Source of the DNA: Thermoanaerobaculia bacterium | Lineage (GTDB): Bacteria > Acidobacteriota > Thermoanaerobaculia > Gp7-AA8 | Direction of reading: 5' to 3' | Assembly: GCA_036009105.1 (NCBI GenBank) | Contig: DASYMJ010000043.1 | Location: forward strand, 25,658 to 89,657 | DNA length: 64,000 nt | Shown here: positions 1 to 64,000 of the stretch, piece after piece | Layout of the letters: each line of letters opens with the position of its first letter | Numbering within the stretch: position 1 is the first letter of the stretch | Translations under genes and position numbers: made by a program | Notes under the pieces: generated by a model | Databases searched by the model: none | What the model was told of the DNA's origin: nothing | The model's input: the letters and a program-made list of their open reading frames with translations, nothing else

Positions 1-676
1 CCCGTCCCGGGCGGGCCACGAGCGGGGTGGTGTAGTGCCAGAAGGGGAGGCGGTAGACGGCGATGCCGCTGCGGGTCGCCACTTCGTGCGACTGCGACAG
101 GTAGCCGCGCTCCTCGTAGACGAGCCACTGCGATTGCACGGCGTCGTTCGAGAACATGATGTGCAGGTCGACGAAGCCGTTGCGGGCCACCTCGGACTCC
201 GGATGGTGATCGTTGTGCGGGCCGCTGTAGTCGCCCTGTTCGTAGCAGATGACCTGCCGCCCCCAATGTGCCGCGTTGAGCGGCGCCCCCACCACCGCCT
301 CGGCGAAGCGGAGGAAGCTCTGCGACTCCATCATCTGGCTCAGGCCGACCCGGCGTCCCGCATCGAGCGCGTAGGACTTGCGCGAGTTCAGCGTCGCCGT
401 CTTGACGCGCACCGTCTTGCGCAGCGAGTCGGTGTAGTTCTTCTTCATCTTCGTGATCGCTTCGCGCGGGATGGGCGTGTGCATCTTCCGCAGGAGCGGA
501 TAGAACGCCTCGTCCAGCGCGCCGATGCAGCGCGCCGCCGCCGCGTCGTCGATCAGGTCGGAGAGGACCACGATCGGCGTCGCGCCGCGCCGGCGGAAGA
601 CGTCGAAGCGCGGCGGCTCGTCGAGCAGCTTCCGCCCGCGCGCGTTGAGGAGATCCGCGAATTCGTGGGGGAACAT
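1..676 (-). CDS. Hypothetical protein, 5'-partial in window (C-terminal end lies beyond position 1). It may be a cupin/2OG-Fe oxygenase-like protein, with HNDHH...DLH residues.
   Basis: Manual reverse-complement translation from the ATG at 676 gives an uninterrupted, strongly GC3-biased frame: MFPHEFADLLNARGRKLLDEPPRFDVFRRRGATPIVVLSDLIDD...GPHNDHHPESEVARNGFVDLHIMFSNDAVQSQWLVYEERGY... The gene is absent from the ORF track only because its stop is outside the window. The plus-strand ORF 35..703 is its antisense artefact. Confidence 0.6.
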   Translation of the reverse strand, partial: MFPHEFADLLNARGRKLLDEPPRFDVFRRRGATPIVVLSDLIDDAAAARCIGALDEAFYPLLRKMHTPIPREAITKMKKNYTDSLRKTVRVKTATLNSRKSYALDAGRRVGLSQMMESQSFLRFAEAVVGAPLNAAHWGRQVICYEQGDYSGPHNDHHPESEVARNGFVDLHIMFSNDAVQSQWLVYEERGYLSQSHEVATRSGIAVYRLPFWHYTTPLVARPGR

Positions 677-688
677 GGGGGGGATTGT

Positions 689-722
689 AACGATGAACGA
701 TGAAGGATGAACGATGAACGGA
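689..722. repeat. Tandem decamer repeat (AACGATGAAC/GATGAAGGAT) array, member of the GAACGATGAA palindromic family
   Basis: aacgatgaacgatgaaggatgaacgatgaacgg read directly in the intergenic region. The same unit forms an inverted pair at 34235-34295. Confidence 0.6.
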
Positions 723-775
723 GCGAAACACTCTAATTAGTTGACGAATCAACCAATGTCGCGTAATCTAATTTC

Positions 776-1264
776 GTGGTCAGCATCCAGAAAGAGTTGA
801 AGCAGCAGCGGCCTTTCCCCTCCAAGACGCAGGAGGCGGTCGTGGCCCTCATCCGTACGGCCGACCTGGCCCGGCGCGTCATGAACGGGCTCGTCGAGCC
901 GCTCGGCATCACCGTGCAGCAGTACAACGTCCTGCGCATCCTGCGGGGGGCGGGGGTGGAGGGGCTGCCCACGCTGGACATCGCGGAGCGGATGATCGAG
1001 CAGACGCCCGGCATCACCCGCCTGATCGACCGGCTGGAAGCGAAGCAGCTGGTCAGCCGCGAGCGCTGCCCGACCGACCGGCGCCAGGTCTTCTGCCGCA
1101 TCACGCCCGAGGGTCTCGCCCTCCTGGGGCGCCTCGACGCGCCGTCCGCCACGGCCCAGAACGACGCCCTCTCCGCAATCACGAAAAAAGAGCTCGCCCA
1201 GCTGCTCGGGATCCTCGACCGGCTGCGCGATGGAATGCACACGTATCTCGATGGAGGCCAGTAA
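776..1264 (+). CDS. MarR family transcriptional regulator
   Basis: 162 aa with a winged-helix MarR-like core (ITVQQYNVLRILRGAG...LPTLDIAERMIEQTPGITRLIDRLEAKQLVSRERCPTDRRQVFCRITPEGL). GTG start, GC3-rich. Confidence 0.85.
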   Translation: MVSIQKELKQQRPFPSKTQEAVVALIRTADLARRVMNGLVEPLGITVQQYNVLRILRGAGVEGLPTLDIAERMIEQTPGITRLIDRLEAKQLVSRERCPTDRRQVFCRITPEGLALLGRLDAPSATAQNDALSAITKKELAQLLGILDRLRDGMHTYLDGGQ

Positions 1265-1269
1265 ATACC

Positions 1270-1857
1270 ATGCGTAAGTTCATCCTCACCGCCGCACTCG
1301 CAATCGCCGCCGCCCTGCCGCTCGCCGCCGAGCCGCAGACGTGGGTGGTCGACAAGTCGCACTCCGAGGTCACGTTCGACGTCAAGCACATGATGTCGAA
1401 GGTGCGCGGACGCTTCGACGACTTCTCCGGCACCGTCATCGCCGACCCGGCGAAGCCCGCCGCTTCGTCGGTGGAGTTCACCATCAAGTCGGCCAGCGTC
1501 AACACCAACACCGCCGACCGCGACAAGCACCTCCGCACCGGCGACTTCTTCGATTCCGAAAAGTACCCGGACATCACCTTCAAGAGCACGTCCATCAAGC
1601 CGACCAAGCAGAAGGACGTCTACGCCGCCACCGGCAACCTCACCATCCGCGGCGTGACGAAGCAGGTCACCCTCCCCGTCACGTACCTGGGCACGCAGAA
1701 AGACCCGTATGGCAACACGAAGGCGGGCTTCGAAGTGGCGACGAAGATCAATCGCAAGGACTACGGCCTGAACTGGAACAAGGCGCTGGACAACGGCGGC
1801 TGGCTGGTGGGGGATGATGTGAACATCGACATCAACATTGAGGCAGTGAAGAAATAA
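1270..1857 (+). CDS. yceI: YceI family periplasmic polyisoprenoid-binding protein
   Basis: 195 aa with a signal peptide. It has the YceI hallmark motifs (VDKSHSEVTFDVKHMMSKVRGRFDDFSGTV; LRTGDFFDSEKYPDITFKST; TIRGVTKQVTLPV). It lies 5 nt downstream of MarR, a common MarR-YceI pairing. Confidence 0.85.
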   Translation: MRKFILTAALAIAAALPLAAEPQTWVVDKSHSEVTFDVKHMMSKVRGRFDDFSGTVIADPAKPAASSVEFTIKSASVNTNTADRDKHLRTGDFFDSEKYPDITFKSTSIKPTKQKDVYAATGNLTIRGVTKQVTLPVTYLGTQKDPYGNTKAGFEVATKINRKDYGLNWNKALDNGGWLVGDDVNIDINIEAVKK

Positions 1858-1865
1858 GAATGAAT

Positions 1866-1931
1866 GTAGGGCCGGCTCTCAGCCGGCCCGTCATCAACCG
1901 ATAGTTGGGCCGGCTGGAGAGCCGGCCCTAC
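1866..1931. repeat. Inverted pair of GGGCCGGCTCTCAGCCGGCCC hairpin units (REP-like) between convergent genes
   Basis: The sequence is GTAGGGCCGGCTCTCAGCCGGCCC-17nt-GGGCCGGCTGGAGAGCCGGCCCTAC. Each unit is itself a palindrome and the two units are inverted. There is no T-tract. Confidence 0.7.
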
Positions 1932-1933
1932 GT

Positions 1934-3937
1934 TTACCGGTTCGCCAGCGCCCTCTCCGTCGCGGCCAGCAGCGCCTCCGGGCCCACCGGCGCGCCGGAC
2001 GCGTGGCGCATCCAGAGGTCCGGCGTCACGCTGCCGAATTTGGCCATCCGTTCGAACTCGCTGCCGATGTTGCCCGCCTTCTCCATCTGCTCCTCGATCT
2101 GGAAGGCGATCATGTGGCCGATGGGGTAGTCGGGCAGGTACATGTAGTAGTTGACCATGTGCGCGTAGACGCCGAGGAGCGTGACGTCTCGCTCGCCGAA
2201 GACGGGGGCGTAGTAGCGGTTCCAGACGTCCTTGGCGATGCGCACCGTCGCGTCGCGCAACTGGGCCGGCGTGGCGTCGGGATGGTCGTACATCCAGTGC
2301 CACATCTCCATCTCCACCAGCGCCACGCCGGAGATCTCGTACGTGCCCCAGAAGTCGTTCAGCGTCTGCAGCGACCGCGCCTCGGCTGACGGCCTGGCCA
2401 GCCCCAGCAGCTCCAGATCCTTGGCCTGGAACACGAACGCCAGCGCCTCGGTGAACGCGTTGTTCGGCACGCCGGAGAGCGTGTAGTAGTCGATGTCGTT
2501 CAGGGAGAAGACCTGCTCCACCGTGTGCCCCATCTCGTGCACGGCGATGTTGTAGCCCTTGTAGTCCATCCCCTCCCCGCCGACGCGGGTGCGCAGGCGC
2601 GGCTTGTCCTGGCGGTGCGATGAGGGCAGCGCGTGTCCGGAGCCGCGCGCCGGATCGACGGCGATCCGCGCGGCGAGAGACGCCGCGCGCTCCTTCGTGA
2701 AGCCGAGCTGCTCGAGCAGGCGCGGCATGTCCGCCGCGTATGCCGCGGCCGTCGGATAGCGCTTGCGCACCAGCTCATCGAGTTGCTCGCCGGTGTACTC
2801 CGCGCGCGGGCGGAAGCCGTTGTACCAGAGGTCGAACGGCTCGAGCTTGCGGCCCAGGCGCTGCTCGATGAGCTTCCCGACGCGCGGCACGAGCGGCGAG
2901 GCGACGATCTGCTCCAGCATCTTCTTCACCCGCCCCTCGGGCAGCTGGCGGTCCTCCTCGAACTTCCGCGCGATGTGCGTCGGCGCGGTGGGGGAGTACG
3001 GATCGGCGAGCCGCGCCGCGTGGAAGGTGGAGAGGATCATCGCGTAGCGCGGCGCCTCACCGGCATCGGGCGGCCGGCCCAGCGACGAGGCCTCGTAATC
3101 GACGATCGTGGACGGCTTGATCTCGTTCGTGAACGGGTTCCAATCGACGCGCGGGTTGTCGACCACGACCGAGGGAATGGTGCCGTCGACGATGCGCTCC
3201 ATCACCTTCTGGAGGATGCGCTGCTTGGCGATGCCGTGCTCCCGGTCGCTGTAGTCGGCCTTGATCTCGTCGCGCAGGTTCCAGTGCTCCAGCAGGCGCA
3301 TCTTCGCCGGGAAAAGGCGCTCGCCTTTCGGGCCGAGGACGTGGTGCATCCAGATGTTGTACGTGGCGGCGAACTGCGAGGCGACCGCGGTGGTGCGCCC
3401 GATCTCGACGTTGACCGAGGAGGGGACGCGGCGCGAGAAGCGCAATGCGAGCTTTGCTTCCGCCCACTGTCGGCGCGACCACTTCTCGCCTTCCTGCAAT
3501 CGCTGGTCGAGCGTGGTGAGCGGGAAATTGAGCAGGACCACGTGGGCCAGCCTGTTCCCGAAAAGGTCTTCATTCAGATGGGCGGACGGCTCATAGCCGG
3601 CCATCAATTCGTCGAACGGGAGGACGGGTCCGACGTCGAGATCGGACTGCCACTTCCAGTCGCGCGAGATCTCCGCCATGTGGCCGTCCACCGACTCGAG
3701 TGCGAACTGCAGGCGGTTGAAGAGGGCGTCGAGCGGCTCCCCTTCCGGCGCGAAGTTCGTGGTGGCGAAGTCCTCGAACGCGGCCGCGTCGCCATCCTCG
3801 GCGCGCCAGAACTCGGCGGCCTGGCGCACGCCGCGCTCGATGCGCGGCCGCTGCGCCTCGCCGTACTTCGCGACGAGCGTGGTCTGCACTTTGTCGATGG
3901 GGAGGGTGAGAGCGATGGCAAGAACGAGGGATTGCAT
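1934..3937 (-). CDS. Secreted gluzincin metallopeptidase, most like peptidase family M2 (ACE-like peptidyl-dipeptidase); an M3 assignment is not excluded
   Basis: 667 aa. HEMGH zinc motif (AVHEMGHTVEQ) is followed about 27 residues later by NNAFTEALAFV, which resembles the ACE GANPGFHEAIGD segment. The coding strand is strongly GC3-biased. Confidence 0.5.
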   Translation of the reverse strand: MQSLVLAIALTLPIDKVQTTLVAKYGEAQRPRIERGVRQAAEFWRAEDGDAAAFEDFATTNFAPEGEPLDALFNRLQFALESVDGHMAEISRDWKWQSDLDVGPVLPFDELMAGYEPSAHLNEDLFGNRLAHVVLLNFPLTTLDQRLQEGEKWSRRQWAEAKLALRFSRRVPSSVNVEIGRTTAVASQFAATYNIWMHHVLGPKGERLFPAKMRLLEHWNLRDEIKADYSDREHGIAKQRILQKVMERIVDGTIPSVVVDNPRVDWNPFTNEIKPSTIVDYEASSLGRPPDAGEAPRYAMILSTFHAARLADPYSPTAPTHIARKFEEDRQLPEGRVKKMLEQIVASPLVPRVGKLIEQRLGRKLEPFDLWYNGFRPRAEYTGEQLDELVRKRYPTAAAYAADMPRLLEQLGFTKERAASLAARIAVDPARGSGHALPSSHRQDKPRLRTRVGGEGMDYKGYNIAVHEMGHTVEQVFSLNDIDYYTLSGVPNNAFTEALAFVFQAKDLELLGLARPSAEARSLQTLNDFWGTYEISGVALVEMEMWHWMYDHPDATPAQLRDATVRIAKDVWNRYYAPVFGERDVTLLGVYAHMVNYYMYLPDYPIGHMIAFQIEEQMEKAGNIGSEFERMAKFGSVTPDLWMRHASGAPVGPEALLAATERALANR

Positions 3938-3946
3938 CGGCGGGCA

Positions 3947-6013
3947 TTATCGCCGCTTCGTGCGATGCGTCGCCTCCGCGGTCCAGGGGTCGTCCGGCCA
4001 GGGATGGCGTGGATAGCGGGCCCGCAACTCCTTGCGCACTTCGGGGTAGGTGTTGTTCCAGAAGCTGCGCAGGTCGCGCGTGACCTGCACCGGGCGGCCG
4101 TTCGGGGCGAGCAGTTGGAAGGTGATGGGCGTCTGGTTCGGGCCGAGGCGCGGCGTCTCGGCGAGGCCGAAGAGCTCCTGCAGTTTCGCGGAGGCGACGA
4201 CGCTGCCGTCTTCGCGGTAATCGAGGCTCGCGCCGCGGCCGCTGGGCAGCCTGATCGAGGTTGGCGCGAGTTGATCGAGGTACTTGTCGGGAGCGGTCAA
4301 TCCGGCGAACTTCAGGCGCGCCGCGAGGAGCGGATCGGGCTTCGCGTGCAAAGCGAGGAGGCGCCGCGCTTCCTCCGGATCGGCAGGCACCTGCTGCTCG
4401 CGCAACAGCATGCGGAGGTACCAGACGCGCTCGACGGCGCGGACGCGGTTGCCGTCGATGGAGTGCACCACATCGCGATGGGTCGGCGTCAGCCACTCGC
4501 GCTCGATCTTCACCACGCGGCGGATCAGGTCGCCGGTGACGTCCAACACCACCAGAAAGTCGCCGCCCGGATCGGCGACGCCGCGGGCGAGCGCGGCGCC
4601 GGTGCCGGTGGCGAGGGTGAAGCCGGTACCGCGGCGCATGGCCACGCGGTCGGGATAGCCGGCCAGCACGGCGCGGCGGAAGGTTTCGTCATCGATCTGC
4701 TCGCGATACGTGTCGCCGAGGAGGCGGCGGGCGATGGAGGAGAGCTCGCGGACCTCGGCCGGCGCGCCGCCGGAGAGCTCGACCGTGAGGGCGATGGCGT
4801 CTCTTGCGCCATGCGCGGCCAGCACGAGCCGGGCGAGGCGCGGGTGAAGCGGAAAGCGGCGGATCGCCGATCGCTGCTCGCCGATCGCCCCGAGCAAGGC
4901 GAGCAGCTCCAACGCGGCTTCGATCCGCGCGGGGTCGGGCTTCTCGAACCAGTCGAAGGTGAGCGGATCGCCGCCCCAGCTGAGGATGTCCAGCACGGTC
5001 GAGGTGAGATCGATGCGGCGCACCTCCGGTTCGCGGTGTTCGCGGAGGATGTCGCGCGGGTCCCACAGGCGCGTGGCGCGTCCCGGCTGCGTGCGTCCGG
5101 CCCGCCCGGCCCGCTGCGCGGCGGAGTCGAGCGAGATCTTCTCCAGCACGAGGTGATCGACCGCCGTTTCGGCGTCGAAGCGCAGCACCTTGTGCAGGCC
5201 GGCGTCGACCACGTCGGTTACCCCTTCCACGGTGAGCGACGTCTCGGCGACGTTGGTGGCCAGGATGACTTTGCGCCGAGCAGCGGGGGCGAGCGCGCGC
5301 TCCTGCGCGTCGACCTCCAGCGAGCCATGCAGCGGCAACACGAGCGCATCGACGCCGGCCAGCTCCGCCGCCGCGCGCTCGATCTCCCGCGCGCCGGGGA
5401 GGAAGGCCAGCACGTCGCCTTTCGCATCGCCAAGCGCCTCGCGAACGGCGGCACCGACGCTGACCGAGGGGCGGTAGCGCACCTCGACCGGGTACCGCGC
5501 GGCATCGATGTCGATGATCGGCGCGTCATTGAGAAAGCGGGAGACGGAGGCGGCATCCATGGTGGCCGACATCACCACGATGGCAAGGTCGTCCCGCGCC
5601 TCGGCCGCCTGCTTCACCAGCGCGAGCGCAATGTCGGCGTGGATGCTCCGCTCGTGGAACTCATCGAGGATCACCACCGCGAAGCCGCTCAGCAGCGGAT
5701 CGGATTGCAGCCTGGCGGTGAGGATGCCTTCCGTTGCTACGAGCAGGCGCGTGCGATCGGAGAAGCGGCGCTCGAAGCGGATCTGCCAGCCGATCTCCTC
5801 GCCGATCGTCCAGCGCTGCTCCGCCGCGATCCGCCGGGTGAGCGCCCGCGCTGCCACCCGCCGTGGCTGCAACAGGATCGTGCGCCCGAGGGGGACGAGG
5901 GCGGGGGGGATGCGCGTGGTCTTGCCGGAGCCGGGCGGCGCCACGATGACCGCCGAGCGACGCGCGCGGACCGTGGCAACGATTTCGGGGATGTGCCGAT
6001 CGACCGGTAGCAT
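3947..6013 (-). CDS. hrpB: ATP-dependent RNA helicase HrpB (DEAH-box), compact form
   Basis: Walker A is VAPPGSGKTT, with DEFHERS and SATMD motifs. The diagnostic HrpB C-terminus ITFQLLAPNGRPVQVTRDLRSFWNNTYPEVRKELRARYPRHPWPDDP is present. 688 aa, versus about 809 in E. coli HrpB. Confidence 0.9.
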   Translation of the reverse strand: MLPVDRHIPEIVATVRARRSAVIVAPPGSGKTTRIPPALVPLGRTILLQPRRVAARALTRRIAAEQRWTIGEEIGWQIRFERRFSDRTRLLVATEGILTARLQSDPLLSGFAVVILDEFHERSIHADIALALVKQAAEARDDLAIVVMSATMDAASVSRFLNDAPIIDIDAARYPVEVRYRPSVSVGAAVREALGDAKGDVLAFLPGAREIERAAAELAGVDALVLPLHGSLEVDAQERALAPAARRKVILATNVAETSLTVEGVTDVVDAGLHKVLRFDAETAVDHLVLEKISLDSAAQRAGRAGRTQPGRATRLWDPRDILREHREPEVRRIDLTSTVLDILSWGGDPLTFDWFEKPDPARIEAALELLALLGAIGEQRSAIRRFPLHPRLARLVLAAHGARDAIALTVELSGGAPAEVRELSSIARRLLGDTYREQIDDETFRRAVLAGYPDRVAMRRGTGFTLATGTGAALARGVADPGGDFLVVLDVTGDLIRRVVKIEREWLTPTHRDVVHSIDGNRVRAVERVWYLRMLLREQQVPADPEEARRLLALHAKPDPLLAARLKFAGLTAPDKYLDQLAPTSIRLPSGRGASLDYREDGSVVASAKLQELFGLAETPRLGPNQTPITFQLLAPNGRPVQVTRDLRSFWNNTYPEVRKELRARYPRHPWPDDPWTAEATHRTKRR

Positions 6014-6025
6014 GAGCGCCGCATT

Positions 6026-7984
6026 ATGAAACGTGCCCTCATCGCCCTATTGCTCGTTTGCGCCGCGTCCTGCGGCAAGCGCGAGACCGCGCGGGACCAG
6101 CCGCCGGTCATCCTCATCTCCATCGACACCCTGCGCGCCGACCACCTCCCGGCGTACGGCTACCGCGGCGTCGAGACGCCCGCCATCGACGCCCTGCGCG
6201 ATGACGCCATCCTCTTCCGCCACGCCTACTCCCACGTGCCGCTCACGCTGCCCTCGCACGTCGCGCTGCTGACCGGCCAGTTGCCGTACGAGAACGGCGT
6301 GCGCAACAACATCGGCTTCCACTACGACGCGGCGCAGCATCCCGCCATCTCCACCCGGCTGAAGGGGAAAGGCTACGCGACCGGCGCCGCCGTTTCCGCG
6401 TACGTGCTGCGCGGCAACACCGGCCTGGCCGCGGCGTTCGACGCCTACGACGACAAGATCGCCGCCGTCTCCGGCGTCGCGCAGGGCCGCCTCGCGCGGC
6501 CGGGTGGCGAGACCGAGCAGCTCGCCGAGCAGTGGATCGGCGCGCATGCCTCGCGGCCGTTCTTCTACTTCCTCCACCTCTTCGAGCCGCACGCGCCGTA
6601 CGACCCGCCCGAGCCGTTCCGTTCGAAATACAAGCCGTATGACGGCGAGATCGCCGCCGCCGACGCCATCCTGGGGCGCTTCCTCGACTCGCTGAAGCGC
6701 AGCGGCATCTATGACCGGGCGCTCATCATCCTCCTCTCCGATCACGGCGAAGGCCTGGGCGACCACGGTGAAGACGAGCACGGCATCTTCCTCTACATGG
6801 AAGACATCCATGTGCCGCTGCTGGTGAAGCTGCCGAAGGGGGAGCGCCGCGGCGAGACGATCGATTCAGCCGTGCAGCTCATCGATGTGGCGCCGACCAT
6901 CGCGAAGCTCGCCGGCATCGATTTGAAAGGCCAGTCGCTCCTCGAAGCGCCGAACGGCCGCCGCATCTACTCCGAGACCTTCTACCCCCGCATCCACCTC
7001 GGCTGGAGCGAGCTGCGGTCGCTCGTCGACGCGCGATTCCACTACGTCGACGCGCCGCGCGCGGAGCTCTACGCCCTCTCCGATCCGGCGGAGAAGGCGA
7101 ACGTGCTGGCCGAGAACCGCCGCGTGGCCGCTTCGATGCGCGCCGAGCTGGAGCCGATCAGCCGCACGCTCCCCGCGCCGGCGCCGATCGACCCGGAGGA
7201 GGCGAAGAAGCTCGCCGCGCTGGGCTACCTCAGCGCCTCGACCTCGCCTTCCGAAGGGCCGCTGCCCGATCCGAAGGACGGCGTGGCCGACATCGCGGTG
7301 CTCCGGCAGGGCGGGGATCTCGCCGCGCAGGGGAAGCTCGACGAGGCGATCGCCGTCTACCGCGCCGTGCTGGCGCGCAACCCGAAGTTCACCGATGCCT
7401 GGACGCTGCTGGCCAAGACTTTGGAGCAGGCCGGCCGATATGCGGAAGCGATCGAGGCGCGGCAGCGCGCGGTGCAGCTCGCGCCGTCGATGGCGGCCGA
7501 CGCGGCGCTGCTCATCGCCGCCGACTCGCTGCAGCTCGGCCGCGCCGACGAGGCGATCGCCCACGCCGATCTGGCCATGAAGGCGAATCCGAACGGCGCG
7601 CGGCTCATCCTCGCCCGCGCCGCCGCGCTCAAAGGCGACTTCGCCGGCGCGGACGCCATCCTGCGCACCCTCCCCCCCACCACCCCCAACATCGACTTCG
7701 CCCGCGGCGACCTCTACGCGCGCCGCGAGCAGGTGCCGCAGGCGATCGCCGCGTTCGAGGAGGAGATCCGCCGCTTCCCGGACGACCGCCAGGCCTATGC
7801 GAACCTGGCGGTCCTCCATCTGTTGACCGGCCACCGCGACGAGGCGCAACGGACGATGGAGCGCCTCGTCGCGGCGAACCCGCAGCCGTCGAGCTACGAG
7901 ATCGCGGTGAAGACGTTCACGGAGCTGGGGGAGAAGGGGTTGGCCGAAGCGTGGCGCCATAGGCACGCTTCGAGCTTACGTTAG
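6026..7984 (+). CDS. Sulfatase-like hydrolase/transferase (alkaline-phosphatase superfamily) lipoprotein with C-terminal TPR repeats
   Basis: The lipobox is LLVCAASCGK. The N-terminal domain has ILISIDTLRADHLPAYGY...PLTLPSHVALLTGQ and LLSDHGEGLGDHGEDEHGIFLYMEDIHVPLL, typical of the sulfatase/PEA-transferase family. There is no C-x-P-x-R formylglycine motif. The C-terminal ~250 aa are TPR-like. Confidence 0.75.
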   Translation: MKRALIALLLVCAASCGKRETARDQPPVILISIDTLRADHLPAYGYRGVETPAIDALRDDAILFRHAYSHVPLTLPSHVALLTGQLPYENGVRNNIGFHYDAAQHPAISTRLKGKGYATGAAVSAYVLRGNTGLAAAFDAYDDKIAAVSGVAQGRLARPGGETEQLAEQWIGAHASRPFFYFLHLFEPHAPYDPPEPFRSKYKPYDGEIAAADAILGRFLDSLKRSGIYDRALIILLSDHGEGLGDHGEDEHGIFLYMEDIHVPLLVKLPKGERRGETIDSAVQLIDVAPTIAKLAGIDLKGQSLLEAPNGRRIYSETFYPRIHLGWSELRSLVDARFHYVDAPRAELYALSDPAEKANVLAENRRVAASMRAELEPISRTLPAPAPIDPEEAKKLAALGYLSASTSPSEGPLPDPKDGVADIAVLRQGGDLAAQGKLDEAIAVYRAVLARNPKFTDAWTLLAKTLEQAGRYAEAIEARQRAVQLAPSMAADAALLIAADSLQLGRADEAIAHADLAMKANPNGARLILARAAALKGDFAGADAILRTLPPTTPNIDFARGDLYARREQVPQAIAAFEEEIRRFPDDRQAYANLAVLHLLTGHRDEAQRTMERLVAANPQPSSYEIAVKTFTELGEKGLAEAWRHRHASSLR

Positions 7985-7988
7985 AGCC

Positions 7989-8225
7989 ATGGCAAAGAAC
8001 GACGACATCGACTACGACGCGGAAGGCTCCACCCCTCCCCACGAGAAGAACGACCCGACCAACGCCGGCTACGACGAGGCGGCGCACAAAGGTCCCGGCG
8101 CGTACGGGGTGGCGGAAGGGCAGGGGGGCGTGTTCGGCACCACGGGCGGCGGCACGTTCAGCGGAGGGATGCACTCCGAGGAGCGGCCGGTGGTGGCCAA
8201 CCCGGACGAGGACGAGAAAACGTAG
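7989..8225 (+). CDS. Small Gly-rich hydrophilic protein (hypothetical)
   Basis: 78 aa, acidic and Gly-rich (GQGGVFGTTGGGTFSGG). GC3-rich codons support a real gene. Confidence 0.45.
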   Translation: MAKNDDIDYDAEGSTPPHEKNDPTNAGYDEAAHKGPGAYGVAEGQGGVFGTTGGGTFSGGMHSEERPVVANPDEDEKT

Positions 8226-8297
8226 CCCGTCCTCCCTTTTCCGCCACTCGCCCCAAACACGCGCGTTGCGGCGCGGCATGAACCGTACGCTGCGCGC

Positions 8298-9749
8298 ATG
8301 TTCATCGCCGCGCTGCTCTTCGCCGTCAACCTGTATGGCCCGCTCCAGCCCGGCCCGCACGCGGTCGGCTTCCAGGTCGTGGAGCGGTACGACTACTCGC
8401 GTCCCTACCTCTCCGCGGGCCGCAAAGGGGAGCGCGCCCGGCCGATGCAGATCAGCATCTGGTATCCGGCCGAGGCGAACAGCGGGACGCCGATGCGGTT
8501 CGGTGACTACGTGGCGCTCGTCGCCACCGCCACGAACTTCGGCAACCGGGACACGATGGCGGGCGACGATGCGGTCTTCAATCTGCCGGGCGTGAGCGGC
8601 GCCGCACAGCGCTCGGAATGGAAGGCGGCGAAGACGTGGGCGCGGCGCGATGCCAAGCCCGCCGCGGGCAAGTTCCCGCTCATCGTCTGGTCGCTGCACT
8701 GGCCGGCGCTCTCCCACGCCACGCCGGAGTACCTGGCCAGCCACGGCTACGTGGTCATCACCATGCCGCGGGTCGACTCCACGCCCGGCGCGGGCGACCG
8801 GGCGGCGACCGACCTCTGGACGAAGGCGCTCGACAACCAGTTCCTCATCAACGAGGCGGCCCGCTTGCCCGCGGCCGACGTCCACAACATCGGCCTCACC
8901 GGCTTCAGTGCCGGCGGCCACTGGGCCCTGGGCGAAGCGATGCGCAACCCGGACGTGCGCGCCGTGGTCTCCCTCGACTCGATCATGCTCTACCACGAGG
9001 CGGTGGGGCAGGCCTTCGCCGCGATGCCGTTCTACAGCCTCGACCGGGTGCGCGTCCCCGTGCTGCACATGATCCGCAGCGTCTGGGTGCCGAACGAGGA
9101 CGCCTCGCTCTGGACCGGCATGCGCTACGCGGACCGGACCTGCTACGAGTTCACCGACCCGACGCTCGATCACTTCGACTTTCAGTCCGTCGGCTACGAG
9201 GCCACGCTCCTCGGCGCCCGGCCGGAGGCCGCTGCCGCCTCGGCGAAGGCATTCTCGATCTTCAACCGGGCCACGCTCGCCTTCTTCGACGCGCATCTCA
9301 AAGGCGGCCCGCCATTCGATCCCTCCTCGCCCGATCCGCGATTCGTCAAGGCGACGCATCTCGCCGCCCTTCCCGCGAAGCCGACCACGACACAGTTCCT
9401 GGAGACGATGACGCTGGACGGCGTCGACGCCGCGTTGTCGTTCTACCGCCAGGTGGCGCCGCTGCCGGAGCTGACCCTGAACACGGCCGGCTACGTGATG
9501 CTCCTCGCCCAGCGCCGTCCCGCCGATGCGGCAAAGCTCTTCGCCCTCAACGTGGAGGCGTACCCGACGTCGGCCAACGCGCGCGACAGCTACGGCGACG
9601 CGCTGGAGGCGCTGGGCGACAAAGCGCGCGCCATCGTGGAGTCGCAGAAGGCGCTGGAGTTGCTGGACGCCGACGACACGCTGAGCGCGGACCGGAAGGC
9701 GGCGGTGAGGAAGAATGTGGAGGACAAAATGAATCGCCTGCGGCGATGA
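8298..9749 (+). CDS. Alpha/beta hydrolase (dienelactone-hydrolase/PAF-acetylhydrolase-like) with C-terminal TPR-like domain
   Basis: The GFSAGG nucleophile elbow (G-x-S-x-G) is present. An IWYPAE... region precedes it. The C-terminal ~130 aa are helical and TPR-like. Confidence 0.75.
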   Translation: MFIAALLFAVNLYGPLQPGPHAVGFQVVERYDYSRPYLSAGRKGERARPMQISIWYPAEANSGTPMRFGDYVALVATATNFGNRDTMAGDDAVFNLPGVSGAAQRSEWKAAKTWARRDAKPAAGKFPLIVWSLHWPALSHATPEYLASHGYVVITMPRVDSTPGAGDRAATDLWTKALDNQFLINEAARLPAADVHNIGLTGFSAGGHWALGEAMRNPDVRAVVSLDSIMLYHEAVGQAFAAMPFYSLDRVRVPVLHMIRSVWVPNEDASLWTGMRYADRTCYEFTDPTLDHFDFQSVGYEATLLGARPEAAAASAKAFSIFNRATLAFFDAHLKGGPPFDPSSPDPRFVKATHLAALPAKPTTTQFLETMTLDGVDAALSFYRQVAPLPELTLNTAGYVMLLAQRRPADAAKLFALNVEAYPTSANARDSYGDALEALGDKARAIVESQKALELLDADDTLSADRKAAVRKNVEDKMNRLRR

Positions 9750-9750
9750 G

Positions 9751-9825
9751 AGTTGTCGGTTGTCAGTTGTCAGTTATCGGTGGCGCTCGCCCACTGACAA
9801 CCGATAACGTGACCACCGACAACTG
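9751..9825. repeat. Imperfect palindrome built from GTTGTCA heptamer repeats between convergent genes
   Basis: The sequence is agttgtcggttgtcagttgtcagttatcggtgg-cgctcg-cccactgacaaccgataacgtgaccaccgacaactg. The two arms are reverse-complementary. Confidence 0.65.
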
Positions 9826-9828
9826 TCT

Positions 9829-10680
9829 CTACGGCACCCGCACCAAATCCCGCCCCACGACGATCCTCCCTCCGAACTTCTTCCCGGCGCGGGCGCGGAA
9901 CACCTCCTCGTCCTTGCCGGGGATGAGGTGGGTCAGGACGAGCGTCTTCACCCCCGCCGCGGCAGCGATCTCCCCAGCCTCCTCCGCGCTGGTGTGGTAG
10001 TGCTTCAGGCGCGCGGCGACCTCCGGCGTGTCGACCTTGTCGAACCACTCCGGCAGATACGCCTCCTGGACGAGGATGTCGGCGCCCTTCGCGTACTTTA
10101 GGAGGGTGGGGCAGGGCCGCGTGTCGCCGGAGACCACCACCACCTCGCCGCGCGATTCGAAGCGGTAGCCGAAGGCGGGGACCACCGGCGCGTGGTCGAC
10201 CGGGAACGCGATCACGCGGACGTTGCCGTCGTCGTACACCACGCCTTCCTTCACGACGTGCGTCTCGATGCGCGCGCCGGCGGCGGGGTGTTTCTCCAGC
10301 AGGTCGCGGCGGTAGTGGATGTCGTCGCGGAAGAACAGCAGCATCGCGTCGGCCAGGCGCTTTGTGCCGGGCGGGCCGTAGAGCTGGAGCGGCGTCGACT
10401 TGCGCCCGAACTGCCAGGAGGTGTCGAAGAGGTCGGGAAGGCCGGCGGTGTGATCGGAGTGAAAGTGGGTCACGAACACCGCGCCGAGGTTCTTGTAGTC
10501 GAGGTCCGTGGCGGCGATGCGCATGGTCGCGCCGCGGCCGGCGTCGACGACGAACCACTTGTTGCCGGCGATGATGGCCGTGGAGGGGCCGGCGCGTTCC
10601 GGATCGGGACGCGGATAGCCGGTGCCGATGAGGAGCACCTGCAGGGCGACGGCGGCGGCGCTAAGCAATGAGCCGGTCAT
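9829..10680 (-). CDS. MBL-fold metallo-hydrolase (RNase Z/beta-lactamase-like)
   Basis: The THFHSDHTAGL motif (HxHxDH) is present, along with downstream His/Asp ligands. Confidence 0.85.
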   Translation of the reverse strand: MTGSLLSAAAVALQVLLIGTGYPRPDPERAGPSTAIIAGNKWFVVDAGRGATMRIAATDLDYKNLGAVFVTHFHSDHTAGLPDLFDTSWQFGRKSTPLQLYGPPGTKRLADAMLLFFRDDIHYRRDLLEKHPAAGARIETHVVKEGVVYDDGNVRVIAFPVDHAPVVPAFGYRFESRGEVVVVSGDTRPCPTLLKYAKGADILVQEAYLPEWFDKVDTPEVAARLKHYHTSAEEAGEIAAAAGVKTLVLTHLIPGKDEEVFRARAGKKFGGRIVVGRDLVRVP

Positions 10681-11212
10681 AGACGATCTGCGACCAGGTC
10701 TCCATCGCCTCGCGCAACGGCGCTAGCGCTTCGCGCGCGGTCCAGGAGCCGGTCATCTTCTCCGTTTCGCGCACGGCGACGTTGCGCGAAGTCTCCAGCA
10801 GGTAGACCGCGCCGAGGTGGACCCGGCCGACTTCGGTGGAGTCGTCGTTGAGGATGCCGGCGAAGGTGAGCGCGTAAGGATCGCCGAGCGAGACCTCCTC
10901 CTCCAGCTCCTTGCGCAGGCCGGCGAGGAGATCATGGCCGGGGTTGATGTGCCCTCCGATGCCGAGGGAGAGCTTGTCGTGCAGGCGCTTCTCGGTCTGC
11001 TTCGGCGTGCGGCGGAGCAGGAAGTAGTCGCCGCCGCCGCGGATCACCACGTAGGGAATGATCTGCTTGAATTCAGGCGACTTCTCCGCGAGCGGGCGGG
11101 GGAGGAAAAGGTGCTTGCCCGCGATGACGGCGAGCAGCTCGCGCGTGCCCTCCACGATGAGGGCGGTGGGGTGGTGGTCGAGGATGGGGAGGTCGGCGCG
11201 GGGGACGGCCAT
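10661..11212 (-). CDS. Nudix hydrolase
   Basis: The Nudix box is GIGGHINPGHDLLAGLRKELEEEVSLG. Start is placed at the internal ATG (MAVPRADL). The upstream 32 codons of the track ORF are encoded by the (GAATTGA)n palindrome. The stop overlaps the MBL hydrolase start, suggesting an operon. Confidence 0.7.
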   Translation of the reverse strand: MAVPRADLPILDHHPTALIVEGTRELLAVIAGKHLFLPRPLAEKSPEFKQIIPYVVIRGGGDYFLLRRTPKQTEKRLHDKLSLGIGGHINPGHDLLAGLRKELEEEVSLGDPYALTFAGILNDDSTEVGRVHLGAVYLLETSRNVAVRETEKMTGSWTAREALAPLREAMETWSQIVYDRLIA

Positions 11213-11242
11213 GACCGCTTCGACGGCTTCGCCGTCTGCGCT

Positions 11243-11325
11243 GAATTGAGAATTGAGAATTGAGAATTGAAAAGAAGGCGAAGTCACCAGCCCATTTTCA
11301 ATTTTCAATTTTCAATTTTCAATTC
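11243..11325. repeat. Perfect palindrome of GAATTGA heptamer arrays at a divergent promoter
   Basis: The sequence is gaattgagaattgagaattgagaattgaaaag...ttttcaattttcaattttcaattttcaattc. Four heptamers on each arm are reverse-complementary. Confidence 0.75.
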
Positions 11326-11390
11326 GTGTATCCCCGCCCTGACGCCTATCCGCACGGCCATCCCGGGCGTCTGCAAGGAAAGACACTATT

Positions 11391-11427
11391 GCGTGTCTAC
11401 CTTTTTCCATCTAATATCCGCGACCCA
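11391..11427. promoter_or_regulatory. Candidate operator palindrome AGACAC-N6-GTGTCT, next to a TAATAT -10-like hexamer upstream of the NRPS operon
   Basis: The palindrome aAGACACtattgcGTGTCTac sits in a comparatively AT-rich 275-nt intergenic region. TAATAT lies about 14 nt downstream of it. Confidence 0.3.
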
Positions 11428-11487
11428 GGCCGAAACAGAAGGTTAACAGGACATTTCCCAGTAACTACTTGCAAAAAGGGACGAAGC

Positions 11488-12978
11488 GTGAACCGGACTC
11501 GCGATTCTCTTCCCGTTGCGGTAGGTGCTGTCCTGACGATTCCGGTCGTCGCGGCAGCGCTTTCCGCTTTCGGGCTTGTACCTTCCGCCGCGCTGCTCGT
11601 CGCGGCGTTGCTGGTGAGCGCCGCGTTCTTCGCGGCGCGCGAGCGCATCGCGCAGGCGCTGCAACTCCCGGAGGGAGGAAGCGCACCCGTCGTGTTCGCG
11701 CTGATCGGCGTGCTCGCGGCGGCCCGGCTGTGGGGCATGAGCTGGTTCATGATGGATTCCGCCCACGCGGAAGCCTCGGTCCTCTGGTTCGACCCCTTCT
11801 ACATGCGGCACAGCTGCTTCTCCTCTCTCTACCTCTCGGCCAGGCTGGCCATGGAGCACGCGCCGAACCCGTACCAGTCGGAGCTCTATGACACGGACCT
11901 CTACAAGTCCTTCCTCGGCCGCTTCACCATGGACGAGTTCCTCTATCCCTCCCCCTTCATGCTCCTGCCCCGCATCGGCCTCGCCTTCACGAAGTCGTTC
12001 ATGACGCTGCGCACCGCGTGGTTCGCCCTCGAGGCGGCCACGTTCGGCGCCGCGGTGGTGATCGTGGCGAAGTGGATCGGCGGCGAAGAGGGGAAGCGCG
12101 CGCTCTTCCTCGCGCCGGCGCTCTTCCTGGCCACGCCCGTCCTGCTCACCCTGCAGATCGGCAACTTCCAGCTGGCGGCCATCGCCATGACGATGCTCGC
12201 CCTCGTCGCCTTCGACTCGCAGCACAACGCCACCGGCGGCGCGCTCCTCGGCTTCGCCCTCTTCAAGATCTTCCCCGGCATCGTCCTCATCCCCCTGGCC
12301 ATCCAGCGCCGCTGGAAGGCCGTGGTCTGGACGGCCGGTTTCTCCGCGCTCTACACCGCGCTCTCCGTGGCCTGGCTGGGACAGACGCCGCTGCGCCGGT
12401 TCCTCGGCTACGGCCTGCCCCGGATCACGAAAGGGGAGGCTTGGTCCTTTCTCGAGCTGGACGTCCCGATCATCCACGAGGTGGTGGCCATCAACCAGGG
12501 CATCCCCGGCCTCGCCCTCAAGCTCCACGACCTCGGCGTAAACCTGGCCATGCACGACGCCGTGCAGAAGGTCTCGCTGGTCTACAGCGTGATCATGCTC
12601 GCGTTGGCGGTGGTGGTGGGTTTCCGCCTCGCGAAAACGGAAGACAAGCTCACCCGGGCCCAGCTCTGGATCGCCCTCATCGCCCTCGCCGCGCTGCGCA
12701 GCCCGTTCGTGCCGGACACCTACGCGCTGCCGCCCGTGCTCTGGCTGTGGAGCCTGGTGATGCCGCGCTTCTGGCACAAGCCGCTCGGTATCGCGTTGCT
12801 CTGGATTCCGCTCTCCACCGTCCTCCCCTTCGAAGGGCCGCTGGCACCGCTCGGCAACACGCGCCTCTTCCTCGGGTTCATCGTCCAGCTCTTCGCGCTC
12901 GCCTTCACCGGCGCGCTCTTCCTCCAGCGTGCCCCCCGGCCCGCCCCCGACCTGATTCAGGAGCCCGTCCAGTCATGA
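11488..12978 (+). CDS. Polytopic GT-C-like membrane protein (DUF2029/GT87 mannosyltransferase-like)
   Basis: At least 10 TM helices, with FALFKIFPGIVLIPL-type motifs seen in DUF2029/GT87 proteins. Start is placed at GTG 11488 behind an AAGGGA RBS. The track ORF start at 11260 reads through the (GAATTGA)n palindrome. The stop overlaps the next gene's ATG (ATGA). Confidence 0.5.
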   Translation: MNRTRDSLPVAVGAVLTIPVVAAALSAFGLVPSAALLVAALLVSAAFFAARERIAQALQLPEGGSAPVVFALIGVLAAARLWGMSWFMMDSAHAEASVLWFDPFYMRHSCFSSLYLSARLAMEHAPNPYQSELYDTDLYKSFLGRFTMDEFLYPSPFMLLPRIGLAFTKSFMTLRTAWFALEAATFGAAVVIVAKWIGGEEGKRALFLAPALFLATPVLLTLQIGNFQLAAIAMTMLALVAFDSQHNATGGALLGFALFKIFPGIVLIPLAIQRRWKAVVWTAGFSALYTALSVAWLGQTPLRRFLGYGLPRITKGEAWSFLELDVPIIHEVVAINQGIPGLALKLHDLGVNLAMHDAVQKVSLVYSVIMLALAVVVGFRLAKTEDKLTRAQLWIALIALAALRSPFVPDTYALPPVLWLWSLVMPRFWHKPLGIALLWIPLSTVLPFEGPLAPLGNTRLFLGFIVQLFALAFTGALFLQRAPRPAPDLIQEPVQS

Positions 12979-15233
12979 CCAGAAACCTGCGAGGCGCGCT
13001 CGGCGCGCTCCTGCTCCTTTCCGCCGCGAGCCTGCAGGCGGACGTGCCGCCGCCGCCCGACTCGAGCGCCGTCCTGCGCGTGCCGCGCCTGGCGGTGCAG
13101 CCGCACCTGCAGGACATCATCCCCTCCGGCGCCGCGGGCATGGCGCGGGTGACCGACCTGCGCCAGAACACCCCCAAGGACGGCGAGCCGGTCACCCTCG
13201 GCACCGCCGTCTACCTCGGCTACGACGACACGAACCTCTACGTCGCCTTCGTCTGCCAGGACGAGCCGGACAAGGTGCGGGCCCGCATCACGCGGCGGGA
13301 AGACATCTTCGGCGACGAAGGGGTGCAGATCTTCCTCGACACGTTCCACGACAAGCAGCGCGCGTACGTCTTCGCCGCGAATCCGTTCGGCGTGCAGCTG
13401 GACGGCATCACCACCGAGGGGCAGGGCTACGACTTCAACTTCGACACGCTCTGGTATTCGGAGGGGCGGATCACGAAGGACGGGTTCGCGGTCTTGATGA
13501 CCATCCCGTTCAAGAGCCTGCGCTTCGCGCCGGGGGCGACGCAGCGATGGGGCGTCTCGCTGAGCCGGATCATTCCGCGCAAGAACGAGTTCGTCTACTG
13601 GCCGTGGATCACCGACCGGGTGGAGGGCTTCGTCCCCCAGTTCGCCACCCTGGAGATCGACGAAGCGATCTCGCCCGGCCGCAACTACCAGTTCATCCCG
13701 TACTCGGTGCTGACGCATTCGCGCCTGCTGGAGCCGGGTGGGGCGGGGGCGCTGCGGCCGGCCGGCTACAACAACACCACGCCCGGGCGGGTGGGGCTCG
13801 ATGGCAAGTTCGTGTTGCGCGACTCGCTCGCCGCCGACCTGACCGTCAATCCCGATTTCTCCGAGGTGGAATCGGATGAGCCTCAGGTGATCGTCAACCA
13901 GCGCTTCGAGGTGCTCTTCCCGGAGAAGAGGCCGTTCTTCCTGGAGAACGCCGGCTTCTTCGGGACGCCGATGAACCTCTTCTTCTCCCGCCGTATCGCC
14001 GATCCGCGCATCGGCGCGCGGCTCACCGGACGGGTAGGCAGATGGGCGCTCGGCGGCCTGGCCATCGATGACCGGGAAGGTGGGCTGGGCCTGCCCACCG
14101 ACCATCCCCAGTTCGGGCAGCGGGCGAACATCGGCGTGGCGCGCATGCAGCGCGACTTCGGGCGTCAGTCGAACGCCGGCTTCCTCCTCACCAGCCGGGA
14201 CATCGGCGGCGTCTCCAACCGGGTGGCGGCGTTCGACAGCCGGGTCAAGATCAACGAGAACTGGACGGCGACGGGACAGCTCGGCAAGAGCTGGAACCGG
14301 GGCGGCTTCTTCGGCGACGTCAACGGCACGGCCGGCTACTTCGACGTCAACCGCTCCGGCCGCGTCTTCAACTACGACGGCCAGTACCGCGACATCAGCC
14401 GCGACTTCGTCAGCGACCTGGGGTTCATCCCCCGCACCGACATCCGCCAGACCGAGCATACGGCGAGCCTCAAGCGCTGGGCGGAAGGGACGAAGCTCTT
14501 CAGCTACGGCCCGAGCGTGACCGGCCTGGCCACGTGGGACCACGCGGGCGAGCTGCAGGACTGGCTCGGCTCCGGCTCCTTCAACTTCAACTGGGTGGGC
14601 GGCACGTCGCTCACCCTGACCAGCGACCAGGGGTACGAGCGCTTCGCCGGCCTCGATTTCCGCAAGCACCTGGAGACGGTGTCGGCGCGCACGGAGTGGT
14701 GGAAGTGGCTGACCGCTTCGCTGAGCTACTCGCAGGGGACGGCGGTGAACTACTTTCCCGCCCCCGGCGTCGACCCCTTCCTGGGCGACCGCAGGCAGGT
14801 GGTGGTCGGGTTCACGCTCAGCCCCTTCTCCCGCCTGCGCCTCGACGAGACGCTGATCTACGACGACCTCTACACGCGCAACGCGGTGGCCGGGGTCGAT
14901 GCGGGGAGCCTCGTCTTCCGCAACCCGATCTCGCGGACCAAGGTGAACATGCAGTTCAACCGCTACCTCGCATTGCGGTTGATCGTCGACACGCACGCCA
15001 TCACGCCGGACGAGTCGCTCGTCCTGCTGCCGCGGACGAAGCACGTCACGGGCGATGTGCTCTTCAGCTACGTCCTCAATCCGGGGACCGTGCTCTACCT
15101 CGGCTACTCCGACAACTACGACAACGTCGCGCTTCTGAACGGGCCGCCTTCCCAGGTGGTGGCCACCCATTCGGCGCTCAACCCGACGGCGCGGCAGTAC
15201 TTCATGAAGGTGAGCTACCTGCTCCGGTTCTGA
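12975..15233 (+). CDS. DUF5916/CBM9-like outer-membrane protein
   Basis: The signal peptide is MTRNLRGALGALLLLSAASLQA. The N-terminal CBM9/DOMON-like segment reads LYVAFVCQDEPDKVRARITRREDIFGDEGVQIFLDTFHD. The long beta-rich C-terminus ends in KVSYLLRF, with a terminal Phe typical of OM barrels. The track ORF 12018.. over-extends in frame; the ATG at 12975 overlaps the upstream stop. Confidence 0.6.
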   Translation: MTRNLRGALGALLLLSAASLQADVPPPPDSSAVLRVPRLAVQPHLQDIIPSGAAGMARVTDLRQNTPKDGEPVTLGTAVYLGYDDTNLYVAFVCQDEPDKVRARITRREDIFGDEGVQIFLDTFHDKQRAYVFAANPFGVQLDGITTEGQGYDFNFDTLWYSEGRITKDGFAVLMTIPFKSLRFAPGATQRWGVSLSRIIPRKNEFVYWPWITDRVEGFVPQFATLEIDEAISPGRNYQFIPYSVLTHSRLLEPGGAGALRPAGYNNTTPGRVGLDGKFVLRDSLAADLTVNPDFSEVESDEPQVIVNQRFEVLFPEKRPFFLENAGFFGTPMNLFFSRRIADPRIGARLTGRVGRWALGGLAIDDREGGLGLPTDHPQFGQRANIGVARMQRDFGRQSNAGFLLTSRDIGGVSNRVAAFDSRVKINENWTATGQLGKSWNRGGFFGDVNGTAGYFDVNRSGRVFNYDGQYRDISRDFVSDLGFIPRTDIRQTEHTASLKRWAEGTKLFSYGPSVTGLATWDHAGELQDWLGSGSFNFNWVGGTSLTLTSDQGYERFAGLDFRKHLETVSARTEWWKWLTASLSYSQGTAVNYFPAPGVDPFLGDRRQVVVGFTLSPFSRLRLDETLIYDDLYTRNAVAGVDAGSLVFRNPISRTKVNMQFNRYLALRLIVDTHAITPDESLVLLPRTKHVTGDVLFSYVLNPGTVLYLGYSDNYDNVALLNGPPSQVVATHSALNPTARQYFMKVSYLLRF

Positions 15234-15235
15234 CC

Positions 15236-18200
15236 ATGACCGACAACACCGAAAAGCTGGCCGGACTCTCCAGCGCCAAGCGGGCGCTGCTCGAAAAACT
15301 CGTGGCCGAGCGGCGCGCGGCGGCGGGAGAGGTGCGTCCCCGCCCGCGCCCGGAGCGGGTGCCGCTCTCGTTCGGACAGGAGCGCCTGTGGGTGGTGGAG
15401 CAGCTCGCGCCGGGCAGCGCCGCGTACAACGAGCCGGTCGTGTTGTGGCTCTCCGGCGCGCTCGATGTGGGCGCATTGGAGCGCGCGATCAACGAGGTGG
15501 TGCGGCGGCACGAGTCGTTGCGCACGGCGGCCCCTTCGGAAGGGGGGCGTCCGTTCCAGCGCATCGCTCCGTCTTTGACGGTGCCGTTGGTGCTCGCAGA
15601 GGCGACGTCGGATGAAGGAGCGCTGCAGATGGCCAGCAGTGTGATCGCCGCCTCCTTCGATCTCGCCCGCGGGCCGCTCGTGCGCGCGTTGCTGGTGCGG
15701 GTGGAGGCCGAACGGCACCTGCTCGCCATCGCCGTCCACCATCTCCTGATCGACGGCTGGTCGATCAACGTCGTCCTCGGCGAGCTGGCCCGCCTCTACA
15801 ACGGCGAGGCGCTGCCCGAGCCGCCGCTGCAGTACGCCGACTACGCGCTCTGGCAGCGCGAGTGGCTGGACGGCGAGCGCATGGACCGCCAGCTCGCGCA
15901 CTGGCGCGAGCACCTGGAGGGTTGCCCTTCCACCCTCGACCTCCCGGCCGACCGCCCCCGCCCGCCCGTGCAGAGCTTCAAGGGCTCCGTGGTACGGCAC
16001 CTCATCCCGCCCGACCTGTACGAGGCGATGGAGCAGTTCAGCCGGCGGGAGAACGTCACCCCGTTCATGACGCTCTTCGCCGCCTGGACCACGCTGCTGC
16101 ACCGCCTGACCGGGCAGGAGGATCTGCCGCTGGGCGTGGGCCTGGCCAACCGCCCGCGCGCCGAGCTGGAGTCGATCGTCGGCTTCTTCGTGAACACGCT
16201 CGTGCTGCGCACGCGCTTCGACGGCGCGCCGACGTTCCTCGACCTGCTGGCCCGCGTGCGCGAGACGACGCTCGGCGCGCAGGCCAACCAGGATGCGCCG
16301 CTCAGCCGCGTCCTGGAGTCGATGAAGCTCGACCGCGCGGCGAGCCACATGCCCTTCGTGCAGGTGATGCTCTTCTTCCAGAACTACGCGCAGACGGCGC
16401 TGGCCATGAACGGCCTGCGCGTCTCGCGCGTGCCGCTCGACCTCGTTCATCCCGGCTCCGCGCAGACGGACATCGCGCTCTTCGTCAACCAGGATGCGAC
16501 GGGCGAGCTGCTCTTCCAGTACAGCACCGACCTGTTCGACCGGGAGACCATCGAACGGCTCGCCGGGAACTTTGTGGTGCTGCTGCGCGCGGCCATTGCG
16601 GATGCGTCGCAACCGATCGCGCAGCTGCCGCTGCTCACCGAGGAAGAGCGCGTGCAGCTGGCAAAGTGGAATGACACGCGCGTGCCGTATCACCACGGGC
16701 CGCTCATTTCGCTCGTGCAGGCGGCGAGCGACAAACCGGCCGTCACGTTCCGCGGCCGCACCCTGACCTATGCCGAGTTGCGCGCCAGAGCCTCCGCGCT
16801 GGCGGACGAGCTGCGCGCGAGCGGTGTGAAAGCGGGCGACCTGGTGGGCCTCTTCGTGGAGCGCTCGCTGGAGATGGTGATCGGCATCGTGGCCATCCTG
16901 GAGGCGGGCGGCGCGTACGTGCCGCTCGATCCGTCGTACCCCGCCGAGCGGCTCGCCTTCATGCTCGGCGACGCCGGCGCGAAGGTGGTGGTGACCCAGC
17001 GCGAGCTGCGCGAGCAGGTGCCGGTGCAGGGTGTGGAAGTGGTGATCGCGGACGCGGAAAATGTGGGGGCCGGCTTCAGCCGGCCCGGGCGGGCTGAAGC
17101 CCGCCCCCACGTTGACGACCTCGCCTACGTCATCTTCACCTCCGGCTCCACCGGCCGGCCCAAAGGCGTGCAGATCACGCAGCGCTCCGCGGCGAACCTG
17201 CTGCAGTCCGTGGCGCGAGAACCGGGCATGAACGCGGGCGACACCATCTGCGCCGTCTCCACGCTCTCCTTCGACATCGCCCTGCTGGAGCTCGTGCTGC
17301 CGCTCACCGTCGGCGCGCACATCCTCCTGGCCGACCGCGACACCGTGCGCGACGGCAACGCGCTGGGCCGCCTCGTCGCGAACAACGACGTCACCATCAT
17401 GCAGGCCACCCCGGCCACCTGGCGCATGCTCCTCGACATCGGCTGGCGCGGGAAGCCGGGCCTGAAGATCATCTCCACCGGCGAGGCGCTGCCGCGCGAG
17501 CTGGCCGAGCGCCTCCTGCCCTGCGGCCGCGAGCTGTGGAACCTCTACGGCCCCACCGAGACCACGGTCTACTCCGCCCTCGGGCGCATCGAGTCCGGCA
17601 GCGGCCCCATTTCCATCGGCAGGCCGGTGGCGAACACGCAGATCCACATCGTCGACCGCAACCTGCAGCTCCTCCCGCCCGGCGTCCCCGGCGAGCTGCT
17701 CATCGGCGGCGACGGCCTGGCCCGCGGCTACCTCGGGCGTCCCGACCTCACCGCCGAAAAGTTCATCCCCGATCCGTTCTCCGATCAGCCTGAGGCGCGC
17801 CTCTATCGCGCCGGCGACCTCGCCACGTGGCGGCGCGACGGCACCCTGGAAGTCCTCGGCCGGATGGATCACCAGGTCAAGCTGCGCGGCTTCCGCATCG
17901 AGCTCGGCGAGATCGAAGCCGTGCTGGCCCAGCATGCAGATGTCGAGCAGGCGGTCGTGCACTGCCGTGAAGACCGGCCCGGCGACAAGCGCCTCGTGGC
18001 CTACACCACGGGCGGCGCAAGCACGGACGCGCTGCGCGAGCACCTCCGCAAGTCGCTCCCCGACTACATGATCCCCGCCGCCTTCGTGGCGCTGGAGCAG
18101 TTTCCCCTCACGCCGAACGGCAAGGTGAACCGCCATGCATTGCCGGCACCCGAGGCCTTTGCGGGGGCGGCTGTGGAACCTCCGCAGACGCGGGAGGAGC

Positions 18201-18502
18201 GGGAGATGGCCACGCTGTGGTCCGACCTCCTCGGCCGCCGCGACATCGGACGCAACGACAACTTCTTCGACCTCGGCGGCCACTCCCTCCTCGCCATGCA
18301 GATGCTGGCCCGGCTGGAGAAGGCGACCGGCGTCGAAGTTCCCCTGCGCGTCCTGTTCGACGTGCCCACCGTCGCCACGCTGGCCCGGCACGTGGCCGCC
18401 GTGCGCACGGCCAGCCTGGAGACGGAGAACCTCGACGAGCTGCTGGCCCAGCTGGAGGGGCTCTCCGACGACGAGGCGCTCACACGGAGCCAGCTGTCAT
18501 GA
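15236..18502 (+). CDS. Non-ribosomal peptide synthetase, module 1 (C-A-PCP)
   Basis: C domain motifs are [13 protein letters not shown] and [9 protein letters not shown]. A domain motifs are [87 protein letters not shown] and NGKV. The PCP motif is [13 protein letters not shown]. The real ATG is 3 nt after the DUF5916 stop, and the stop overlaps the NRPS2 start (ATGA). Confidence 0.9.
   Translation: [1088 protein letters not shown]
17063..17110. repeat. 48-nt GC-rich double-hairpin element inserted in frame in the NRPS1 A domain (codes [18 protein letters not shown])
   Basis: GTGGGGGCCGGCTTCAGCCGGCCCGGGCGGGCTGAAGCCCGCCCCCAC is a near-perfect palindrome. It is related to the GGGCCGGCT...AGCCGGCCC family. 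It sits just upstream of the A3 motif. Confidence 0.7.
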
Positions 18503-21500
18503 GTGATACCACGCAACGCATCGCCGACCTCTCGCCGCAGAAGCGCGCGCTCCTGCTCCAGCAGCTGGCGAAGGAGAAGGCCGCGCGCGGCCGCATCGTC
18601 CGCCGCGAGCGCCCCGACCCCCTCCCCCCCTCCTTCGCCCAGCAGCGCCTCTGGCTCCTCGACCAGCTCGAGCCGGGCTCGGCGAGCTACAACGTGCCGG
18701 CCGGCGCCTGGATGCGCGGCAAGCTCGATCTCGACATCCTGCGCCGCTGCCTGGAAGAGCTGGTGCGGCGTCACGAGGCGCTGCGCACCACCGTGCCTTC
18801 TTCGGACGGCCGGCCGCACCAGGTCATCGCCGCGCAGGGGCGCGTCGAGCTGCCGCTGTATCACGCCTCCTCGCGCGCCGAAGCGCGGGCCATCGGGCAG
18901 AAGGAGGCGACGCGGCCGTTCGATCTGGCCAAGGGGCCGCTCATGCGCACGCTGGTGGTGCGCCTGTCCGAGGAGGAGCATCTCCTCGTCTTCAACTTCC
19001 ATCACATCGCCGTGGACGGCTGGTCGTTCAGCGTCCTCTATCGCGAGCTCGGCGCGCTTTACGGGGCGTTCCTGCACGGCCGCCCGTCGCCGTTGCCGGA
19101 GCTGCCCATCCAGTACGCCGACTTTGCGCTCTGGCAGCGCGAGTGGCTGCAGGGCGACGTGCTGAAAGGCCAGCTCGACTACTGGACCGAGCGGCTGAGC
19201 GGCAACATCCCGGTGCTGGAGCTGCCCGGCGACCGCCCCCGGCCGGCGAAGCAGTCCTACCGCGGGGACGTGGTGCGCGTGGTCATCCCCGCGGAGCTGG
19301 TGGCCGCCGCCGCGCAGCGCAGCCGCGAGGAAGGCATCACCCTCTTCATGACCTTCCTCGCCGCGTTGAAGACGCTGCTCTTCCGTTACTCCGGACAGAC
19401 CGACGTCGTGGTCGGCTCCGGCATCGCCGGCCGCAACCGGGAAGAGCTGGAGCCGCTGGTCGGCTACTTCGTCAACACGCTCGCCTTGCGCACGGACCTC
19501 TCCGGCAATCCGACGTTCCGCGAGCTGCTGGCCCGCATCCGGGAGACGACCCTCGGCGCGTACGCGCATCAGGACCTGCCGGTGGAGCGGCTGATCGAGG
19601 AGCTCCACGTGGAGCGCTCCCTCGGCCACTCGCCGCTCTTCCAGGTGATGGTCTTCTTCCAGAACATGCCGCATCAGAAGCTGGAGCTGCCCGGCATCAC
19701 GCTCGAGCCGCTGCAGATGGACGAGGTCAACTCCGAGACTGCGCGCACCGATCTGGCGCTGTTCGTCGAGCGGCATGACGACGGCCTGGCCATCCTCTTC
19801 GAGTACAGCACCGACCTGTTCGACGAGGAGACCGTGCGCGCGTTCGGCGAGCACCTGGTGGTGCTGCTGCGCGCCGCGGTGGCGAATCCCGATACGAAGA
19901 TCGGCGAGCTGCCGCTGCTGACCGATGCCGAGCGGCACACGCTGCTCGTTTCCCGTACCGCGAACGCGGCGCCGGTTCCGTCCGCCACGCTCTCCTCGCT
20001 GTTCGAGCAGCAGGTGGCGCGCACGCTGGAGGCGACGGCGCTGATCTTCCCCGAGCGCCGGCTGACGTATCGCGAGCTGGACGAGCGGGCGAACGGCTTC
20101 GCCGCCGAGCTGCAGTCGCGAGGCGCGAAGCCGGGCGAGCTGGTCGGCATCTACACCGACCGCGGCCCGGAGATGGCGATCGCTCTGCTGGGCATCCTCA
20201 AGTCGGGCGCGGCCTACCTGCCGCTCGACCCCACCTATCCGCCCGACCGACTCGCCTTCATGCTCTCGGACACCGGCGCGCGGCTGGTCGCGACGCAGAA
20301 GCACCTGCGCGATGAGGTGCCGTCGAAGGATGTGGAGCTGGTCTTCGTGGACGCATGTCATCCTGAGGGCAGCGAAGGATCCCCCGGCTCAGGCGGCGCA
20401 CGTGCCGGGAGATCCTTCGCCGTCTCCGCGGCTCAGGATGACACCCCGCGCGCCACGCCCGACGACACCGCCTACGTCATCTTCACCTCCGGCTCCACCG
20501 GCAAGCCCAAGGGCGTGCAGATCCCTCATCGCGGCGCGGTGAACTTTCTCCTGGCCATGCTGGAGGCGCCGGGGCTCACGCCGGCGGACACCGTCTGCGC
20601 CATCACCACCCTCTCCTTCGACATCTCCGTCCTGGAGCTCCTCCTCCCGCTGATCATCGGCGCGAAGGCGGCGGTCAGCGACCGGGCCACGGCCACGGAC
20701 GGCAAGCGCCTCGCGCAGTTCATCAGGGACAGCGGCTCCACCGTCGTCCAGGCCACGCCCGCCTCCTGGCGCATGCTCCTCGACGCCGGCTGGGAAGGCG
20801 TGCCCGGGCTGAAGATCCTCTGCGGCGGCGAGCCGCTGCCGCGCGACCTGGCCGACCTCCTCCTGGCCCGGGTGGGGGAGCTGTGGAATGTCTACGGCCC
20901 TACCGAGACCACGGTCTGGTCGGTGCTCGACCGCGTGCTGCCGGACCAGCCGATCACCATCGGCAAGCCGATCCGCAACATGCGCATGTACGTCGCCGAC
21001 GCGAACATGCAGCTCGTCCCGGACGGCGTCCCCGGCGAGCTCCTCATCGGCGGCCTCGGCCTCGGCCACGGCTACGTCAACCGCCCCGAGCTCACCGCCG
21101 ACCGCTTCATCCCCGATCCGTTCAGCGGCATCGAAGGGGCGCGCCTTTACCGCAGCGGCGACATCGCCCGCTGGAGACGAGACGGCCGCCTGGAGATCCT
21201 CGGCCGCTCCGACGGCCAGGTGAAGCTGCGCGGCTTCCGCATCGAGCTGGGCGAGATCGAAGGCGCCCTGCGCGAGCACGCCGCGGTGCGCCAGGTGGTC
21301 GTCGTGCTGCGCGAGGACCGGCCGGGCGACAAGCGCCTCGTGGCCTACGTGGTTCCTCACCAGGCCGCGCCGGCCACGAACGAGCTCCGCGCGCATCTCC
21401 GCGCCATGCTCCCCGACTACATGATCCCCAGCGCGTTCGTCGTGCTGGAGAAGCTGCCCATCTCCCCCAACGGCAAGGTGGACCGCCGCGCGCTGCCTAT

Positions 21501-21834
21501 GCCCGAGCTCTCGGACATCAACGAAGTGGCCGCTCCCGTTGCGCCGCGCACGGCGGAAGAGGAGCAGCTGGCCGAGATCTGGGCCGACGTCCTCGGCCTC
21601 CCCGCGGTCGGCATCGACGACGACTTTTTCGTGCTCGGCGGCCACTCATTGCTGGCCACGCAGCTCATCGCCCGCGTCGGCCGCACGTTCGGCGTCGACC
21701 TGCCGCTGCGCCGGCTCTTCGAAGCGCCGACCGTCGCCTCGTTCGCCGCGGTGCTCGTGACCGAGATGATGTCGACCCTCAACGCGCTGAGCGAGGACGA
21801 GCTGCAGGCGCTCCTGGGAGGGCAGGCTCCTTGA
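18499..21834 (+). CDS. Non-ribosomal peptide synthetase, module 2 (C-A-PCP)
   Basis: C domain motifs are [13 protein letters not shown] and [10 protein letters not shown]. A domain motifs are [51 protein letters not shown] and NGKVDR. The PCP motif is [13 protein letters not shown]. Confidence 0.9.
   Translation: [1111 protein letters not shown]
20357..20442. repeat. MITE-like hairpin element (GTCATCCTGAG...CGAAGGATCC family) inserted in frame in the NRPS2 A domain
   Basis: The element is gtcatcctgagggcagcgaaggatcc-ccc-ggctcaggcggcgcacgtgccgggagatccttcgccgtctccgcggctcaggatgac, with terminal inverted repeats. It encodes [30 protein letters not shown] immediately upstream of the A3 motif. Confidence 0.75.
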
Positions 21835-21845
21835 CCGCCGAGTCG

Positions 21846-24800
21846 ATGGCCGCGCGCCTGGCGCGCCTCACCCCGCAGGAGCGCGCCCGGCTCCTGCGCA
21901 GCGCCGCCGCTCGCGCGACGGCCGTTCCCCGCCGCCCGGCCGGGCAGAACGAGCTGCCGCTCTCGCCCGCGCAGCAGCGGATGTGGTTCCTGGAACAGCT
22001 GCAGCCGGGCGCGTATCACTCCTACGACTTCACGCGCCTCATCGGTCCGGTCGATGTGGCGCGCCTCGACGCCGCCTTCCGGGAGATCGTCCGCCGCCAC
22101 GAGGCGCTGCGCACATCGTTCGTCAGCGTGGACGGCACGCCGCGGCAGCTCGTGCACGATGAGGTGCCGTTCTCCATCGCCTCCGTCACCGTGGAGGATC
22201 CCGAGGGTTTCGCGGACGCGGAGACCCTGCGCCCGTTCGATCTCACCCGGGCGCCTTTGCTGCGCGTGACGCTCGTGAACGGGCAACTGCTGCTGGTCAC
22301 GCTGCATCACATCATCTCGGACGGCTGGTCGCTCGGCGTCCTCGATCAGGAGCTGCGCGCGCTGTACGCCGGTGCGTCGCTGCCGGAGCTGCCGGTGCAG
22401 TTCGGCGACGTCGTGTTGTGGCAGCAGTCGCGGACCGGGGAAGGCGTGGACTGGTGGAAGCAGACGCTGAGCGGCGTTCCCGACGTGCTCGACCTGCCCG
22501 CCGACCACCCGCGGCCGGCCGTGCAATCCTTCCGCGGCGCGCGCGTCACGCACACGGTTTCGCCTTCGCTTCTCGCGGAGCTGAACGAGCTCGCCCAGCG
22601 CGAACACGTCACGCTGTTCATGCTCCTGGTCGCCGCCTTCGACGTGCTGCTCTACCGCCACACCGGCCAGAGCGAGTTCGCCGTCGGGACGCCGGTCGCG
22701 AACCGCACGCCGGAGACCGAGCCGCTGATCGGCCTCTTCATCAACACCATCGCCCTGCGGGCGAACCTGAGCGACGACCCATCGTTCCGCGAGCTGCTCG
22801 GGCGCGTGCGCGAGACGTCCCTCGAAGCGTTCGCCCATCAGGACGTGCCGTTCGACCGTGTGGTCGACGCCCTCGCATTACCGCGCAACGCCAATCGCAC
22901 GCCGCTCTACCAGACCATGATCGTCCTCGGCGCGGGGCAGGGGAGCTACGCGCCGCTGGGCGACATCGAGCGGGTGCCGTATCACCCCCACTCCGCCTCC
23001 GCGCGCTTCGACCTGACGCTGTCGATGGCCATCGACGAGACCGGCCTGGTCTGCCTCTTCGACTACGCGGCCGATCTGTTCGATCCGGCCACCGTCGAGG
23101 CCTTCGCGCGCCGCTACGAGATGCTGCTGCGCGGCGCGGCGGCTGATCCGAATACGGCGGTGTCTCGGCTGCCGCTGATGGATGCCGCCGAGCGCGGTGT
23201 CATCCTGAGCCGCGCGGCCGGCGAAGGATCCGTACCGCTCCTGCGCGATACGACGCTCCACGCACTTTTCCAGGAACAGGCCGCCCGCACGCCCGACACG
23301 CCCGCGGTGAACGACGTGACGTACGGGGAGCTCGACCGCTGGTCGGACGAGATCGCCGCCACCATCGACACCCACCTCGTCCCCTTCCTCGCCGACCGCA
23401 CGCCGGCCGCGATCGCGCAACTGCTCGGCATCCTCAAGGCGGGCGCCGCCTACCTCCCCATCGATCCCGCCACGCCGCGGGAGCGCCTCGACTGGCTCGT
23501 CGCGGACAGCAAGTCGGTGGCGCCGGGCGACAACGCATACGTGATCTACACCTCCGGTTCCACCGGCACGCCGAAAGGCGTCGTGGTCAGCCACCGCTCC
23601 GCGGTCAACCTGACCCTGGCTTTCGCGCAAAGCCATCAGTTTGCAGGTCACCGCCTGCTGATGATCCCGCCGCTGCACTTCGACGCCTCGGTGGGCGACG
23701 TCTTCCCCGCCCTCGCCACCGGCGCGACGCTCATCCTCCATCCGTCGCCCGCCGACCTCGACGCCCGCGCGCTGGCCCGCTTCTGCAACGAGCAGGGCGT
23801 CACCGCCATCGACGCGCCGGCCGCGCTCTGGCGCCGCTGGGCCGCGGAGTGGCAGCCCATCCCCGCGCTGCGCCTGATGATGGTGGGCGGTGAGTCGGTG
23901 CCGGTGGATGAAGTGCGCCGCTTCGCGCGCCTGACGAACAACCAGGTCCGCTTCGTCAACCACTACGGCCCGACCGAAGCGACGGTCTGCGCCACGACCT
24001 ATCACACCGTCGACGCGAGCGAGTGCACCACGACCGAGCTCCCCATCGGCAAGCCGATCGCGAACGTCTCCGCATACGTCCTCGACCAGCACCTCCAGCC
24101 GGTGCCGCGGGGCATCGCGGGCGAGCTGTACATCGGCGGCGCCGGCGTGGCGCGCTATCACGGCCGGGAAGAGTTCCTCCCCAACCCGTTCGGCGAGGGC
24201 CGCCTCTATCGCACCGGCGACCTGGCCCGCCGCCTCGCCTCGGGCGACCTCCTCTTCCTCGGCCGCGCCGACCGGCAGATCAAGCTGCGCGGCTTCCGCA
24301 TCGAGCCGGGGGAGATCGAGGCCGCCATCCTCGCCCACGCCGGCATCCGCGCTGCGATCGTGATCAAGCGCGAGGAGCGGCTCGTCGCCTATGTCGTCGG
24401 CGAGACGGAGCTGCAGTTGCACGACCGCCTGCCGGAGTACATGGTGCCGTCCGCGATCGTGCGCCTCGAGGCGCTCCCGCTGACGAGCAACGGCAAGGTG
24501 GACCTCAACGCGTTGCCCGCTCCCCCCCGCACGACCACCAGTTCCCGCGCGCCCCGCAACGAGACGGAGCGCGAGCTGCTGCGCATCTGGTGCGAGGTGT
24601 TGCAGGCAGACGGCCTCGGCATCGACGACTTCTTCGCGCACGGCGGCGACTCCCTCCGCACCATGCCCCTGGTGTTCAAGGTGCGGGAGCGCTTCGGCGC
24701 CGACCTCCCGCTCAGCTCCGTCTTCCGCGCCCCGACCGTGGCGCGCTTCGCCGCGCTCCTCACGCACGGAGCGCAGGCGGACGATCTGGAATCGAAAATC

Positions 24801-25886
24801 GGCACGTTCCGGGCGCCGGCCATCCGGCGCGCAAACATGCCGCCGAAGAACGTCCTCATCACCGGCGCCACCGGCTTCCTCGGCGCGTTCCTCCTCGACG
24901 AGCTGCAGCGCTCCACGAACGCCACCATCTACGCGCTCGTCCGCGCGGCGAACAAGGCAGACGCGATGCGTCGCATCCGGGAGAACCTCGCTTCTTACGG
25001 TCTGACGCCGGATGAGAAACGCATCGTTCCTCTGCTCGGAGACCTGGCCGAGCCGGGTCTCGGCATCACCGAGAACCTGGACGCCATCGACGTGATCTAT
25101 CACAACGGCGGCGCGGTGAACTTCATCGCGCCGTACGAGCGCCTCGCCGCGGCGAACGTGGACGGCACCCGCACGGTGCTGGCCATGGGCCGGCCGGTGC
25201 ACGTCGTCTCCACCCTGGGCGTCCATTTCACCAAGCCGCGCATCGGCCAAGTGGTGACCGAACAGGATCCCCTGCCGCCCGGCAAAGACATCCTGGGCGG
25301 CTACAACGAGACGAAGTGGGTCGCCGACCGCGTGGCCCAGCTGGCCCGCGAGGCCGGCGTGCCGGTCTCCATCCATCGCCCGGCGCGCATCACCGGCGAC
25401 AGCCGCACTGGCGCGCTCAACCCGGCCGATCTCTTTTACAGCTGGATCAAAGGCTGCGTGCAGCTGGGCAGCTTCCCGGACGACGCGCCGCTGCTGAACA
25501 TGGCGCCGGTCGACCACATCGCCCGCTCCATCGTCGCAATCTCCCTGCACATCGAGCAACCGGCCGACTACCACTACTTCAACAACCGCATGCTGCCGCT
25601 GGAGACGCTCGTCTCCACGCTCCGCCGCCGCGGCTTCGAAGCCTCCATCAAGCCGTACCGGCAGTGGATCGAACAGCTGCGCCACGCGCCGGAGAACCCG
25701 CTGGCGAAGTACCTGGCTCTGATGGAAGAGCCGGACCAGGGCGAGCCGGTGTTCGACTGCACGCGCACCGAAAACGCGCTGGCCCGGCTCGGCATCCTCT
25801 GTCCGGCGGCGGATGAAGCCCTGCTCGGCCTCTACCTCGACCAGCTCCTGCCCGAGCCGGCCATCGCCATGAAAGGACACCCATGA
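21846..25886 (+). CDS. Non-ribosomal peptide synthetase, module 3 with terminal thioester reductase (C-A-PCP-R)
   Basis: C domain motifs are [13 protein letters not shown] and [10 protein letters not shown]. A domain motifs are [81 protein letters not shown] and NGKVDL. The PCP motif is [12 protein letters not shown]. The R domain has [15 protein letters not shown] and GGYNETKW (Y...K). The start could instead be TTG 21831, overlapping the NRPS2 stop. The stop overlaps the MFS gene's ATG. Confidence 0.85.
   Translation: [1346 protein letters not shown]
23199..23250. repeat. Half-copy (left arm plus part of centre) of the MITE-like GTCATCCTGAG element in the NRPS3 C-A linker
   Basis: gtcatcctgagccgcgcggccggcgaaggatccgtaccgctcctgcgcg matches the left half of the full element at 29315-29410. 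It encodes [17 protein letters not shown]. Confidence 0.6.
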
Positions 25887-27196
25887 CCCGCCGCCGCGCA
25901 TTTCTCTGGATCTGGATCGGGCAGCTGATCTCCGTGATCGGCTCGCGCCTTTCCACGTTCGCCGTCGGCATCTGGGTCCTGCAGAAGACCGGCTCGACGA
26001 CGCAGTACGCCTTCATCTTCATCTGCATGGCCGTGCCGGCCCTGCTCCTCGCGCCGTTCGCCGGCGCGCTCGTCGACCGCTGGGACCGGCGCAAGGTGAT
26101 GATCGCCGCCGACGCGCTGGCCGCCTTCACCGTGCTCGGCCTCGGCATGCTGCTCTACCTCGACGCGCTCGAGCTGTGGCAGATCTACGTCGCCGCCGGC
26201 CTGCAGGCGGTCGCCACCGGCTTCCAGATCCCCGCCTACATGGCCAGCATCCCGCTGCTCGTGCCGAAGGAGCAGCTCGCCCGCGCGAACGGCATGGTGC
26301 AGACCGCGTTTGCCGCCGCGCAGATCGTCGGCCCCGCGCTGGCAGGCGTGCTGGTGAGCACCATCTCGCTCTACGGCGTCCTGTTCGTCGACTTCGTCAC
26401 GTTCGTGGCCGGCATCATCGCCCTCCTCGTGGTCGACGTCCCGCGCCCCGCGGCCGGCGAGCACGAAGAGAAGGCGCCAGCGCTGTGGCAGGAGGCGGCG
26501 GAAGGCTTCCGCTTCGTCCGCGAGCGGGGCGGCCTCCTCGGCCTGCTCACCCTCTTCGGTTTCACGAACTTCCTCTTCGGCATCGTCAGCATCCTCATCA
26601 CGCCGATGGTCCTCTCCTTCACGAACGCCGCGGGCCTCGGCATGCAGATGTCGATCGGCGGCTGCGGCCTGCTCCTGGGCGGCGTCCTGATGAGCGCCTG
26701 GGGCGGCCCGAAGCGGCGCATCCACGGCGTGCTCGCCTCCACCGTGTTCGCCGGCCTGATGCTGGCCATGCACGGCCTGCGCGCGGACATCTGGTTCGTC
26801 TCGGCGATGGGCTTCTTCTTCTTCATCTCCCTGCCGATCATGAACGCCTCCCAGGATTCGATCTGGCAGACCAAGGTGCCGGCCGCGCTGCAGGGGCGCT
26901 GCTTCGCCATCCAGCGCGTTTTGTCCGAGGCGGCGATGCCGATCGGTTTCTGCATCGCGGGCCCGCTGGCGGATCGCGTGTTCGAGCCGCTCCTGAGGCC
27001 GGGCGGTCCGCTGGCCGATTCCGTCGGCCGCGTGATCGGCGTCGGCCCCGGACGCGGCATCGCCCTGATCTTCATCGTCTCGGGCTTGACCATGGCGCTG
27101 GCCGGACTGGTCGGCTACGCCATGCGCGGGCTGCGCAACGTCGAGACCGATCTTGCCGACGCGCCGGTCGAGCCGGCGCCCGCTGTCGCTGCATGA
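25883..27196 (+). CDS. MFS transporter (EntS/macrolide-efflux-like), probable product exporter
   Basis: 437 aa with 12 predicted TM helices. The N-terminus MTRRRAFLWIWIGQLISVIGSRLSTFAVGIWVL is typical of the enterobactin-exporter EntS family. Its start overlaps the NRPS3 stop. Confidence 0.8.
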   Translation: MTRRRAFLWIWIGQLISVIGSRLSTFAVGIWVLQKTGSTTQYAFIFICMAVPALLLAPFAGALVDRWDRRKVMIAADALAAFTVLGLGMLLYLDALELWQIYVAAGLQAVATGFQIPAYMASIPLLVPKEQLARANGMVQTAFAAAQIVGPALAGVLVSTISLYGVLFVDFVTFVAGIIALLVVDVPRPAAGEHEEKAPALWQEAAEGFRFVRERGGLLGLLTLFGFTNFLFGIVSILITPMVLSFTNAAGLGMQMSIGGCGLLLGGVLMSAWGGPKRRIHGVLASTVFAGLMLAMHGLRADIWFVSAMGFFFFISLPIMNASQDSIWQTKVPAALQGRCFAIQRVLSEAAMPIGFCIAGPLADRVFEPLLRPGGPLADSVGRVIGVGPGRGIALIFIVSGLTMALAGLVGYAMRGLRNVETDLADAPVEPAPAVAA

Positions 27197-27210
27197 GTCC
27201 CGGAGAATCT

Positions 27211-27990
27211 ATGAGCGCAGACGACACTCACGAAAAAGCAATGGCCGCCGGTTGCCCCCACGCCACGCGCGCCGCGAGCCTTTCCATCCGTTCCGAGTCC
27301 CCCTCGGCGCCGGTCTCGCCCGAGCTTTTCACCATCAACCAGGTGGAGACGCTGATGGCGCCCGAGCATCCGCTGGCCGTCACCGCCAAATGGATGCGCC
27401 GTTTCCTGGCCCGGCCGCATCGCGAGCTCGGCCGCCCCGGCCCGGTCTGCCCCTTCGTCCCCGGCGCCATCGTGCAGGACACCATCTGGATGGCCGACTG
27501 CTCCCTCGGGCGCGGCGACCGGCAGGCCATCATCGAGATCATCGGCCTCTTCCGCGACCTCTTCCTCAACCTAGAGCCGAAGGGGGGCGATGCCGCGGCC
27601 TGGAAGGCGATGGTCATCGTCTTCCCGAACGTAGCCATCGAAGACGCGGATGTGATCGACCAGGTGCAGTCGGAGCTGAAAGCGCGCTTCGTCGACGCCG
27701 GCCTCATGATCGGCGAGTTCCACGAGCGGAACGAGAGCCCCGGCCTGCGCAACGACAACTTCCGCCCGCTGCGCAGCCCCATCCCGGCCCTGGCCATCCG
27801 CCACATGGTGGAGACCGACCTGCCGTTCCTCTACCGCACCCTCTATCCGCCGCCGTTGCGCGCGGAGTTCATCCGCTCCTATCTGCGCCGCCTGGGCGGC
27901 ACGATCAGCCGCAACAACTTCGACGCGGCGCTCGACGCGCTCGTGCTGGCGGAGATCGCCATCCGCACTCCGGAAGAGGTGACGACCTGA
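27211..27990 (+). CDS. Conserved hypothetical protein (259 aa) co-transcribed between the MFS exporter and KMO
   Basis: The ATG at 27211 lies behind a GGAG RBS. The track ORF 26176.. over-extends in frame. I recognise no known catalytic motif. Sequence landmarks are PGPVCPFVPGAIVQDTIWMADCSLGRGDRQAIIEIIGLF and FHERNESPGLRNDNFRPLRSPIPALAIRHMVETDLPF. Confidence 0.55.
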   Translation: MSADDTHEKAMAAGCPHATRAASLSIRSESPSAPVSPELFTINQVETLMAPEHPLAVTAKWMRRFLARPHRELGRPGPVCPFVPGAIVQDTIWMADCSLGRGDRQAIIEIIGLFRDLFLNLEPKGGDAAAWKAMVIVFPNVAIEDADVIDQVQSELKARFVDAGLMIGEFHERNESPGLRNDNFRPLRSPIPALAIRHMVETDLPFLYRTLYPPPLRAEFIRSYLRRLGGTISRNNFDAALDALVLAEIAIRTPEEVTT

Positions 27991-27992
27991 CC

Positions 27993-29306
27993 ATGGATCA
28001 CGTCGCGGTCATCGGCGGCGGGCTGGCCGGCTCGCTCTTCGCGCTGCGCCTGGCCCGGCAGGGGCATCGCGTCGACGTGTACGAGCGGCGTCCCGATCCG
28101 CGCCTGCGCCGCGGCGAAGGCGGCCGGTCGATCAACCTGGGCCTTTCCAAGCGCGGCATCGCCGCGCTGGGCGAGGTCGGCCTGCGCGAGGAGGTGCTCT
28201 CGCTCGCCGTGCCGATGGAGGGCCGCGTGATCCACACCCTGGACGGCGTGGAGCGCTTCCAGCCGTACGGCAAGAACCGCCAGGAAGTGCTGCACTCCAT
28301 CGACCGCAACGAGCTGAACGACCTGCTCCTCGATCGCGCCGAGGCTCATTCGCAGGTGCGTCTGCACTTCGAGCATCGCTGCGTCGGCGTCGATGCTGCC
28401 GCGCGCACCATCCTGGTCGCGGATGCTTCCGGCGCGGTCAGGCCGGTCAGCGCCGACTGGGCGGTCGGCGCGGATGGGGCGTTCTCCAAGATCCGGGAGG
28501 AGATGCAGCGCGGCCAGCGGGCGAACTTCAGCAAGGAGTTCCTGGAGTGGGGCTACAAGGAGCTGAACCTCCCCGCCCGCGCCGACGGCACTTCGCAGCT
28601 GCGCCTGAACGCCCTGCACGTGTGGCCGCGGGGCCACTGCCTCATCGTGTCCCACGCCAACCGCAACGGCTCGCACACCCTGACGCTGTTCCTGCCGTTT
28701 GAAGGCGCCGACAGCTTCGCCACCCTGCGCACGCCATCCGACATCAGCTCCTTCTTCGCCCGCTACTTCCCCGACCTCGTGCCGCTGTTGCCCGAGCTGC
28801 TGTCGCAGTGGGAGAGCCACCCGGTCGGCTCGCTCGTCACCACCCGCACCACGCCGTGGCACCTGGCGGATTGGATCGTCCTCGTCGGCGATGCCTGCCA
28901 CGCCGTCTATCCGTTCTACGGGCAGGGGATGAACTCCGCGTTCGAGGACTGCTCCGCCCTCGCCGCCGCCCTGGCCGCCCACCCGGCCCGCCTGGATGCC
29001 TTTCGCGCCTACGAGCGCTCCCGCCGCCCCCACACCGACACGCTGGCCGAGCTCTCCAAGGAGAACTTCGTCGAGCTCCGCCAGCGCGTGCAGTCGCCCC
29101 TTTTCGTCCTGCGCAAACGGATGGACGTCTGGCTCAACCGCCTCGCGCCGTCGACCTGGCTCCCCCTCTACACGATGATCGCCCACACCACGATGCCGTA
29201 CGGCGACGCCCTGGCCCGCGCGCGGCGGCAGGACCGGTTGCTGTTGTCGCTGGCCGGCGCCTGCGGGGTGGCAGTGCTGGGGGCGCTGGCGCTGCTATTG
29301 GGGTAA
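27993..29306 (+). CDS. kmo: Kynurenine 3-monooxygenase (FAD-dependent), with a hydrophobic C-terminal tail
   Basis: The FAD fold is VAVIGGGLAGSLFAL. KMO-specific segments are YERRPDPRLRRGEGGRSINLGL, NALHVWPRGHCLI and VLVGDACHAVYPFYGQGMNSAFEDC. These closely match the Pseudomonas KMO motifs FERRPDPR/RGRSINLAL, NALHIWP and [23 protein letters not shown]. The C-terminal 22 aa (LLLSLAGACGVAVLGALALLLG) are hydrophobic. The start is 3 nt after the upstream stop. Confidence 0.85.
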   Translation: MDHVAVIGGGLAGSLFALRLARQGHRVDVYERRPDPRLRRGEGGRSINLGLSKRGIAALGEVGLREEVLSLAVPMEGRVIHTLDGVERFQPYGKNRQEVLHSIDRNELNDLLLDRAEAHSQVRLHFEHRCVGVDAAARTILVADASGAVRPVSADWAVGADGAFSKIREEMQRGQRANFSKEFLEWGYKELNLPARADGTSQLRLNALHVWPRGHCLIVSHANRNGSHTLTLFLPFEGADSFATLRTPSDISSFFARYFPDLVPLLPELLSQWESHPVGSLVTTRTTPWHLADWIVLVGDACHAVYPFYGQGMNSAFEDCSALAAALAAHPARLDAFRAYERSRRPHTDTLAELSKENFVELRQRVQSPLFVLRKRMDVWLNRLAPSTWLPLYTMIAHTTMPYGDALARARRQDRLLLSLAGACGVAVLGALALLLG

Positions 29307-29314
29307 GGTACCGT

Positions 29315-29410
29315 GTCATCCTGAGCCGCGGAGACGGCGAAGGATCCGTACCGATCTTGCGCCGCGCCTGAAGGTTCGGATCCTTCGTCCTCTTCGGGAC
29401 TCAGGATGAC
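29315..29410. repeat. Full-length MITE-like hairpin element (GTCATCCTGAG...CGAAGGATCC family)
   Basis: The left end is gtcatcctgagccgcggagacggcgaaggatccgtaccgatcttgcgccgcgcctgaaggttcggatccttcgtcctcttcgggactcaggatgac, with a variable centre. The element is 96 nt, with 26-30 nt terminal inverted repeats. Confidence 0.8.
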
Positions 29411-29414
29411 ACCC

Positions 29415-29735
29415 ATGCCCGTCACCTTCGACACCGTCCGCGAAGTCGCCCTCGCCATGCCGAACGTGGTGGAGGGCACCTCGTACGGCACGCCGGCGCT
29501 GCGGGTGAAGACGAAGTTCCTGGCCCGGCTGCGGGAGGATGGGGACTCCGTCGCGTTCCGGGTCGGGTTCGATGAGCGGGACCTGTTGATGGCGGCGAAG
29601 CCCGACACCTTCTTCATCACCGATCACTACCGCGGCTATCCGGCCGTGTTGCTGCGGCTCTCCCGGGCCACGCGCGAGGATGTGGCGGAGATCGTCCGCC
29701 TGGCCTTCGCGGCGGTGACGGCGAAACGGCGATGA
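29415..29735 (+). CDS. MmcQ/YjbR family DNA-binding protein
   Basis: The motifs TSYGTPALRVKTKFLARL and DHYRGYPAVLLRL are typical of the MmcQ/YjbR family. The alternative ATG at 29406 lies inside the repeat element. Confidence 0.6.
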   Translation: MPVTFDTVREVALAMPNVVEGTSYGTPALRVKTKFLARLREDGDSVAFRVGFDERDLLMAAKPDTFFITDHYRGYPAVLLRLSRATREDVAEIVRLAFAAVTAKRR

Positions 29736-29749
29736 TCGCCGCATGCCGC

Positions 29750-32700
29750 TCAGCCGATGGCCGGCTCCATGTCGCCGACTTCCGCATCCGCCACCGGCTC
29801 GATCCGGCGGTGCGTCTTGGCCACCAGCACGTAGATCGACGGCACGACGAACAGTGTGAACGCCGTTCCGATGATCATGCCGGAGACGAGCATGATGCCG
29901 ATGCTGTTGCGGGCGCCGGCGCCGGGGCCGGCCGCGAAGACGAGCGGCAGGTGGCCCATCACCGTGGCGGCGGTGGTCATCAGAATGGGGCGGAGGCGCG
30001 TGCCGGCCGCCTCGAGCACGGCGGACAGCTTGTCGTGCCCCTCCTCCTGCAGATGGTTGGCGAACTGCACGATGAGGATGCCGTTGCGGGCGATGAGGCC
30101 GACCAGGGTGATGAGTCCGACCTGACTGTAGATGTTGATCGAGGTCAGGCCGAGGAACGAGAAGAGGAGCGAGCCGGAGAGGGCGAGCGGCACCGAGCCG
30201 GCCAGGATGATGAACGGATCGCGGAAGCTCTCGAACTGCGCGGCGAGGACGAGGTAGATGAGGATCGCGGAGAGCAGGAAGACGCCGAGGAAGCGCGCCC
30301 CTTCGGTGCGCAGCTGGCGCGACTCGCCGGCGTAGTCGACGGTGAAGCCGCGGGGGAGCGTCTTCGCCGCCTCGTCTTCCAGGAACTTCAGCGCGGAGTC
30401 GAGGGAGACGCCGGGCGGGATGGCCCCCTGGATGCGCACCGCGTTGAGCTGCTGGAAGCGCTTCAGCTCGCGCGGCTCGGTGGTGGTCTGCAGCGTGGCG
30501 AAGGTGGAGAGCGGCACGAGCTGGCCGTTGCCGCCGGTGATGTAAATCTCCGACAGCTGGTCGGCCGTCAAACGGTCGGCCCGCTTCACGAGCGGGATCA
30601 CCTTGTAGCTGCGTCCCTGGATGCTGAAGCGGTTCACGTAATTGCCGCCTAGCAGCGTGGAAAGATCGCGGCCGGCCTGGGCGAGGTCGACGCCCTGCGC
30701 GCGCAGCTTGTCGCGGTTGAACACCACCCGCGCCTGCGGCTGGTCGAACTTGAGGTCCGTATCGGCGAACATGAACTTGCCGCTCGTCATCGCCTTCTGC
30801 ACCAGGTTGTTGGCCAGCTCCGCCAGCTGGGCCGGCTCGGCGGTGGAGACGATGGCGAAGTCGACCGGGAAGCCCTGGCTGCCCGGCAGCGATGGCGGCA
30901 CGAGCTGGATCACCCGGATGCCCGGGATCTGGGCCGACTTCGCGGAGACGTCCATCAGGATCTGGTTGATGTCGCGGTCGCGCTGCGAATGCGGCTTGAC
31001 CACCATGCCGCCGAAGCCGCCGCCGGGAAAGATGACCTGGAACGAGCCCTCGTGCTCGGGCACGGAGCGGTAGGCGTCGCTCACCTGCCTGGCGAAGAGC
31101 TTGGTCTGGTCGATGGTGGAGTTCGCGGCCCCCTGGATGATCCCGAAAAGGAAGTTCTGGTCCTCGGTGGGGGCGAGCTCCTTCTGCGAGAAGAGGTAGA
31201 GGGGGAAGATGAGCAGCACCACGAACACCCACAGCGTGATGACCACCGGCCGGTAGTTGAGCGTGCGGGAGAGCAGGCGCGTGTAGAGGTGCTGCACGGA
31301 CTCGAAGCGGCGGTTGACCATGCCGGCGAAGCCCTTCTCCGTGTCGCCGGCGCGGAGGAGCTTGGAGCCCATCATCGGGGAGAGCGTCAGGGCGACGACG
31401 CCGGAGATGAACACCGCGCCGGCCAGGGTGAAGGCGAACTCGCGGAAGAGCGAGCCGGTCAGGCCGCCCTGCAGCGCCACCGGCGTGTAGACCGCGGCCA
31501 GGGTGATGGTCATGGCGATGATCGGCGCCACCAGCTCGCGCGCCGCGTCGATGGCCGCCTGGAACGGCGTCTTCCCCATGTGCAGATGCCGCTCGATGTT
31601 CTCCACCATGACGATGGCATCGTCCACCACGAGGCCGACGGAGAGCACGACCGCGAGCAGGGTGAGCAGGTTGATGGTGAAGCCGAAGACGAGCATCAGC
31701 AGCACGGCGCCGATCAGGGAGATGGGGATGGCGATGACCGGGATGATCACGCCGCGCACCGAGCCGAGGAAGAGGAAGATGATCAGGATGACGATGAGCA
31801 GCGTCTCGACGAGCGTCTTGAGCACTTCGTCGATGGCCGACTGGATGTAGGCGGAGGAGTCGTAAGGGACGCCGGTGGTCATGCCGGCGGGGAGCTGGGC
31901 CCGGATCTCCGGCATCGCCTCGCGCACCCGCTTCATCACGTCCAGCGTGTTCGCGGTGGGGAGGGTGAAGATGCCGATGAAGACGGCGGTCTGGCCGTTG
32001 AAGCTCACCTCGCCGTCATACGTCTCGGCGCCGAGGACGACGTCCGCGATGTCGCCCAGGCGGACCAGATCATTGCCCCGCTCCTTGACCACCAGCTGCT
32101 TGAACTCCTCGGCCGTCTCCAGGTTCGTGTTGGCCACGAGGTTGACCGAGGTCATGGAGCCCTTGGTGCGGCCGAGGGCGGAAAGGTAGTTGTTCGCGGC
32201 GAGCGCGTTGCGGACGTCGGTGGGGGAGATCTGGCGGGCAGCCATCCGCTGCGGATCGAGCCACACTCTCATCGCAAACGTCCGGTCGCCGAAGATCTCG
32301 GCGCGCTGCACGCCGGAGATGGCGCTCAGCTTCGGCTGCACCACCCGGGTCAGGTAGTCCGTGATCTGGTTCTGGTCGAGGTCCTTCGAGGCGAAGCCGA
32401 GGTAGGCGGCGGCGAACTGGCTATCCGTCGTCTGCAGATCGATGATCGGCGCCTCGGCCTCGGGCGGCAGCTGGTTGCGCACCTGCGCCACTTTCGACTG
32501 GATCTGCGTCAGCGCGGCGTTCGTGTCGTAGTTGAGCTTGAGGTGGACGGTGATCGTGCTCACGCCCTGGCCGCTGGAGGACTCGAGGAAGTCGATGCCG
32601 TCCGCGCCGGCGATGGCCCGCTCCAGCGGTGCGGTGATGAAGCCGCGCACCAGGTCCGCGTTCGCGCCGACATAGGCCGTGCTGACCACCACGTTGGCCA

Positions 32701-32824
32701 TGTCGCTGCGCGGGAACTGGCGCACCACGAGCGAGCGGATGGACTGCAGCCCGGCGATGAGGATCACCAGGTTGACCACCATCGCCAGGACAGGACGGCG
32801 GATGAAGAGATCTGTGAATTTCAT
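29750..32824 (-). CDS. RND multidrug efflux permease (HAE1/AcrB-MexB family)
   Basis: 1024 aa with 12 TM helices and two large periplasmic loops. The N-terminus MKFTDLFIRRPVLAMVVNLVILIAGL is typical of AcrB. Confidence 0.9.
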   Translation of the reverse strand: MKFTDLFIRRPVLAMVVNLVILIAGLQSIRSLVVRQFPRSDMANVVVSTAYVGANADLVRGFITAPLERAIAGADGIDFLESSSGQGVSTITVHLKLNYDTNAALTQIQSKVAQVRNQLPPEAEAPIIDLQTTDSQFAAAYLGFASKDLDQNQITDYLTRVVQPKLSAISGVQRAEIFGDRTFAMRVWLDPQRMAARQISPTDVRNALAANNYLSALGRTKGSMTSVNLVANTNLETAEEFKQLVVKERGNDLVRLGDIADVVLGAETYDGEVSFNGQTAVFIGIFTLPTANTLDVMKRVREAMPEIRAQLPAGMTTGVPYDSSAYIQSAIDEVLKTLVETLLIVILIIFLFLGSVRGVIIPVIAIPISLIGAVLLMLVFGFTINLLTLLAVVLSVGLVVDDAIVMVENIERHLHMGKTPFQAAIDAARELVAPIIAMTITLAAVYTPVALQGGLTGSLFREFAFTLAGAVFISGVVALTLSPMMGSKLLRAGDTEKGFAGMVNRRFESVQHLYTRLLSRTLNYRPVVITLWVFVVLLIFPLYLFSQKELAPTEDQNFLFGIIQGAANSTIDQTKLFARQVSDAYRSVPEHEGSFQVIFPGGGFGGMVVKPHSQRDRDINQILMDVSAKSAQIPGIRVIQLVPPSLPGSQGFPVDFAIVSTAEPAQLAELANNLVQKAMTSGKFMFADTDLKFDQPQARVVFNRDKLRAQGVDLAQAGRDLSTLLGGNYVNRFSIQGRSYKVIPLVKRADRLTADQLSEIYITGGNGQLVPLSTFATLQTTTEPRELKRFQQLNAVRIQGAIPPGVSLDSALKFLEDEAAKTLPRGFTVDYAGESRQLRTEGARFLGVFLLSAILIYLVLAAQFESFRDPFIILAGSVPLALSGSLLFSFLGLTSINIYSQVGLITLVGLIARNGILIVQFANHLQEEGHDKLSAVLEAAGTRLRPILMTTAATVMGHLPLVFAAGPGAGARNSIGIMLVSGMIIGTAFTLFVVPSIYVLVAKTHRRIEPVADAEVGDMEPAIG

Positions 32825-32836
32825 TGGCTTCTCCGT

Positions 32837-32920
32837 GTCATCCTCAAGTCGCGCAGACGACGAAGGATCTCCCGGCGCTTGCGAGGAGATCCTTCGGCCA
32901 TCTGAGCCGCTCAGGATGAC
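32837..32920. repeat. MITE-like hairpin element (variant GTCATCCTCAAG...) between the RND and MFP genes
   Basis: The element is gtcatcctcaagtcgcgcagacgacgaaggatctcccggcgcttgcgaggagatccttcggccatctgagccgctcaggatgac. The termini are conserved and the centre is divergent. Confidence 0.75.
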
Positions 32921-32921
32921 A

Positions 32922-34043
32922 CTAGCTGTTCTCCGGCTTGGGCGTTGCGCTGTTGGACGGTTGCACGGAGTTGTTGACGATGACGGCCGCGCCGGGGCGG
33001 AGCTTGAACGCGCCGGAGGTGACGACTTCCTCGCCCGGCTTGAGGCCGGTCAGGATGCCGATCTGGTCTCCGCGCGAGCCGCCCAGCTTCACGAACTGCT
33101 GGCGCACGCCGCGGTAGGTCGTCCCCTTCTTCGGGTCCTTCATCTGCTCCACGATGAAGACCGAGTCGCCGAACGGCGCATAGCTGATGGCGGAGGCGGG
33201 GACGACCACGACCGGCGAGGAGCCGCCGCTGGAGAGCTTGGCCTGCACGTACATGCCGGGGCGGAGCTTGCCGGAACGGTTCTCGAAGATGGCCTGCACC
33301 CGGACGTTGCGCGTGGCTTCGTCGATGGCGGACTCGAAGGCGGCGACGCGGCCGTGCTCCGGCGCGCCGAGAGCGTCGGAGACGACTTCGATCTCCGAGC
33401 CGGGGGCGAGCTTGCCGAGGTCGGCCTGGGGGACGGAGAAGTTGACGTAGGCGGGGCGGATGGCCTGCAGGGTGACGATCGGCGCGCCGCCGGCGAGGTA
33501 CTGGCCGAGGTTCACCTGGCGCAGGCCGAGGACGCCGGCGAAGGGGGCGCGGATGGTTTTGCGCTCGATCATCGCCCTGATCTCGCCGACACGCGCGTCG
33601 GCGGACTTGAATTCGGCGCTGGCTTGGTCGAGCGACGACTGGGCGACCACGCCCTGGCCGGCCATCCCCTGGTTGCGCTGCAGGGCGAGGCGGGCCAGCT
33701 CGCGCTGCGCTTCGGCGGCGGCCAGCTGGGCCCGCTCCTGCTTGGTGTCGAGGCGGACCAGGATGTCACCCTTGGAGACGGAGTGGCCGGAGTCGAACGA
33801 GATCTGCTCGATGATGCCGGGCAGGTCGGCGCTGACGGTGACGCCGTTCACCGCGGCGACGGTGCCGATCGCATTCGTCGCGCCGGTCCACGTCTCCTGC
33901 CGGACGATGGTCGTCGTGACGGCTTCCGGGGGCGGCTCCCAGCTCTGGGACATCGCCGTTTTGATCTGGGAGTACTTGAACCAGGCGAGGATGGCGATGA
34001 CGGCGAAGACGACGACGAGCATCAAAAACAAACGCTTTTTCAT
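32922..34043 (-). CDS. RND efflux periplasmic adaptor (membrane fusion protein, AcrA/HlyD family)
   Basis: There is an N-terminal TM helix, a coiled-coil hairpin (ERAQLAAAEAQRELARLALQRNQ) and lipoyl/beta-barrel segments. It lies directly upstream of the RND permease. Confidence 0.9.
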   Translation of the reverse strand: MKKRLFLMLVVVFAVIAILAWFKYSQIKTAMSQSWEPPPEAVTTTIVRQETWTGATNAIGTVAAVNGVTVSADLPGIIEQISFDSGHSVSKGDILVRLDTKQERAQLAAAEAQRELARLALQRNQGMAGQGVVAQSSLDQASAEFKSADARVGEIRAMIERKTIRAPFAGVLGLRQVNLGQYLAGGAPIVTLQAIRPAYVNFSVPQADLGKLAPGSEIEVVSDALGAPEHGRVAAFESAIDEATRNVRVQAIFENRSGKLRPGMYVQAKLSSGGSSPVVVVPASAISYAPFGDSVFIVEQMKDPKKGTTYRGVRQQFVKLGGSRGDQIGILTGLKPGEEVVTSGAFKLRPGAAVIVNNSVQPSNSATPKPENS

Positions 34044-34234
34044 GGCGAGTCAAAAACTCTACAACGTTGAAAGCCGCGGCGCGGTCAAATCCGTGTGAGC
34101 ACGGAGCAGCAGCGCGCGTTGGCGGTTGAAATTCCACGAGCCGTAGAGGCCCGTGATCAGCGGCCGGAACGGCCGCGACGATTCTGGACTGGCGGGTATT
34201 TTAACGCGGCAGGGCGTTACGGGGTGTCACAAAA

Positions 34235-34295
34235 GAACGATGAACGATGAACGAGTTAGGTGCCGGCGTTCGTTCATCCTTCATCGTTCATCGTT
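34235..34295. repeat. Palindrome of GAACGATGAA decamer repeats in the RND operon promoter region
   Basis: The sequence is gaacgatgaacgatgaacga-gttaggtgccggcgtt-cgttcatccttcatcgttcatcgtt. The arms are reverse-complementary. The same repeat word occurs at 689-722. Confidence 0.7.
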
Positions 34296-34703
34296 TCTCA
34301 CATACGGCTCCCCATGAATTTCATCCGAGGGATCCGGCATGTAGATGCGCCACAGGTAGTCCAGGGCGATGGCCAGGCCTTGGCGCTCGCGCATGGTGGC
34401 GATGAGGGGGACGAACAGGAGCAGGAAGAAGCCGGCGCCGAGGCCGAAGTTCGTGGAGCGGAAGCCGAAGTAGAGCAGGCCGATGCCGAGGGCGATGGGG
34501 AGGCGGTCGGTGATGATGATCCACATCCAGATGTCGCCGTAGTTGCGCTGGTACTGGAGGTTGCACACGGGGCAGCGCGCGTGGGCGTGGGTCCACCTGC
34601 GGAAGAGCGGGCCCTGGCCGCAACGCGGGCAGCGGCGGCGGAGGCCGCGCAGCAGGACGGTGGGGATGGGGACGCGCATCGCCGTCGGATTATGCGTCCC
34701 CAC
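34281..34703 (-). CDS. DUF983 family zinc-ribbon membrane protein
   Basis: The Zn-ribbon CPRCGQGPLFRRW...CPVCNL is followed by two TM helices. Confidence 0.6.
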   Translation of the reverse strand: MGTHNPTAMRVPIPTVLLRGLRRRCPRCGQGPLFRRWTHAHARCPVCNLQYQRNYGDIWMWIIITDRLPIALGIGLLYFGFRSTNFGLGAGFFLLLFVPLIATMRERQGLAIALDYLWRIYMPDPSDEIHGEPYVRNDER

Positions 34704-34709
34704 CCCGCG

Positions 34710-34952
34710 TCAATGCTTGTGGTTGCGCACCGCCTGCACGCCGAGGCCGACGGCGGCTCCGACCGCGGCGCCTTTGAGCGGCTGGTGGTGATCGATCAGC
34801 GCGCCGGCGGCGGCGCCGACGAGCGCGCCGCGGGTCTGGCTGTAGTGATGACGATGGCGCTTGTGATGCTTCGTCGCCGCGAAGGCGCCTCCGGTGGGGA
34901 GGAGCAGAGAGAGGGCGAGGATGCTTGCCTGGATGCTTTTCATGCTCTCCAC
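34710..34952 (-). CDS. Glycine-zipper (Gly-zipper_2TM/17-kDa-antigen-like) small secreted protein
   Basis: It has a signal peptide, a His-rich segment and a glycine zipper (GALVGAAAGALIDHH...GAAVGAAVGLGVQA). Confidence 0.55.
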   Translation of the reverse strand: MESMKSIQASILALSLLLPTGGAFAATKHHKRHRHHYSQTRGALVGAAAGALIDHHQPLKGAAVGAAVGLGVQAVRNHKH

Positions 34953-34983
34953 AATTGCGAAGCGCGTGCCGGATATAAACCCT

Positions 34984-35775
34984 TTATCTCAAGGCATTTA
35001 GCGCCGCTTCGTGGAGGGCTCCATTGGTCGAGACGGCGCTCCGTCCGTCGTACCGCGCGTTGCCGCCGAGGTCGGTGAAACGGCCGCCTGCCTCCTCCAC
35101 GATCAGCTGCACGGCGGCCACGTCCCACGGCGCGACTTCCGGCTCCACGGCGACGTCCATCGCCCCTTCCGCAACCAGCATGTGCGCCCAGAAATCGCCG
35201 AAGCCGCGGGTGCGGCCGCAGGCGCGGGCCAGGGCGAGGAAGCGGTCCGCCAGGCCGGCCTTGTCAAAGTCGGCGATGCCGTCGTAGGCCAGCTGCGCTT
35301 CGGCCAGCGTCTTGACCGAGGAGACGCGGAGGCGCGCGCCGTTGCAGAACGCGCCTTGCCCCCGCACGGCAAACCAGCGGCGGGCCAGCGCGGGCGCGGA
35401 GACGACGCCGACCTGCAGCGCATCATCAACCGCCAAGGCGATGAGCGTGGCGAAGACGGGGATGCCGCGGATGTAGTTCCTGGTGGCGTCGATGGGATCG
35501 ATGATCCATTTGCGGGCTCCCCTCACCCCGCCCTCCGGGCCACCCTCTCCCCGCCCGGGGGGAGAGGGTTCTTCGGACCCGAGCTCTTCGCCGATCACCG
35601 CGTCGCCCGCCGGCAGGCGCGAGCGCAGCAGGCGCTCCACCGCCTCATCCACCTCGGAGACCGGCGTCTGGTCCGCCTTCGTCCGCACCGCGAGCGACGG
35701 CGAGCGGAAATGCCTCAGCGTCAGCTCGTCCGCGGCGTCGGCCAGCGCCAGCGCCAGCTCCAGATCGGGCGTCAC
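34984..35775 (-). CDS. Inositol monophosphatase family protein (IMPase/SuhB/HisN-like)
   Basis: The motif WIIDPIDATRNYIRGIPVFATLIAL (WxIDPIDGT-like) is present, with DEAVERLL upstream and GGRFTDLGG at the C-terminus. Start is placed at GTG 35775, overlapping the M28 peptidase stop (GTGA). The track ORF over-extends upstream. Confidence 0.8.
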   Translation of the reverse strand: MTPDLELALALADAADELTLRHFRSPSLAVRTKADQTPVSEVDEAVERLLRSRLPAGDAVIGEELGSEEPSPPGRGEGGPEGGVRGARKWIIDPIDATRNYIRGIPVFATLIALAVDDALQVGVVSAPALARRWFAVRGQGAFCNGARLRVSSVKTLAEAQLAYDGIADFDKAGLADRFLALARACGRTRGFGDFWAHMLVAEGAMDVAVEPEVAPWDVAAVQLIVEEAGGRFTDLGGNARYDGRSAVSTNGALHEAALNALR

Positions 35776-37707
35776 GGCTGGACGAGCTTGAGATTGGCCA
35801 GCAGCTTGATGGCCCGGTTCACCCACCCCTCGTCGATCGGATCGCCCGTCTCGCCCGCCACCAGATCGGCGATCTCGCGCGGCGTGCGCCGGCCGTCCAT
35901 GAAGTTGACCGTCTCGTAGAGGGCCAGGTCGAAGTCGCCCAGGGCCGCCTTCTGCGCGTCGATCCACGTGCGGTCATCGCCGGTCTGCTCGCCGAACAGC
36001 TCGTCGAAGATGGGGAGCATGGTCAGGCGGCGCGGTCCCTTGCCCGCCGCGGCCGGAGCGGCGGCAGGTTTGGCGGTCCAGGAGAAGATGCCTTTGTTGG
36101 AGAGCGTCGCATTGGGCAGCGCCGCGGCGTTCGCCGCGAGCCGCTTCTGCACGTCCGCCGCGGCGCGCGTGTTGCCGGCCAGGCGCAGGCGCGCGAGCAG
36201 CTCGCCGTCCGCGCGGAGGCGCTCGGTGGCCACCAGCGGGGCGAGCCGCTGCCACTCGCCCTGGTCCGCGTTGGCCAGCCAGTAGATGACGTTCGCCGCG
36301 AGGGCGCCGACGCGCTTGAGCTCCGTCGCATCCGACTTGTCCGGACGGTCCTCGCTGGTGTGATGCGTCCAGTCCGGGTCGTGGCCGAACATGGTGGACG
36401 GCACGCCGATGCCGAGGAACATGTCGTGGTCGCTGCCCTGCGCGTAGGGCGTCACCGCGGAGTGCCAGTACTGATGCGTGCCGGTCGGCGCGTAGAGCTT
36501 CGCCTCGCGCGCCTGGTCCAGCGCGTCCGGCAGCAGCGCGTCGAGGAAGGAGGGGACGGAGAGCGGCGCGCGCGTCATGTAGAAGCGGCTGCCGGTCTTC
36601 TGCAGGTCTTCCCCGATCATGTCCAGGTTGACGTTCGCGATCACGCAGCGATCGGTGCCGGGAGGCGTGGGGCGGGGATCGTCGAAAGGCGCGCAGGCCC
36701 GCTCCTCCGGATGCCGGGTCAGGTAGGCCATGGTGCCGAAGTACTCCGGCACCCACATGAAGTGGATGGTGCGGCGCGGGTTGGGGATCGCGCCGGACTT
36801 GATGAGCGCGGTCAGCGTGCGCAGCACCTCCAGCATCGCGGCGGAGCCGCTGGCGTTGTCGTTCGCGCTCCACTGGGGATGGTCGAGGTGAGCCGTGACG
36901 ATGATCTCGTCCGGGCTCTCCGAGCCGCGGATGTAGCCGTGGGTCACGACCAGCCGGCCGTTGCCGAGGTCCGCGTCGATGTTGCCGCGCACGCGGACGG
37001 CTCCTTTGGCCATGCGCAGCTTCAGCATCTCGTACTGGCTCTGGGAGATCTGGAACGAGCCGCTGGTCTTCTCCACTTCATTGACCCGGGTCCAGAGGCC
37101 GTTGTAGCGGACCATGTCCGGATGCTCGTTGCGGTCGCCGGGCGGCGGGTAGATCACGGCGCCGACCGCGCCGTACTTTTGCACGCCCATGCGGACCACG
37201 TCGCGCGCGTAGCCATAGGCGAGGACCACTTTGCCTTTCAGGTCGCGGCCGGTGTAGTCGCCATCGCTGGTCCCTTTGCCGACGTCGACCAGCTCGCCGC
37301 TCCACTGGCCGCCTTTGGAGTAGGTGGAGACGCACATCGGCGTGTCGCTGAAGCGGCACAGCCGCACCGGCTCGTCCCCTTCCACCCACAGCTCGCCGGA
37401 ATTGATGTTCCAGCCCATGGGGCCGACCCAGGTCTGGTACTTGATGCGGCCGTCGGTGTTGAAGAACTCCATGTCGCCGTTCATGCCGGTGATGCGCACG
37501 CCGTCCAGGACGATCTTGAGGGCGACCTCGACCATGTCCGGCCCGGCCTGGATGCGGTGGAACTCGGAGATGCGCCGCTCCTGGGCCAGGGCGCGCTCGC
37601 CGGAGTACTCCGCGGCGATCTTGTCGAAGGTCTGCTGGTTGATGATGTGCGGGGCGGCGTTGGCGGTGACGGCAAAAAACATGAGGAGGGGGAGGAAACG
37701 CTTCATA
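35772..37707 (-). CDS. M28 family zinc aminopeptidase with PA domain, secreted
   Basis: The signal peptide is MKRFLPLLMFFAVTANA. M28 metal-ligand regions are HLDHPQWSANDNASGSAAMLEVL, EYFG and HTSEDRPD. The track ORF start at 37991 over-extends. Confidence 0.8.
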
Positions 37708-37795
37708 GAGGCGGAGCGTAGCACGTGTGTTGGCCGGCGGCGGGCCGCTGCTCCACGCCCGCTGCCCGCCGAAAAGTGCCCTATCATCCCCGACC

Positions 37796-39235
37796 GTGTT
37801 TGCATCACTTCTCCTCGCACTCCTGGTGAGCGCGCCACCGGATCTGAAATGGGGCGGTGACTCGGAGGGGGGCGCTCCGTTCGTGGAGGCCGACCCGAAC
37901 GATCCGGCCGTCGTGCGCGGCTTCGACGTGGAGGTGGCGGAGGAGATCGCGAAGGGCCTCGGCCGCAGGCCGCATTTCGTGCAGGTGGCATTCACGGCCA
38001 TCGATCAGTCGGTGGCGCGCGGCGATTTCGACATCGGGATGAGCGGCGTGGAGGACACCCCGCCCCGCCGCGCGGCCATGGCGGCGACCATTCCGTACTT
38101 CGAGTTCCACGAGGTGCTCACCACGCGCGCGGCCGACCGCGGCCGCTTCCGCACCCTGGACGACCTCCGCGGCCACCGCGTCGGCACCCTCGGCGGCACG
38201 ATCGCTTACGACCGCCTGCTCGAGGCGCAGAAGGACGGCGTGGTGCTCGTCTCGTATGACGATGACGTGCACCCCTACGAGGACCTGGCCCAGGGCCGCC
38301 TCGATGCCGTGCTCCTCGACAACATCATCGCCGCCCGCTCCATGCGCCGCGTGCCCGGCCTCTTCATGCAGCCCAAGCCGGTGATGACCGGCCACTACGT
38401 CGCCGTGCTGGCCAGGGAGAACGGCGCCTTGCGCGATCAGGTGGACGCCATCCTGCGCGCGCGGATGCGCGACGGGACGCTGGAGCGGATCTATCGCAAG
38501 TGGCAGATCTGGGATGAGTACCAGCCCCGCTTTTTCGCCTCTGTGCTCGCGCCGCCCAAAAACGTAGGGCCGGCTCTCCAGCCGGCCCCTCGCGTCGACA
38601 AGACGCAGCTCACGCTGGCCTACATCCCCGCCCTCCTCCGCGCGTCGGTCATCACCATCGTCCTCTCCTGCCTCGCCATGGCGCTGGCCATCCTGGTCGG
38701 CGTCCTCATCGCCAGCGGCCGGGTCTACGGCGGCACGCTGCTGCGCGGCGTGCTCGCCACCTACGTGGAAATCGTGCGCGGCACGCCGGTGCTGCTGCAG
38801 CTCTTCGTTTTGTATTACGGCCTCTCCGCCGTCATCCGCCTCCCCGCCTTCATCGCCGCCCTTCTCGGCCTCGGCCTGAACTACGCCGCGTACGAGAGCG
38901 AGATCTATCGCGGCGCGCTGGAGGCGGTCTCGCGCGGCCAGCTCGAGGCGGCGCGCACGCTCGGCCTCACCGAGTCGCAGGTCTTCCGCCTGGTGCGCGG
39001 GCCGCAGGCGTTCCGCCTCGCTCTCGCGCCGATGACGAACGACTTCGTGGCGCTGCTCAAGGACTCCTCGCTCGTGTCGGTGATCACCGTTGTCGAGCTG
39101 ACCAAGCAGACGCAGATCTTCGCCGCGAACATCGGCAGCTGGGTGGTGCCCGGCATCCTCTGCGCGGCGCTCTATCTGTTGATGTCGTTGCCGCTCTCGC
39201 GCGTTGCGCGGCGGCTGGAGGAGCGGTGGCGATGA
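37796..39235 (+). CDS. Amino-acid ABC transporter, fused periplasmic substrate-binding and permease protein (PAAT family)
   Basis: The N-terminal SBP domain has VAFTAIDQSVARGDFDIGMSGV. The C-terminal His/Gln-type permease has the EAA-like loop GLNYAAYESEIYRGALEAVSRGQLEAARTLGL. The junction NVGPALQPAP is encoded by a GGGCCGGCTCTCCAGCCGGCCC hairpin unit. Start is placed at GTG 37796 (signal-like VFASLLLALLVSA); the track start at 37727 lies 20 nt from the divergent M28 start. Confidence 0.75.
   Translation: MFASLLLALLVSAPPDLKWGGDSEGGAPFVEADPNDPAVVRGFDVEVAEEIAKGLGRRPHFVQVAFTAIDQSVARGDFDIGMSGVEDTPPRRAAMAATIPYFEFHEVLTTRAADRGRFRTLDDLRGHRVGTLGGTIAYDRLLEAQKDGVVLVSYDDDVHPYEDLAQGRLDAVLLDNIIAARSMRRVPGLFMQPKPVMTGHYVAVLARENGALRDQVDAILRARMRDGTLERIYRKWQIWDEYQPRFFASVLAPPKNVGPALQPAPRVDKTQLTLAYIPALLRASVITIVLSCLAMALAILVGVLIASGRVYGGTLLRGVLATYVEIVRGTPVLLQLFVLYYGLSAVIRLPAFIAALLGLGLNYAAYESEIYRGALEAVSRGQLEAARTLGLTESQVFRLVRGPQAFRLALAPMTNDFVALLKDSSLVSVITVVELTKQTQIFAANIGSWVVPGILCAALYLLMSLPLSRVARRLEERWR
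38564..38589. repeat. Single GGGCCGGCTCTCCAGCCGGCCC hairpin unit inside the ABC SBP-permease coding sequence
   Basis: The sequence gtagggccggctctccagccggcccc is read in frame as VGPALQPAP at the SBP/permease domain boundary. Confidence 0.65.
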
Positions 39236-39981
39236 GCGTCCTCGCCATCAACGGCCTGCGCCTGAACCGCGGCCCGGTCGAGGTGCTGCGCGGGGTGAAC
39301 CTGAGCGTCGAGCGGGGCGAGCTGGTCGCGCTGATGGGCCTCTCCGGCGGCGGCAAGACGACCATCCTGCGCACCATCGCCGCGCTGGAGCCGTTCGACG
39401 CCGGCACGGTGGAGGTCGACGGCGTGACGCTCCGCCCCGGGCCGCTGCCCGCGCGCGGCGTCCTGCGCGAGCTTCGCCGCCGCGTCGGCATGGTCTTCCA
39501 GCTGCACTACCTGTTCGAGCACCTCACCGCGCTGCAGAACGTGACCCTCGCGCCGCTGCACGTCGCTCGCGCCGCGCACGCCGAGGCCGGCCGCCGCGCG
39601 CTCACCCTCCTCGAATCCCTCGGCGTGGCCCATCGCCGGGATGCCTATCCCCGCGAGCTCTCCGGCGGCGAAGCGCAGCGCGTGGCCATCGCCCGGGCCA
39701 TGGCCATGGACCCGCCGCTGCTCCTGATGGACGAGCCGACCGCCTCGCTCGATCCGGCGCGGCGCGGAGAGCTGGGCCGTACGCTCCAGCAGCTCACCTC
39801 CGGCGACCGCACCCTCATCGTCACCACCCACGACGACGACTTTGCCCGCGACTTCGCCACCCGGGTGATCATCCTCGCCGAGGGCGAGGTGGTGGAGGAA
39901 GGGCTGCCCAACGAGGTGCTGGTCAACCCGCAGCATCCGGCCACGCGCCGCCTGCTCCAACACGAACAAGTGTCATCCTGA
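39232..39981 (+). CDS. Amino-acid ABC transporter ATP-binding protein (GlnQ/HisP-like)
   Basis: Walker A is GLSGGGKTT, the signature is LSGGEAQRVAIARA, and Walker B is LLLMDEPTASLD. The ATG overlaps the permease stop. The stop codon lies inside the next MITE-like element. Confidence 0.9.
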   Translation: MSVLAINGLRLNRGPVEVLRGVNLSVERGELVALMGLSGGGKTTILRTIAALEPFDAGTVEVDGVTLRPGPLPARGVLRELRRRVGMVFQLHYLFEHLTALQNVTLAPLHVARAAHAEAGRRALTLLESLGVAHRRDAYPRELSGGEAQRVAIARAMAMDPPLLLMDEPTASLDPARRGELGRTLQQLTSGDRTLIVTTHDDDFARDFATRVIILAEGEVVEEGLPNEVLVNPQHPATRRLLQHEQVSS

Positions 39982-40068
39982 GGAGCGCAGACGCCGAAGG
40001 ATCCGTAGCGATTTCGCGCCGCGCCTGAAGGTGCGGATCCTTCGCCTCTGCGGGGCTCAGGATGGCAC
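39972..40068. repeat. Full-length MITE-like hairpin element (GTCATCCTGAG...CGAAGGATCC family)
   Basis: The element is gtcatcctgaggagcgcagacgccgaaggatccgtagcgatttcgcgccgcgcctgaaggtgcggatccttcgcctctgcggggctcaggatggcac. The centre is nearly identical to the copy at 29315-29410. Confidence 0.8.
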
Positions 40069-40081
40069 TACACTGCGCGGA

Positions 40082-41941
40082 ATGCTTGCTCTCCTCCTCG
40101 CCGCCACCCTCACCGTCGATGACTACGTCACGATGCCCAATCCTTCCACGCCGCGCCTCGCGCCGGACGGCAAGCACGTCGCGTACGTCCTGACCCGCGC
40201 GGACATGACGCGCGGCGTGTACGACTCGGATGTCTGGCTCGTCGACGCGGACGGCGGGCACGACACGCAGCTCACCCGCAGCCCGGGGGCGGATAACACG
40301 CCGAAGTGGTCGCCGGACGGCTCCACGCTCGCCTTCCTCTCCGACCGCGACGGCCGCACCGCCATCTGGACCCTCGACCTGGGAGGCGGCGAGCCGCGCA
40401 AGCTCAGCGCCGACTCCACCGGCGTGCGCGACTTCGAGTGGTCGCCGGACGGCAAGCGCATCGCGTTCGTCATGCCCGATCCCGCGCCGCCGGAGGACAA
40501 GGACGCGCCGCACGTGGCGGGCGCACCGCCGCGGCAGTCGCACCTTTACGTCGCTGATGTGGCCACCCGCGCCACGCGAAAAGTGACCGGCGGCGCCTTC
40601 ACCGTCACGCACATGTCCTGGTCTCCGGACGGCGCGCGCATCGCCATCGACAAGCTGCCCGGCTTCGGCCTGGACGACTACTACCGGGCCGATCTGGCCA
40701 TCGTGAACCTGGAGGACGGCGCCATGACGCCGCTCGTCACCCGGCCCGGCCTCGACGCGACACCGCGCTGGTCGCCGGACGGCCGGTCCATCGTCTTCAT
40801 CAGCCAGGGCGGCATCTCCGACTGGCTGGTCGAGCAGCGCCTGTACGTGGTGCCCGCGGCGGGCGGCGAGCCGCGCATCGCGCCGGGCGAGTACGACCGC
40901 ACGCCGGACGACTACGGCTGGATGGGCGACCGCCTCTGGATCAACGGCCCCTGGAGGACGACGACGCAACTGTTCCCCATCTCGCATGTGGAGGGCTCCC
41001 TCACCGACGCCGACGTGCGCGGCAACACCGCGGCCTTCATCTACCAGACCGTCACCACGCCGCCCGAAGTCTTCGTCGCCGACGTGGAGCACTTCGCGCC
41101 GCGCCAGCTCACCCACCACAACGACGAGCTCCGCACCCGCACCCTCGGCGAGACGCGCCTCATCAAATGGAAAAATCCGAAGGACGGACTGGAGATCGAA
41201 GGGCTGCTGACGTTGCCGGTCGGCTACAAGGCGGGAACGAGAGTGCCGCTGCTCACCTTCGTCCATGGCGGCCCCTCCTCCCGCTTCGACCAGGGCTTCC
41301 TCGGCTACCTCGGCCACATCTACGCGCCGCAGGTGCTCGCCGCGAACGGCTTCGCCGTGCTCCGCCCCAACCCGCGCGGCACGGGCGGCTACGGCCCCGC
41401 CTTCCGCGCCGCGAACCGCAACGACTGGGGCGGCATGGACTGGCTGGACATCGACGCCGGCATCGACGAAGCGATCCGCCTCGGCATCGCCGACGCCGAT
41501 CGCCTGGGCCTGATGGGCTGGAGCTACGGCGGCTTCATCGCCTCTTCATCCATCAGCAAGACGGACCGCTTCAAGGCCATCAGCATCGGCGCGCCGGTGG
41601 TCGACCTGCTCTCGTTCCACGGCACCACCGACATCCGCGACTTCATCCCCAGCTACTTCCGCGATCTGCCGCCGGAGCTGCTGCTGGAGCGCAGCCCGCT
41701 GTGGCACCTGCGCAAGATCTCCGCGCCGGTGCTGATCCAGCACGGCGAGGCGGACGAGCGGGTGCCGACCTCGCAAGGGATCATGCTCTACCGCCGCCTG
41801 CAGGAACTGGGCGTCGAGGTGACGCTGGTGACGTATCCGCGCACGCCGCACGTGCCGCGCGAGCCGCGCCTGCGCCTCGACATCGCGAAGCGCAACGTCG
41901 CGTTTTTCTCGCGGCTGCTCGTGAATAAAACGCAAATGTGA
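40082..41941 (+). CDS. S9 family serine peptidase (prolyl oligopeptidase/acylaminoacyl-peptidase-like) with N-terminal beta-propeller
   Basis: WSPDG repeats mark a TolB-like propeller. The C-terminal alpha/beta hydrolase has GWSYGGF (GxSxG) and a downstream Asp/His. The track ORF start at 40031 lies inside the repeat. Confidence 0.85.
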   Translation: MLALLLAATLTVDDYVTMPNPSTPRLAPDGKHVAYVLTRADMTRGVYDSDVWLVDADGGHDTQLTRSPGADNTPKWSPDGSTLAFLSDRDGRTAIWTLDLGGGEPRKLSADSTGVRDFEWSPDGKRIAFVMPDPAPPEDKDAPHVAGAPPRQSHLYVADVATRATRKVTGGAFTVTHMSWSPDGARIAIDKLPGFGLDDYYRADLAIVNLEDGAMTPLVTRPGLDATPRWSPDGRSIVFISQGGISDWLVEQRLYVVPAAGGEPRIAPGEYDRTPDDYGWMGDRLWINGPWRTTTQLFPISHVEGSLTDADVRGNTAAFIYQTVTTPPEVFVADVEHFAPRQLTHHNDELRTRTLGETRLIKWKNPKDGLEIEGLLTLPVGYKAGTRVPLLTFVHGGPSSRFDQGFLGYLGHIYAPQVLAANGFAVLRPNPRGTGGYGPAFRAANRNDWGGMDWLDIDAGIDEAIRLGIADADRLGLMGWSYGGFIASSSISKTDRFKAISIGAPVVDLLSFHGTTDIRDFIPSYFRDLPPELLLERSPLWHLRKISAPVLIQHGEADERVPTSQGIMLYRRLQELGVEVTLVTYPRTPHVPREPRLRLDIAKRNVAFFSRLLVNKTQM

Positions 41942-41998
41942 CCTGCGTCACGATTCGGGGTGAAGCGCACCGCTGAGGCTGGCCGTCAGGTGACGTAA

Positions 41999-42286
41999 AT
42001 GCACCTCAGCCAGGAAGAGATCGAGCGGTATGCCTCCCGCCATGCGTCGGTGGACGAGCTGCTGGCCACGGCTGAGCATCTGGACGACTGCTTCGACTGC
42101 CGCGACCGCGCCGCCGCCCTGATCGATTCGGGCAAAGGCGAGCCGTCTCACACGCGCAAGGTCATCGCCCCCCCGCCTCCCGCCCGCCCCCGGCCGCGCA
42201 TCGGGCGGTGGCTGCTGCCGTGGCTCTTCGCGCTGGCCGCCATCGGGCTGGCCATCTGGCTGGCCACCTCGGCCATGCAGCGCTGA
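41999..42286 (+). CDS. zf-HC2-like membrane-anchored protein (putative anti-sigma factor)
   Basis: HLSQEEIERYASRHA...HLDDCFDCRDR matches the H-x3-C-x2-C pattern. There is a Pro-rich linker and a C-terminal TM helix. No sigma factor gene is adjacent. Confidence 0.4.
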   Translation: MHLSQEEIERYASRHASVDELLATAEHLDDCFDCRDRAAALIDSGKGEPSHTRKVIAPPPPARPRPRIGRWLLPWLFALAAIGLAIWLATSAMQR

Positions 42287-42287
42287 T

Positions 42288-43052
42288 CTATCGCTTCACG
42301 AAGAGCGCGACGGTCATCACCAGGCCGATCGTCACCACCGCCCAGCGCACGAACCCGCGGCCGAGCCTTCGCGCGATCCGGGCGCCGAGGTAGCCGCCCA
42401 GGATTGCGGCGACGGCCATGATCGCGGCGTCGCGCCAGAGCACCGCGCCGGAGATGGCGAAGCAGATCGCGGCCACGCCGTTGACGCACGTGGCCAGCAG
42501 GTTCTTCAGGCCGTTCATCTGGTGCATGTCGGTCAGGCCAATGAGGCCGAGGGCGGCCAGCATGAGGATGCCCTGGCCGGCGCCGAAGTAGCCGCCGTAG
42601 ATCGCCACGAGCAGCTGGAAGGTGAAGGCGAAGATCACCCAGCCGCGCGCCGGGCGTTCGTTCGCGGAGGCGAAGGAGCGGAACCAGCGCGAGATCACCT
42701 CCTGCGCGGCGAGGAGCAGCGTGGCGGCGAGGATCAGCCACGGCACGATGCGGGTGAAGAGCTTCTCCGGCGTGTGCAGCAGGAGCAGCGCGCCGATGAT
42801 GCCGCCGATCACGGCGGGGATGGTCAGGAGCAGCAGCCAGCGGGGCAGGCCGGCCAGCTCGCGGCGGAAGCCGATCGCGCCGGCCAGCGAGCCGGGCCAG
42901 AGCGCGACGGAGTTCGTCGCGTTCGCCGCGATCGGGTTGCGGCCGATCCAGAGCAGGGCCGGGAAGGAGAGCAGCGTCCCGCCGCCGGCGATGGAGTTGA
43001 TGATGCCCGCCACGAGGGTGGCGATGGAGATGATGGCGATTTCCCGTGTCAT
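42288..43052 (-). CDS. TauE/SafE family sulfite/anion exporter (DUF81)
   Basis: 254 aa with 7-8 TM helices and duplicated GGG-rich motifs (IAGGGTLLSFPALL; GGYFGAGQGILMLAAL). The ATG lies inside the terminal CTCAGGATGAC of the adjacent repeat element. Confidence 0.85.
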   Translation of the reverse strand: MTREIAIISIATLVAGIINSIAGGGTLLSFPALLWIGRNPIAANATNSVALWPGSLAGAIGFRRELAGLPRWLLLLTIPAVIGGIIGALLLLHTPEKLFTRIVPWLILAATLLLAAQEVISRWFRSFASANERPARGWVIFAFTFQLLVAIYGGYFGAGQGILMLAALGLIGLTDMHQMNGLKNLLATCVNGVAAICFAISGAVLWRDAAIMAVAAILGGYLGARIARRLGRGFVRWAVVTIGLVMTVALFVKR

Positions 43053-43144
43053 CCTGAGTCCCGCGGAGGACGAACGATCCGTACCTTCAGGCGCCGCGCG
43101 GGATCGGTACGGATCCTTCGCCGTCCGCGCGGCTCAGGACGACA
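43048..43144. repeat. Full-length MITE-like hairpin element, centre in opposite orientation to the copies at 29315 and 39972
   Basis: The element is gtcatcctgagtcccgcggaggacgaacgatccgtaccttcaggcgccgcgcgggatcggtacggatccttcgccgtccgcgcggctcaggacgac. Its centre is approximately the reverse complement of the 29315-copy centre. Confidence 0.8.
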
Positions 43145-43146
43145 GG

Positions 43147-45828
43147 TCACCGCAGCCCTTCCGCGACGTACAGGTCGTTGAGCACGCGCAGCGCGTTGTA
43201 CGCGTAGGCGCCCGCGTCGGGCGTGATCAGCACCGGCGCGATCTTGTACACGCCCGCCGGATCGGGCGGCGTGAACTGCTTCCACGGCTCGCGCGCGCCG
43301 GTGGCGGGCGTGATGCGCACGACCTGCGCGGGAAGGGCGGTGGGGCGGTAGACGAAGAGCGACTGCGCGTCCGGCGACCAGGCGATCGGCACCTCGCCCT
43401 TCTCGCTGCCGTGCACCGGCAACGGCTGCGCGCTGCCGTCGATGGAGTAGAGGGCGATCGTCTCCTGCGCGGTCATGCCCGCCACCGAGCGGCCATCCGG
43501 CGACACGGCGAAGGGCCGCATCGTCCCGCCCCAGATGCCTTCCGGCGTGACCGGCCTGAGCGTCTCATCGAGCGTGTCGACGAGCAGCAGGCGGTAGCCG
43601 CCGTTCGGCAGCGCGCCGGCGATCACCGCGCGCCGCGAGTCGGGCAGCCAGGCCGCGCCGTTGTCGAAGGCGCCGGCGACCTTCAGCTCGCGCGCCTCGC
43701 CCGGGCCGGTGGGGAGCAGCGTGAGCTTCGCGCCGGCATGGGCGAGCACCCATTTGCCGTCCGGCGAGAGCGCGTCGCCGAAGCCGTCGCCGAGGCGGAT
43801 GGGGGTCGCTTCGCCGGCCCGGCGGAGGAAGACCGCGTTGCGCGCGCCGCCTCCCTCGCGCGTCTCGTTGAAGAGGATGGTCCGGCCGTCCGGCGCGATG
43901 TCGGTCAGGATCGACCAGTCGAGCCACGACACGTCGCGCTCGGTCGCCTCGCCCGGCGGCTGATAGAGCAGCGCGGCGCGCGGCATGCCGTTGGAGAGCA
44001 GGGCCCGGCCGGCGGGGGAGAGGTCGTACAGCTTCATCGCGCCGGTGAGGCGGTTGACCAGTCGCGTGTCGCCGTCGAGCGTCACCGCGTATAGCGCGGG
44101 CGGGCCGCCGCTGTCGCTGCCGGTGACCCAGACTTCCCTGCTATCCGGCGACCAGGCCAGGCCGCTCGCGCCGCGGCTCCAGCCGCTGCCGATGGTGGAC
44201 GGCTGATGCCCGATTTCCAGCGTGCCGATGACGAACTGCCCGCGCAGCTGTTCGATGAACGCGATGCGCTTGCCGTCCGGCGAGAGGCGCAGGTCGTTGA
44301 TGTAGTGCGGCGTCTCGTACTGCACCCGGCCGATGGGGTACTCGATCCGGTTGCGCCCCTGCGTCTGGCGGATGATGGCCAGCGAGCCATCGGAGGCCCA
44401 ATCCGCCTGCAATACGTCGTTCGCCACTTCGCGCGGCGTGCCACCCGCCAGCGGCACGCGGGCGAGGGTGCCGAGGTTGCTGAAGCGGTCGCGGTGGAGC
44501 AGGACGGCCAGCTCCGTCGATTTGGAGATGGCCAGCACCTCGGCGTCCGGGATGCCCAGCGTGCGCGCCTCCGGCGAGTTGCGGTTCCCGACGAAGACCT
44601 CCGGCGGCTGCCCGTCCCACGCGGCGCTGTAGACGATGGTGTCGCCGTCCGGCGCGAAGCGCGCGCCGCGCAGAGTGCCGCGGCGGAAGGTGAGGCGATT
44701 GAAGGCCACGTCGCCCGCCTGCTCGCGGCCATGGTTCGCATACCACCAGCCGCCCCACGCCGCGCCGGCGATGGAGACGAGGAAGAGCAACGCCATGAGC
44801 AGCGGCGAGACGCCGCGGCGTCTCTTGACCGGCTGCAGCGCGGTGCGGGCGCGCGTCTGCATGGTTTGCGGCGTGGCGGAAGTGATGGCGGGCGATGAGC
44901 TGGTGGCGCCGGTCATGGCCGGGCGGCGTTGCGTTGCGGTGTGCGCCGCCGGCGCGATGCCGCTGGCGGTCATGCTGTTCGCCGAGGAGAGCGTCTCCAG
45001 GTTGAAGGCGAGGTCGCGCGCGTTCTGGAAGCGCTGCTCCCGGTCCTTCTCCAGGCAGCGGCGGGTCAGGCGCTCCAGCGCCGTCGGCACGGTCGGCATC
45101 ACCACCGCGATGTCTTCCGGCTCTTCCTTGAGGATGGCGCTGAGCGTCTCGATGGAGGAGTTGCGGCTGAATGCGCGCTTGCCGCACAGCATCTCGTAGA
45201 GGATGGCCCCGAAGGCGAAGATGTCGCTGCGGTAGTCCACCACCTCGCCGCGCACCTGCTCGGGCGACATGTAGCCCACCGTGCCCAGGACCATGCCCGG
45301 CTCGGTGGCGGCCATCTGGAAGGTGGGGCCGTCGCCGGCGCCGGCCCGCGCGCTCAGCTTGGCGATGCCGAAGTCGAGGATCTTCACCCGGCCGTCGCGG
45401 GTGAGGAAGATGTTCTCCGGCTTGAGGTCGCGGTGGACGACCCCTTTCTCGTGCGCGGCGGCCAGGCCGCTGGCTATCTGCAGCCCGAGCTCCACCGCTT
45501 TGCGGGCCGGCACCGGGCCGCGGTTGATCCGGTCGCGCAACGTCTCCCCTTCCAGCAGCTCGCTGACGATGAACGGCGTGCCGGAGGCGTTGCCGATGTC
45601 GTAGATGGTGAGCAGGTTGGGATGGTTGAGCATCCCGGTGGCGCGCGCTTCCTGCACGAAGCGGGTGAGGCGCTCGCGGTCGTCCATGGTGACCGCGGTC
45701 AAAATCTTGACCGCGACGTCGCGCCCCAGCCGGGTGTCTTTCGCGCGGTAGACGGCGCCCATTCCGCCTTCGCCGAGCAGCGTCGCGATCCGGTACGGAC
45801 CGAGAAGGGCACCTTCCGTCAAGGGCAT
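43147..45828 (-). CDS. Ser/Thr protein kinase with transmembrane segment and C-terminal TolB-like beta-propeller
   Basis: Hanks kinase motifs are GEGGMGAVYRA, VAVK, HRDLKPENIFL, DFGIA and GTVGYMSPE. The TM helix is PLLMALLFLVSIAGAAWGGWWY. The C-terminal ~500 aa carry propeller repeats (SPDG). Confidence 0.9.
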   Translation of the reverse strand: MPLTEGALLGPYRIATLLGEGGMGAVYRAKDTRLGRDVAVKILTAVTMDDRERLTRFVQEARATGMLNHPNLLTIYDIGNASGTPFIVSELLEGETLRDRINRGPVPARKAVELGLQIASGLAAAHEKGVVHRDLKPENIFLTRDGRVKILDFGIAKLSARAGAGDGPTFQMAATEPGMVLGTVGYMSPEQVRGEVVDYRSDIFAFGAILYEMLCGKRAFSRNSSIETLSAILKEEPEDIAVVMPTVPTALERLTRRCLEKDREQRFQNARDLAFNLETLSSANSMTASGIAPAAHTATQRRPAMTGATSSSPAITSATPQTMQTRARTALQPVKRRRGVSPLLMALLFLVSIAGAAWGGWWYANHGREQAGDVAFNRLTFRRGTLRGARFAPDGDTIVYSAAWDGQPPEVFVGNRNSPEARTLGIPDAEVLAISKSTELAVLLHRDRFSNLGTLARVPLAGGTPREVANDVLQADWASDGSLAIIRQTQGRNRIEYPIGRVQYETPHYINDLRLSPDGKRIAFIEQLRGQFVIGTLEIGHQPSTIGSGWSRGASGLAWSPDSREVWVTGSDSGGPPALYAVTLDGDTRLVNRLTGAMKLYDLSPAGRALLSNGMPRAALLYQPPGEATERDVSWLDWSILTDIAPDGRTILFNETREGGGARNAVFLRRAGEATPIRLGDGFGDALSPDGKWVLAHAGAKLTLLPTGPGEARELKVAGAFDNGAAWLPDSRRAVIAGALPNGGYRLLLVDTLDETLRPVTPEGIWGGTMRPFAVSPDGRSVAGMTAQETIALYSIDGSAQPLPVHGSEKGEVPIAWSPDAQSLFVYRPTALPAQVVRITPATGAREPWKQFTPPDPAGVYKIAPVLITPDAGAYAYNALRVLNDLYVAEGLR

Positions 45829-47129
45829 GAAGGGCTGATTGTAAGTCCTCTCTGAATGACCATCACGATGGAGCGCGTGTTTGCGATGTTCTCCAGCGGA
45901 TTCCTTTCCAGCAGGATGAGGTCCGCCCGCAGCCCTGCTTTCACCGCGCCAAACTCCTTCTCTTTCTTCAGCGCGTGCGCGGCGTTGCTGGTGGCGATGC
46001 GGATGACTTCCAGCGGTTTGATGCCGGCGTCGGTGAGCAGCTTCAGCTCGTCGTGCAGCGAGGCGCCGGGCACGATCCAGGGGGTGGGGGTGTCGGTGCC
46101 GGCGACGAGCAGCACGCCCTGGTCGTACATCCGCCTGGTCAGCTTCAGCAGGATCGGCCAGGCCTTCTGCGAGGCCGCGTACTGCTCGGCCGTCCAGCCG
46201 CTGGTGAAGCGTCCCGCCGGCCAGCCTTTGAGGATGCGCTCCGGCACCAGCTGGTTGTCCGGGTTCTTCGTGTAGCGCGGATCATCACCCCAGAACTTGG
46301 TGTGCATCGCCATGAGCGTCGGGTCGACCACGACCTGGTGCTTCGCCAGCTCGCCGATCATCTCGTCGATCTTCTTTTCATCGAGATGCTCGAGCCAGTA
46401 GACGCGCCCGAACATGCTCTCCGGCCAAGTCGCCTGATCCGCCTCTTTCACATACTCCACCGACCAGGGCGCCGGATGCTCCAGCCCATCGATCCCCAGC
46501 CGGGCCGCCTCCGTCCAGGTGGTCCGCTGCACGTGCCCGATGACGGGCAGCCCGTGCTTGTGCGCCTCGTCGATGGCCGCCCGGACCAGCTCCGGCGGCA
46601 TGGAGGAGTAGACCTTGATCGCATCCACCCCCGCCGCCGCCTGCCACCGCACCTCCTCCCGCACGGCCTCCTCGGTGCGCACGGTGACGAACGGCTCGGG
46701 GTTGAAGCTCGACGCATTCAGGATCCGCCCCGCGGTGAAGAGGCGGGGCCCCTCCAGCTTCCCTTCCTGCAACAGCCTCCTCACCATGATCGCGTCCCCG
46801 GTCTCCGAGCCCGGATCGCGGATGGTGGTGACGCCCAGCTGCACGAACGTCTTCAGCATCTGCCGCACGGACGGCCTGTCCCACCGCGCTTCCAGCTCCC
46901 CCTTCTCGTTCCACGGATGGGTGAGCAGATGCACGTGCATGTCGACCAGGCCGGGGATGACGTACTTGCCCCGCGCATCGATGACGCGCGCGCCCTTCGG
47001 CCGCGCGCACTTTGCGGCGACGCAGACGATGCGCTCGCCATCGATGACGACCTCCGCCTTGCGCGGCGGCGCGCCGGTGCCGTCGATCACGGTGGCGCCG
47101 GAGAGGACGAGGGCGGCGAGGAGGTGCAT
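45819..47129 (-). CDS. Amidohydrolase family protein (metal-dependent, imidazolonepropionase/Xaa-Pro-dipeptidase-like fold)
   Basis: PGLVDMHVHL (HxH metal site) is present, with a later His and an Asp (GTDTP). Start is placed at the internal ATG (MHLLAALVLSG, signal-like). The gene overlaps the kinase start by 10 nt. Confidence 0.75.
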   Translation of the reverse strand: MHLLAALVLSGATVIDGTGAPPRKAEVVIDGERIVCVAAKCARPKGARVIDARGKYVIPGLVDMHVHLLTHPWNEKGELEARWDRPSVRQMLKTFVQLGVTTIRDPGSETGDAIMVRRLLQEGKLEGPRLFTAGRILNASSFNPEPFVTVRTEEAVREEVRWQAAAGVDAIKVYSSMPPELVRAAIDEAHKHGLPVIGHVQRTTWTEAARLGIDGLEHPAPWSVEYVKEADQATWPESMFGRVYWLEHLDEKKIDEMIGELAKHQVVVDPTLMAMHTKFWGDDPRYTKNPDNQLVPERILKGWPAGRFTSGWTAEQYAASQKAWPILLKLTRRMYDQGVLLVAGTDTPTPWIVPGASLHDELKLLTDAGIKPLEVIRIATSNAAHALKKEKEFGAVKAGLRADLILLERNPLENIANTRSIVMVIQRGLTISPSCP

Positions 47130-47198
47130 GGGGGCGTATTGTCGCCCGTGGCGGGGCCGCTGCTCGACAATCGGGAGCGCGGAGTAAAATGACAATCG

Positions 47199-47426
47199 AT
47201 GGCGCGCGATCTCAAGGAACTGATCGGAGAGGCGGCGGAGTTGCCGGAGTCCGACCGAGCGACATTGGCGGGTGCCATGCTCGAAAGTCTCGATCCTGCG
47301 CCGAGCGCAGAGGTGAAGGCAGCGTGGTCGAGAGAGATCGAGCGGCGGGTCCGCGAAATTGATGACGGTACCGTCGAGCTGATCGACTGGGACGATGTCC
47401 GCGCGGAGCTGTTTGCCGACGAATGA
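47199..47426 (+). CDS. Putative addiction-module antitoxin (CHP02574/Unstable_antitox-like family)
   Basis: 75 aa. The LPESDRATLAGAMLESL...REIDDGTVELIDWDDVRAEL pattern matches the putative addiction module component family. The stop overlaps the toxin ATG. Confidence 0.65.
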   Translation: MARDLKELIGEAAELPESDRATLAGAMLESLDPAPSAEVKAAWSREIERRVREIDDGTVELIDWDDVRAELFADE

Positions 47427-47690
47427 GGGTGAAGTTTCACCCCGAGGCGCGGGTCGATCTCAAAGAAGGGAAGGCTTCTATCGCCATCGCAGTCCGCTCG
47501 CGGCGGTCGCTTTCGCGCACCAGATCGAAGCGGCGCTGTCCGATATCCGGCAGGTGAGTACGGGACCCGTGAGCACGTGCTTTCTTCACACTTCCCGTAC
47601 ACGATCGTCTATCGACTGCGCAATGACCTCATCGTAGTCGTTGCGGTTGCGCACCACAGCCGTGACCGCGGCTATTGGCATCATCGATAG
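47423..47690 (+). pseudogene. ParE/RelE-family toxin gene disrupted by two single-nucleotide deletions (frameshifts)
   Basis: The protein reads MRVKFHPEARVDLKEGKA in frame 1, FYRHRSPLAAVAFAHQIEAALSDIRQ...FLHT in frame 2 and FPYTIVYRLRNDLIVVVAVAHHSRDRGYWHHR in frame 3. Restoring one T at each CTTTC to CTTC site (ggcttctat; acacttcccg) gives a continuous 89-aa ParE-like protein. Confidence 0.65.
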
Positions 47691-47706
47691 CCGCACCGCG
47701 CGGCCC

Positions 47707-49464
47707 CTAAGCCGCCACCGCGTCGCTTCTTGCGCTCTGCTCGCGCCAGAGCGCCGCATACAACCCGCCCTCCCCCAGCAGCGAGGTGTGCGTGCCCGTC
47801 TCCACCACCCGCCCCTTGGCCAGCACGTAGATGTGTTGGGCGTGTTGGATGGTGGAGAGGCGGTGGGCCACGAGCACCGTCATGCGGCGGTGCTGGCCGG
47901 AGGTGAGGCCGCGGATCGTTTCGGTGATGGCGCGCTCGGTGATGGAGTCGAGGCTGGAGGTCGCCTCGTCGAAGATCATCAGCTCCGGCTGGCGGAGCAG
48001 GGCGCGGGCGATGGCCAGGCGCTGGCGCTCGCCGCCGGAGATCTTGATCCCCCCCTCGCCGATCTTGGTGTCGAGGCCTTTGCCGCCGCGCTCGATGATG
48101 GGGAGGGCGGAGGCCTGGCGCAGCACCTCGATGCACTCGGCGTCGCTGGCGCGGGGGTTCACGAAGAGGAGGTTGTCGCGGATGGTGCCGGCGAAGAGCT
48201 GCGTGTCCTGCGTGACCAGTCCGATGCGGGCGCGCAAGGCGTCGGGGTCGATGAGCGAGGCGTCGGTCTCATTGACGGCGAGCTGGCCGGAGGTCGGCTG
48301 ATAGAGGCCGACCAGCAGCTTGACCAGCGAGGTCTTCCCGGAGCCGGACGGGCCGACGAACGCCACCGTGTCTCCCGCCTCGATGTGCAGGTTCACCCCT
48401 TCCAGGGAGGGGGTCGAGGCGGACGGATAGGTGAAGGAGACGTCGAGGAAATCCACCGACGTCAGCGGGCCGAGGGGAACGGGCTGGGCCGGCTTCGGCG
48501 CGGGCTCGATCTCCAGCACCTCCTCCAGCTTCTCCATGCTCGCCTTCGCCTCCTGGTACTGCGCAATGATCGCCCCCAGCTCGGCCAGCGGCGAGAAGAC
48601 GGCGAACGAATAGAAGAAGAGCGAGAAGAACTGCCCCAGGGTGATGGCGTGGCTGTAATTGAGCCACAGCATGAGGAACAGCAGCCCGGCGCGCGTGGTG
48701 TTGATGGTCGTCCCCTGCAGGAACGAATAGAAGCGGAGGAAGCGCACCTTCTTCAGCTCCAGATCGAGGATCTGGGCATTGACGGAATTGAGGCGCGCGA
48801 TCTCCTGCCCTTCCAGCCCCAGCGACTTGACCAGCTCCACGTTGCGCAGCGTTTCCGTGGTGGCGCCGGCCAGCTCCGCGGTCTGGGTCACGATCACCCG
48901 CTGCTGCGTCTTGATGCGCCGGCTGATGTAGAACATGAGCGTCCCCAGCACCGGCGCCAGCAGCAGGTAAACGAGGCCGATCGACCAGTGCACCGTGAAG
49001 GCGTAGACGGTCACGAACAACAGCCCCACCAGCGAGACGAACACCATGTTGATGAAGTTGGTGATGAGCGACTGCGCGTCCGACCGCGCCTTCTGCATCT
49101 TCTGCAGGATCTCGCCCGAGCGCTGGTCTTCGAACACGGAGTAGGGCAACGAGAACGAGTGCGAGACGCTCCGCTCGTACAGCTGCGCGCCGACGCGCTG
49201 GGCGATCACGTTGACGGAGTAGTCCTGGAAGTTCTTGGCGATGCGGGAGACCAGCGCCACGCCGACGTACGCCAGCAGGAGGAGCAGCACGCCGTGCACG
49301 AACTCCTGGCGGGTGAGGTAGGCCACCTTCGTCGCGTAGCGGTCGACGATCAGCCGGAAGACCTGCGGGTCGAGCAGGGAGAAGACCTGGTTGATGGTGG
49401 CCAGGACCAGGGCGCCGGTGAGGAGGCGCTTTTGGCGGGAGAGGTAGTGGGCGAGCAACTGCAT
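47707..49464 (-). CDS. ABC exporter, fused permease/ATP-binding protein (MsbA-like type I exporter)
   Basis: Six TM helices precede the NBD. Walker A is GPSGSGKTS, the signature is ISGGERQRLAIARAL, and Walker B is LMIFDEATSSLD. Confidence 0.9.
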   Translation of the reverse strand: MQLLAHYLSRQKRLLTGALVLATINQVFSLLDPQVFRLIVDRYATKVAYLTRQEFVHGVLLLLLAYVGVALVSRIAKNFQDYSVNVIAQRVGAQLYERSVSHSFSLPYSVFEDQRSGEILQKMQKARSDAQSLITNFINMVFVSLVGLLFVTVYAFTVHWSIGLVYLLLAPVLGTLMFYISRRIKTQQRVIVTQTAELAGATTETLRNVELVKSLGLEGQEIARLNSVNAQILDLELKKVRFLRFYSFLQGTTINTTRAGLLFLMLWLNYSHAITLGQFFSLFFYSFAVFSPLAELGAIIAQYQEAKASMEKLEEVLEIEPAPKPAQPVPLGPLTSVDFLDVSFTYPSASTPSLEGVNLHIEAGDTVAFVGPSGSGKTSLVKLLVGLYQPTSGQLAVNETDASLIDPDALRARIGLVTQDTQLFAGTIRDNLLFVNPRASDAECIEVLRQASALPIIERGGKGLDTKIGEGGIKISGGERQRLAIARALLRQPELMIFDEATSSLDSITERAITETIRGLTSGQHRRMTVLVAHRLSTIQHAQHIYVLAKGRVVETGTHTSLLGEGGLYAALWREQSARSDAVAA

Positions 49465-49471
49465 CGCGCGA

Positions 49472-51106
49472 TTATCTCCCCCCGAAAACCACGCTGAAGA
49501 AATCGCCTTCCTTCCACTCCGGGCGGGTCGGCGCGTTGGCCACCTCCAGCCCGAGGCGGAAATTCGTCTCCGCGTAGCGCGCGCCGGAGGGGTAGTCGAT
49601 CTTCTGGGAGAGGTCGTCGTGCACGGTGTGGTAGACGGTGCGCAGCCACTCCCGCGAGACCTTCTCCCCGTCGATGGCCGGATCGCTGCTCTTCGGGCCG
49701 GCCTTGAGGTGGATGGCCGGGATGCCCTTCTTCACGAAGGAGTACTGGTCGCTGCGGATGAAGCGCACCTCTTCCGGCTGCGGATCGGGGCTGATGGTGA
49801 AGCCCGTCGCCTCCGCCGCGCGGCGCGCCGCGTCGCCGAGGGTGGTGTGCTCGCCGCCGAGGGCGACCAGGTCCGCGACCGGGTAATGCATCTGGAACAT
49901 GTCCATGTTGATGTCCGCCACGATGGAGGACGGCGGCACGGTGGGGTACTGGGCGAAGAACTCCGAGCCCTGCTCGCCTTTCTCCTCGCCCGTGACGGCG
50001 ACGAAGAGCACCGAGCGGGCGGGCGCCTTCGGCAGCGAGGCGAAGGCGCGGGCGATCTCCAGCAGCGCGGCGATGCCCGAGCCGTTGTCCAGCGCGCCGT
50101 TGTAGATGTGGTCCGCGCCGCTGCCGTGCGCGCCGAGGTGGTCGAGGTGGGCGGTGTAGAGGACGTATTCGTCGCGGCGCTGCTCGTCGCTGCCGCGCAG
50201 CACGCCCGCCACGTTCTTGCTGGTCACCACCTCGAAGCTGGTCTCCGTGTGCGCCGAGAGCGTGCCGTGCAGCGGGAAGGAATGGGCGGTGCCTTTCTCG
50301 GCGTCGTCGAGCACCTGGTCGAGCGTGAGCGGCGTCCCCACGAACAGCTTCGCCGCGGTCTCGCGGCTGAGCAGCGCCTCGACCTTCAGCCGCGGCTCGA
50401 CGTCCGCCGGGTTGTCGTCGTGATCGAGATAGCGCATGGAGGCGATGTTCGTCTGGCGCGAGGTCTTCTCGAACGGGAAGCGCCGCTCGTCGGTGATGCT
50501 TTTCACGCTGATCAGCCCCACCGCGCCGCGCTTCGCCGCCGCCGCTTCCTTCATCTCCGTCGCCGAATAAAGGGCGCGCTGGTCGACCGGGAAGGTCACC
50601 GGCGCGCCGGTGACGACGAGCACGATCTTCCCCTTCACGTCGAGCTTCGCATAGTCATCGTGCTCGAGCTCCGGCGCGGAAATGCCGAAGCCGGCGAAGA
50701 CCACCGGCGCCGAAACCTCCGAAGAAGCGTCGGCGAAGTAGGGGCGGATGAGGATGTCCTTGCGGTGCTCCAGCTTCGTGGTCGTGCCGCCGTCGCGGAG
50801 GGTGAAGGAGCACTTTTCGGGGACGAGCTGCGCGGAGCGGAAGCGGATGGGCTGGAACCAGCTGCCTTCGCTGCCGGCGGGCTCGAGGCCGAGGGCCATC
50901 AGCTTCGCGGCGACGTACGCGGCGGCGACGTCGTAGCCGCGCGAGCCGGTCTCGCGGCCTTCCAGGACGTCGTCCGCCAGGAAGCGGATGTGGGACTCGA
51001 TGGCGCGCGGCTCGATGGCCGGCAATTCCGCGCCGACGGCGGGCGCGGCGAGCAGGAAGATGAGGGGGAGTATGGACTTACGCACGGACGGGACAGTGTA
51101 GTGCAA
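49472..51106 (-). CDS. M28 family zinc peptidase with PA domain, secreted
   Basis: It has a signal peptide. M28 ligand regions are HLDHLGAHGSGADHIYNGALDNGSGIAALLEIA, VTGEEKG and HTVHDD. Confidence 0.85.
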   Translation of the reverse strand: MHYTVPSVRKSILPLIFLLAAPAVGAELPAIEPRAIESHIRFLADDVLEGRETGSRGYDVAAAYVAAKLMALGLEPAGSEGSWFQPIRFRSAQLVPEKCSFTLRDGGTTTKLEHRKDILIRPYFADASSEVSAPVVFAGFGISAPELEHDDYAKLDVKGKIVLVVTGAPVTFPVDQRALYSATEMKEAAAAKRGAVGLISVKSITDERRFPFEKTSRQTNIASMRYLDHDDNPADVEPRLKVEALLSRETAAKLFVGTPLTLDQVLDDAEKGTAHSFPLHGTLSAHTETSFEVVTSKNVAGVLRGSDEQRRDEYVLYTAHLDHLGAHGSGADHIYNGALDNGSGIAALLEIARAFASLPKAPARSVLFVAVTGEEKGEQGSEFFAQYPTVPPSSIVADINMDMFQMHYPVADLVALGGEHTTLGDAARRAAEATGFTISPDPQPEEVRFIRSDQYSFVKKGIPAIHLKAGPKSSDPAIDGEKVSREWLRTVYHTVHDDLSQKIDYPSGARYAETNFRLGLEVANAPTRPEWKEGDFFSVVFGGR

Positions 51107-51126
51107 GGCGGTACACTACGCCCGCC

Positions 51127-52731
51127 TTGCGATTCTTCCTCCCTCTCTGGACCCTTCTCGCCGCCGTTGCTCTGATCCTCGACCTGGGCGGCTATCCGCT
51201 CCTCGATGCAGACGAGGGCCGCAACGGCGAGGTGGCGCGGGAGATGGCGGCCACGAACGACTACGTGATGCCGCGCATCGACGGCATGCCGTACCTGGAC
51301 AAGCCGATCGTCTACTTTGCGGCCGAGGCGGCGGCGATGGAGGTGCTGGGGCCGACCGCGGCCGCGGCGCGGTTGCCGGCCTGGTTCTTCACCGTCGCCA
51401 CCGCGGCGCTGGTGGGATGGTTCGCGCGGCGGGTGTGGGGTGGGGACTCGGGTTGGATCGCGGCCATCGCCTTGCTGTCCATGCCGCTGACCCTGGCCTT
51501 CGCCCGCACGGTGATCTTCGACAGCGCGCTGACGTTCTTCATCGGGGCGGCCATCATCGCGTTCTGGTTTGCGGTGGAGGAGCCGGCGCTGCGCTGGCGC
51601 GTCCTCGCTTGGGCGGCCATGGCCCTCGGTGTCTTGACGAAAGGCCCCGTGGCAATCGCCATTCCTTTGTTCGTGGCGATTCCCTACGCGATCTGGCGGA
51701 AGCGGTTCACGAAGTTGTGGTCGCTCACCGGCCTGGCCGCCTTCGCGCTGCTCATCGCGCCGTGGGTGTGGGCCGTGTCGCAGGTGGTGCCCGATTTTCT
51801 AAAGTACGTGCTGGTGACGGAGACCGCCGAGCGGATGGCCACCAGGGCGCTCAAGCGCACCGGCCCGCCGTGGTACTTCATCCCCTACCTGATCGGCGGC
51901 GCCTTGCCGTGGGCGCTCGCCCTCTTCCGGGAGAAGAAGCGCGAGCGGGACAACATCACCGTCTTTCTCATTCTGTGGATCGCCATCCCCTTCGTGTTCT
52001 TTTCCATCTCCCAGTCGAAACGGCCGCAGTACATCCTGCCGCTGATGCCGGCCGTGGCGTTGCTGGTGGCGCGCATGTGGCGCGGCGAACGGCGTGAGCC
52101 GGGCGCAAGAACGGCGGGCATCGCGATGGCGGTCCTGGGCGCGGTGGTGCTCATCGCACCGTTCTTCTTCCACCGCACGAAGATGAAGCCGGAGGTCGCC
52201 TCCGTCGCCGACGAAACCGCCTACGCGCTGGGCGCGTGCCTGCTCATCGGCGGCGTCGTGGCCATCGCGTTCGCGAAGCGCCGCGAGCTCACCATCGCCG
52301 CCCTCTCTCTGCCCATTCTGGCCATCCCCCTGGCCACGAACCCGCTGATGGGCGGCCTCGCCTCGCGACGCTCCGCCGCCTCGCTGATCGCCAAGCTGCA
52401 CATCGCGCCGAGCACCGAGGTGGTCGGCGTGGAGGCCTACACCGGCTCCATGCAGTTCTACCTCGGGCGGCCGATCATCGTGGCCACCGACGACGCGAGC
52501 GAGTTCACCTCCAACTACATCCTCCGCCACTACGCGCAGTTCGCGGCCGACCCGGGCTCGCCGGTCCGCCCCACCGCCTGGCTGCGCGCCACGCTGGACA
52601 AACCCGACCGGCTCTACTTCGTGCGCAACGACGACCGCCCCAACCGCGCGCTGCTCGAGTCGCGCGGCATGCGCCTCCTCGCCGAAGGGGCGCACTTCGT
52701 GGCGTACGAGCCGCATAGAATGGCCCGCTGA
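51127..52731 (+). CDS. ArnT/PMT-family (GT83/GT39) undecaprenyl-phosphate-sugar glycosyltransferase
   Basis: The N-terminal loop DADEGRNGEVAREM (DE motif) follows TM1. There are at least 10 TM helices and a C-terminal periplasmic domain. Confidence 0.8.
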   Translation: MRFFLPLWTLLAAVALILDLGGYPLLDADEGRNGEVAREMAATNDYVMPRIDGMPYLDKPIVYFAAEAAAMEVLGPTAAAARLPAWFFTVATAALVGWFARRVWGGDSGWIAAIALLSMPLTLAFARTVIFDSALTFFIGAAIIAFWFAVEEPALRWRVLAWAAMALGVLTKGPVAIAIPLFVAIPYAIWRKRFTKLWSLTGLAAFALLIAPWVWAVSQVVPDFLKYVLVTETAERMATRALKRTGPPWYFIPYLIGGALPWALALFREKKRERDNITVFLILWIAIPFVFFSISQSKRPQYILPLMPAVALLVARMWRGERREPGARTAGIAMAVLGAVVLIAPFFFHRTKMKPEVASVADETAYALGACLLIGGVVAIAFAKRRELTIAALSLPILAIPLATNPLMGGLASRRSAASLIAKLHIAPSTEVVGVEAYTGSMQFYLGRPIIVATDDASEFTSNYILRHYAQFAADPGSPVRPTAWLRATLDKPDRLYFVRNDDRPNRALLESRGMRLLAEGAHFVAYEPHRMAR

Positions 52732-52732
52732 C

Positions 52733-54562
52733 ATGTGCGGCATCTACGGCATGGTCTCGGAGAGCGGCGTCGCTCTCGATCACCCGGAAGTTCTCGACTT
52801 CATGGGCGAGGCGCTGCGCCATCGCGGGCCGGACGGCCGCGCCGTGCTCACCCACCCGAACGCGGTGATCGGCACCGAGCGGCTGCGCATCATCGACCTG
52901 CACGAGCGCGCCGACCAGCCGTTCTCCGCCCCCGGTTCGCACGTCTGGCTGGAAGCGAACGGCGAGATCTACAACGCCCGCGAGCTCCGGGCCCGCTATC
53001 CCGACTACCCGTTCCGCTCGCAGTCGGACGTGGAGACGATCCTCCCGCTCTACCTCGAGCATGGCCCGAAGGCGGTGGCGATGCTGGACGGCATGTTCGG
53101 CCTGGCCATCTGGGACAACCGCACCAGCTCCCTGCTCCTCGCGCGCGACCGCGCCGGCGAGAAGCCGCTCTTCTACGCGCGCGCCGGCCACGAGCTGCTC
53201 TTCGCCTCCGAGCTGCAGTGCCTCCTGCGCCATCCCTCGATCGGCAAGCAGCTCGACGATGACGCCCTGGCCGACTACCTCCGCCTCGGCTACGTGACCG
53301 AGCCGCGCACCATGTTCCGGGCCATCCGCCGCATCGAGGCCGGCACGTACGTCCGCTTCACGGAGAACGGGCAGGAGGTGGTGCGCTATTGGGACCCGGC
53401 CGCGTTCGCGATCGAGAAGCGTTCGCCGGCCGAGGCGGTGGAGGAGACGCGGCGGCTGATCGAAAGGGCCGTGGAGAAGCAGGTGATGTCGGACGTGCCG
53501 GTCGGCGTCTTCATCAGCGGCGGCCTCGACTCCTCCATCCTCGCCACGCTGGCCTCGAAGACGATCGGCGTGGACAGGGTGCATACGTTCTCCGCGCAGT
53601 TCACCGAGGAGTCGTACGACGAGAGCGCCGATGCGGCGATCCTGGCCCAGCGGATGCGCACGCGCCACGTGCCGGTGCGCACGGACGAGAGAACGCTGCA
53701 CGAGGCGCTGCAGGCGGTGACGCGTGGCGTGGCCGAGCCGCTGGCCGATCCGGCCATCCTGCCCACGTTCCTGCTCGCCCGCACCGCGCGCGAGCACGTG
53801 AAGGTGATCCTGAGCGGCGAAGGCGCCGACGAGCTCTTCGGCGGCTACCCCACCTACCTCGGCCACAAGGTCGCGCCTCTGTACGACGCTTTGCCTTCCT
53901 TCGTACGCGCCGGTCTCCGCCGCGCCGTGCAAAGCGTGCCGGCCTCGGGGAAGAAGGTGACGCTGGAGTACCTGCTCAAGAAGTTCGTCTCCGATGCGGA
54001 GAAGCCGTGGCGCGAACGGCATCTGGCCTGGTTCGGCACCGGGCTGCCGGTCGACGTTTCGGCGCGACCGCTGTCGCAGCCCGCCCTGCAGACCGGCGGC
54101 GACGCGCTCACCGGCGCGATGCTCCTCGACTACCGCGGCTACCTGCGCGACAACCTCCTGGTGAAGGTCGACCGCGGAACCATGCTCTCCTCGGTCGAGG
54201 CCCGCGCGCCGTATCTCGATCGCGACGTCACCGCCTTCGCCCTCTCCCTCCCCCCCGACCTGCGCGTGCGGCGCCTGGAGACGAAGTGGGTGCTGAAGAA
54301 GGCGGCCGAGAAATGGCTGCCCCGCGACGTGATCTACCGCCGCAAGCGCGGCCTGAGCGTCCCCATCGCGACGTGGATCAACCACGGCCTTCGCGGGGAG
54401 GTCGATCGGCTGCTCGCCCCTGCCCGCATCGCGTCGCAGGGCCTGCTCGATCCGCGCGTCGTCAGCCGCCTGCTCGACGAGCACCGCGGCGGCCACGCCA
54501 ATCACGCCAAGCCTTTATGGGCGCTGGTGATGTTTCAGTACTGGCTGGAGCGCTGGGCCTGA
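52733..54562 (+). CDS. asnB: Asparagine synthase (glutamine-hydrolysing), AsnB family
   Basis: The N-terminal nucleophile is MCGIYG. The GATase II domain is followed by the PP-loop SGGLDSS. Confidence 0.9.
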   Translation: MCGIYGMVSESGVALDHPEVLDFMGEALRHRGPDGRAVLTHPNAVIGTERLRIIDLHERADQPFSAPGSHVWLEANGEIYNARELRARYPDYPFRSQSDVETILPLYLEHGPKAVAMLDGMFGLAIWDNRTSSLLLARDRAGEKPLFYARAGHELLFASELQCLLRHPSIGKQLDDDALADYLRLGYVTEPRTMFRAIRRIEAGTYVRFTENGQEVVRYWDPAAFAIEKRSPAEAVEETRRLIERAVEKQVMSDVPVGVFISGGLDSSILATLASKTIGVDRVHTFSAQFTEESYDESADAAILAQRMRTRHVPVRTDERTLHEALQAVTRGVAEPLADPAILPTFLLARTAREHVKVILSGEGADELFGGYPTYLGHKVAPLYDALPSFVRAGLRRAVQSVPASGKKVTLEYLLKKFVSDAEKPWRERHLAWFGTGLPVDVSARPLSQPALQTGGDALTGAMLLDYRGYLRDNLLVKVDRGTMLSSVEARAPYLDRDVTAFALSLPPDLRVRRLETKWVLKKAAEKWLPRDVIYRRKRGLSVPIATWINHGLRGEVDRLLAPARIASQGLLDPRVVSRLLDEHRGGHANHAKPLWALVMFQYWLERWA

Positions 54563-54569
54563 GGTGAAC

Positions 54570-54634
54570 GTGGGGCCGGCTCTCAGCCGGCCCAGCTATC
54601 CGTTGACGACGGGCCGGCTGAGAGCCGGCCCCAC
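54570..54634. repeat. Inverted pair of GGGCCGGCTCTCAGCCGGCCC hairpin units between convergent genes
   Basis: The sequence is GTGGGGCCGGCTCTCAGCCGGCCC-agctatccgttgacgac-GGGCCGGCTGAGAGCCGGCCCCAC. It has the same architecture as 1866-1931. Confidence 0.75.
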
Positions 54635-54637
54635 ATT

Positions 54638-55117
54638 TTAGTTCTCCGCCTGGGCATTGCCGCGATCCACCACCGGCACGTTCTGCTCGGCGAGGTCGCG
54701 GATCGTCTTGTCGGCGGGCGTATAGAGGCGCTGGGTCGCGTCGGCATCGAAACCGGTCACGCAGAGACGCACCAGGTTGCCCAGCTCGGCCACCTCGAAC
54801 GGCTTGCGCAGCACGCCGGCCACCATCATCGGATCGACCTGCTTGAATTTCTGGTCCGCGTAGGCCGTGATCACCAGCACCACCGGCTTGATGCGAGCGG
54901 GATGCTTCTTCATCCAGTCGATCACGCCGAAGCCGTCGATGCGCGGCATCATCAGATCGAGCATGACCACCGCGTATTCGTGCTCGCGCAGCTTCTCGAT
55001 CGCTTCCACGCCGTCAGAGACGCAGTCGATGTCGAGACGCTCGTGCCGTACGATCGTGCAGACCAGTTGGCGAATGGAGGGGTCGTCGTCCGCTACCAGT
55101 ACCCGTGTGCCGTTCAT
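54638..55117 (-). CDS. Stand-alone response-regulator receiver domain (CheY-like)
   Basis: The acidic pocket is VADDD. The phospho-acceptor is MLDLMMPRIDG, and the conserved T/K are ITAY...KP. Confidence 0.85.
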   Translation of the reverse strand: MNGTRVLVADDDPSIRQLVCTIVRHERLDIDCVSDGVEAIEKLREHEYAVVMLDLMMPRIDGFGVIDWMKKHPARIKPVVLVITAYADQKFKQVDPMMVAGVLRKPFEVAELGNLVRLCVTGFDADATQRLYTPADKTIRDLAEQNVPVVDRGNAQAEN

Positions 55118-55182
55118 GAGCGAAGGGTCAGTACGAAAAGTGTGCCAGTGAGGTGTAATGCAGGCGCCGGATCAACGTCTGC

Positions 55183-57297
<2,115 letters not shown>

Positions 57298-57305
57298 GGG
57301 GCCCC

Positions 57306-57473
57306 TTACGCCTCGTCGTCCTTGCGGCTCCGGGCCACCCGTTGCCGCAGCTCCTCGATCCGTTTGACGAGGCGGTCGGTCTCGCCGCTGGAGGTGTTCG
57401 TGCTCTCCAGCAGATCGTCAATGCTGCGTCGTTGACGTTTGACCTGTTCCAGAAATTCGTCGAGCTCGGCCAT
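57306..57473 (-). CDS. Small coiled-coil hypothetical protein
   Basis: About 55 aa (MAELDEFLEQVKRQRRSIDDLLESTNTSSGETDRLVKRIEELRQRVARSRKDDEA) with moderate GC3 bias. It sits between copA and the second receiver gene, and the start is uncertain. Confidence 0.3.
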   Translation of the reverse strand: MAELDEFLEQVKRQRRSIDDLLESTNTSSGETDRLVKRIEELRQRVARSRKDDEA

Positions 57474-57526
57474 CGCGTAAAAGTCCGAATTCTGGGGCAA
57501 AGCAAATCGTCTGCCTGATCCGTGAG

Positions 57527-57991
57527 GTGCGCGATTTGCAAGCAGCTCACGCAACTGTGACGGCTACCCCATCCATTCTGATCGTCGAGGACGATCCGGC
57601 CATCCGCTCCATGCTCCTGTCCGCCCTGCGCCGGGAGCCTCTGCACGTCGAGGCCGCCAGCGACGGCGTGGAGGTGCTGGAGAAAGCGCGGGAGGGCCAC
57701 TTCGCCGTCGTCATCGTCGACCTGATGATGCCGCGCATGGATGGCTTCACTTTCATCGAGGAGTTGCAGAAATTGCGCGGGGAGCCGCGCCCCATCGTCT
57801 TCGTCATGACCGCCTACGACGAGGCGATGCTGCGCCGCCTGGAGCCGGGCAGCGTCCACGCCTTCATCCGCAAGCCGTTCGACATCAGCATGTTCGTCGA
57901 CGTGATCCGCGACTGCGCGGACGCGGTGGCCGAGGTGGGCGAGCCGTATCTCCCGCCCCTCGGGATCGCCCGCGAAGACAACGTCTGCTAG
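57527..57991 (+). CDS. Stand-alone response-regulator receiver domain (CheY-like), paralogue of 54638-55117
   Basis: It has IVEDDPAIRSML, VVIVDLMMPRMDGF and TAY...RKPF. The receiver core is alignable with the upstream receiver gene across its whole length. Confidence 0.85.
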   Translation: MRDLQAAHATVTATPSILIVEDDPAIRSMLLSALRREPLHVEAASDGVEVLEKAREGHFAVVIVDLMMPRMDGFTFIEELQKLRGEPRPIVFVMTAYDEAMLRRLEPGSVHAFIRKPFDISMFVDVIRDCADAVAEVGEPYLPPLGIAREDNVC

Positions 57992-58308
57992 TCGGCGATC
58001 CGCGCCAGGTGCGCCACGTCCTCGCCCGCCACGAGCCAGAACTGGTTGCGCGCGCCGTCCACGCGCTGCTTGCGGAAGGGCGCGTACTCCGGGCTGTCGT
58101 AAAACGCGAACAGCGCCTCGCGCGACGGCCACTCGATGAGCAGAAAGATCTGCGGCCGCTGCCGCTCGCCCTCGATCACCTCCACGTGCGAGGTCCGGGC
58201 GAGGTACCGGCCGCCGGCGCGCTCGACCATCGCGGTCACGTTCTTGACGTACTCCGGCACCCAGCTCGGGTCGGTGATGTCCATTTCGGCTGCGCAGTAG
58301 TACTTCAT
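57988..58308 (-). CDS. DUF1330 domain protein
   Basis: 106 aa matching the DUF1330 pattern (MKYY...ITDP...YV...GGRYLAR...EVIEGE...IEWPS...AFYDSPEY). Confidence 0.7.
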   Translation of the reverse strand: MKYYCAAEMDITDPSWVPEYVKNVTAMVERAGGRYLARTSHVEVIEGERQRPQIFLLIEWPSREALFAFYDSPEYAPFRKQRVDGARNQFWLVAGEDVAHLARIAD

Positions 58309-58748
58309 GATTCGATCATCACCTCATTGATGCGGATCTCGTTCGTCAGCGTCTTGTACACCGGGCAGCGCCGCGCGATGTCGGTCAGCTTCGTCTTCTG
58401 CTCCGGCGTGAGGTTGCCGAGGAACTTCATCTTCACGTCGAAACGATGGATGTAGCCGCTGGTGGTGAGGCAGTCGGCGCAGTCCCTGGCGTACATCCGA
58501 TCGTTCAGGATGGTCACCTCGACGCCTTCCAGGGGGATGGAATCGCGTTTGGCGATGAAGTGCAGCGTCATCGCCGTGCAGGACCCGAGGGCGGCGGCGA
58601 GGAAGTCGTACGGGGTAGGGCCGCCCTCGCTGCCGCCCGCTGACGCCGGCTCGTCGGCGATCATCTTGAACGTTCCGGTGTCGATCTCCGTGCGGAAGCT
58701 GTTGCCGGCTCTGACGGTCACTGCGCCCATGGCGTCTTTTCCTTTCAT
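58305..58748 (-). CDS. OsmC/Ohr family peroxiredoxin-like protein
   Basis: OsmC fold motifs are GGSEGGPTPYDFLAAALGSCTAMTL and a second Cys segment (RRCPVYKTL). Confidence 0.8.
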   Translation of the reverse strand: MKGKDAMGAVTVRAGNSFRTEIDTGTFKMIADEPASAGGSEGGPTPYDFLAAALGSCTAMTLHFIAKRDSIPLEGVEVTILNDRMYARDCADCLTTSGYIHRFDVKMKFLGNLTPEQKTKLTDIARRCPVYKTLTNEIRINEVMIES

Positions 58749-58769
58749 CGATCATCATGGCACCCCTGC

Positions 58770-59429
58770 ATGACTGAAGAACAGGTCTTCTGGCTGGCCC
58801 TCGGCGGCTTCGCGCTGCTCTTCGCGCTCCTGATGATCTACGCCTCGAAGCGGTCGTCGAAGCGGCAGCAGATCTTCACCCGCATCGCGCAGGAGCTCGG
58901 GATCCAGGACGTCCGCCGCTCCTGGCTGGTCGGCGCCGGCGTGCGCGGCACCTGGAATGGCTACCCCGTCCGCCAGCAGCTCCTCGGCCGCTACAAAGGG
59001 GTCCCCGAGCGGCTGCTCACGACCGTCACCCTGCAGAGCCCGGGACGGATCATGATCACGCGCCGGGTCGGCAAGGTGCTGAGCAAGCCGATGACGCTCT
59101 TCGGCCCGAAGCTGGTGACGCCGATGACGCCCGCCGTCCAGGAGCGCTTCTGGGTGCGCAGCGATCAGCCCGCGTTCGTGGAGCGTTTCTTCGCCTCATC
59201 CGAGGCCGTGCCGCTGCTGGAGCAGAATCTGATCGAGCGCTTCGATCTGGTCGACCTCAACGCGCGGCGCCTCCTGGTCCGCCGCGCCACGGACGAGCGC
59301 CAGGTGCGCGCCAGGTACGGCATCGCCACCATCAACTTCAAGCGCGACATGCGCTACATCGAGACCATCGCCCGCGAGGAATGGGCGCTGGCCACGATGA
59401 TCATCCGCGAGCTGTCGCTGCGGCCGTGA
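58770..59429 (+). CDS. Hypothetical membrane-anchored protein
   Basis: There is an N-terminal TM helix (FWLALGGFALLFALLMIYA). The frame is GC3-rich. I recognise no known domain. Confidence 0.5.
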   Translation: MTEEQVFWLALGGFALLFALLMIYASKRSSKRQQIFTRIAQELGIQDVRRSWLVGAGVRGTWNGYPVRQQLLGRYKGVPERLLTTVTLQSPGRIMITRRVGKVLSKPMTLFGPKLVTPMTPAVQERFWVRSDQPAFVERFFASSEAVPLLEQNLIERFDLVDLNARRLLVRRATDERQVRARYGIATINFKRDMRYIETIAREEWALATMIIRELSLRP

Positions 59430-59480
59430 GCTTCGGCACCATCGGCGGCGGCTGGCGCGCCGGGCGGCGTTGATGCGCCC

Positions 59481-59993
59481 CTACCCCTCGTGTAGATCCA
59501 TCGGCAGCACGATGCCGATCAGCCACTTGCCCTTCCGCTGCGCCATCGGCACCCAGTACCACTGCGCGTCGCGGCCGGCCAGGGAGAGGCGGGCCAGCAC
59601 GCCCGCTTCCTGCGGCGCGAAGGGATTCACGAACGGCGCGGACAGCTGCAGCACCATCTCGTCGTGCGCGTCGGGATTCACGGCCGTGATGGGGCGCCAG
59701 CGGCATTGGTCGGTGACGCGCACCGGCAGCGGCTGTTGCAGCGCGCTCATCGACTGCGCCAGCGCGGAGGGGTTGCCGGCCCGGTTGTACATCGCGCCGA
59801 GGGCCTGCATGGAGCGGATGCTCACCAGCGGCTGCGTCGTCTGCACGATGGCGATCGTGGCGTCGCCGGAGATCGCCTCGCCGCGCAGGCGGCCGCACAT
59901 CGCATCGGTGACCACCGCCGGCACGTCGTCCCAGGTAGGCGGCTCGATGGGCGGCTTGGTCGCGCAGGCGGCGGCCAGCAGCAGGGAGATCAT
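59481..59993 (-). CDS. Hypothetical lipoprotein
   Basis: Start is placed at the internal ATG, giving the lipoprotein signal MISLLLAAACATKPP. I recognise no known domain. Confidence 0.5.
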   Translation of the reverse strand: MISLLLAAACATKPPIEPPTWDDVPAVVTDAMCGRLRGEAISGDATIAIVQTTQPLVSIRSMQALGAMYNRAGNPSALAQSMSALQQPLPVRVTDQCRWRPITAVNPDAHDEMVLQLSAPFVNPFAPQEAGVLARLSLAGRDAQWYWVPMAQRKGKWLIGIVLPMDLHEG

Positions 59994-60085
59994 CAACAAC
60001 ACGCCCCTCACCCCGGCCCTCTCCTCCCCGCCGCGCGGGAAGAGGGTGCTCGAAGAGCGGGCGAGGGGCATCATCAACACACGTT

Positions 60086-62524
60086 TCATACGAGCCTCAA
60101 TTGCGGCGTCGCCTTCGCTTCGAAGAACGCCTGGATCTCGCTGGCTGCCCTGCGCGAGACCAGCTCGCGCGGCGAATCCTCGTACCAGTCGGGGGGGAAG
60201 TATCGCGCATACATCTCCTGGGTGAAGCGCTTGCAGAAGAGCGCGATGATGCCGACGTCCGTCTCGCTGCGGATCACCCGGCCGGCCGACTGCACCACCC
60301 GCGTCATGCCCGGAATGAGGTAGGCGAACTCGAAGCCGGCCCCGTACTGCTCGTCGTAATACTGCTTGAGCAGCTCCTGCTCGAAGCTCACCTGCGGCAG
60401 CGCCGGCCCGATCACCATCACCCCGGACAGCATGTCTCCCTGGTAGTCGACCCCCTCCGCGTACATGCCGCCCGAGACGCCGAGGATCAGGTTGCCCCGC
60501 TCCGGCCGGTCGCGGAGGATGGTCAGGATGGCGTTGCGCTCGTAGTCCGTCATGTCGCTGCGCTGCGTCATCACGTTCTTGCGCAGCGGCGGCATGCGCT
60601 CCGCCACCTCGCGCAGGAACGCATAGCTGGGGAAGAGGGCCAGGAAGTTGCCGTCGTTCGCCTCCGCGATGTCCGCCACCGTGGTGGCGATGCGCTCGTA
60701 ATGACTCGCCCGATGCTTGTACGTCGTATCCACCTCGGAGACGATGACGATTTTCCGGTTCTCGCGGGGGAAGGGGGAGGGGAGGGAGAGCTCGGCGCAG
60801 CGGTCGTTGGGGATGCCGAGGGTCTTGCGGTAAAAGTCGAACGGCTCGAGCGTGGCGGAGAGGGCGATGGTGGCGTGCGCGGAGTCGAAGATCTTGCCCA
60901 GGAATCCCGAAGGGTCCTTGCAGAAGATCTTCAGCTTGTAGCCCTCATTCGTCTTCTCGATGAGGTGCGCCAGCGCCTCGGAGTCTTCGCCGAGGAGATT
61001 GGCGAACTTGACCAGCTTGAAGTAGAAGTCGATCAGCGGGTCGTCCTCTTCGGCGATCCGGTTGTCAATCTTCCACCCGATGTAGGCCAGGACGATGCGC
61101 TCCCACTCCACCCGCTGCTCCAGGAAGAGCTCCCGGCTCGGCTCGCACAGGGCCTGCTTCATGCCGTGCTCCTCGTCGAGGACTTGTCCCAGCTCGTGGA
61201 TGTGATCGCGGAGCAGCTCGAGCAGCTCTTCCCAGCCGTCGATCCAGCAGTTGCGGCCGTGCAGGTGGTTGCGGATCTGCTCGAACTGGGCCTCGGAAAT
61301 CTCCGGGGAGTAGTAGCCGCGTCCCCGCTCGACCAGGTTGTGCGCCTCGTCCACGACCAGTACACAATCGCCGTAGTCGTTCTCCTGCTGGTAGGCTTTG
61401 AGACCGACGTACGGATCGAAGATGTAGTTGTAGTCGCAGATGACGACGTCGGCCTGGTCGATCAGCTCCAGCGAGACCTCGAACGGGCAGACCTCCGTGG
61501 AGCGGGCCATCTCGAAGGTGATGTCGGGATCGAAGTAGCTCATCCCGGTGGCGATGCGGGAGAGCAACCCGCTCTTTTCCATCTTCTCGGAGTAGCGCGC
61601 CGCGAAGGGGCAGAAGTCCTCGTGGCAGATCATCTCCGTGTGGGCGCACATCTTCTGCTTGGCCCGGATGCGCAGCACGCGGAAGGAGCCGTCGTTGAGC
61701 ATGTTCAGCGCCTGGACGGCCGCTTCCTGCTGGAGCGTTTTTGAGGTGAGGACGAACAGCTTCTTGCCCAGCTTCAGCGACTGCTTCACCGCCGGATAGA
61801 GCACGGCGATGGTCTTGCCGATGCCGGTCGGCGCGGAGAGAAGCAGCGCCTCCTGCTGGTACACGGCCCGGGCCACGGCGCTGACGATGTCTTCCTGGTA
61901 CGGCCGCATCCGGTCGTACGGGAACTGCAGCTGATCGGCGAAGGCCCGCTTCGCCACGGCCAGCGCCTCGGCCGTCTCGATGCTGTCCACGAGCTTGGCC
62001 AGGCTGGCGTGCAGCGTGTCCAGGACCTTGTTGCGATCGAAGTCGGTGTCGATCAGCTTGGCCTCGCCGGAGACGAGGTCGATCAGGACCAGCTGGGGGA
62101 GGAACTCGAAACCGGCAAAGTCGGGCTGGTCGGAGAGGAAGAAGGCGTAGAGCAGCAGTTGATACAGATGCCGCTGCAATTTCTCCGACCTGTAGAGTGC
62201 CTCCAGCTCCAGGTCAAAATGGATGGATTTAACCTCTTCGATGGAAACGAGTTTCTTCTCCCGGTCGACGGAGAGCCCGTCGATGCGCCCGGTGACGGTG
62301 ATGGACCATCTGCCGAGCTGGGTCCGATGCACCACGTGCACCTCGGCCTTGTAGTGCGGATCCTCGGCCGCCCGCTCCTCGGCGCGCCTGGTGTGGATGT
62401 CCTGCCCGATCCACATCCGCCGGAACCCATCCCCCCGCTCCACCCCGATGCGGCGATACGTCGACTCATGAACGAGGTCGCCCACCGAGCAGACGATCTC
62501 CCGTTTCTGATGATCGACGCGCAT
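60086..62524 (-). CDS. XPD/DinG-family Fe-S DNA helicase with N-terminal PD-(D/E)xK nuclease-like domain
   Basis: The helicase core has SAPTGIGKT (Walker A), DEAH (VVDEAHNL), four Cys (CAHTEMICHEDFCPF...EVCPF) and the C-terminal motifs GVSGGMYAEGVDYQGD and QSAGRVIR. The N-terminal ~190 aa carry D...E-x-K (GRIDGLSVD...SIEEVKS). Confidence 0.8.
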   Translation of the reverse strand: MRVDHQKREIVCSVGDLVHESTYRRIGVERGDGFRRMWIGQDIHTRRAEERAAEDPHYKAEVHVVHRTQLGRWSITVTGRIDGLSVDREKKLVSIEEVKSIHFDLELEALYRSEKLQRHLYQLLLYAFFLSDQPDFAGFEFLPQLVLIDLVSGEAKLIDTDFDRNKVLDTLHASLAKLVDSIETAEALAVAKRAFADQLQFPYDRMRPYQEDIVSAVARAVYQQEALLLSAPTGIGKTIAVLYPAVKQSLKLGKKLFVLTSKTLQQEAAVQALNMLNDGSFRVLRIRAKQKMCAHTEMICHEDFCPFAARYSEKMEKSGLLSRIATGMSYFDPDITFEMARSTEVCPFEVSLELIDQADVVICDYNYIFDPYVGLKAYQQENDYGDCVLVVDEAHNLVERGRGYYSPEISEAQFEQIRNHLHGRNCWIDGWEELLELLRDHIHELGQVLDEEHGMKQALCEPSRELFLEQRVEWERIVLAYIGWKIDNRIAEEDDPLIDFYFKLVKFANLLGEDSEALAHLIEKTNEGYKLKIFCKDPSGFLGKIFDSAHATIALSATLEPFDFYRKTLGIPNDRCAELSLPSPFPRENRKIVIVSEVDTTYKHRASHYERIATTVADIAEANDGNFLALFPSYAFLREVAERMPPLRKNVMTQRSDMTDYERNAILTILRDRPERGNLILGVSGGMYAEGVDYQGDMLSGVMVIGPALPQVSFEQELLKQYYDEQYGAGFEFAYLIPGMTRVVQSAGRVIRSETDVGIIALFCKRFTQEMYARYFPPDWYEDSPRELVSRRAASEIQAFFEAKATPQLRLV

Positions 62525-62630
62525 GGGGGTTATTGTAACCGGGGGGCAGCGGGCGGCGCGCAGCGAGCAGGAGGATCACTGAGCGGCGAGCAGGCCGTCC
62601 TCCTGCTCGCCGCGCGCGGTACGCCGCTCG

Positions 62631-64000
62631 CTAGTCCTGGCAGACCTTCACCACGAAGCACCCCTTGGTCTGGTACTGGTGGCACACCTCGAAGCAGACG
62701 CCTTCGAAGGACAGCCGGTAGTCCTTCCCCACCGCGCCGCGCGTGTAGAGCACGAGCTCGCGGGAGACGCAGCTCGCCCGGCGGGTGCAGGGGGGGATGT
62801 CGCCGAAGCAGAGGGGGCCGGAGGGGATGACCTGCACGGACGGCGTGCCGTCGGGGAGGGTGGGCACGGGGTTGCCGTCGGCATCCGTGATGTGGATCTG
62901 CCCGATGGTGAGGTCGCGGAACGTCACGTTCGAATAGCAGTTGCAGACCGTGACGCAGAGCACCTCGACGTCATCGGACTCCAGGCAGTCGCACTTGCTG
63001 TCGCCCCATGACACGGAGATGCACGGCTCGATGCGCGGGAAGTCGGCGGCCACGCAGTCGCAGCGGCAGTCGCCCTTCTCCGGCTCTCGGTCCGGGCAGT
63101 CGCAGTGCAGGCGCGGCAGCAGGTTCACCTTCGCCGCGCACTTTTTGGCGAGGACCGCGTTCTGTTCCCGCTCGATGTCCGCGCAGGTGCGGCAGGCGAT
63201 CTGGTAGTCATTCGGGCCGGTCTTGATCGTGCCGAGCGGCGTCGTGCCGATGGCGAGCGCGCCGGACGCGGCGAAGTCGAAGCTGCCCAGGGAGAGGTTG
63301 ATGCCGGGGATGCTGGCGGGCGTGATGTTGAAGCAGAACGAATTGCCGCTCGTCAAAACGGGGCTGGTCAGTTGCGTCAGCAACGCGCCGCTCTGATAGA
63401 TGTCGAGGGTGATGGTCAGCGTGCCGGTGTTGCCGCCGATTGTCGGGAGCGAGTAGTTGAAGCAGATGCGGCCCGGCCCGCAGTGGGAGCTGCCGTCGCA
63501 GTCGTACGTGAAATTGCCGGTCGGCGAGCCCTTGCAGTTGCCGCAGAAATTGTCGACGTACGCATAGCCCCAATGGGCGCCGCGGCCGCAGTCGGCCGTC
63601 ACGAATTCGATGGTGACCTGCTGGCCGATCATCGTGGAGAGATCAATCTGCGCGCAGCTCCAGTCTTTGTAGACGATCGGCTCCTCGCCCGGCTTGAGGA
63701 GAGTCTGGAAGAAGGGATTGTTCACATCGGCGGAGAGCGTGTCCGAGCCGTTCCCGAAGTCGAACGCAGCCGGAACGACCGTGCGGGCGGCGTTCGTGAC
63801 CCGCACCTGGAAGTAGGGCTGCAGGTTCGTCGGATGACCGGCCGGATTCTGCAGCACGACCGCATACCAGAAGGTGATCGTGCGCTGCGCCGGCGTGACG
63901 ATGAACGTCTTCGACAGCAGCTCGCAACCGAAGTTCGCGACGGTGTTCCCGATGCGCACCGCGCCGGTCGAGCCCTGCGCCGTGGTGGGGATGCCGACGA
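62631..64000 (-). CDS. Cys-rich hypothetical protein (probably secreted), 5'-partial, continuing beyond window end
   Basis: The frame stays open from 62631 past 64000. The C-terminal third has about 30 Cys in CxC/CDC patterns (HCDCPDREPEKGDCRCDCVAADF...CDCLESDDVEVLCVTVCNCY). The track start at 63959 is only the first GTG. Confidence 0.6.
   Translation of the reverse strand, partial: VGIPTTAQGSTGAVRIGNTVANFGCELLSKTFIVTPAQRTITFWYAVVLQNPAGHPTNLQPYFQVRVTNAARTVVPAAFDFGNGSDTLSADVNNPFFQTLLKPGEEPIVYKDWSCAQIDLSTMIGQQVTIEFVTADCGRGAHWGYAYVDNFCGNCKGSPTGNFTYDCDGSSHCGPGRICFNYSLPTIGGNTGTLTITLDIYQSGALLTQLTSPVLTSGNSFCFNITPASIPGINLSLGSFDFAASGALAIGTTPLGTIKTGPNDYQIACRTCADIEREQNAVLAKKCAAKVNLLPRLHCDCPDREPEKGDCRCDCVAADFPRIEPCISVSWGDSKCDCLESDDVEVLCVTVCNCYSNVTFRDLTIGQIHITDADGNPVPTLPDGTPSVQVIPSGPLCFGDIPPCTRRASCVSRELVLYTRGAVGKDYRLSFEGVCFEVCHQYQTKGCFVVKVCQD

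Follow-up and report, generated by a model that had tools for sequence, protein, structure and literature searches.

The 64-kb window (the whole stretch of a Thermoanaerobaculia contig that was analysed) contains on its minus strand a gene for an 812-aa protein, which is a member of the published EndoDinG subgroup, here from an acidobacterial genome. The protein is very probably a Cas4/RecB-type endonuclease carried on an XPD-like helicase, with a mechanism deduced by homology to FmaDinG (Finegoldia magna DinG) and, less securely, a stand-alone role in repair. The architecture is not new. The EndoDinG subgroup was classified in a 2025 review (PMC11981726), and the crystal structure and biochemistry of FmaDinG, the founding characterised member, were reported in 2026 (PMC13650095; PDB 9KQH), describing an Mn2+-preferring endonuclease linked to an Fe-S helicase that unwinds DNA 5'-3' at the expense of ATP. 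The discovery value of the present gene is small, as its architecture, and the structure and in vitro mechanism of the kind, were known from these papers. The gene and the features of its product are as follows.

60086..62524, minus strand: EndoDinG gene, 812 aa, stop codon included (ORF list, PDB match, and fold match)
61925..62524, minus strand: N-terminal PD-(D/E)xK nuclease domain (NTD), Cas4/RecB-type, residues 1-200
62228..62395, minus strand: predicted nuclease catalytic residues (mapped onto FmaDinG by alignment; invariance)
62393-62395, minus strand: H44
62342-62344, minus strand: E61, the acidic residue preceding D82
62279-62287, minus strand: R80 and D82
62228-62236, minus strand: E97-x-K99
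62147..62161, minus strand: QxxxY motif, Q122-Y126
60155..61924, minus strand: SF2 helicase core of XPD/DinG type, with Fe-S and Arch insertions and two motor domains, residues ~201-790 (Pfam and fold)
61811..61837, minus strand: Walker A motif SAPTGIGKT, residues 230-238
61487..61648, minus strand: Fe-S domain carrying the cysteines C293, C300, C305, and C346 (motifs and conservation)
61340..61351, minus strand: DEAH box, residues 392-395
60269..60292, minus strand: helicase motif VI QSAGRVIR, residues 745-752

Domain architecture and active sites

The ORF has GC1/2/3 values of 0.63/0.36/0.91, the pattern of a real gene in a genome of 68% GC, and its product matches a protein of a Thermoanaerobaculia MAG with 100% identity. 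In a phmmer search, residues 7-780 were aligned with Finegoldia magna DinG (PDB 9kqh_A) at E = 3.5e-86, and the AF2 model matched the same chain over its full length in Foldseek (E = 3.5e-57, TM 0.72/0.78). 9KQH is the top structural match whether the whole protein or the NTD alone is compared. In public records, proteins of this kind are named 'ATP-dependent DNA helicase' or 'ERCC-2'.

The helicase core is matched by Pfam DEAD_2, HBB, and Helicase_C_2, and its model resembles archaeal XPD (E ~1e-34) and E. coli DinG (E ~1e-27). Residues G234, G236, and K237 of the Walker A motif are invariant family-wide, and D392, E393, and H395 of the DEAH box and G748, R749, and R752 of motif VI are likewise invariant; the FmaDinG mutant D378A is ATPase-dead (PMC13650095). 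The four Fe-S cysteines are carried by CAHTEMICHEDFCPF at residue 293 and EVCPF at residue 344. They are invariant in close orthologues and at least 90% conserved family-wide, and an Fe-S cluster is present at the equivalent site in the FmaDinG crystal (PMC13650095). A GVDYQGD motif lies at residue 691. These motifs, together with TGRIDGLSVDREKKLVSIEEVKS in the NTD, had all been quoted in a preliminary description of the sequence, and every one of them is present.

In the NTD, TGRIDGLSVDREKKLVSIEEVKS at residue 78 holds D82 followed by E97-V-K99, as confirmed in the ORF translation. In the phmmer alignment, H44, E61, R80, D82, E97, and K99 correspond to FmaDinG H40, E54, R73, D75, E88, and K90, respectively, alanine mutants of which have nearly abolished nuclease activity (PMC13650095). 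All six residues are unchanged in 21 close orthologues and also across 56 members of the family with 23-65% identity, and the catalytic residues are invariant in all three alignments examined. The D/E/K arrangement is therefore far more than a coincidental motif match, given this invariance across both orthologues and family. Q122 and Y126 are also invariant in the 56 diverse members, and form the QxxxY motif of RecB/Cas4-type nucleases. The fold of the NTD is confidently predicted as PD-(D/E)xK by the structure model and fold search; residues ~21-40 are the sole low-confidence part of the AF2 model. Searched alone, the NTD matched no Pfam family even at E <= 10 and nothing in the PDB by phmmer, and its nuclease homology is seen only via full-length alignment, pairwise BLASTP, and fold. 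The substrate-binding R10 of FmaDinG aligns with G15 here, and details of the gate may thus differ between the two proteins.

Judged by conservation and predicted fold, residues 1 to ~200 constitute a true nuclease domain of Cas4/RecB type. Structure prediction and comparison with Cas4 and RecB, which the preliminary description had proposed for this region, returned a nuclease fold with conserved catalytic residues, and the fusion of a PD-(D/E)xK domain to an XPD/DinG-type Fe-S helicase was borne out by sequence, residue conservation, and fold. The alignments and the model show both predicted active sites to be intact and under strong purifying selection, and the predicted fold to agree with that of the solved homologue. 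An annotation gap is apparent, in that the nuclease domain is recognised by no Pfam, NCBIfam, or PADLOC model.

Proposed mechanism and related enzymes

By homology to FmaDinG, the motor would load on a 5' single-stranded tail and unwind the duplex by ATP-driven 5'-3' translocation. The 3'-ended opposite strand would pass the flexible gate segment (residues ~21-40) into a metal-dependent nuclease site formed by H44, E61, D82, E97, and K99, where it would be cut endonucleolytically. The duplex would accordingly be digested only for as long as ATP hydrolysis continues. Activity, polarity, and the preferred metal are all transferred from FmaDinG, a homologue of 28% identity.

The protein shares with FmaDinG the domain order (PD-(D/E)xK NTD, motor 1 with Fe-S and Arch insertions, and motor 2), the catalytic H/E/D/E/K set plus R, the four Fe-S cysteines, Walker A, the DEAH box, and motif VI. 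It differs in its low identity (28% only), its length (812 aa versus 748 aa), G15 in place of R10, and its host, a high-GC Thermoanaerobaculia (Acidobacteriota) MAG, a lineage outside the six orders of PMC13650095; its gene is, in addition, apparently leaderless and coupled to a small lipoprotein-like gene. XPD is the second-best match in both sequence (E ~1e-38) and fold (~1e-34), ahead of E. coli DinG. Archaeal and eukaryotic XPD/Rad3 proteins (e.g. Thermoplasma acidophilum XPD, PDB 4A15 and 9P55) have the same helicase core, 4Fe-4S domain, and Arch domain but no nuclease domain.

Identity of the NTD to nucleases of the Cas4/MGME1/EXO5/RecE/RecB family is <=18%, and the present NTD is joined to an XPD motor of SF2. 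An Fe-S cluster is attributed to Cas4, EXO5, AddA, and Dna2 (PMC11981726), whereas the NTD has a single cysteine (C12) and thus lacks such a cluster. Assignment as a Cas4 itself (stand-alone or Cas1-fused, with a four-Cys Fe-S cluster, in a cas operon) was rejected, as these features were not found. Dna2, AddAB, and AdnAB also combine, in the same polypeptide or complex, a RecB-type nuclease with a DNA motor feeding ssDNA, but their motors are SF1 rather than SF2 XPD-type, and their domain order and subunit composition differ; Chi recognition and RPA/SSB coupling are without support here. ExoDinG and CasDinG/CasDinG-HNH are likewise DinG-like helicases that have gained, or work alongside, a nuclease. 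In ExoDinG (S. aureus and B. subtilis DinG), this is an N-terminal DnaQ-like DEDD 3'-5' exonuclease in place of the PD-(D/E)xK domain, and the ExoDinG models TIGR01407 and NF005981 match the helicase part only (residues 543-776). In CasDinG, the Fe-S module has degenerated to a pseudo-FeS form (PMC13650095), the gene adjoins type IV cas genes, and an HNH domain, where there is one, is C-terminal; none of this applies here.

Gene neighbourhood and distribution

The EndoDinG gene is flanked by the following features.

62556..62617, minus strand: long stable hairpin in the upstream spacer (RNA fold -65.3 kcal/mol, z = -6.9)
62532..62537, minus strand: TACAAT, a -10-like hexamer 7 nt before the ATG (sequence and orthologue comparison)
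59481..60089, minus strand: small downstream gene, 202 aa as called, with lipobox-like LLAAAC (GC3 0.94 and homologues)

A large Cys-rich gene extends from 62631 to beyond 64000 on the minus strand and encodes, in the source contig, 578 aa with 31 Cys. The preliminary description had this gene following the EndoDinG gene, which holds for the numbering of the window but not for transcription, with respect to which the Cys-rich gene lies upstream. The Cys-rich gene and an acetyltransferase gene sit between the EndoDinG gene and the gene for a ~775-aa protein, which is the upstream neighbour in relatives. The Cys-rich protein gave no family matches in profile searches, and no homologue was found adjoining EndoDinG orthologues; it is a lineage-specific insertion and was rejected as a conserved partner.

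The 106-nt spacer between the two genes contains the very stable hairpin, as well as which none of 200 shuffles folded, and which is likely a transcriptional boundary. No copies occur elsewhere in the window, so that a dispersed repeat was rejected, and Rfam gave no match in 56000-64000. No Shine-Dalgarno sequence precedes the EndoDinG ATG in the upstream sequence. In almost all of the 20 orthologous loci compared, a TAnnAT hexamer precedes the start codon by 6-13 nt, and scanning with strict sigma-70 criteria gave no complete -35/-10 pair at the gene. From these sequence features, the gene probably has a promoter of its own, and its mRNA would have a very short leader or none. A perfect palindrome before the ATG (GGTTA-CAA-TAACC) was rejected as an operator because it is not conserved and only the -10-like hexamer recurs. 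The start of the 202-aa gene overlaps the EndoDinG stop codon as ATGA. Homologues of its product (33-40% identity) are encoded at the same position in three related loci and also in about 9 further close loci, whereas among the loci compared it is absent outside the sub-clade of the window, and it has no family match. This clade-restricted neighbour is probably co-transcribed with the EndoDinG gene.

Within Thermoanaerobaculia, the EndoDinG gene is ~80% identical between genomes and lies in a syntenic chromosomal neighbourhood, and ORF clustering across 80 loci revealed no conserved partner gene beyond the window's own sub-clade. The context suggests that the gene is vertically inherited in this class and has a promoter of its own; common ancestry might by itself account for synteny inside a single clade. 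EndoDinG has been listed in six bacterial orders, including Acanthopleuribacterales (PMC13650095). Its spread is much broader: our survey found the family in many MAGs, namely of Acidobacteriota, Verrucomicrobiota, Entotheonella, Melainabacteria, Nitrospirota, Myxococcota, Desulfuromonadales, and Asgard archaea. In Bdellovibrionota and Melainabacteria, a gene for a Cho-like Exo-GIY-YIG nuclease occasionally adjoins EndoDinG; a search of the window for a homologue found none.

Cellular role

The gene context (syntenic, core-like, and with an apparent promoter of its own) favours stand-alone housekeeping repair over defence. It suggests, less securely than the mechanism, a stand-alone chromosomal enzyme for DNA repair or the processing of replication intermediates, with a Dna2/AddAB-like logic. 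Nuclease-helicase fusions are common in defence, and the preliminary description had raised an anti-phage or CRISPR accessory link. The protein would then be a CasDinG-like type IV accessory or a stand-alone anti-phage or anti-plasmid DNA-shredding enzyme of DdmD/Hna-like logic, which we consider quite unlikely. The PADLOC comparison proposed earlier did give a strong match to PDLC01439 ('typeIV_DinG; CAS-IV-A associated'; E = 4e-109), the best PADLOC model, but this match spans the helicase core only (residues 196-787), and Csf4 models fail by a wide margin (49, 24, and 18 bits for PADLOC Csf4_0/1/2; 26.2 bits for TIGR03117 against a cut-off of 400). No CRISPR array was found in the window, and the ~10 kb flanking the gene to each side on the source contig held no cas or defence genes, the neighbours there being unrelated. 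The match was accordingly rejected as a CRISPR link; the model may be the generic COG1199 profile from CRISPR profile sets. PADLOC can mislabel EndoDinG proteins as type IV DinG. All four Fe-S cysteines are kept, unlike in CasDinG, whose structures came out far behind XPD and DinG when folds were compared. A single-gene defence function is compatible with the absence of defence neighbours, DdmD and Hna are weak fold matches (E 1e-13 to 1e-10), and defence against mobile elements was left open by the authors of the FmaDinG study (PMC13650095). Against this stand the conservation of the gene in many genomes (~80% identity, with fixed synteny), where defence genes are patchy, and the lack of any neighbour common to the 80 loci; with no array, cas gene, defence gene, or conserved partner, the gene context lends the anti-phage/CRISPR link no support.

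The protein could also be just a helicase, with an NTD of degenerate nuclease fold that binds or guides DNA only, comparable with the pseudo-exonuclease of pExoDinG. Inactive nuclease-like domains do occur in DinG relatives (PMC11981726), R10 of FmaDinG is not conserved, and Pfam nuclease models fail to detect the domain. This is nevertheless very unlikely: H44, E61, D82, E97, K99, R80, and QxxxY are invariant in members down to 23% overall identity, a pattern expected only if catalysis is selected, and in FmaDinG the homologous domain does cut DNA as an endonuclease and needs the equivalent residues (PMC13650095). A housekeeping orthologue of XPD, DinG, or YoaA, of the ordinary kind and merely extended at its N-terminus by something unrelated, would agree with the public annotations ('ATP-dependent DNA helicase' and 'ERCC-2') and with the matching of the core by rad3, YoaA, and DinG models, but is extremely improbable, because a nuclease fold is predicted for the extension with confidence, its catalytic residues are conserved, and every NCBIfam score falls under its cut-off (rad3 TIGR00604, 174.2 versus 246.95 bits, the 200-aa nuclease domain being extra; DinG NF008729, 116 versus 598; YoaA NF053712, 125 versus 680).

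Beyond the stand-alone repair role preferred here, EndoDinG might be a self-contained core-genome enzyme of innate immunity or plasmid elimination (DdmD/Hna-like), or the main DNA-end resection machine replacing RecBCD/AddAB (e.g. in Thermoanaerobaculia), assisted by partners that differ between lineages, the Exo-GIY-YIG nuclease being one example; we regard this broader proposal as speculative and unlikely. The synteny, the apparent own promoter, and the occasional Exo-GIY-YIG adjacency are leads to the in vivo function of EndoDinG.

Identity of the EndoDinG gene

The gene studied here carries all of the motifs quoted in the preliminary description, each at the place assigned to it in the ORF.

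60086–62524, minus strand: EndoDinG ORF, 812 aa
Residue 78: N-terminal string TGRIDGLSVDREKKLVSIEEVKS, containing D82 and E97-x-K99
Residues 230–238: Walker A motif, SAPTGIGKT
C293, C300, C305, and C346: four cysteines
Residues 392–395: DEAH
Residue 691: GVDYQGD
Residue 745: QSAGRVIR

The codon-position GC contents of the ORF (0.63/0.36/0.91; surrounding sequence, ~68% GC) indicate that it is a real gene, and its product is 100% identical to a protein from a Thermoanaerobaculia (Acidobacteriota) metagenome-assembled genome (MAG). Pfam families (DEAD_2, HBB, and Helicase_C_2) were assigned to the helicase part only, residues 1–203 had no Pfam match, and the NCBIfam rad3, YoaA, and DinG models each scored under their own cut-offs on the 812-aa protein. 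At the sequence level, a search of solved structures was decisive for its identity: PDB 9kqh_A was aligned to residues 7–780, including the N-terminal region (E = 3.5e-86). This entry is Finegoldia magna DinG (FmaDinG), the first protein of the EndoDinG subgroup to be characterized structurally and biochemically (July 2026; PMC13650095). A 2025 review had defined this subgroup as those DinG-like helicases whose N-terminal domain is a PD-(D/E)xK nuclease (PMC11981726). FmaDinG is an Mn2+-preferring ssDNA endonuclease and a 5'–3' helicase containing an Fe-S cluster, and ATP-driven translocation enables its nuclease to digest into duplex DNA; the H40A, E54A, R73A, D75A, E88A, and K90A mutations nearly abolished cleavage, and D378A abolished ATP-dependent digestion (PMC13650095). 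In the 9kqh_A alignment, the first six of these residues correspond to H44, E61, R80, D82, E97, and K99 of the window protein; among the residues compared, only the substrate-binding R10 differs (G15 in the window protein). The isolated N-terminal domain (NTD) shares 28% identity with that of FmaDinG (E = 4e-8), and a phmmer search with the NTD alone missed the latter; the EndoDinG nuclease domain escapes current family libraries. The nuclease–helicase architecture is thus already known and characterized, and the window protein is a further member of EndoDinG, from a lineage absent from those listed in the published survey.

Conservation and predicted structure

The catalytic residues and four cysteines are invariant in 21 Thermoanaerobaculia orthologues (79–96% identity). 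When 1.84 billion representative proteins were searched exhaustively with HMMER, residues 1–200 as the query yielded only 188 matches at E <= 1e-3. The full-length proteins among the matches listed are all 745–896 aa long and begin with the domain, and the shorter matches were indistinguishable from contig-end fragments. An alignment of 56 full-length matches (23–65% identity to the query) showed NTD positions G40, H44, E61, G79, R80, D82, E97, K99, Q122, and Y126 to be invariant, and an NTD-only alignment gave the identical set. Q122-x3-Y126 is the QxxxY motif of RecB/Cas4-type nucleases. Judged from sequence, both the nuclease and helicase active sites are shown here to be intact and conserved.

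The AlphaFold2 model of the full-length protein (pLDDT 93.2, pTM 0.92) contains a single low-confidence stretch, residues ~21–40, which corresponds to the FmaDinG 'gate' (residues 18–28), a segment that reportedly changes from helix to loop upon DNA entry (PMC13650095). In a Foldseek search, the model matched 9kqh_A best (E = 3.5e-57, 786 columns), followed by archaeal XPD (~1e-34), Escherichia coli DinG (~1e-27), and CasDinG (~1e-18), showing that the predicted fold matches that of the solved homologue. The preliminary description had proposed comparing residues 1–200 with Cas4, RecB, and AddB nuclease domains, and the NTD model matched 9KQH (16.9), Cas4 SSO0001 (13.8), MGME1 (12.2), EXO5 (11.9), Cas4-Cas1 (11.7), RecE (11.0), Dna2 (10.1), AdnAB (9.9), lambda exonuclease (9.4), AddA (9.3), and RecB (8.9). 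On these matches, the predicted NTD is a bona fide Cas4/RecB-type nuclease domain. Unlike the Fe-S cluster-containing Cas4, EXO5, AddA, and Dna2 (PMC11981726), the NTD of the window protein has just one cysteine, and the sole Fe-S cluster site is therefore in the helicase part. The original reading as a nuclease–helicase was correct, as the 9kqh_A alignment, the invariant catalytic residues, and the matching fold indicate.

If the protein works as its homologue FmaDinG does, the XPD-type motor would load on a 5' tail and translocate 5'–3' with ATP, while the complementary 3'-ended strand would pass the flexible gate to reach the H44/E61/D82/E97/K99 metal site. The threaded strand would be cut endonucleolytically, and its processive digestion would require ATP hydrolysis.

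The locus in Thermoanaerobaculia

The EndoDinG gene is highly conserved in Thermoanaerobaculia (>100 clusters, ~80% identity, full coverage). Its chromosomal surroundings are conserved as well: an aminotransferase gene is followed by genes for a ~315-aa protein, for a DnaC/IstB-like AAA+ ATPase on the opposite strand, and for a ~775-aa protein without a Pfam match, then by EndoDinG and the gene of a small protein, with an asparagine synthase and a PMT-type glycosyltransferase farther along.

59481–60089: small downstream gene, start overlapping the helicase stop as ATGA, lipobox-like LLAAAC
62532–62537, minus strand: -10-like TACAAT, 7 nt before the ATG
62556–62617: hairpin formed by a long, almost perfect inverted repeat, located between the Cys-rich and helicase genes
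62631–64000, minus strand (full gene 8158–9894 of L085, the source contig): Cys-rich ORF, 578 aa, 31 Cys

Same-position homologues of the small gene (33–40% identity) are confined to a close sub-clade. The Cys-rich gene had been described as following the helicase gene, but in transcriptional order it comes first, upstream of the helicase gene. Its product, whose C-terminal third includes C-x-C and C-x-C-x-C clusters, was matched by no family of Pfam, NCBIfam, or PADLOC. A role as a partner is not supported: no homologue adjoins EndoDinG in the three orthologous loci tested, and the position is empty of it in relatives. The gene and that of a GNAT acetyltransferase separate the helicase gene from that of the ~775-aa protein here and appear to have been inserted together.

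As RNA, the 106-nt upstream spacer folds into a hairpin (-65.3 kcal/mol, z = -6.9). The hairpin has no U-tract and no second copy in the window, and is probably a terminator-like boundary. A TAnnAT hexamer occurs 6–13 nt 5' of the EndoDinG start in nearly all Thermoanaerobaculia orthologous loci (L001–L020), and AATAACC(C) directly 5' of the ATG is common to several. Because this hexamer recurs and no Shine-Dalgarno sequence precedes the start codon, we suggest that EndoDinG is transcribed from a promoter of its own into an mRNA with a short leader or none.

In this clade, EndoDinG is usually preceded on the same strand by the gene of the conserved ~775-aa protein (L085:5165–7492; homologues L001:4918–7230 and L002:5637–7988), at a distance of only 13 nt in L002. 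This protein matched no family and includes the stretch 'FLGDGAFY', which may resemble nucleotidyl-cyclase motifs. Elsewhere in the window (11243–11324), two perfect heptamer arrays, (GAATTGA)x4 and (ATTTTCA)x4.4, lie in inverted orientation 23 nt apart at an AT-rich intergenic spot amid 68% GC sequence, and may serve in regulation or as a site of protein binding.

Defence, distribution, and possible role

An anti-phage or CRISPR role had been suggested, and the context gives it no support. The window contains no repeat array, the EndoDinG neighbours are housekeeping genes (OsmC, DUF1330, response regulators, copper ATPase, and asparagine synthase), and PADLOC found nothing in the flanking genes apart from the DnaC-like ATPase, which showed weak AAA+ similarity. 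The protein itself matched PADLOC PDLC01439 ('typeIV_DinG; CAS-IV-A; associated'; E = 4e-109). We rejected this match as evidence of a CRISPR role and read it as generic Rad3/DinG core similarity, because it covers residues 196–787 only, the specific Csf4 models gave <=49 bits and TIGR03117 26 bits (cut-off, 400), all four cysteines are kept whereas the Fe-S module of CasDinG is degenerate (PMC13650095), and Foldseek placed CasDinG structures far behind XPD.

Neighbourhoods were surveyed in 80 genomes of many phyla, including Acidobacteriota, Verrucomicrobiota, Entotheonella, Bdellovibrionota, Melainabacteria, Nitrospirota, Myxococcota, Desulfuromonadales, and two archaeal MAGs. Relatives of the query were confirmed by tblastn in at least 597 species-representative genomes, and some of the relatives counted may lack the nuclease domain. 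The published description handles the subgroup as bacterial, but full-length EndoDinG-type proteins are present in a Promethearchaeia (Asgard) MAG (L062:6001–8367) and an uncultured archaeon (L063:6001–8352), with 32% identity over residues 1–801 and 1–791, respectively, nuclease domain included. The family is thus more widely distributed than reported.

Each neighbour family was confined to at most 10 of the 80 loci. The single cross-phylum adjacency, seen in five loci of Bdellovibrionota and Melainabacteria/Cyanobacteriota, is a same-strand gene directly 3' of EndoDinG (L083:8322–9881, L071:8259–9839, L068:8291–10072, L072:8348–10114, and L075:8339–10291; -79 to +26 nt from the EndoDinG stop). 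Its product (519–650 aa) combines DnaQ-like exonuclease (RNase_T) and GIY-YIG domains, the architecture of Cho/UvrC-like repair nucleases, with an N-terminal D-x-Q-TTG rather than D-x-E motif. The window contains no homologue, and the term GIY-YIG is absent from the 2025 DinG review (PMC11981726). This adjacency points toward DNA repair. Such contextual data are hints to in vivo function; from them, and with less confidence, we regard the window protein as more likely to be a stand-alone chromosomal enzyme that repairs DNA or processes replication intermediates, with a working logic like that of Dna2 or AddAB, than a defence module.

In four Verrucomicrobiota loci (L049, L050, L051, and L055), the gene 3' of EndoDinG encodes a 685–689-aa protein that is squalene-hopene cyclase-like by N-terminal sequence only; the arrangement seems to be a synteny particular to this lineage, and a functional link is not obvious.
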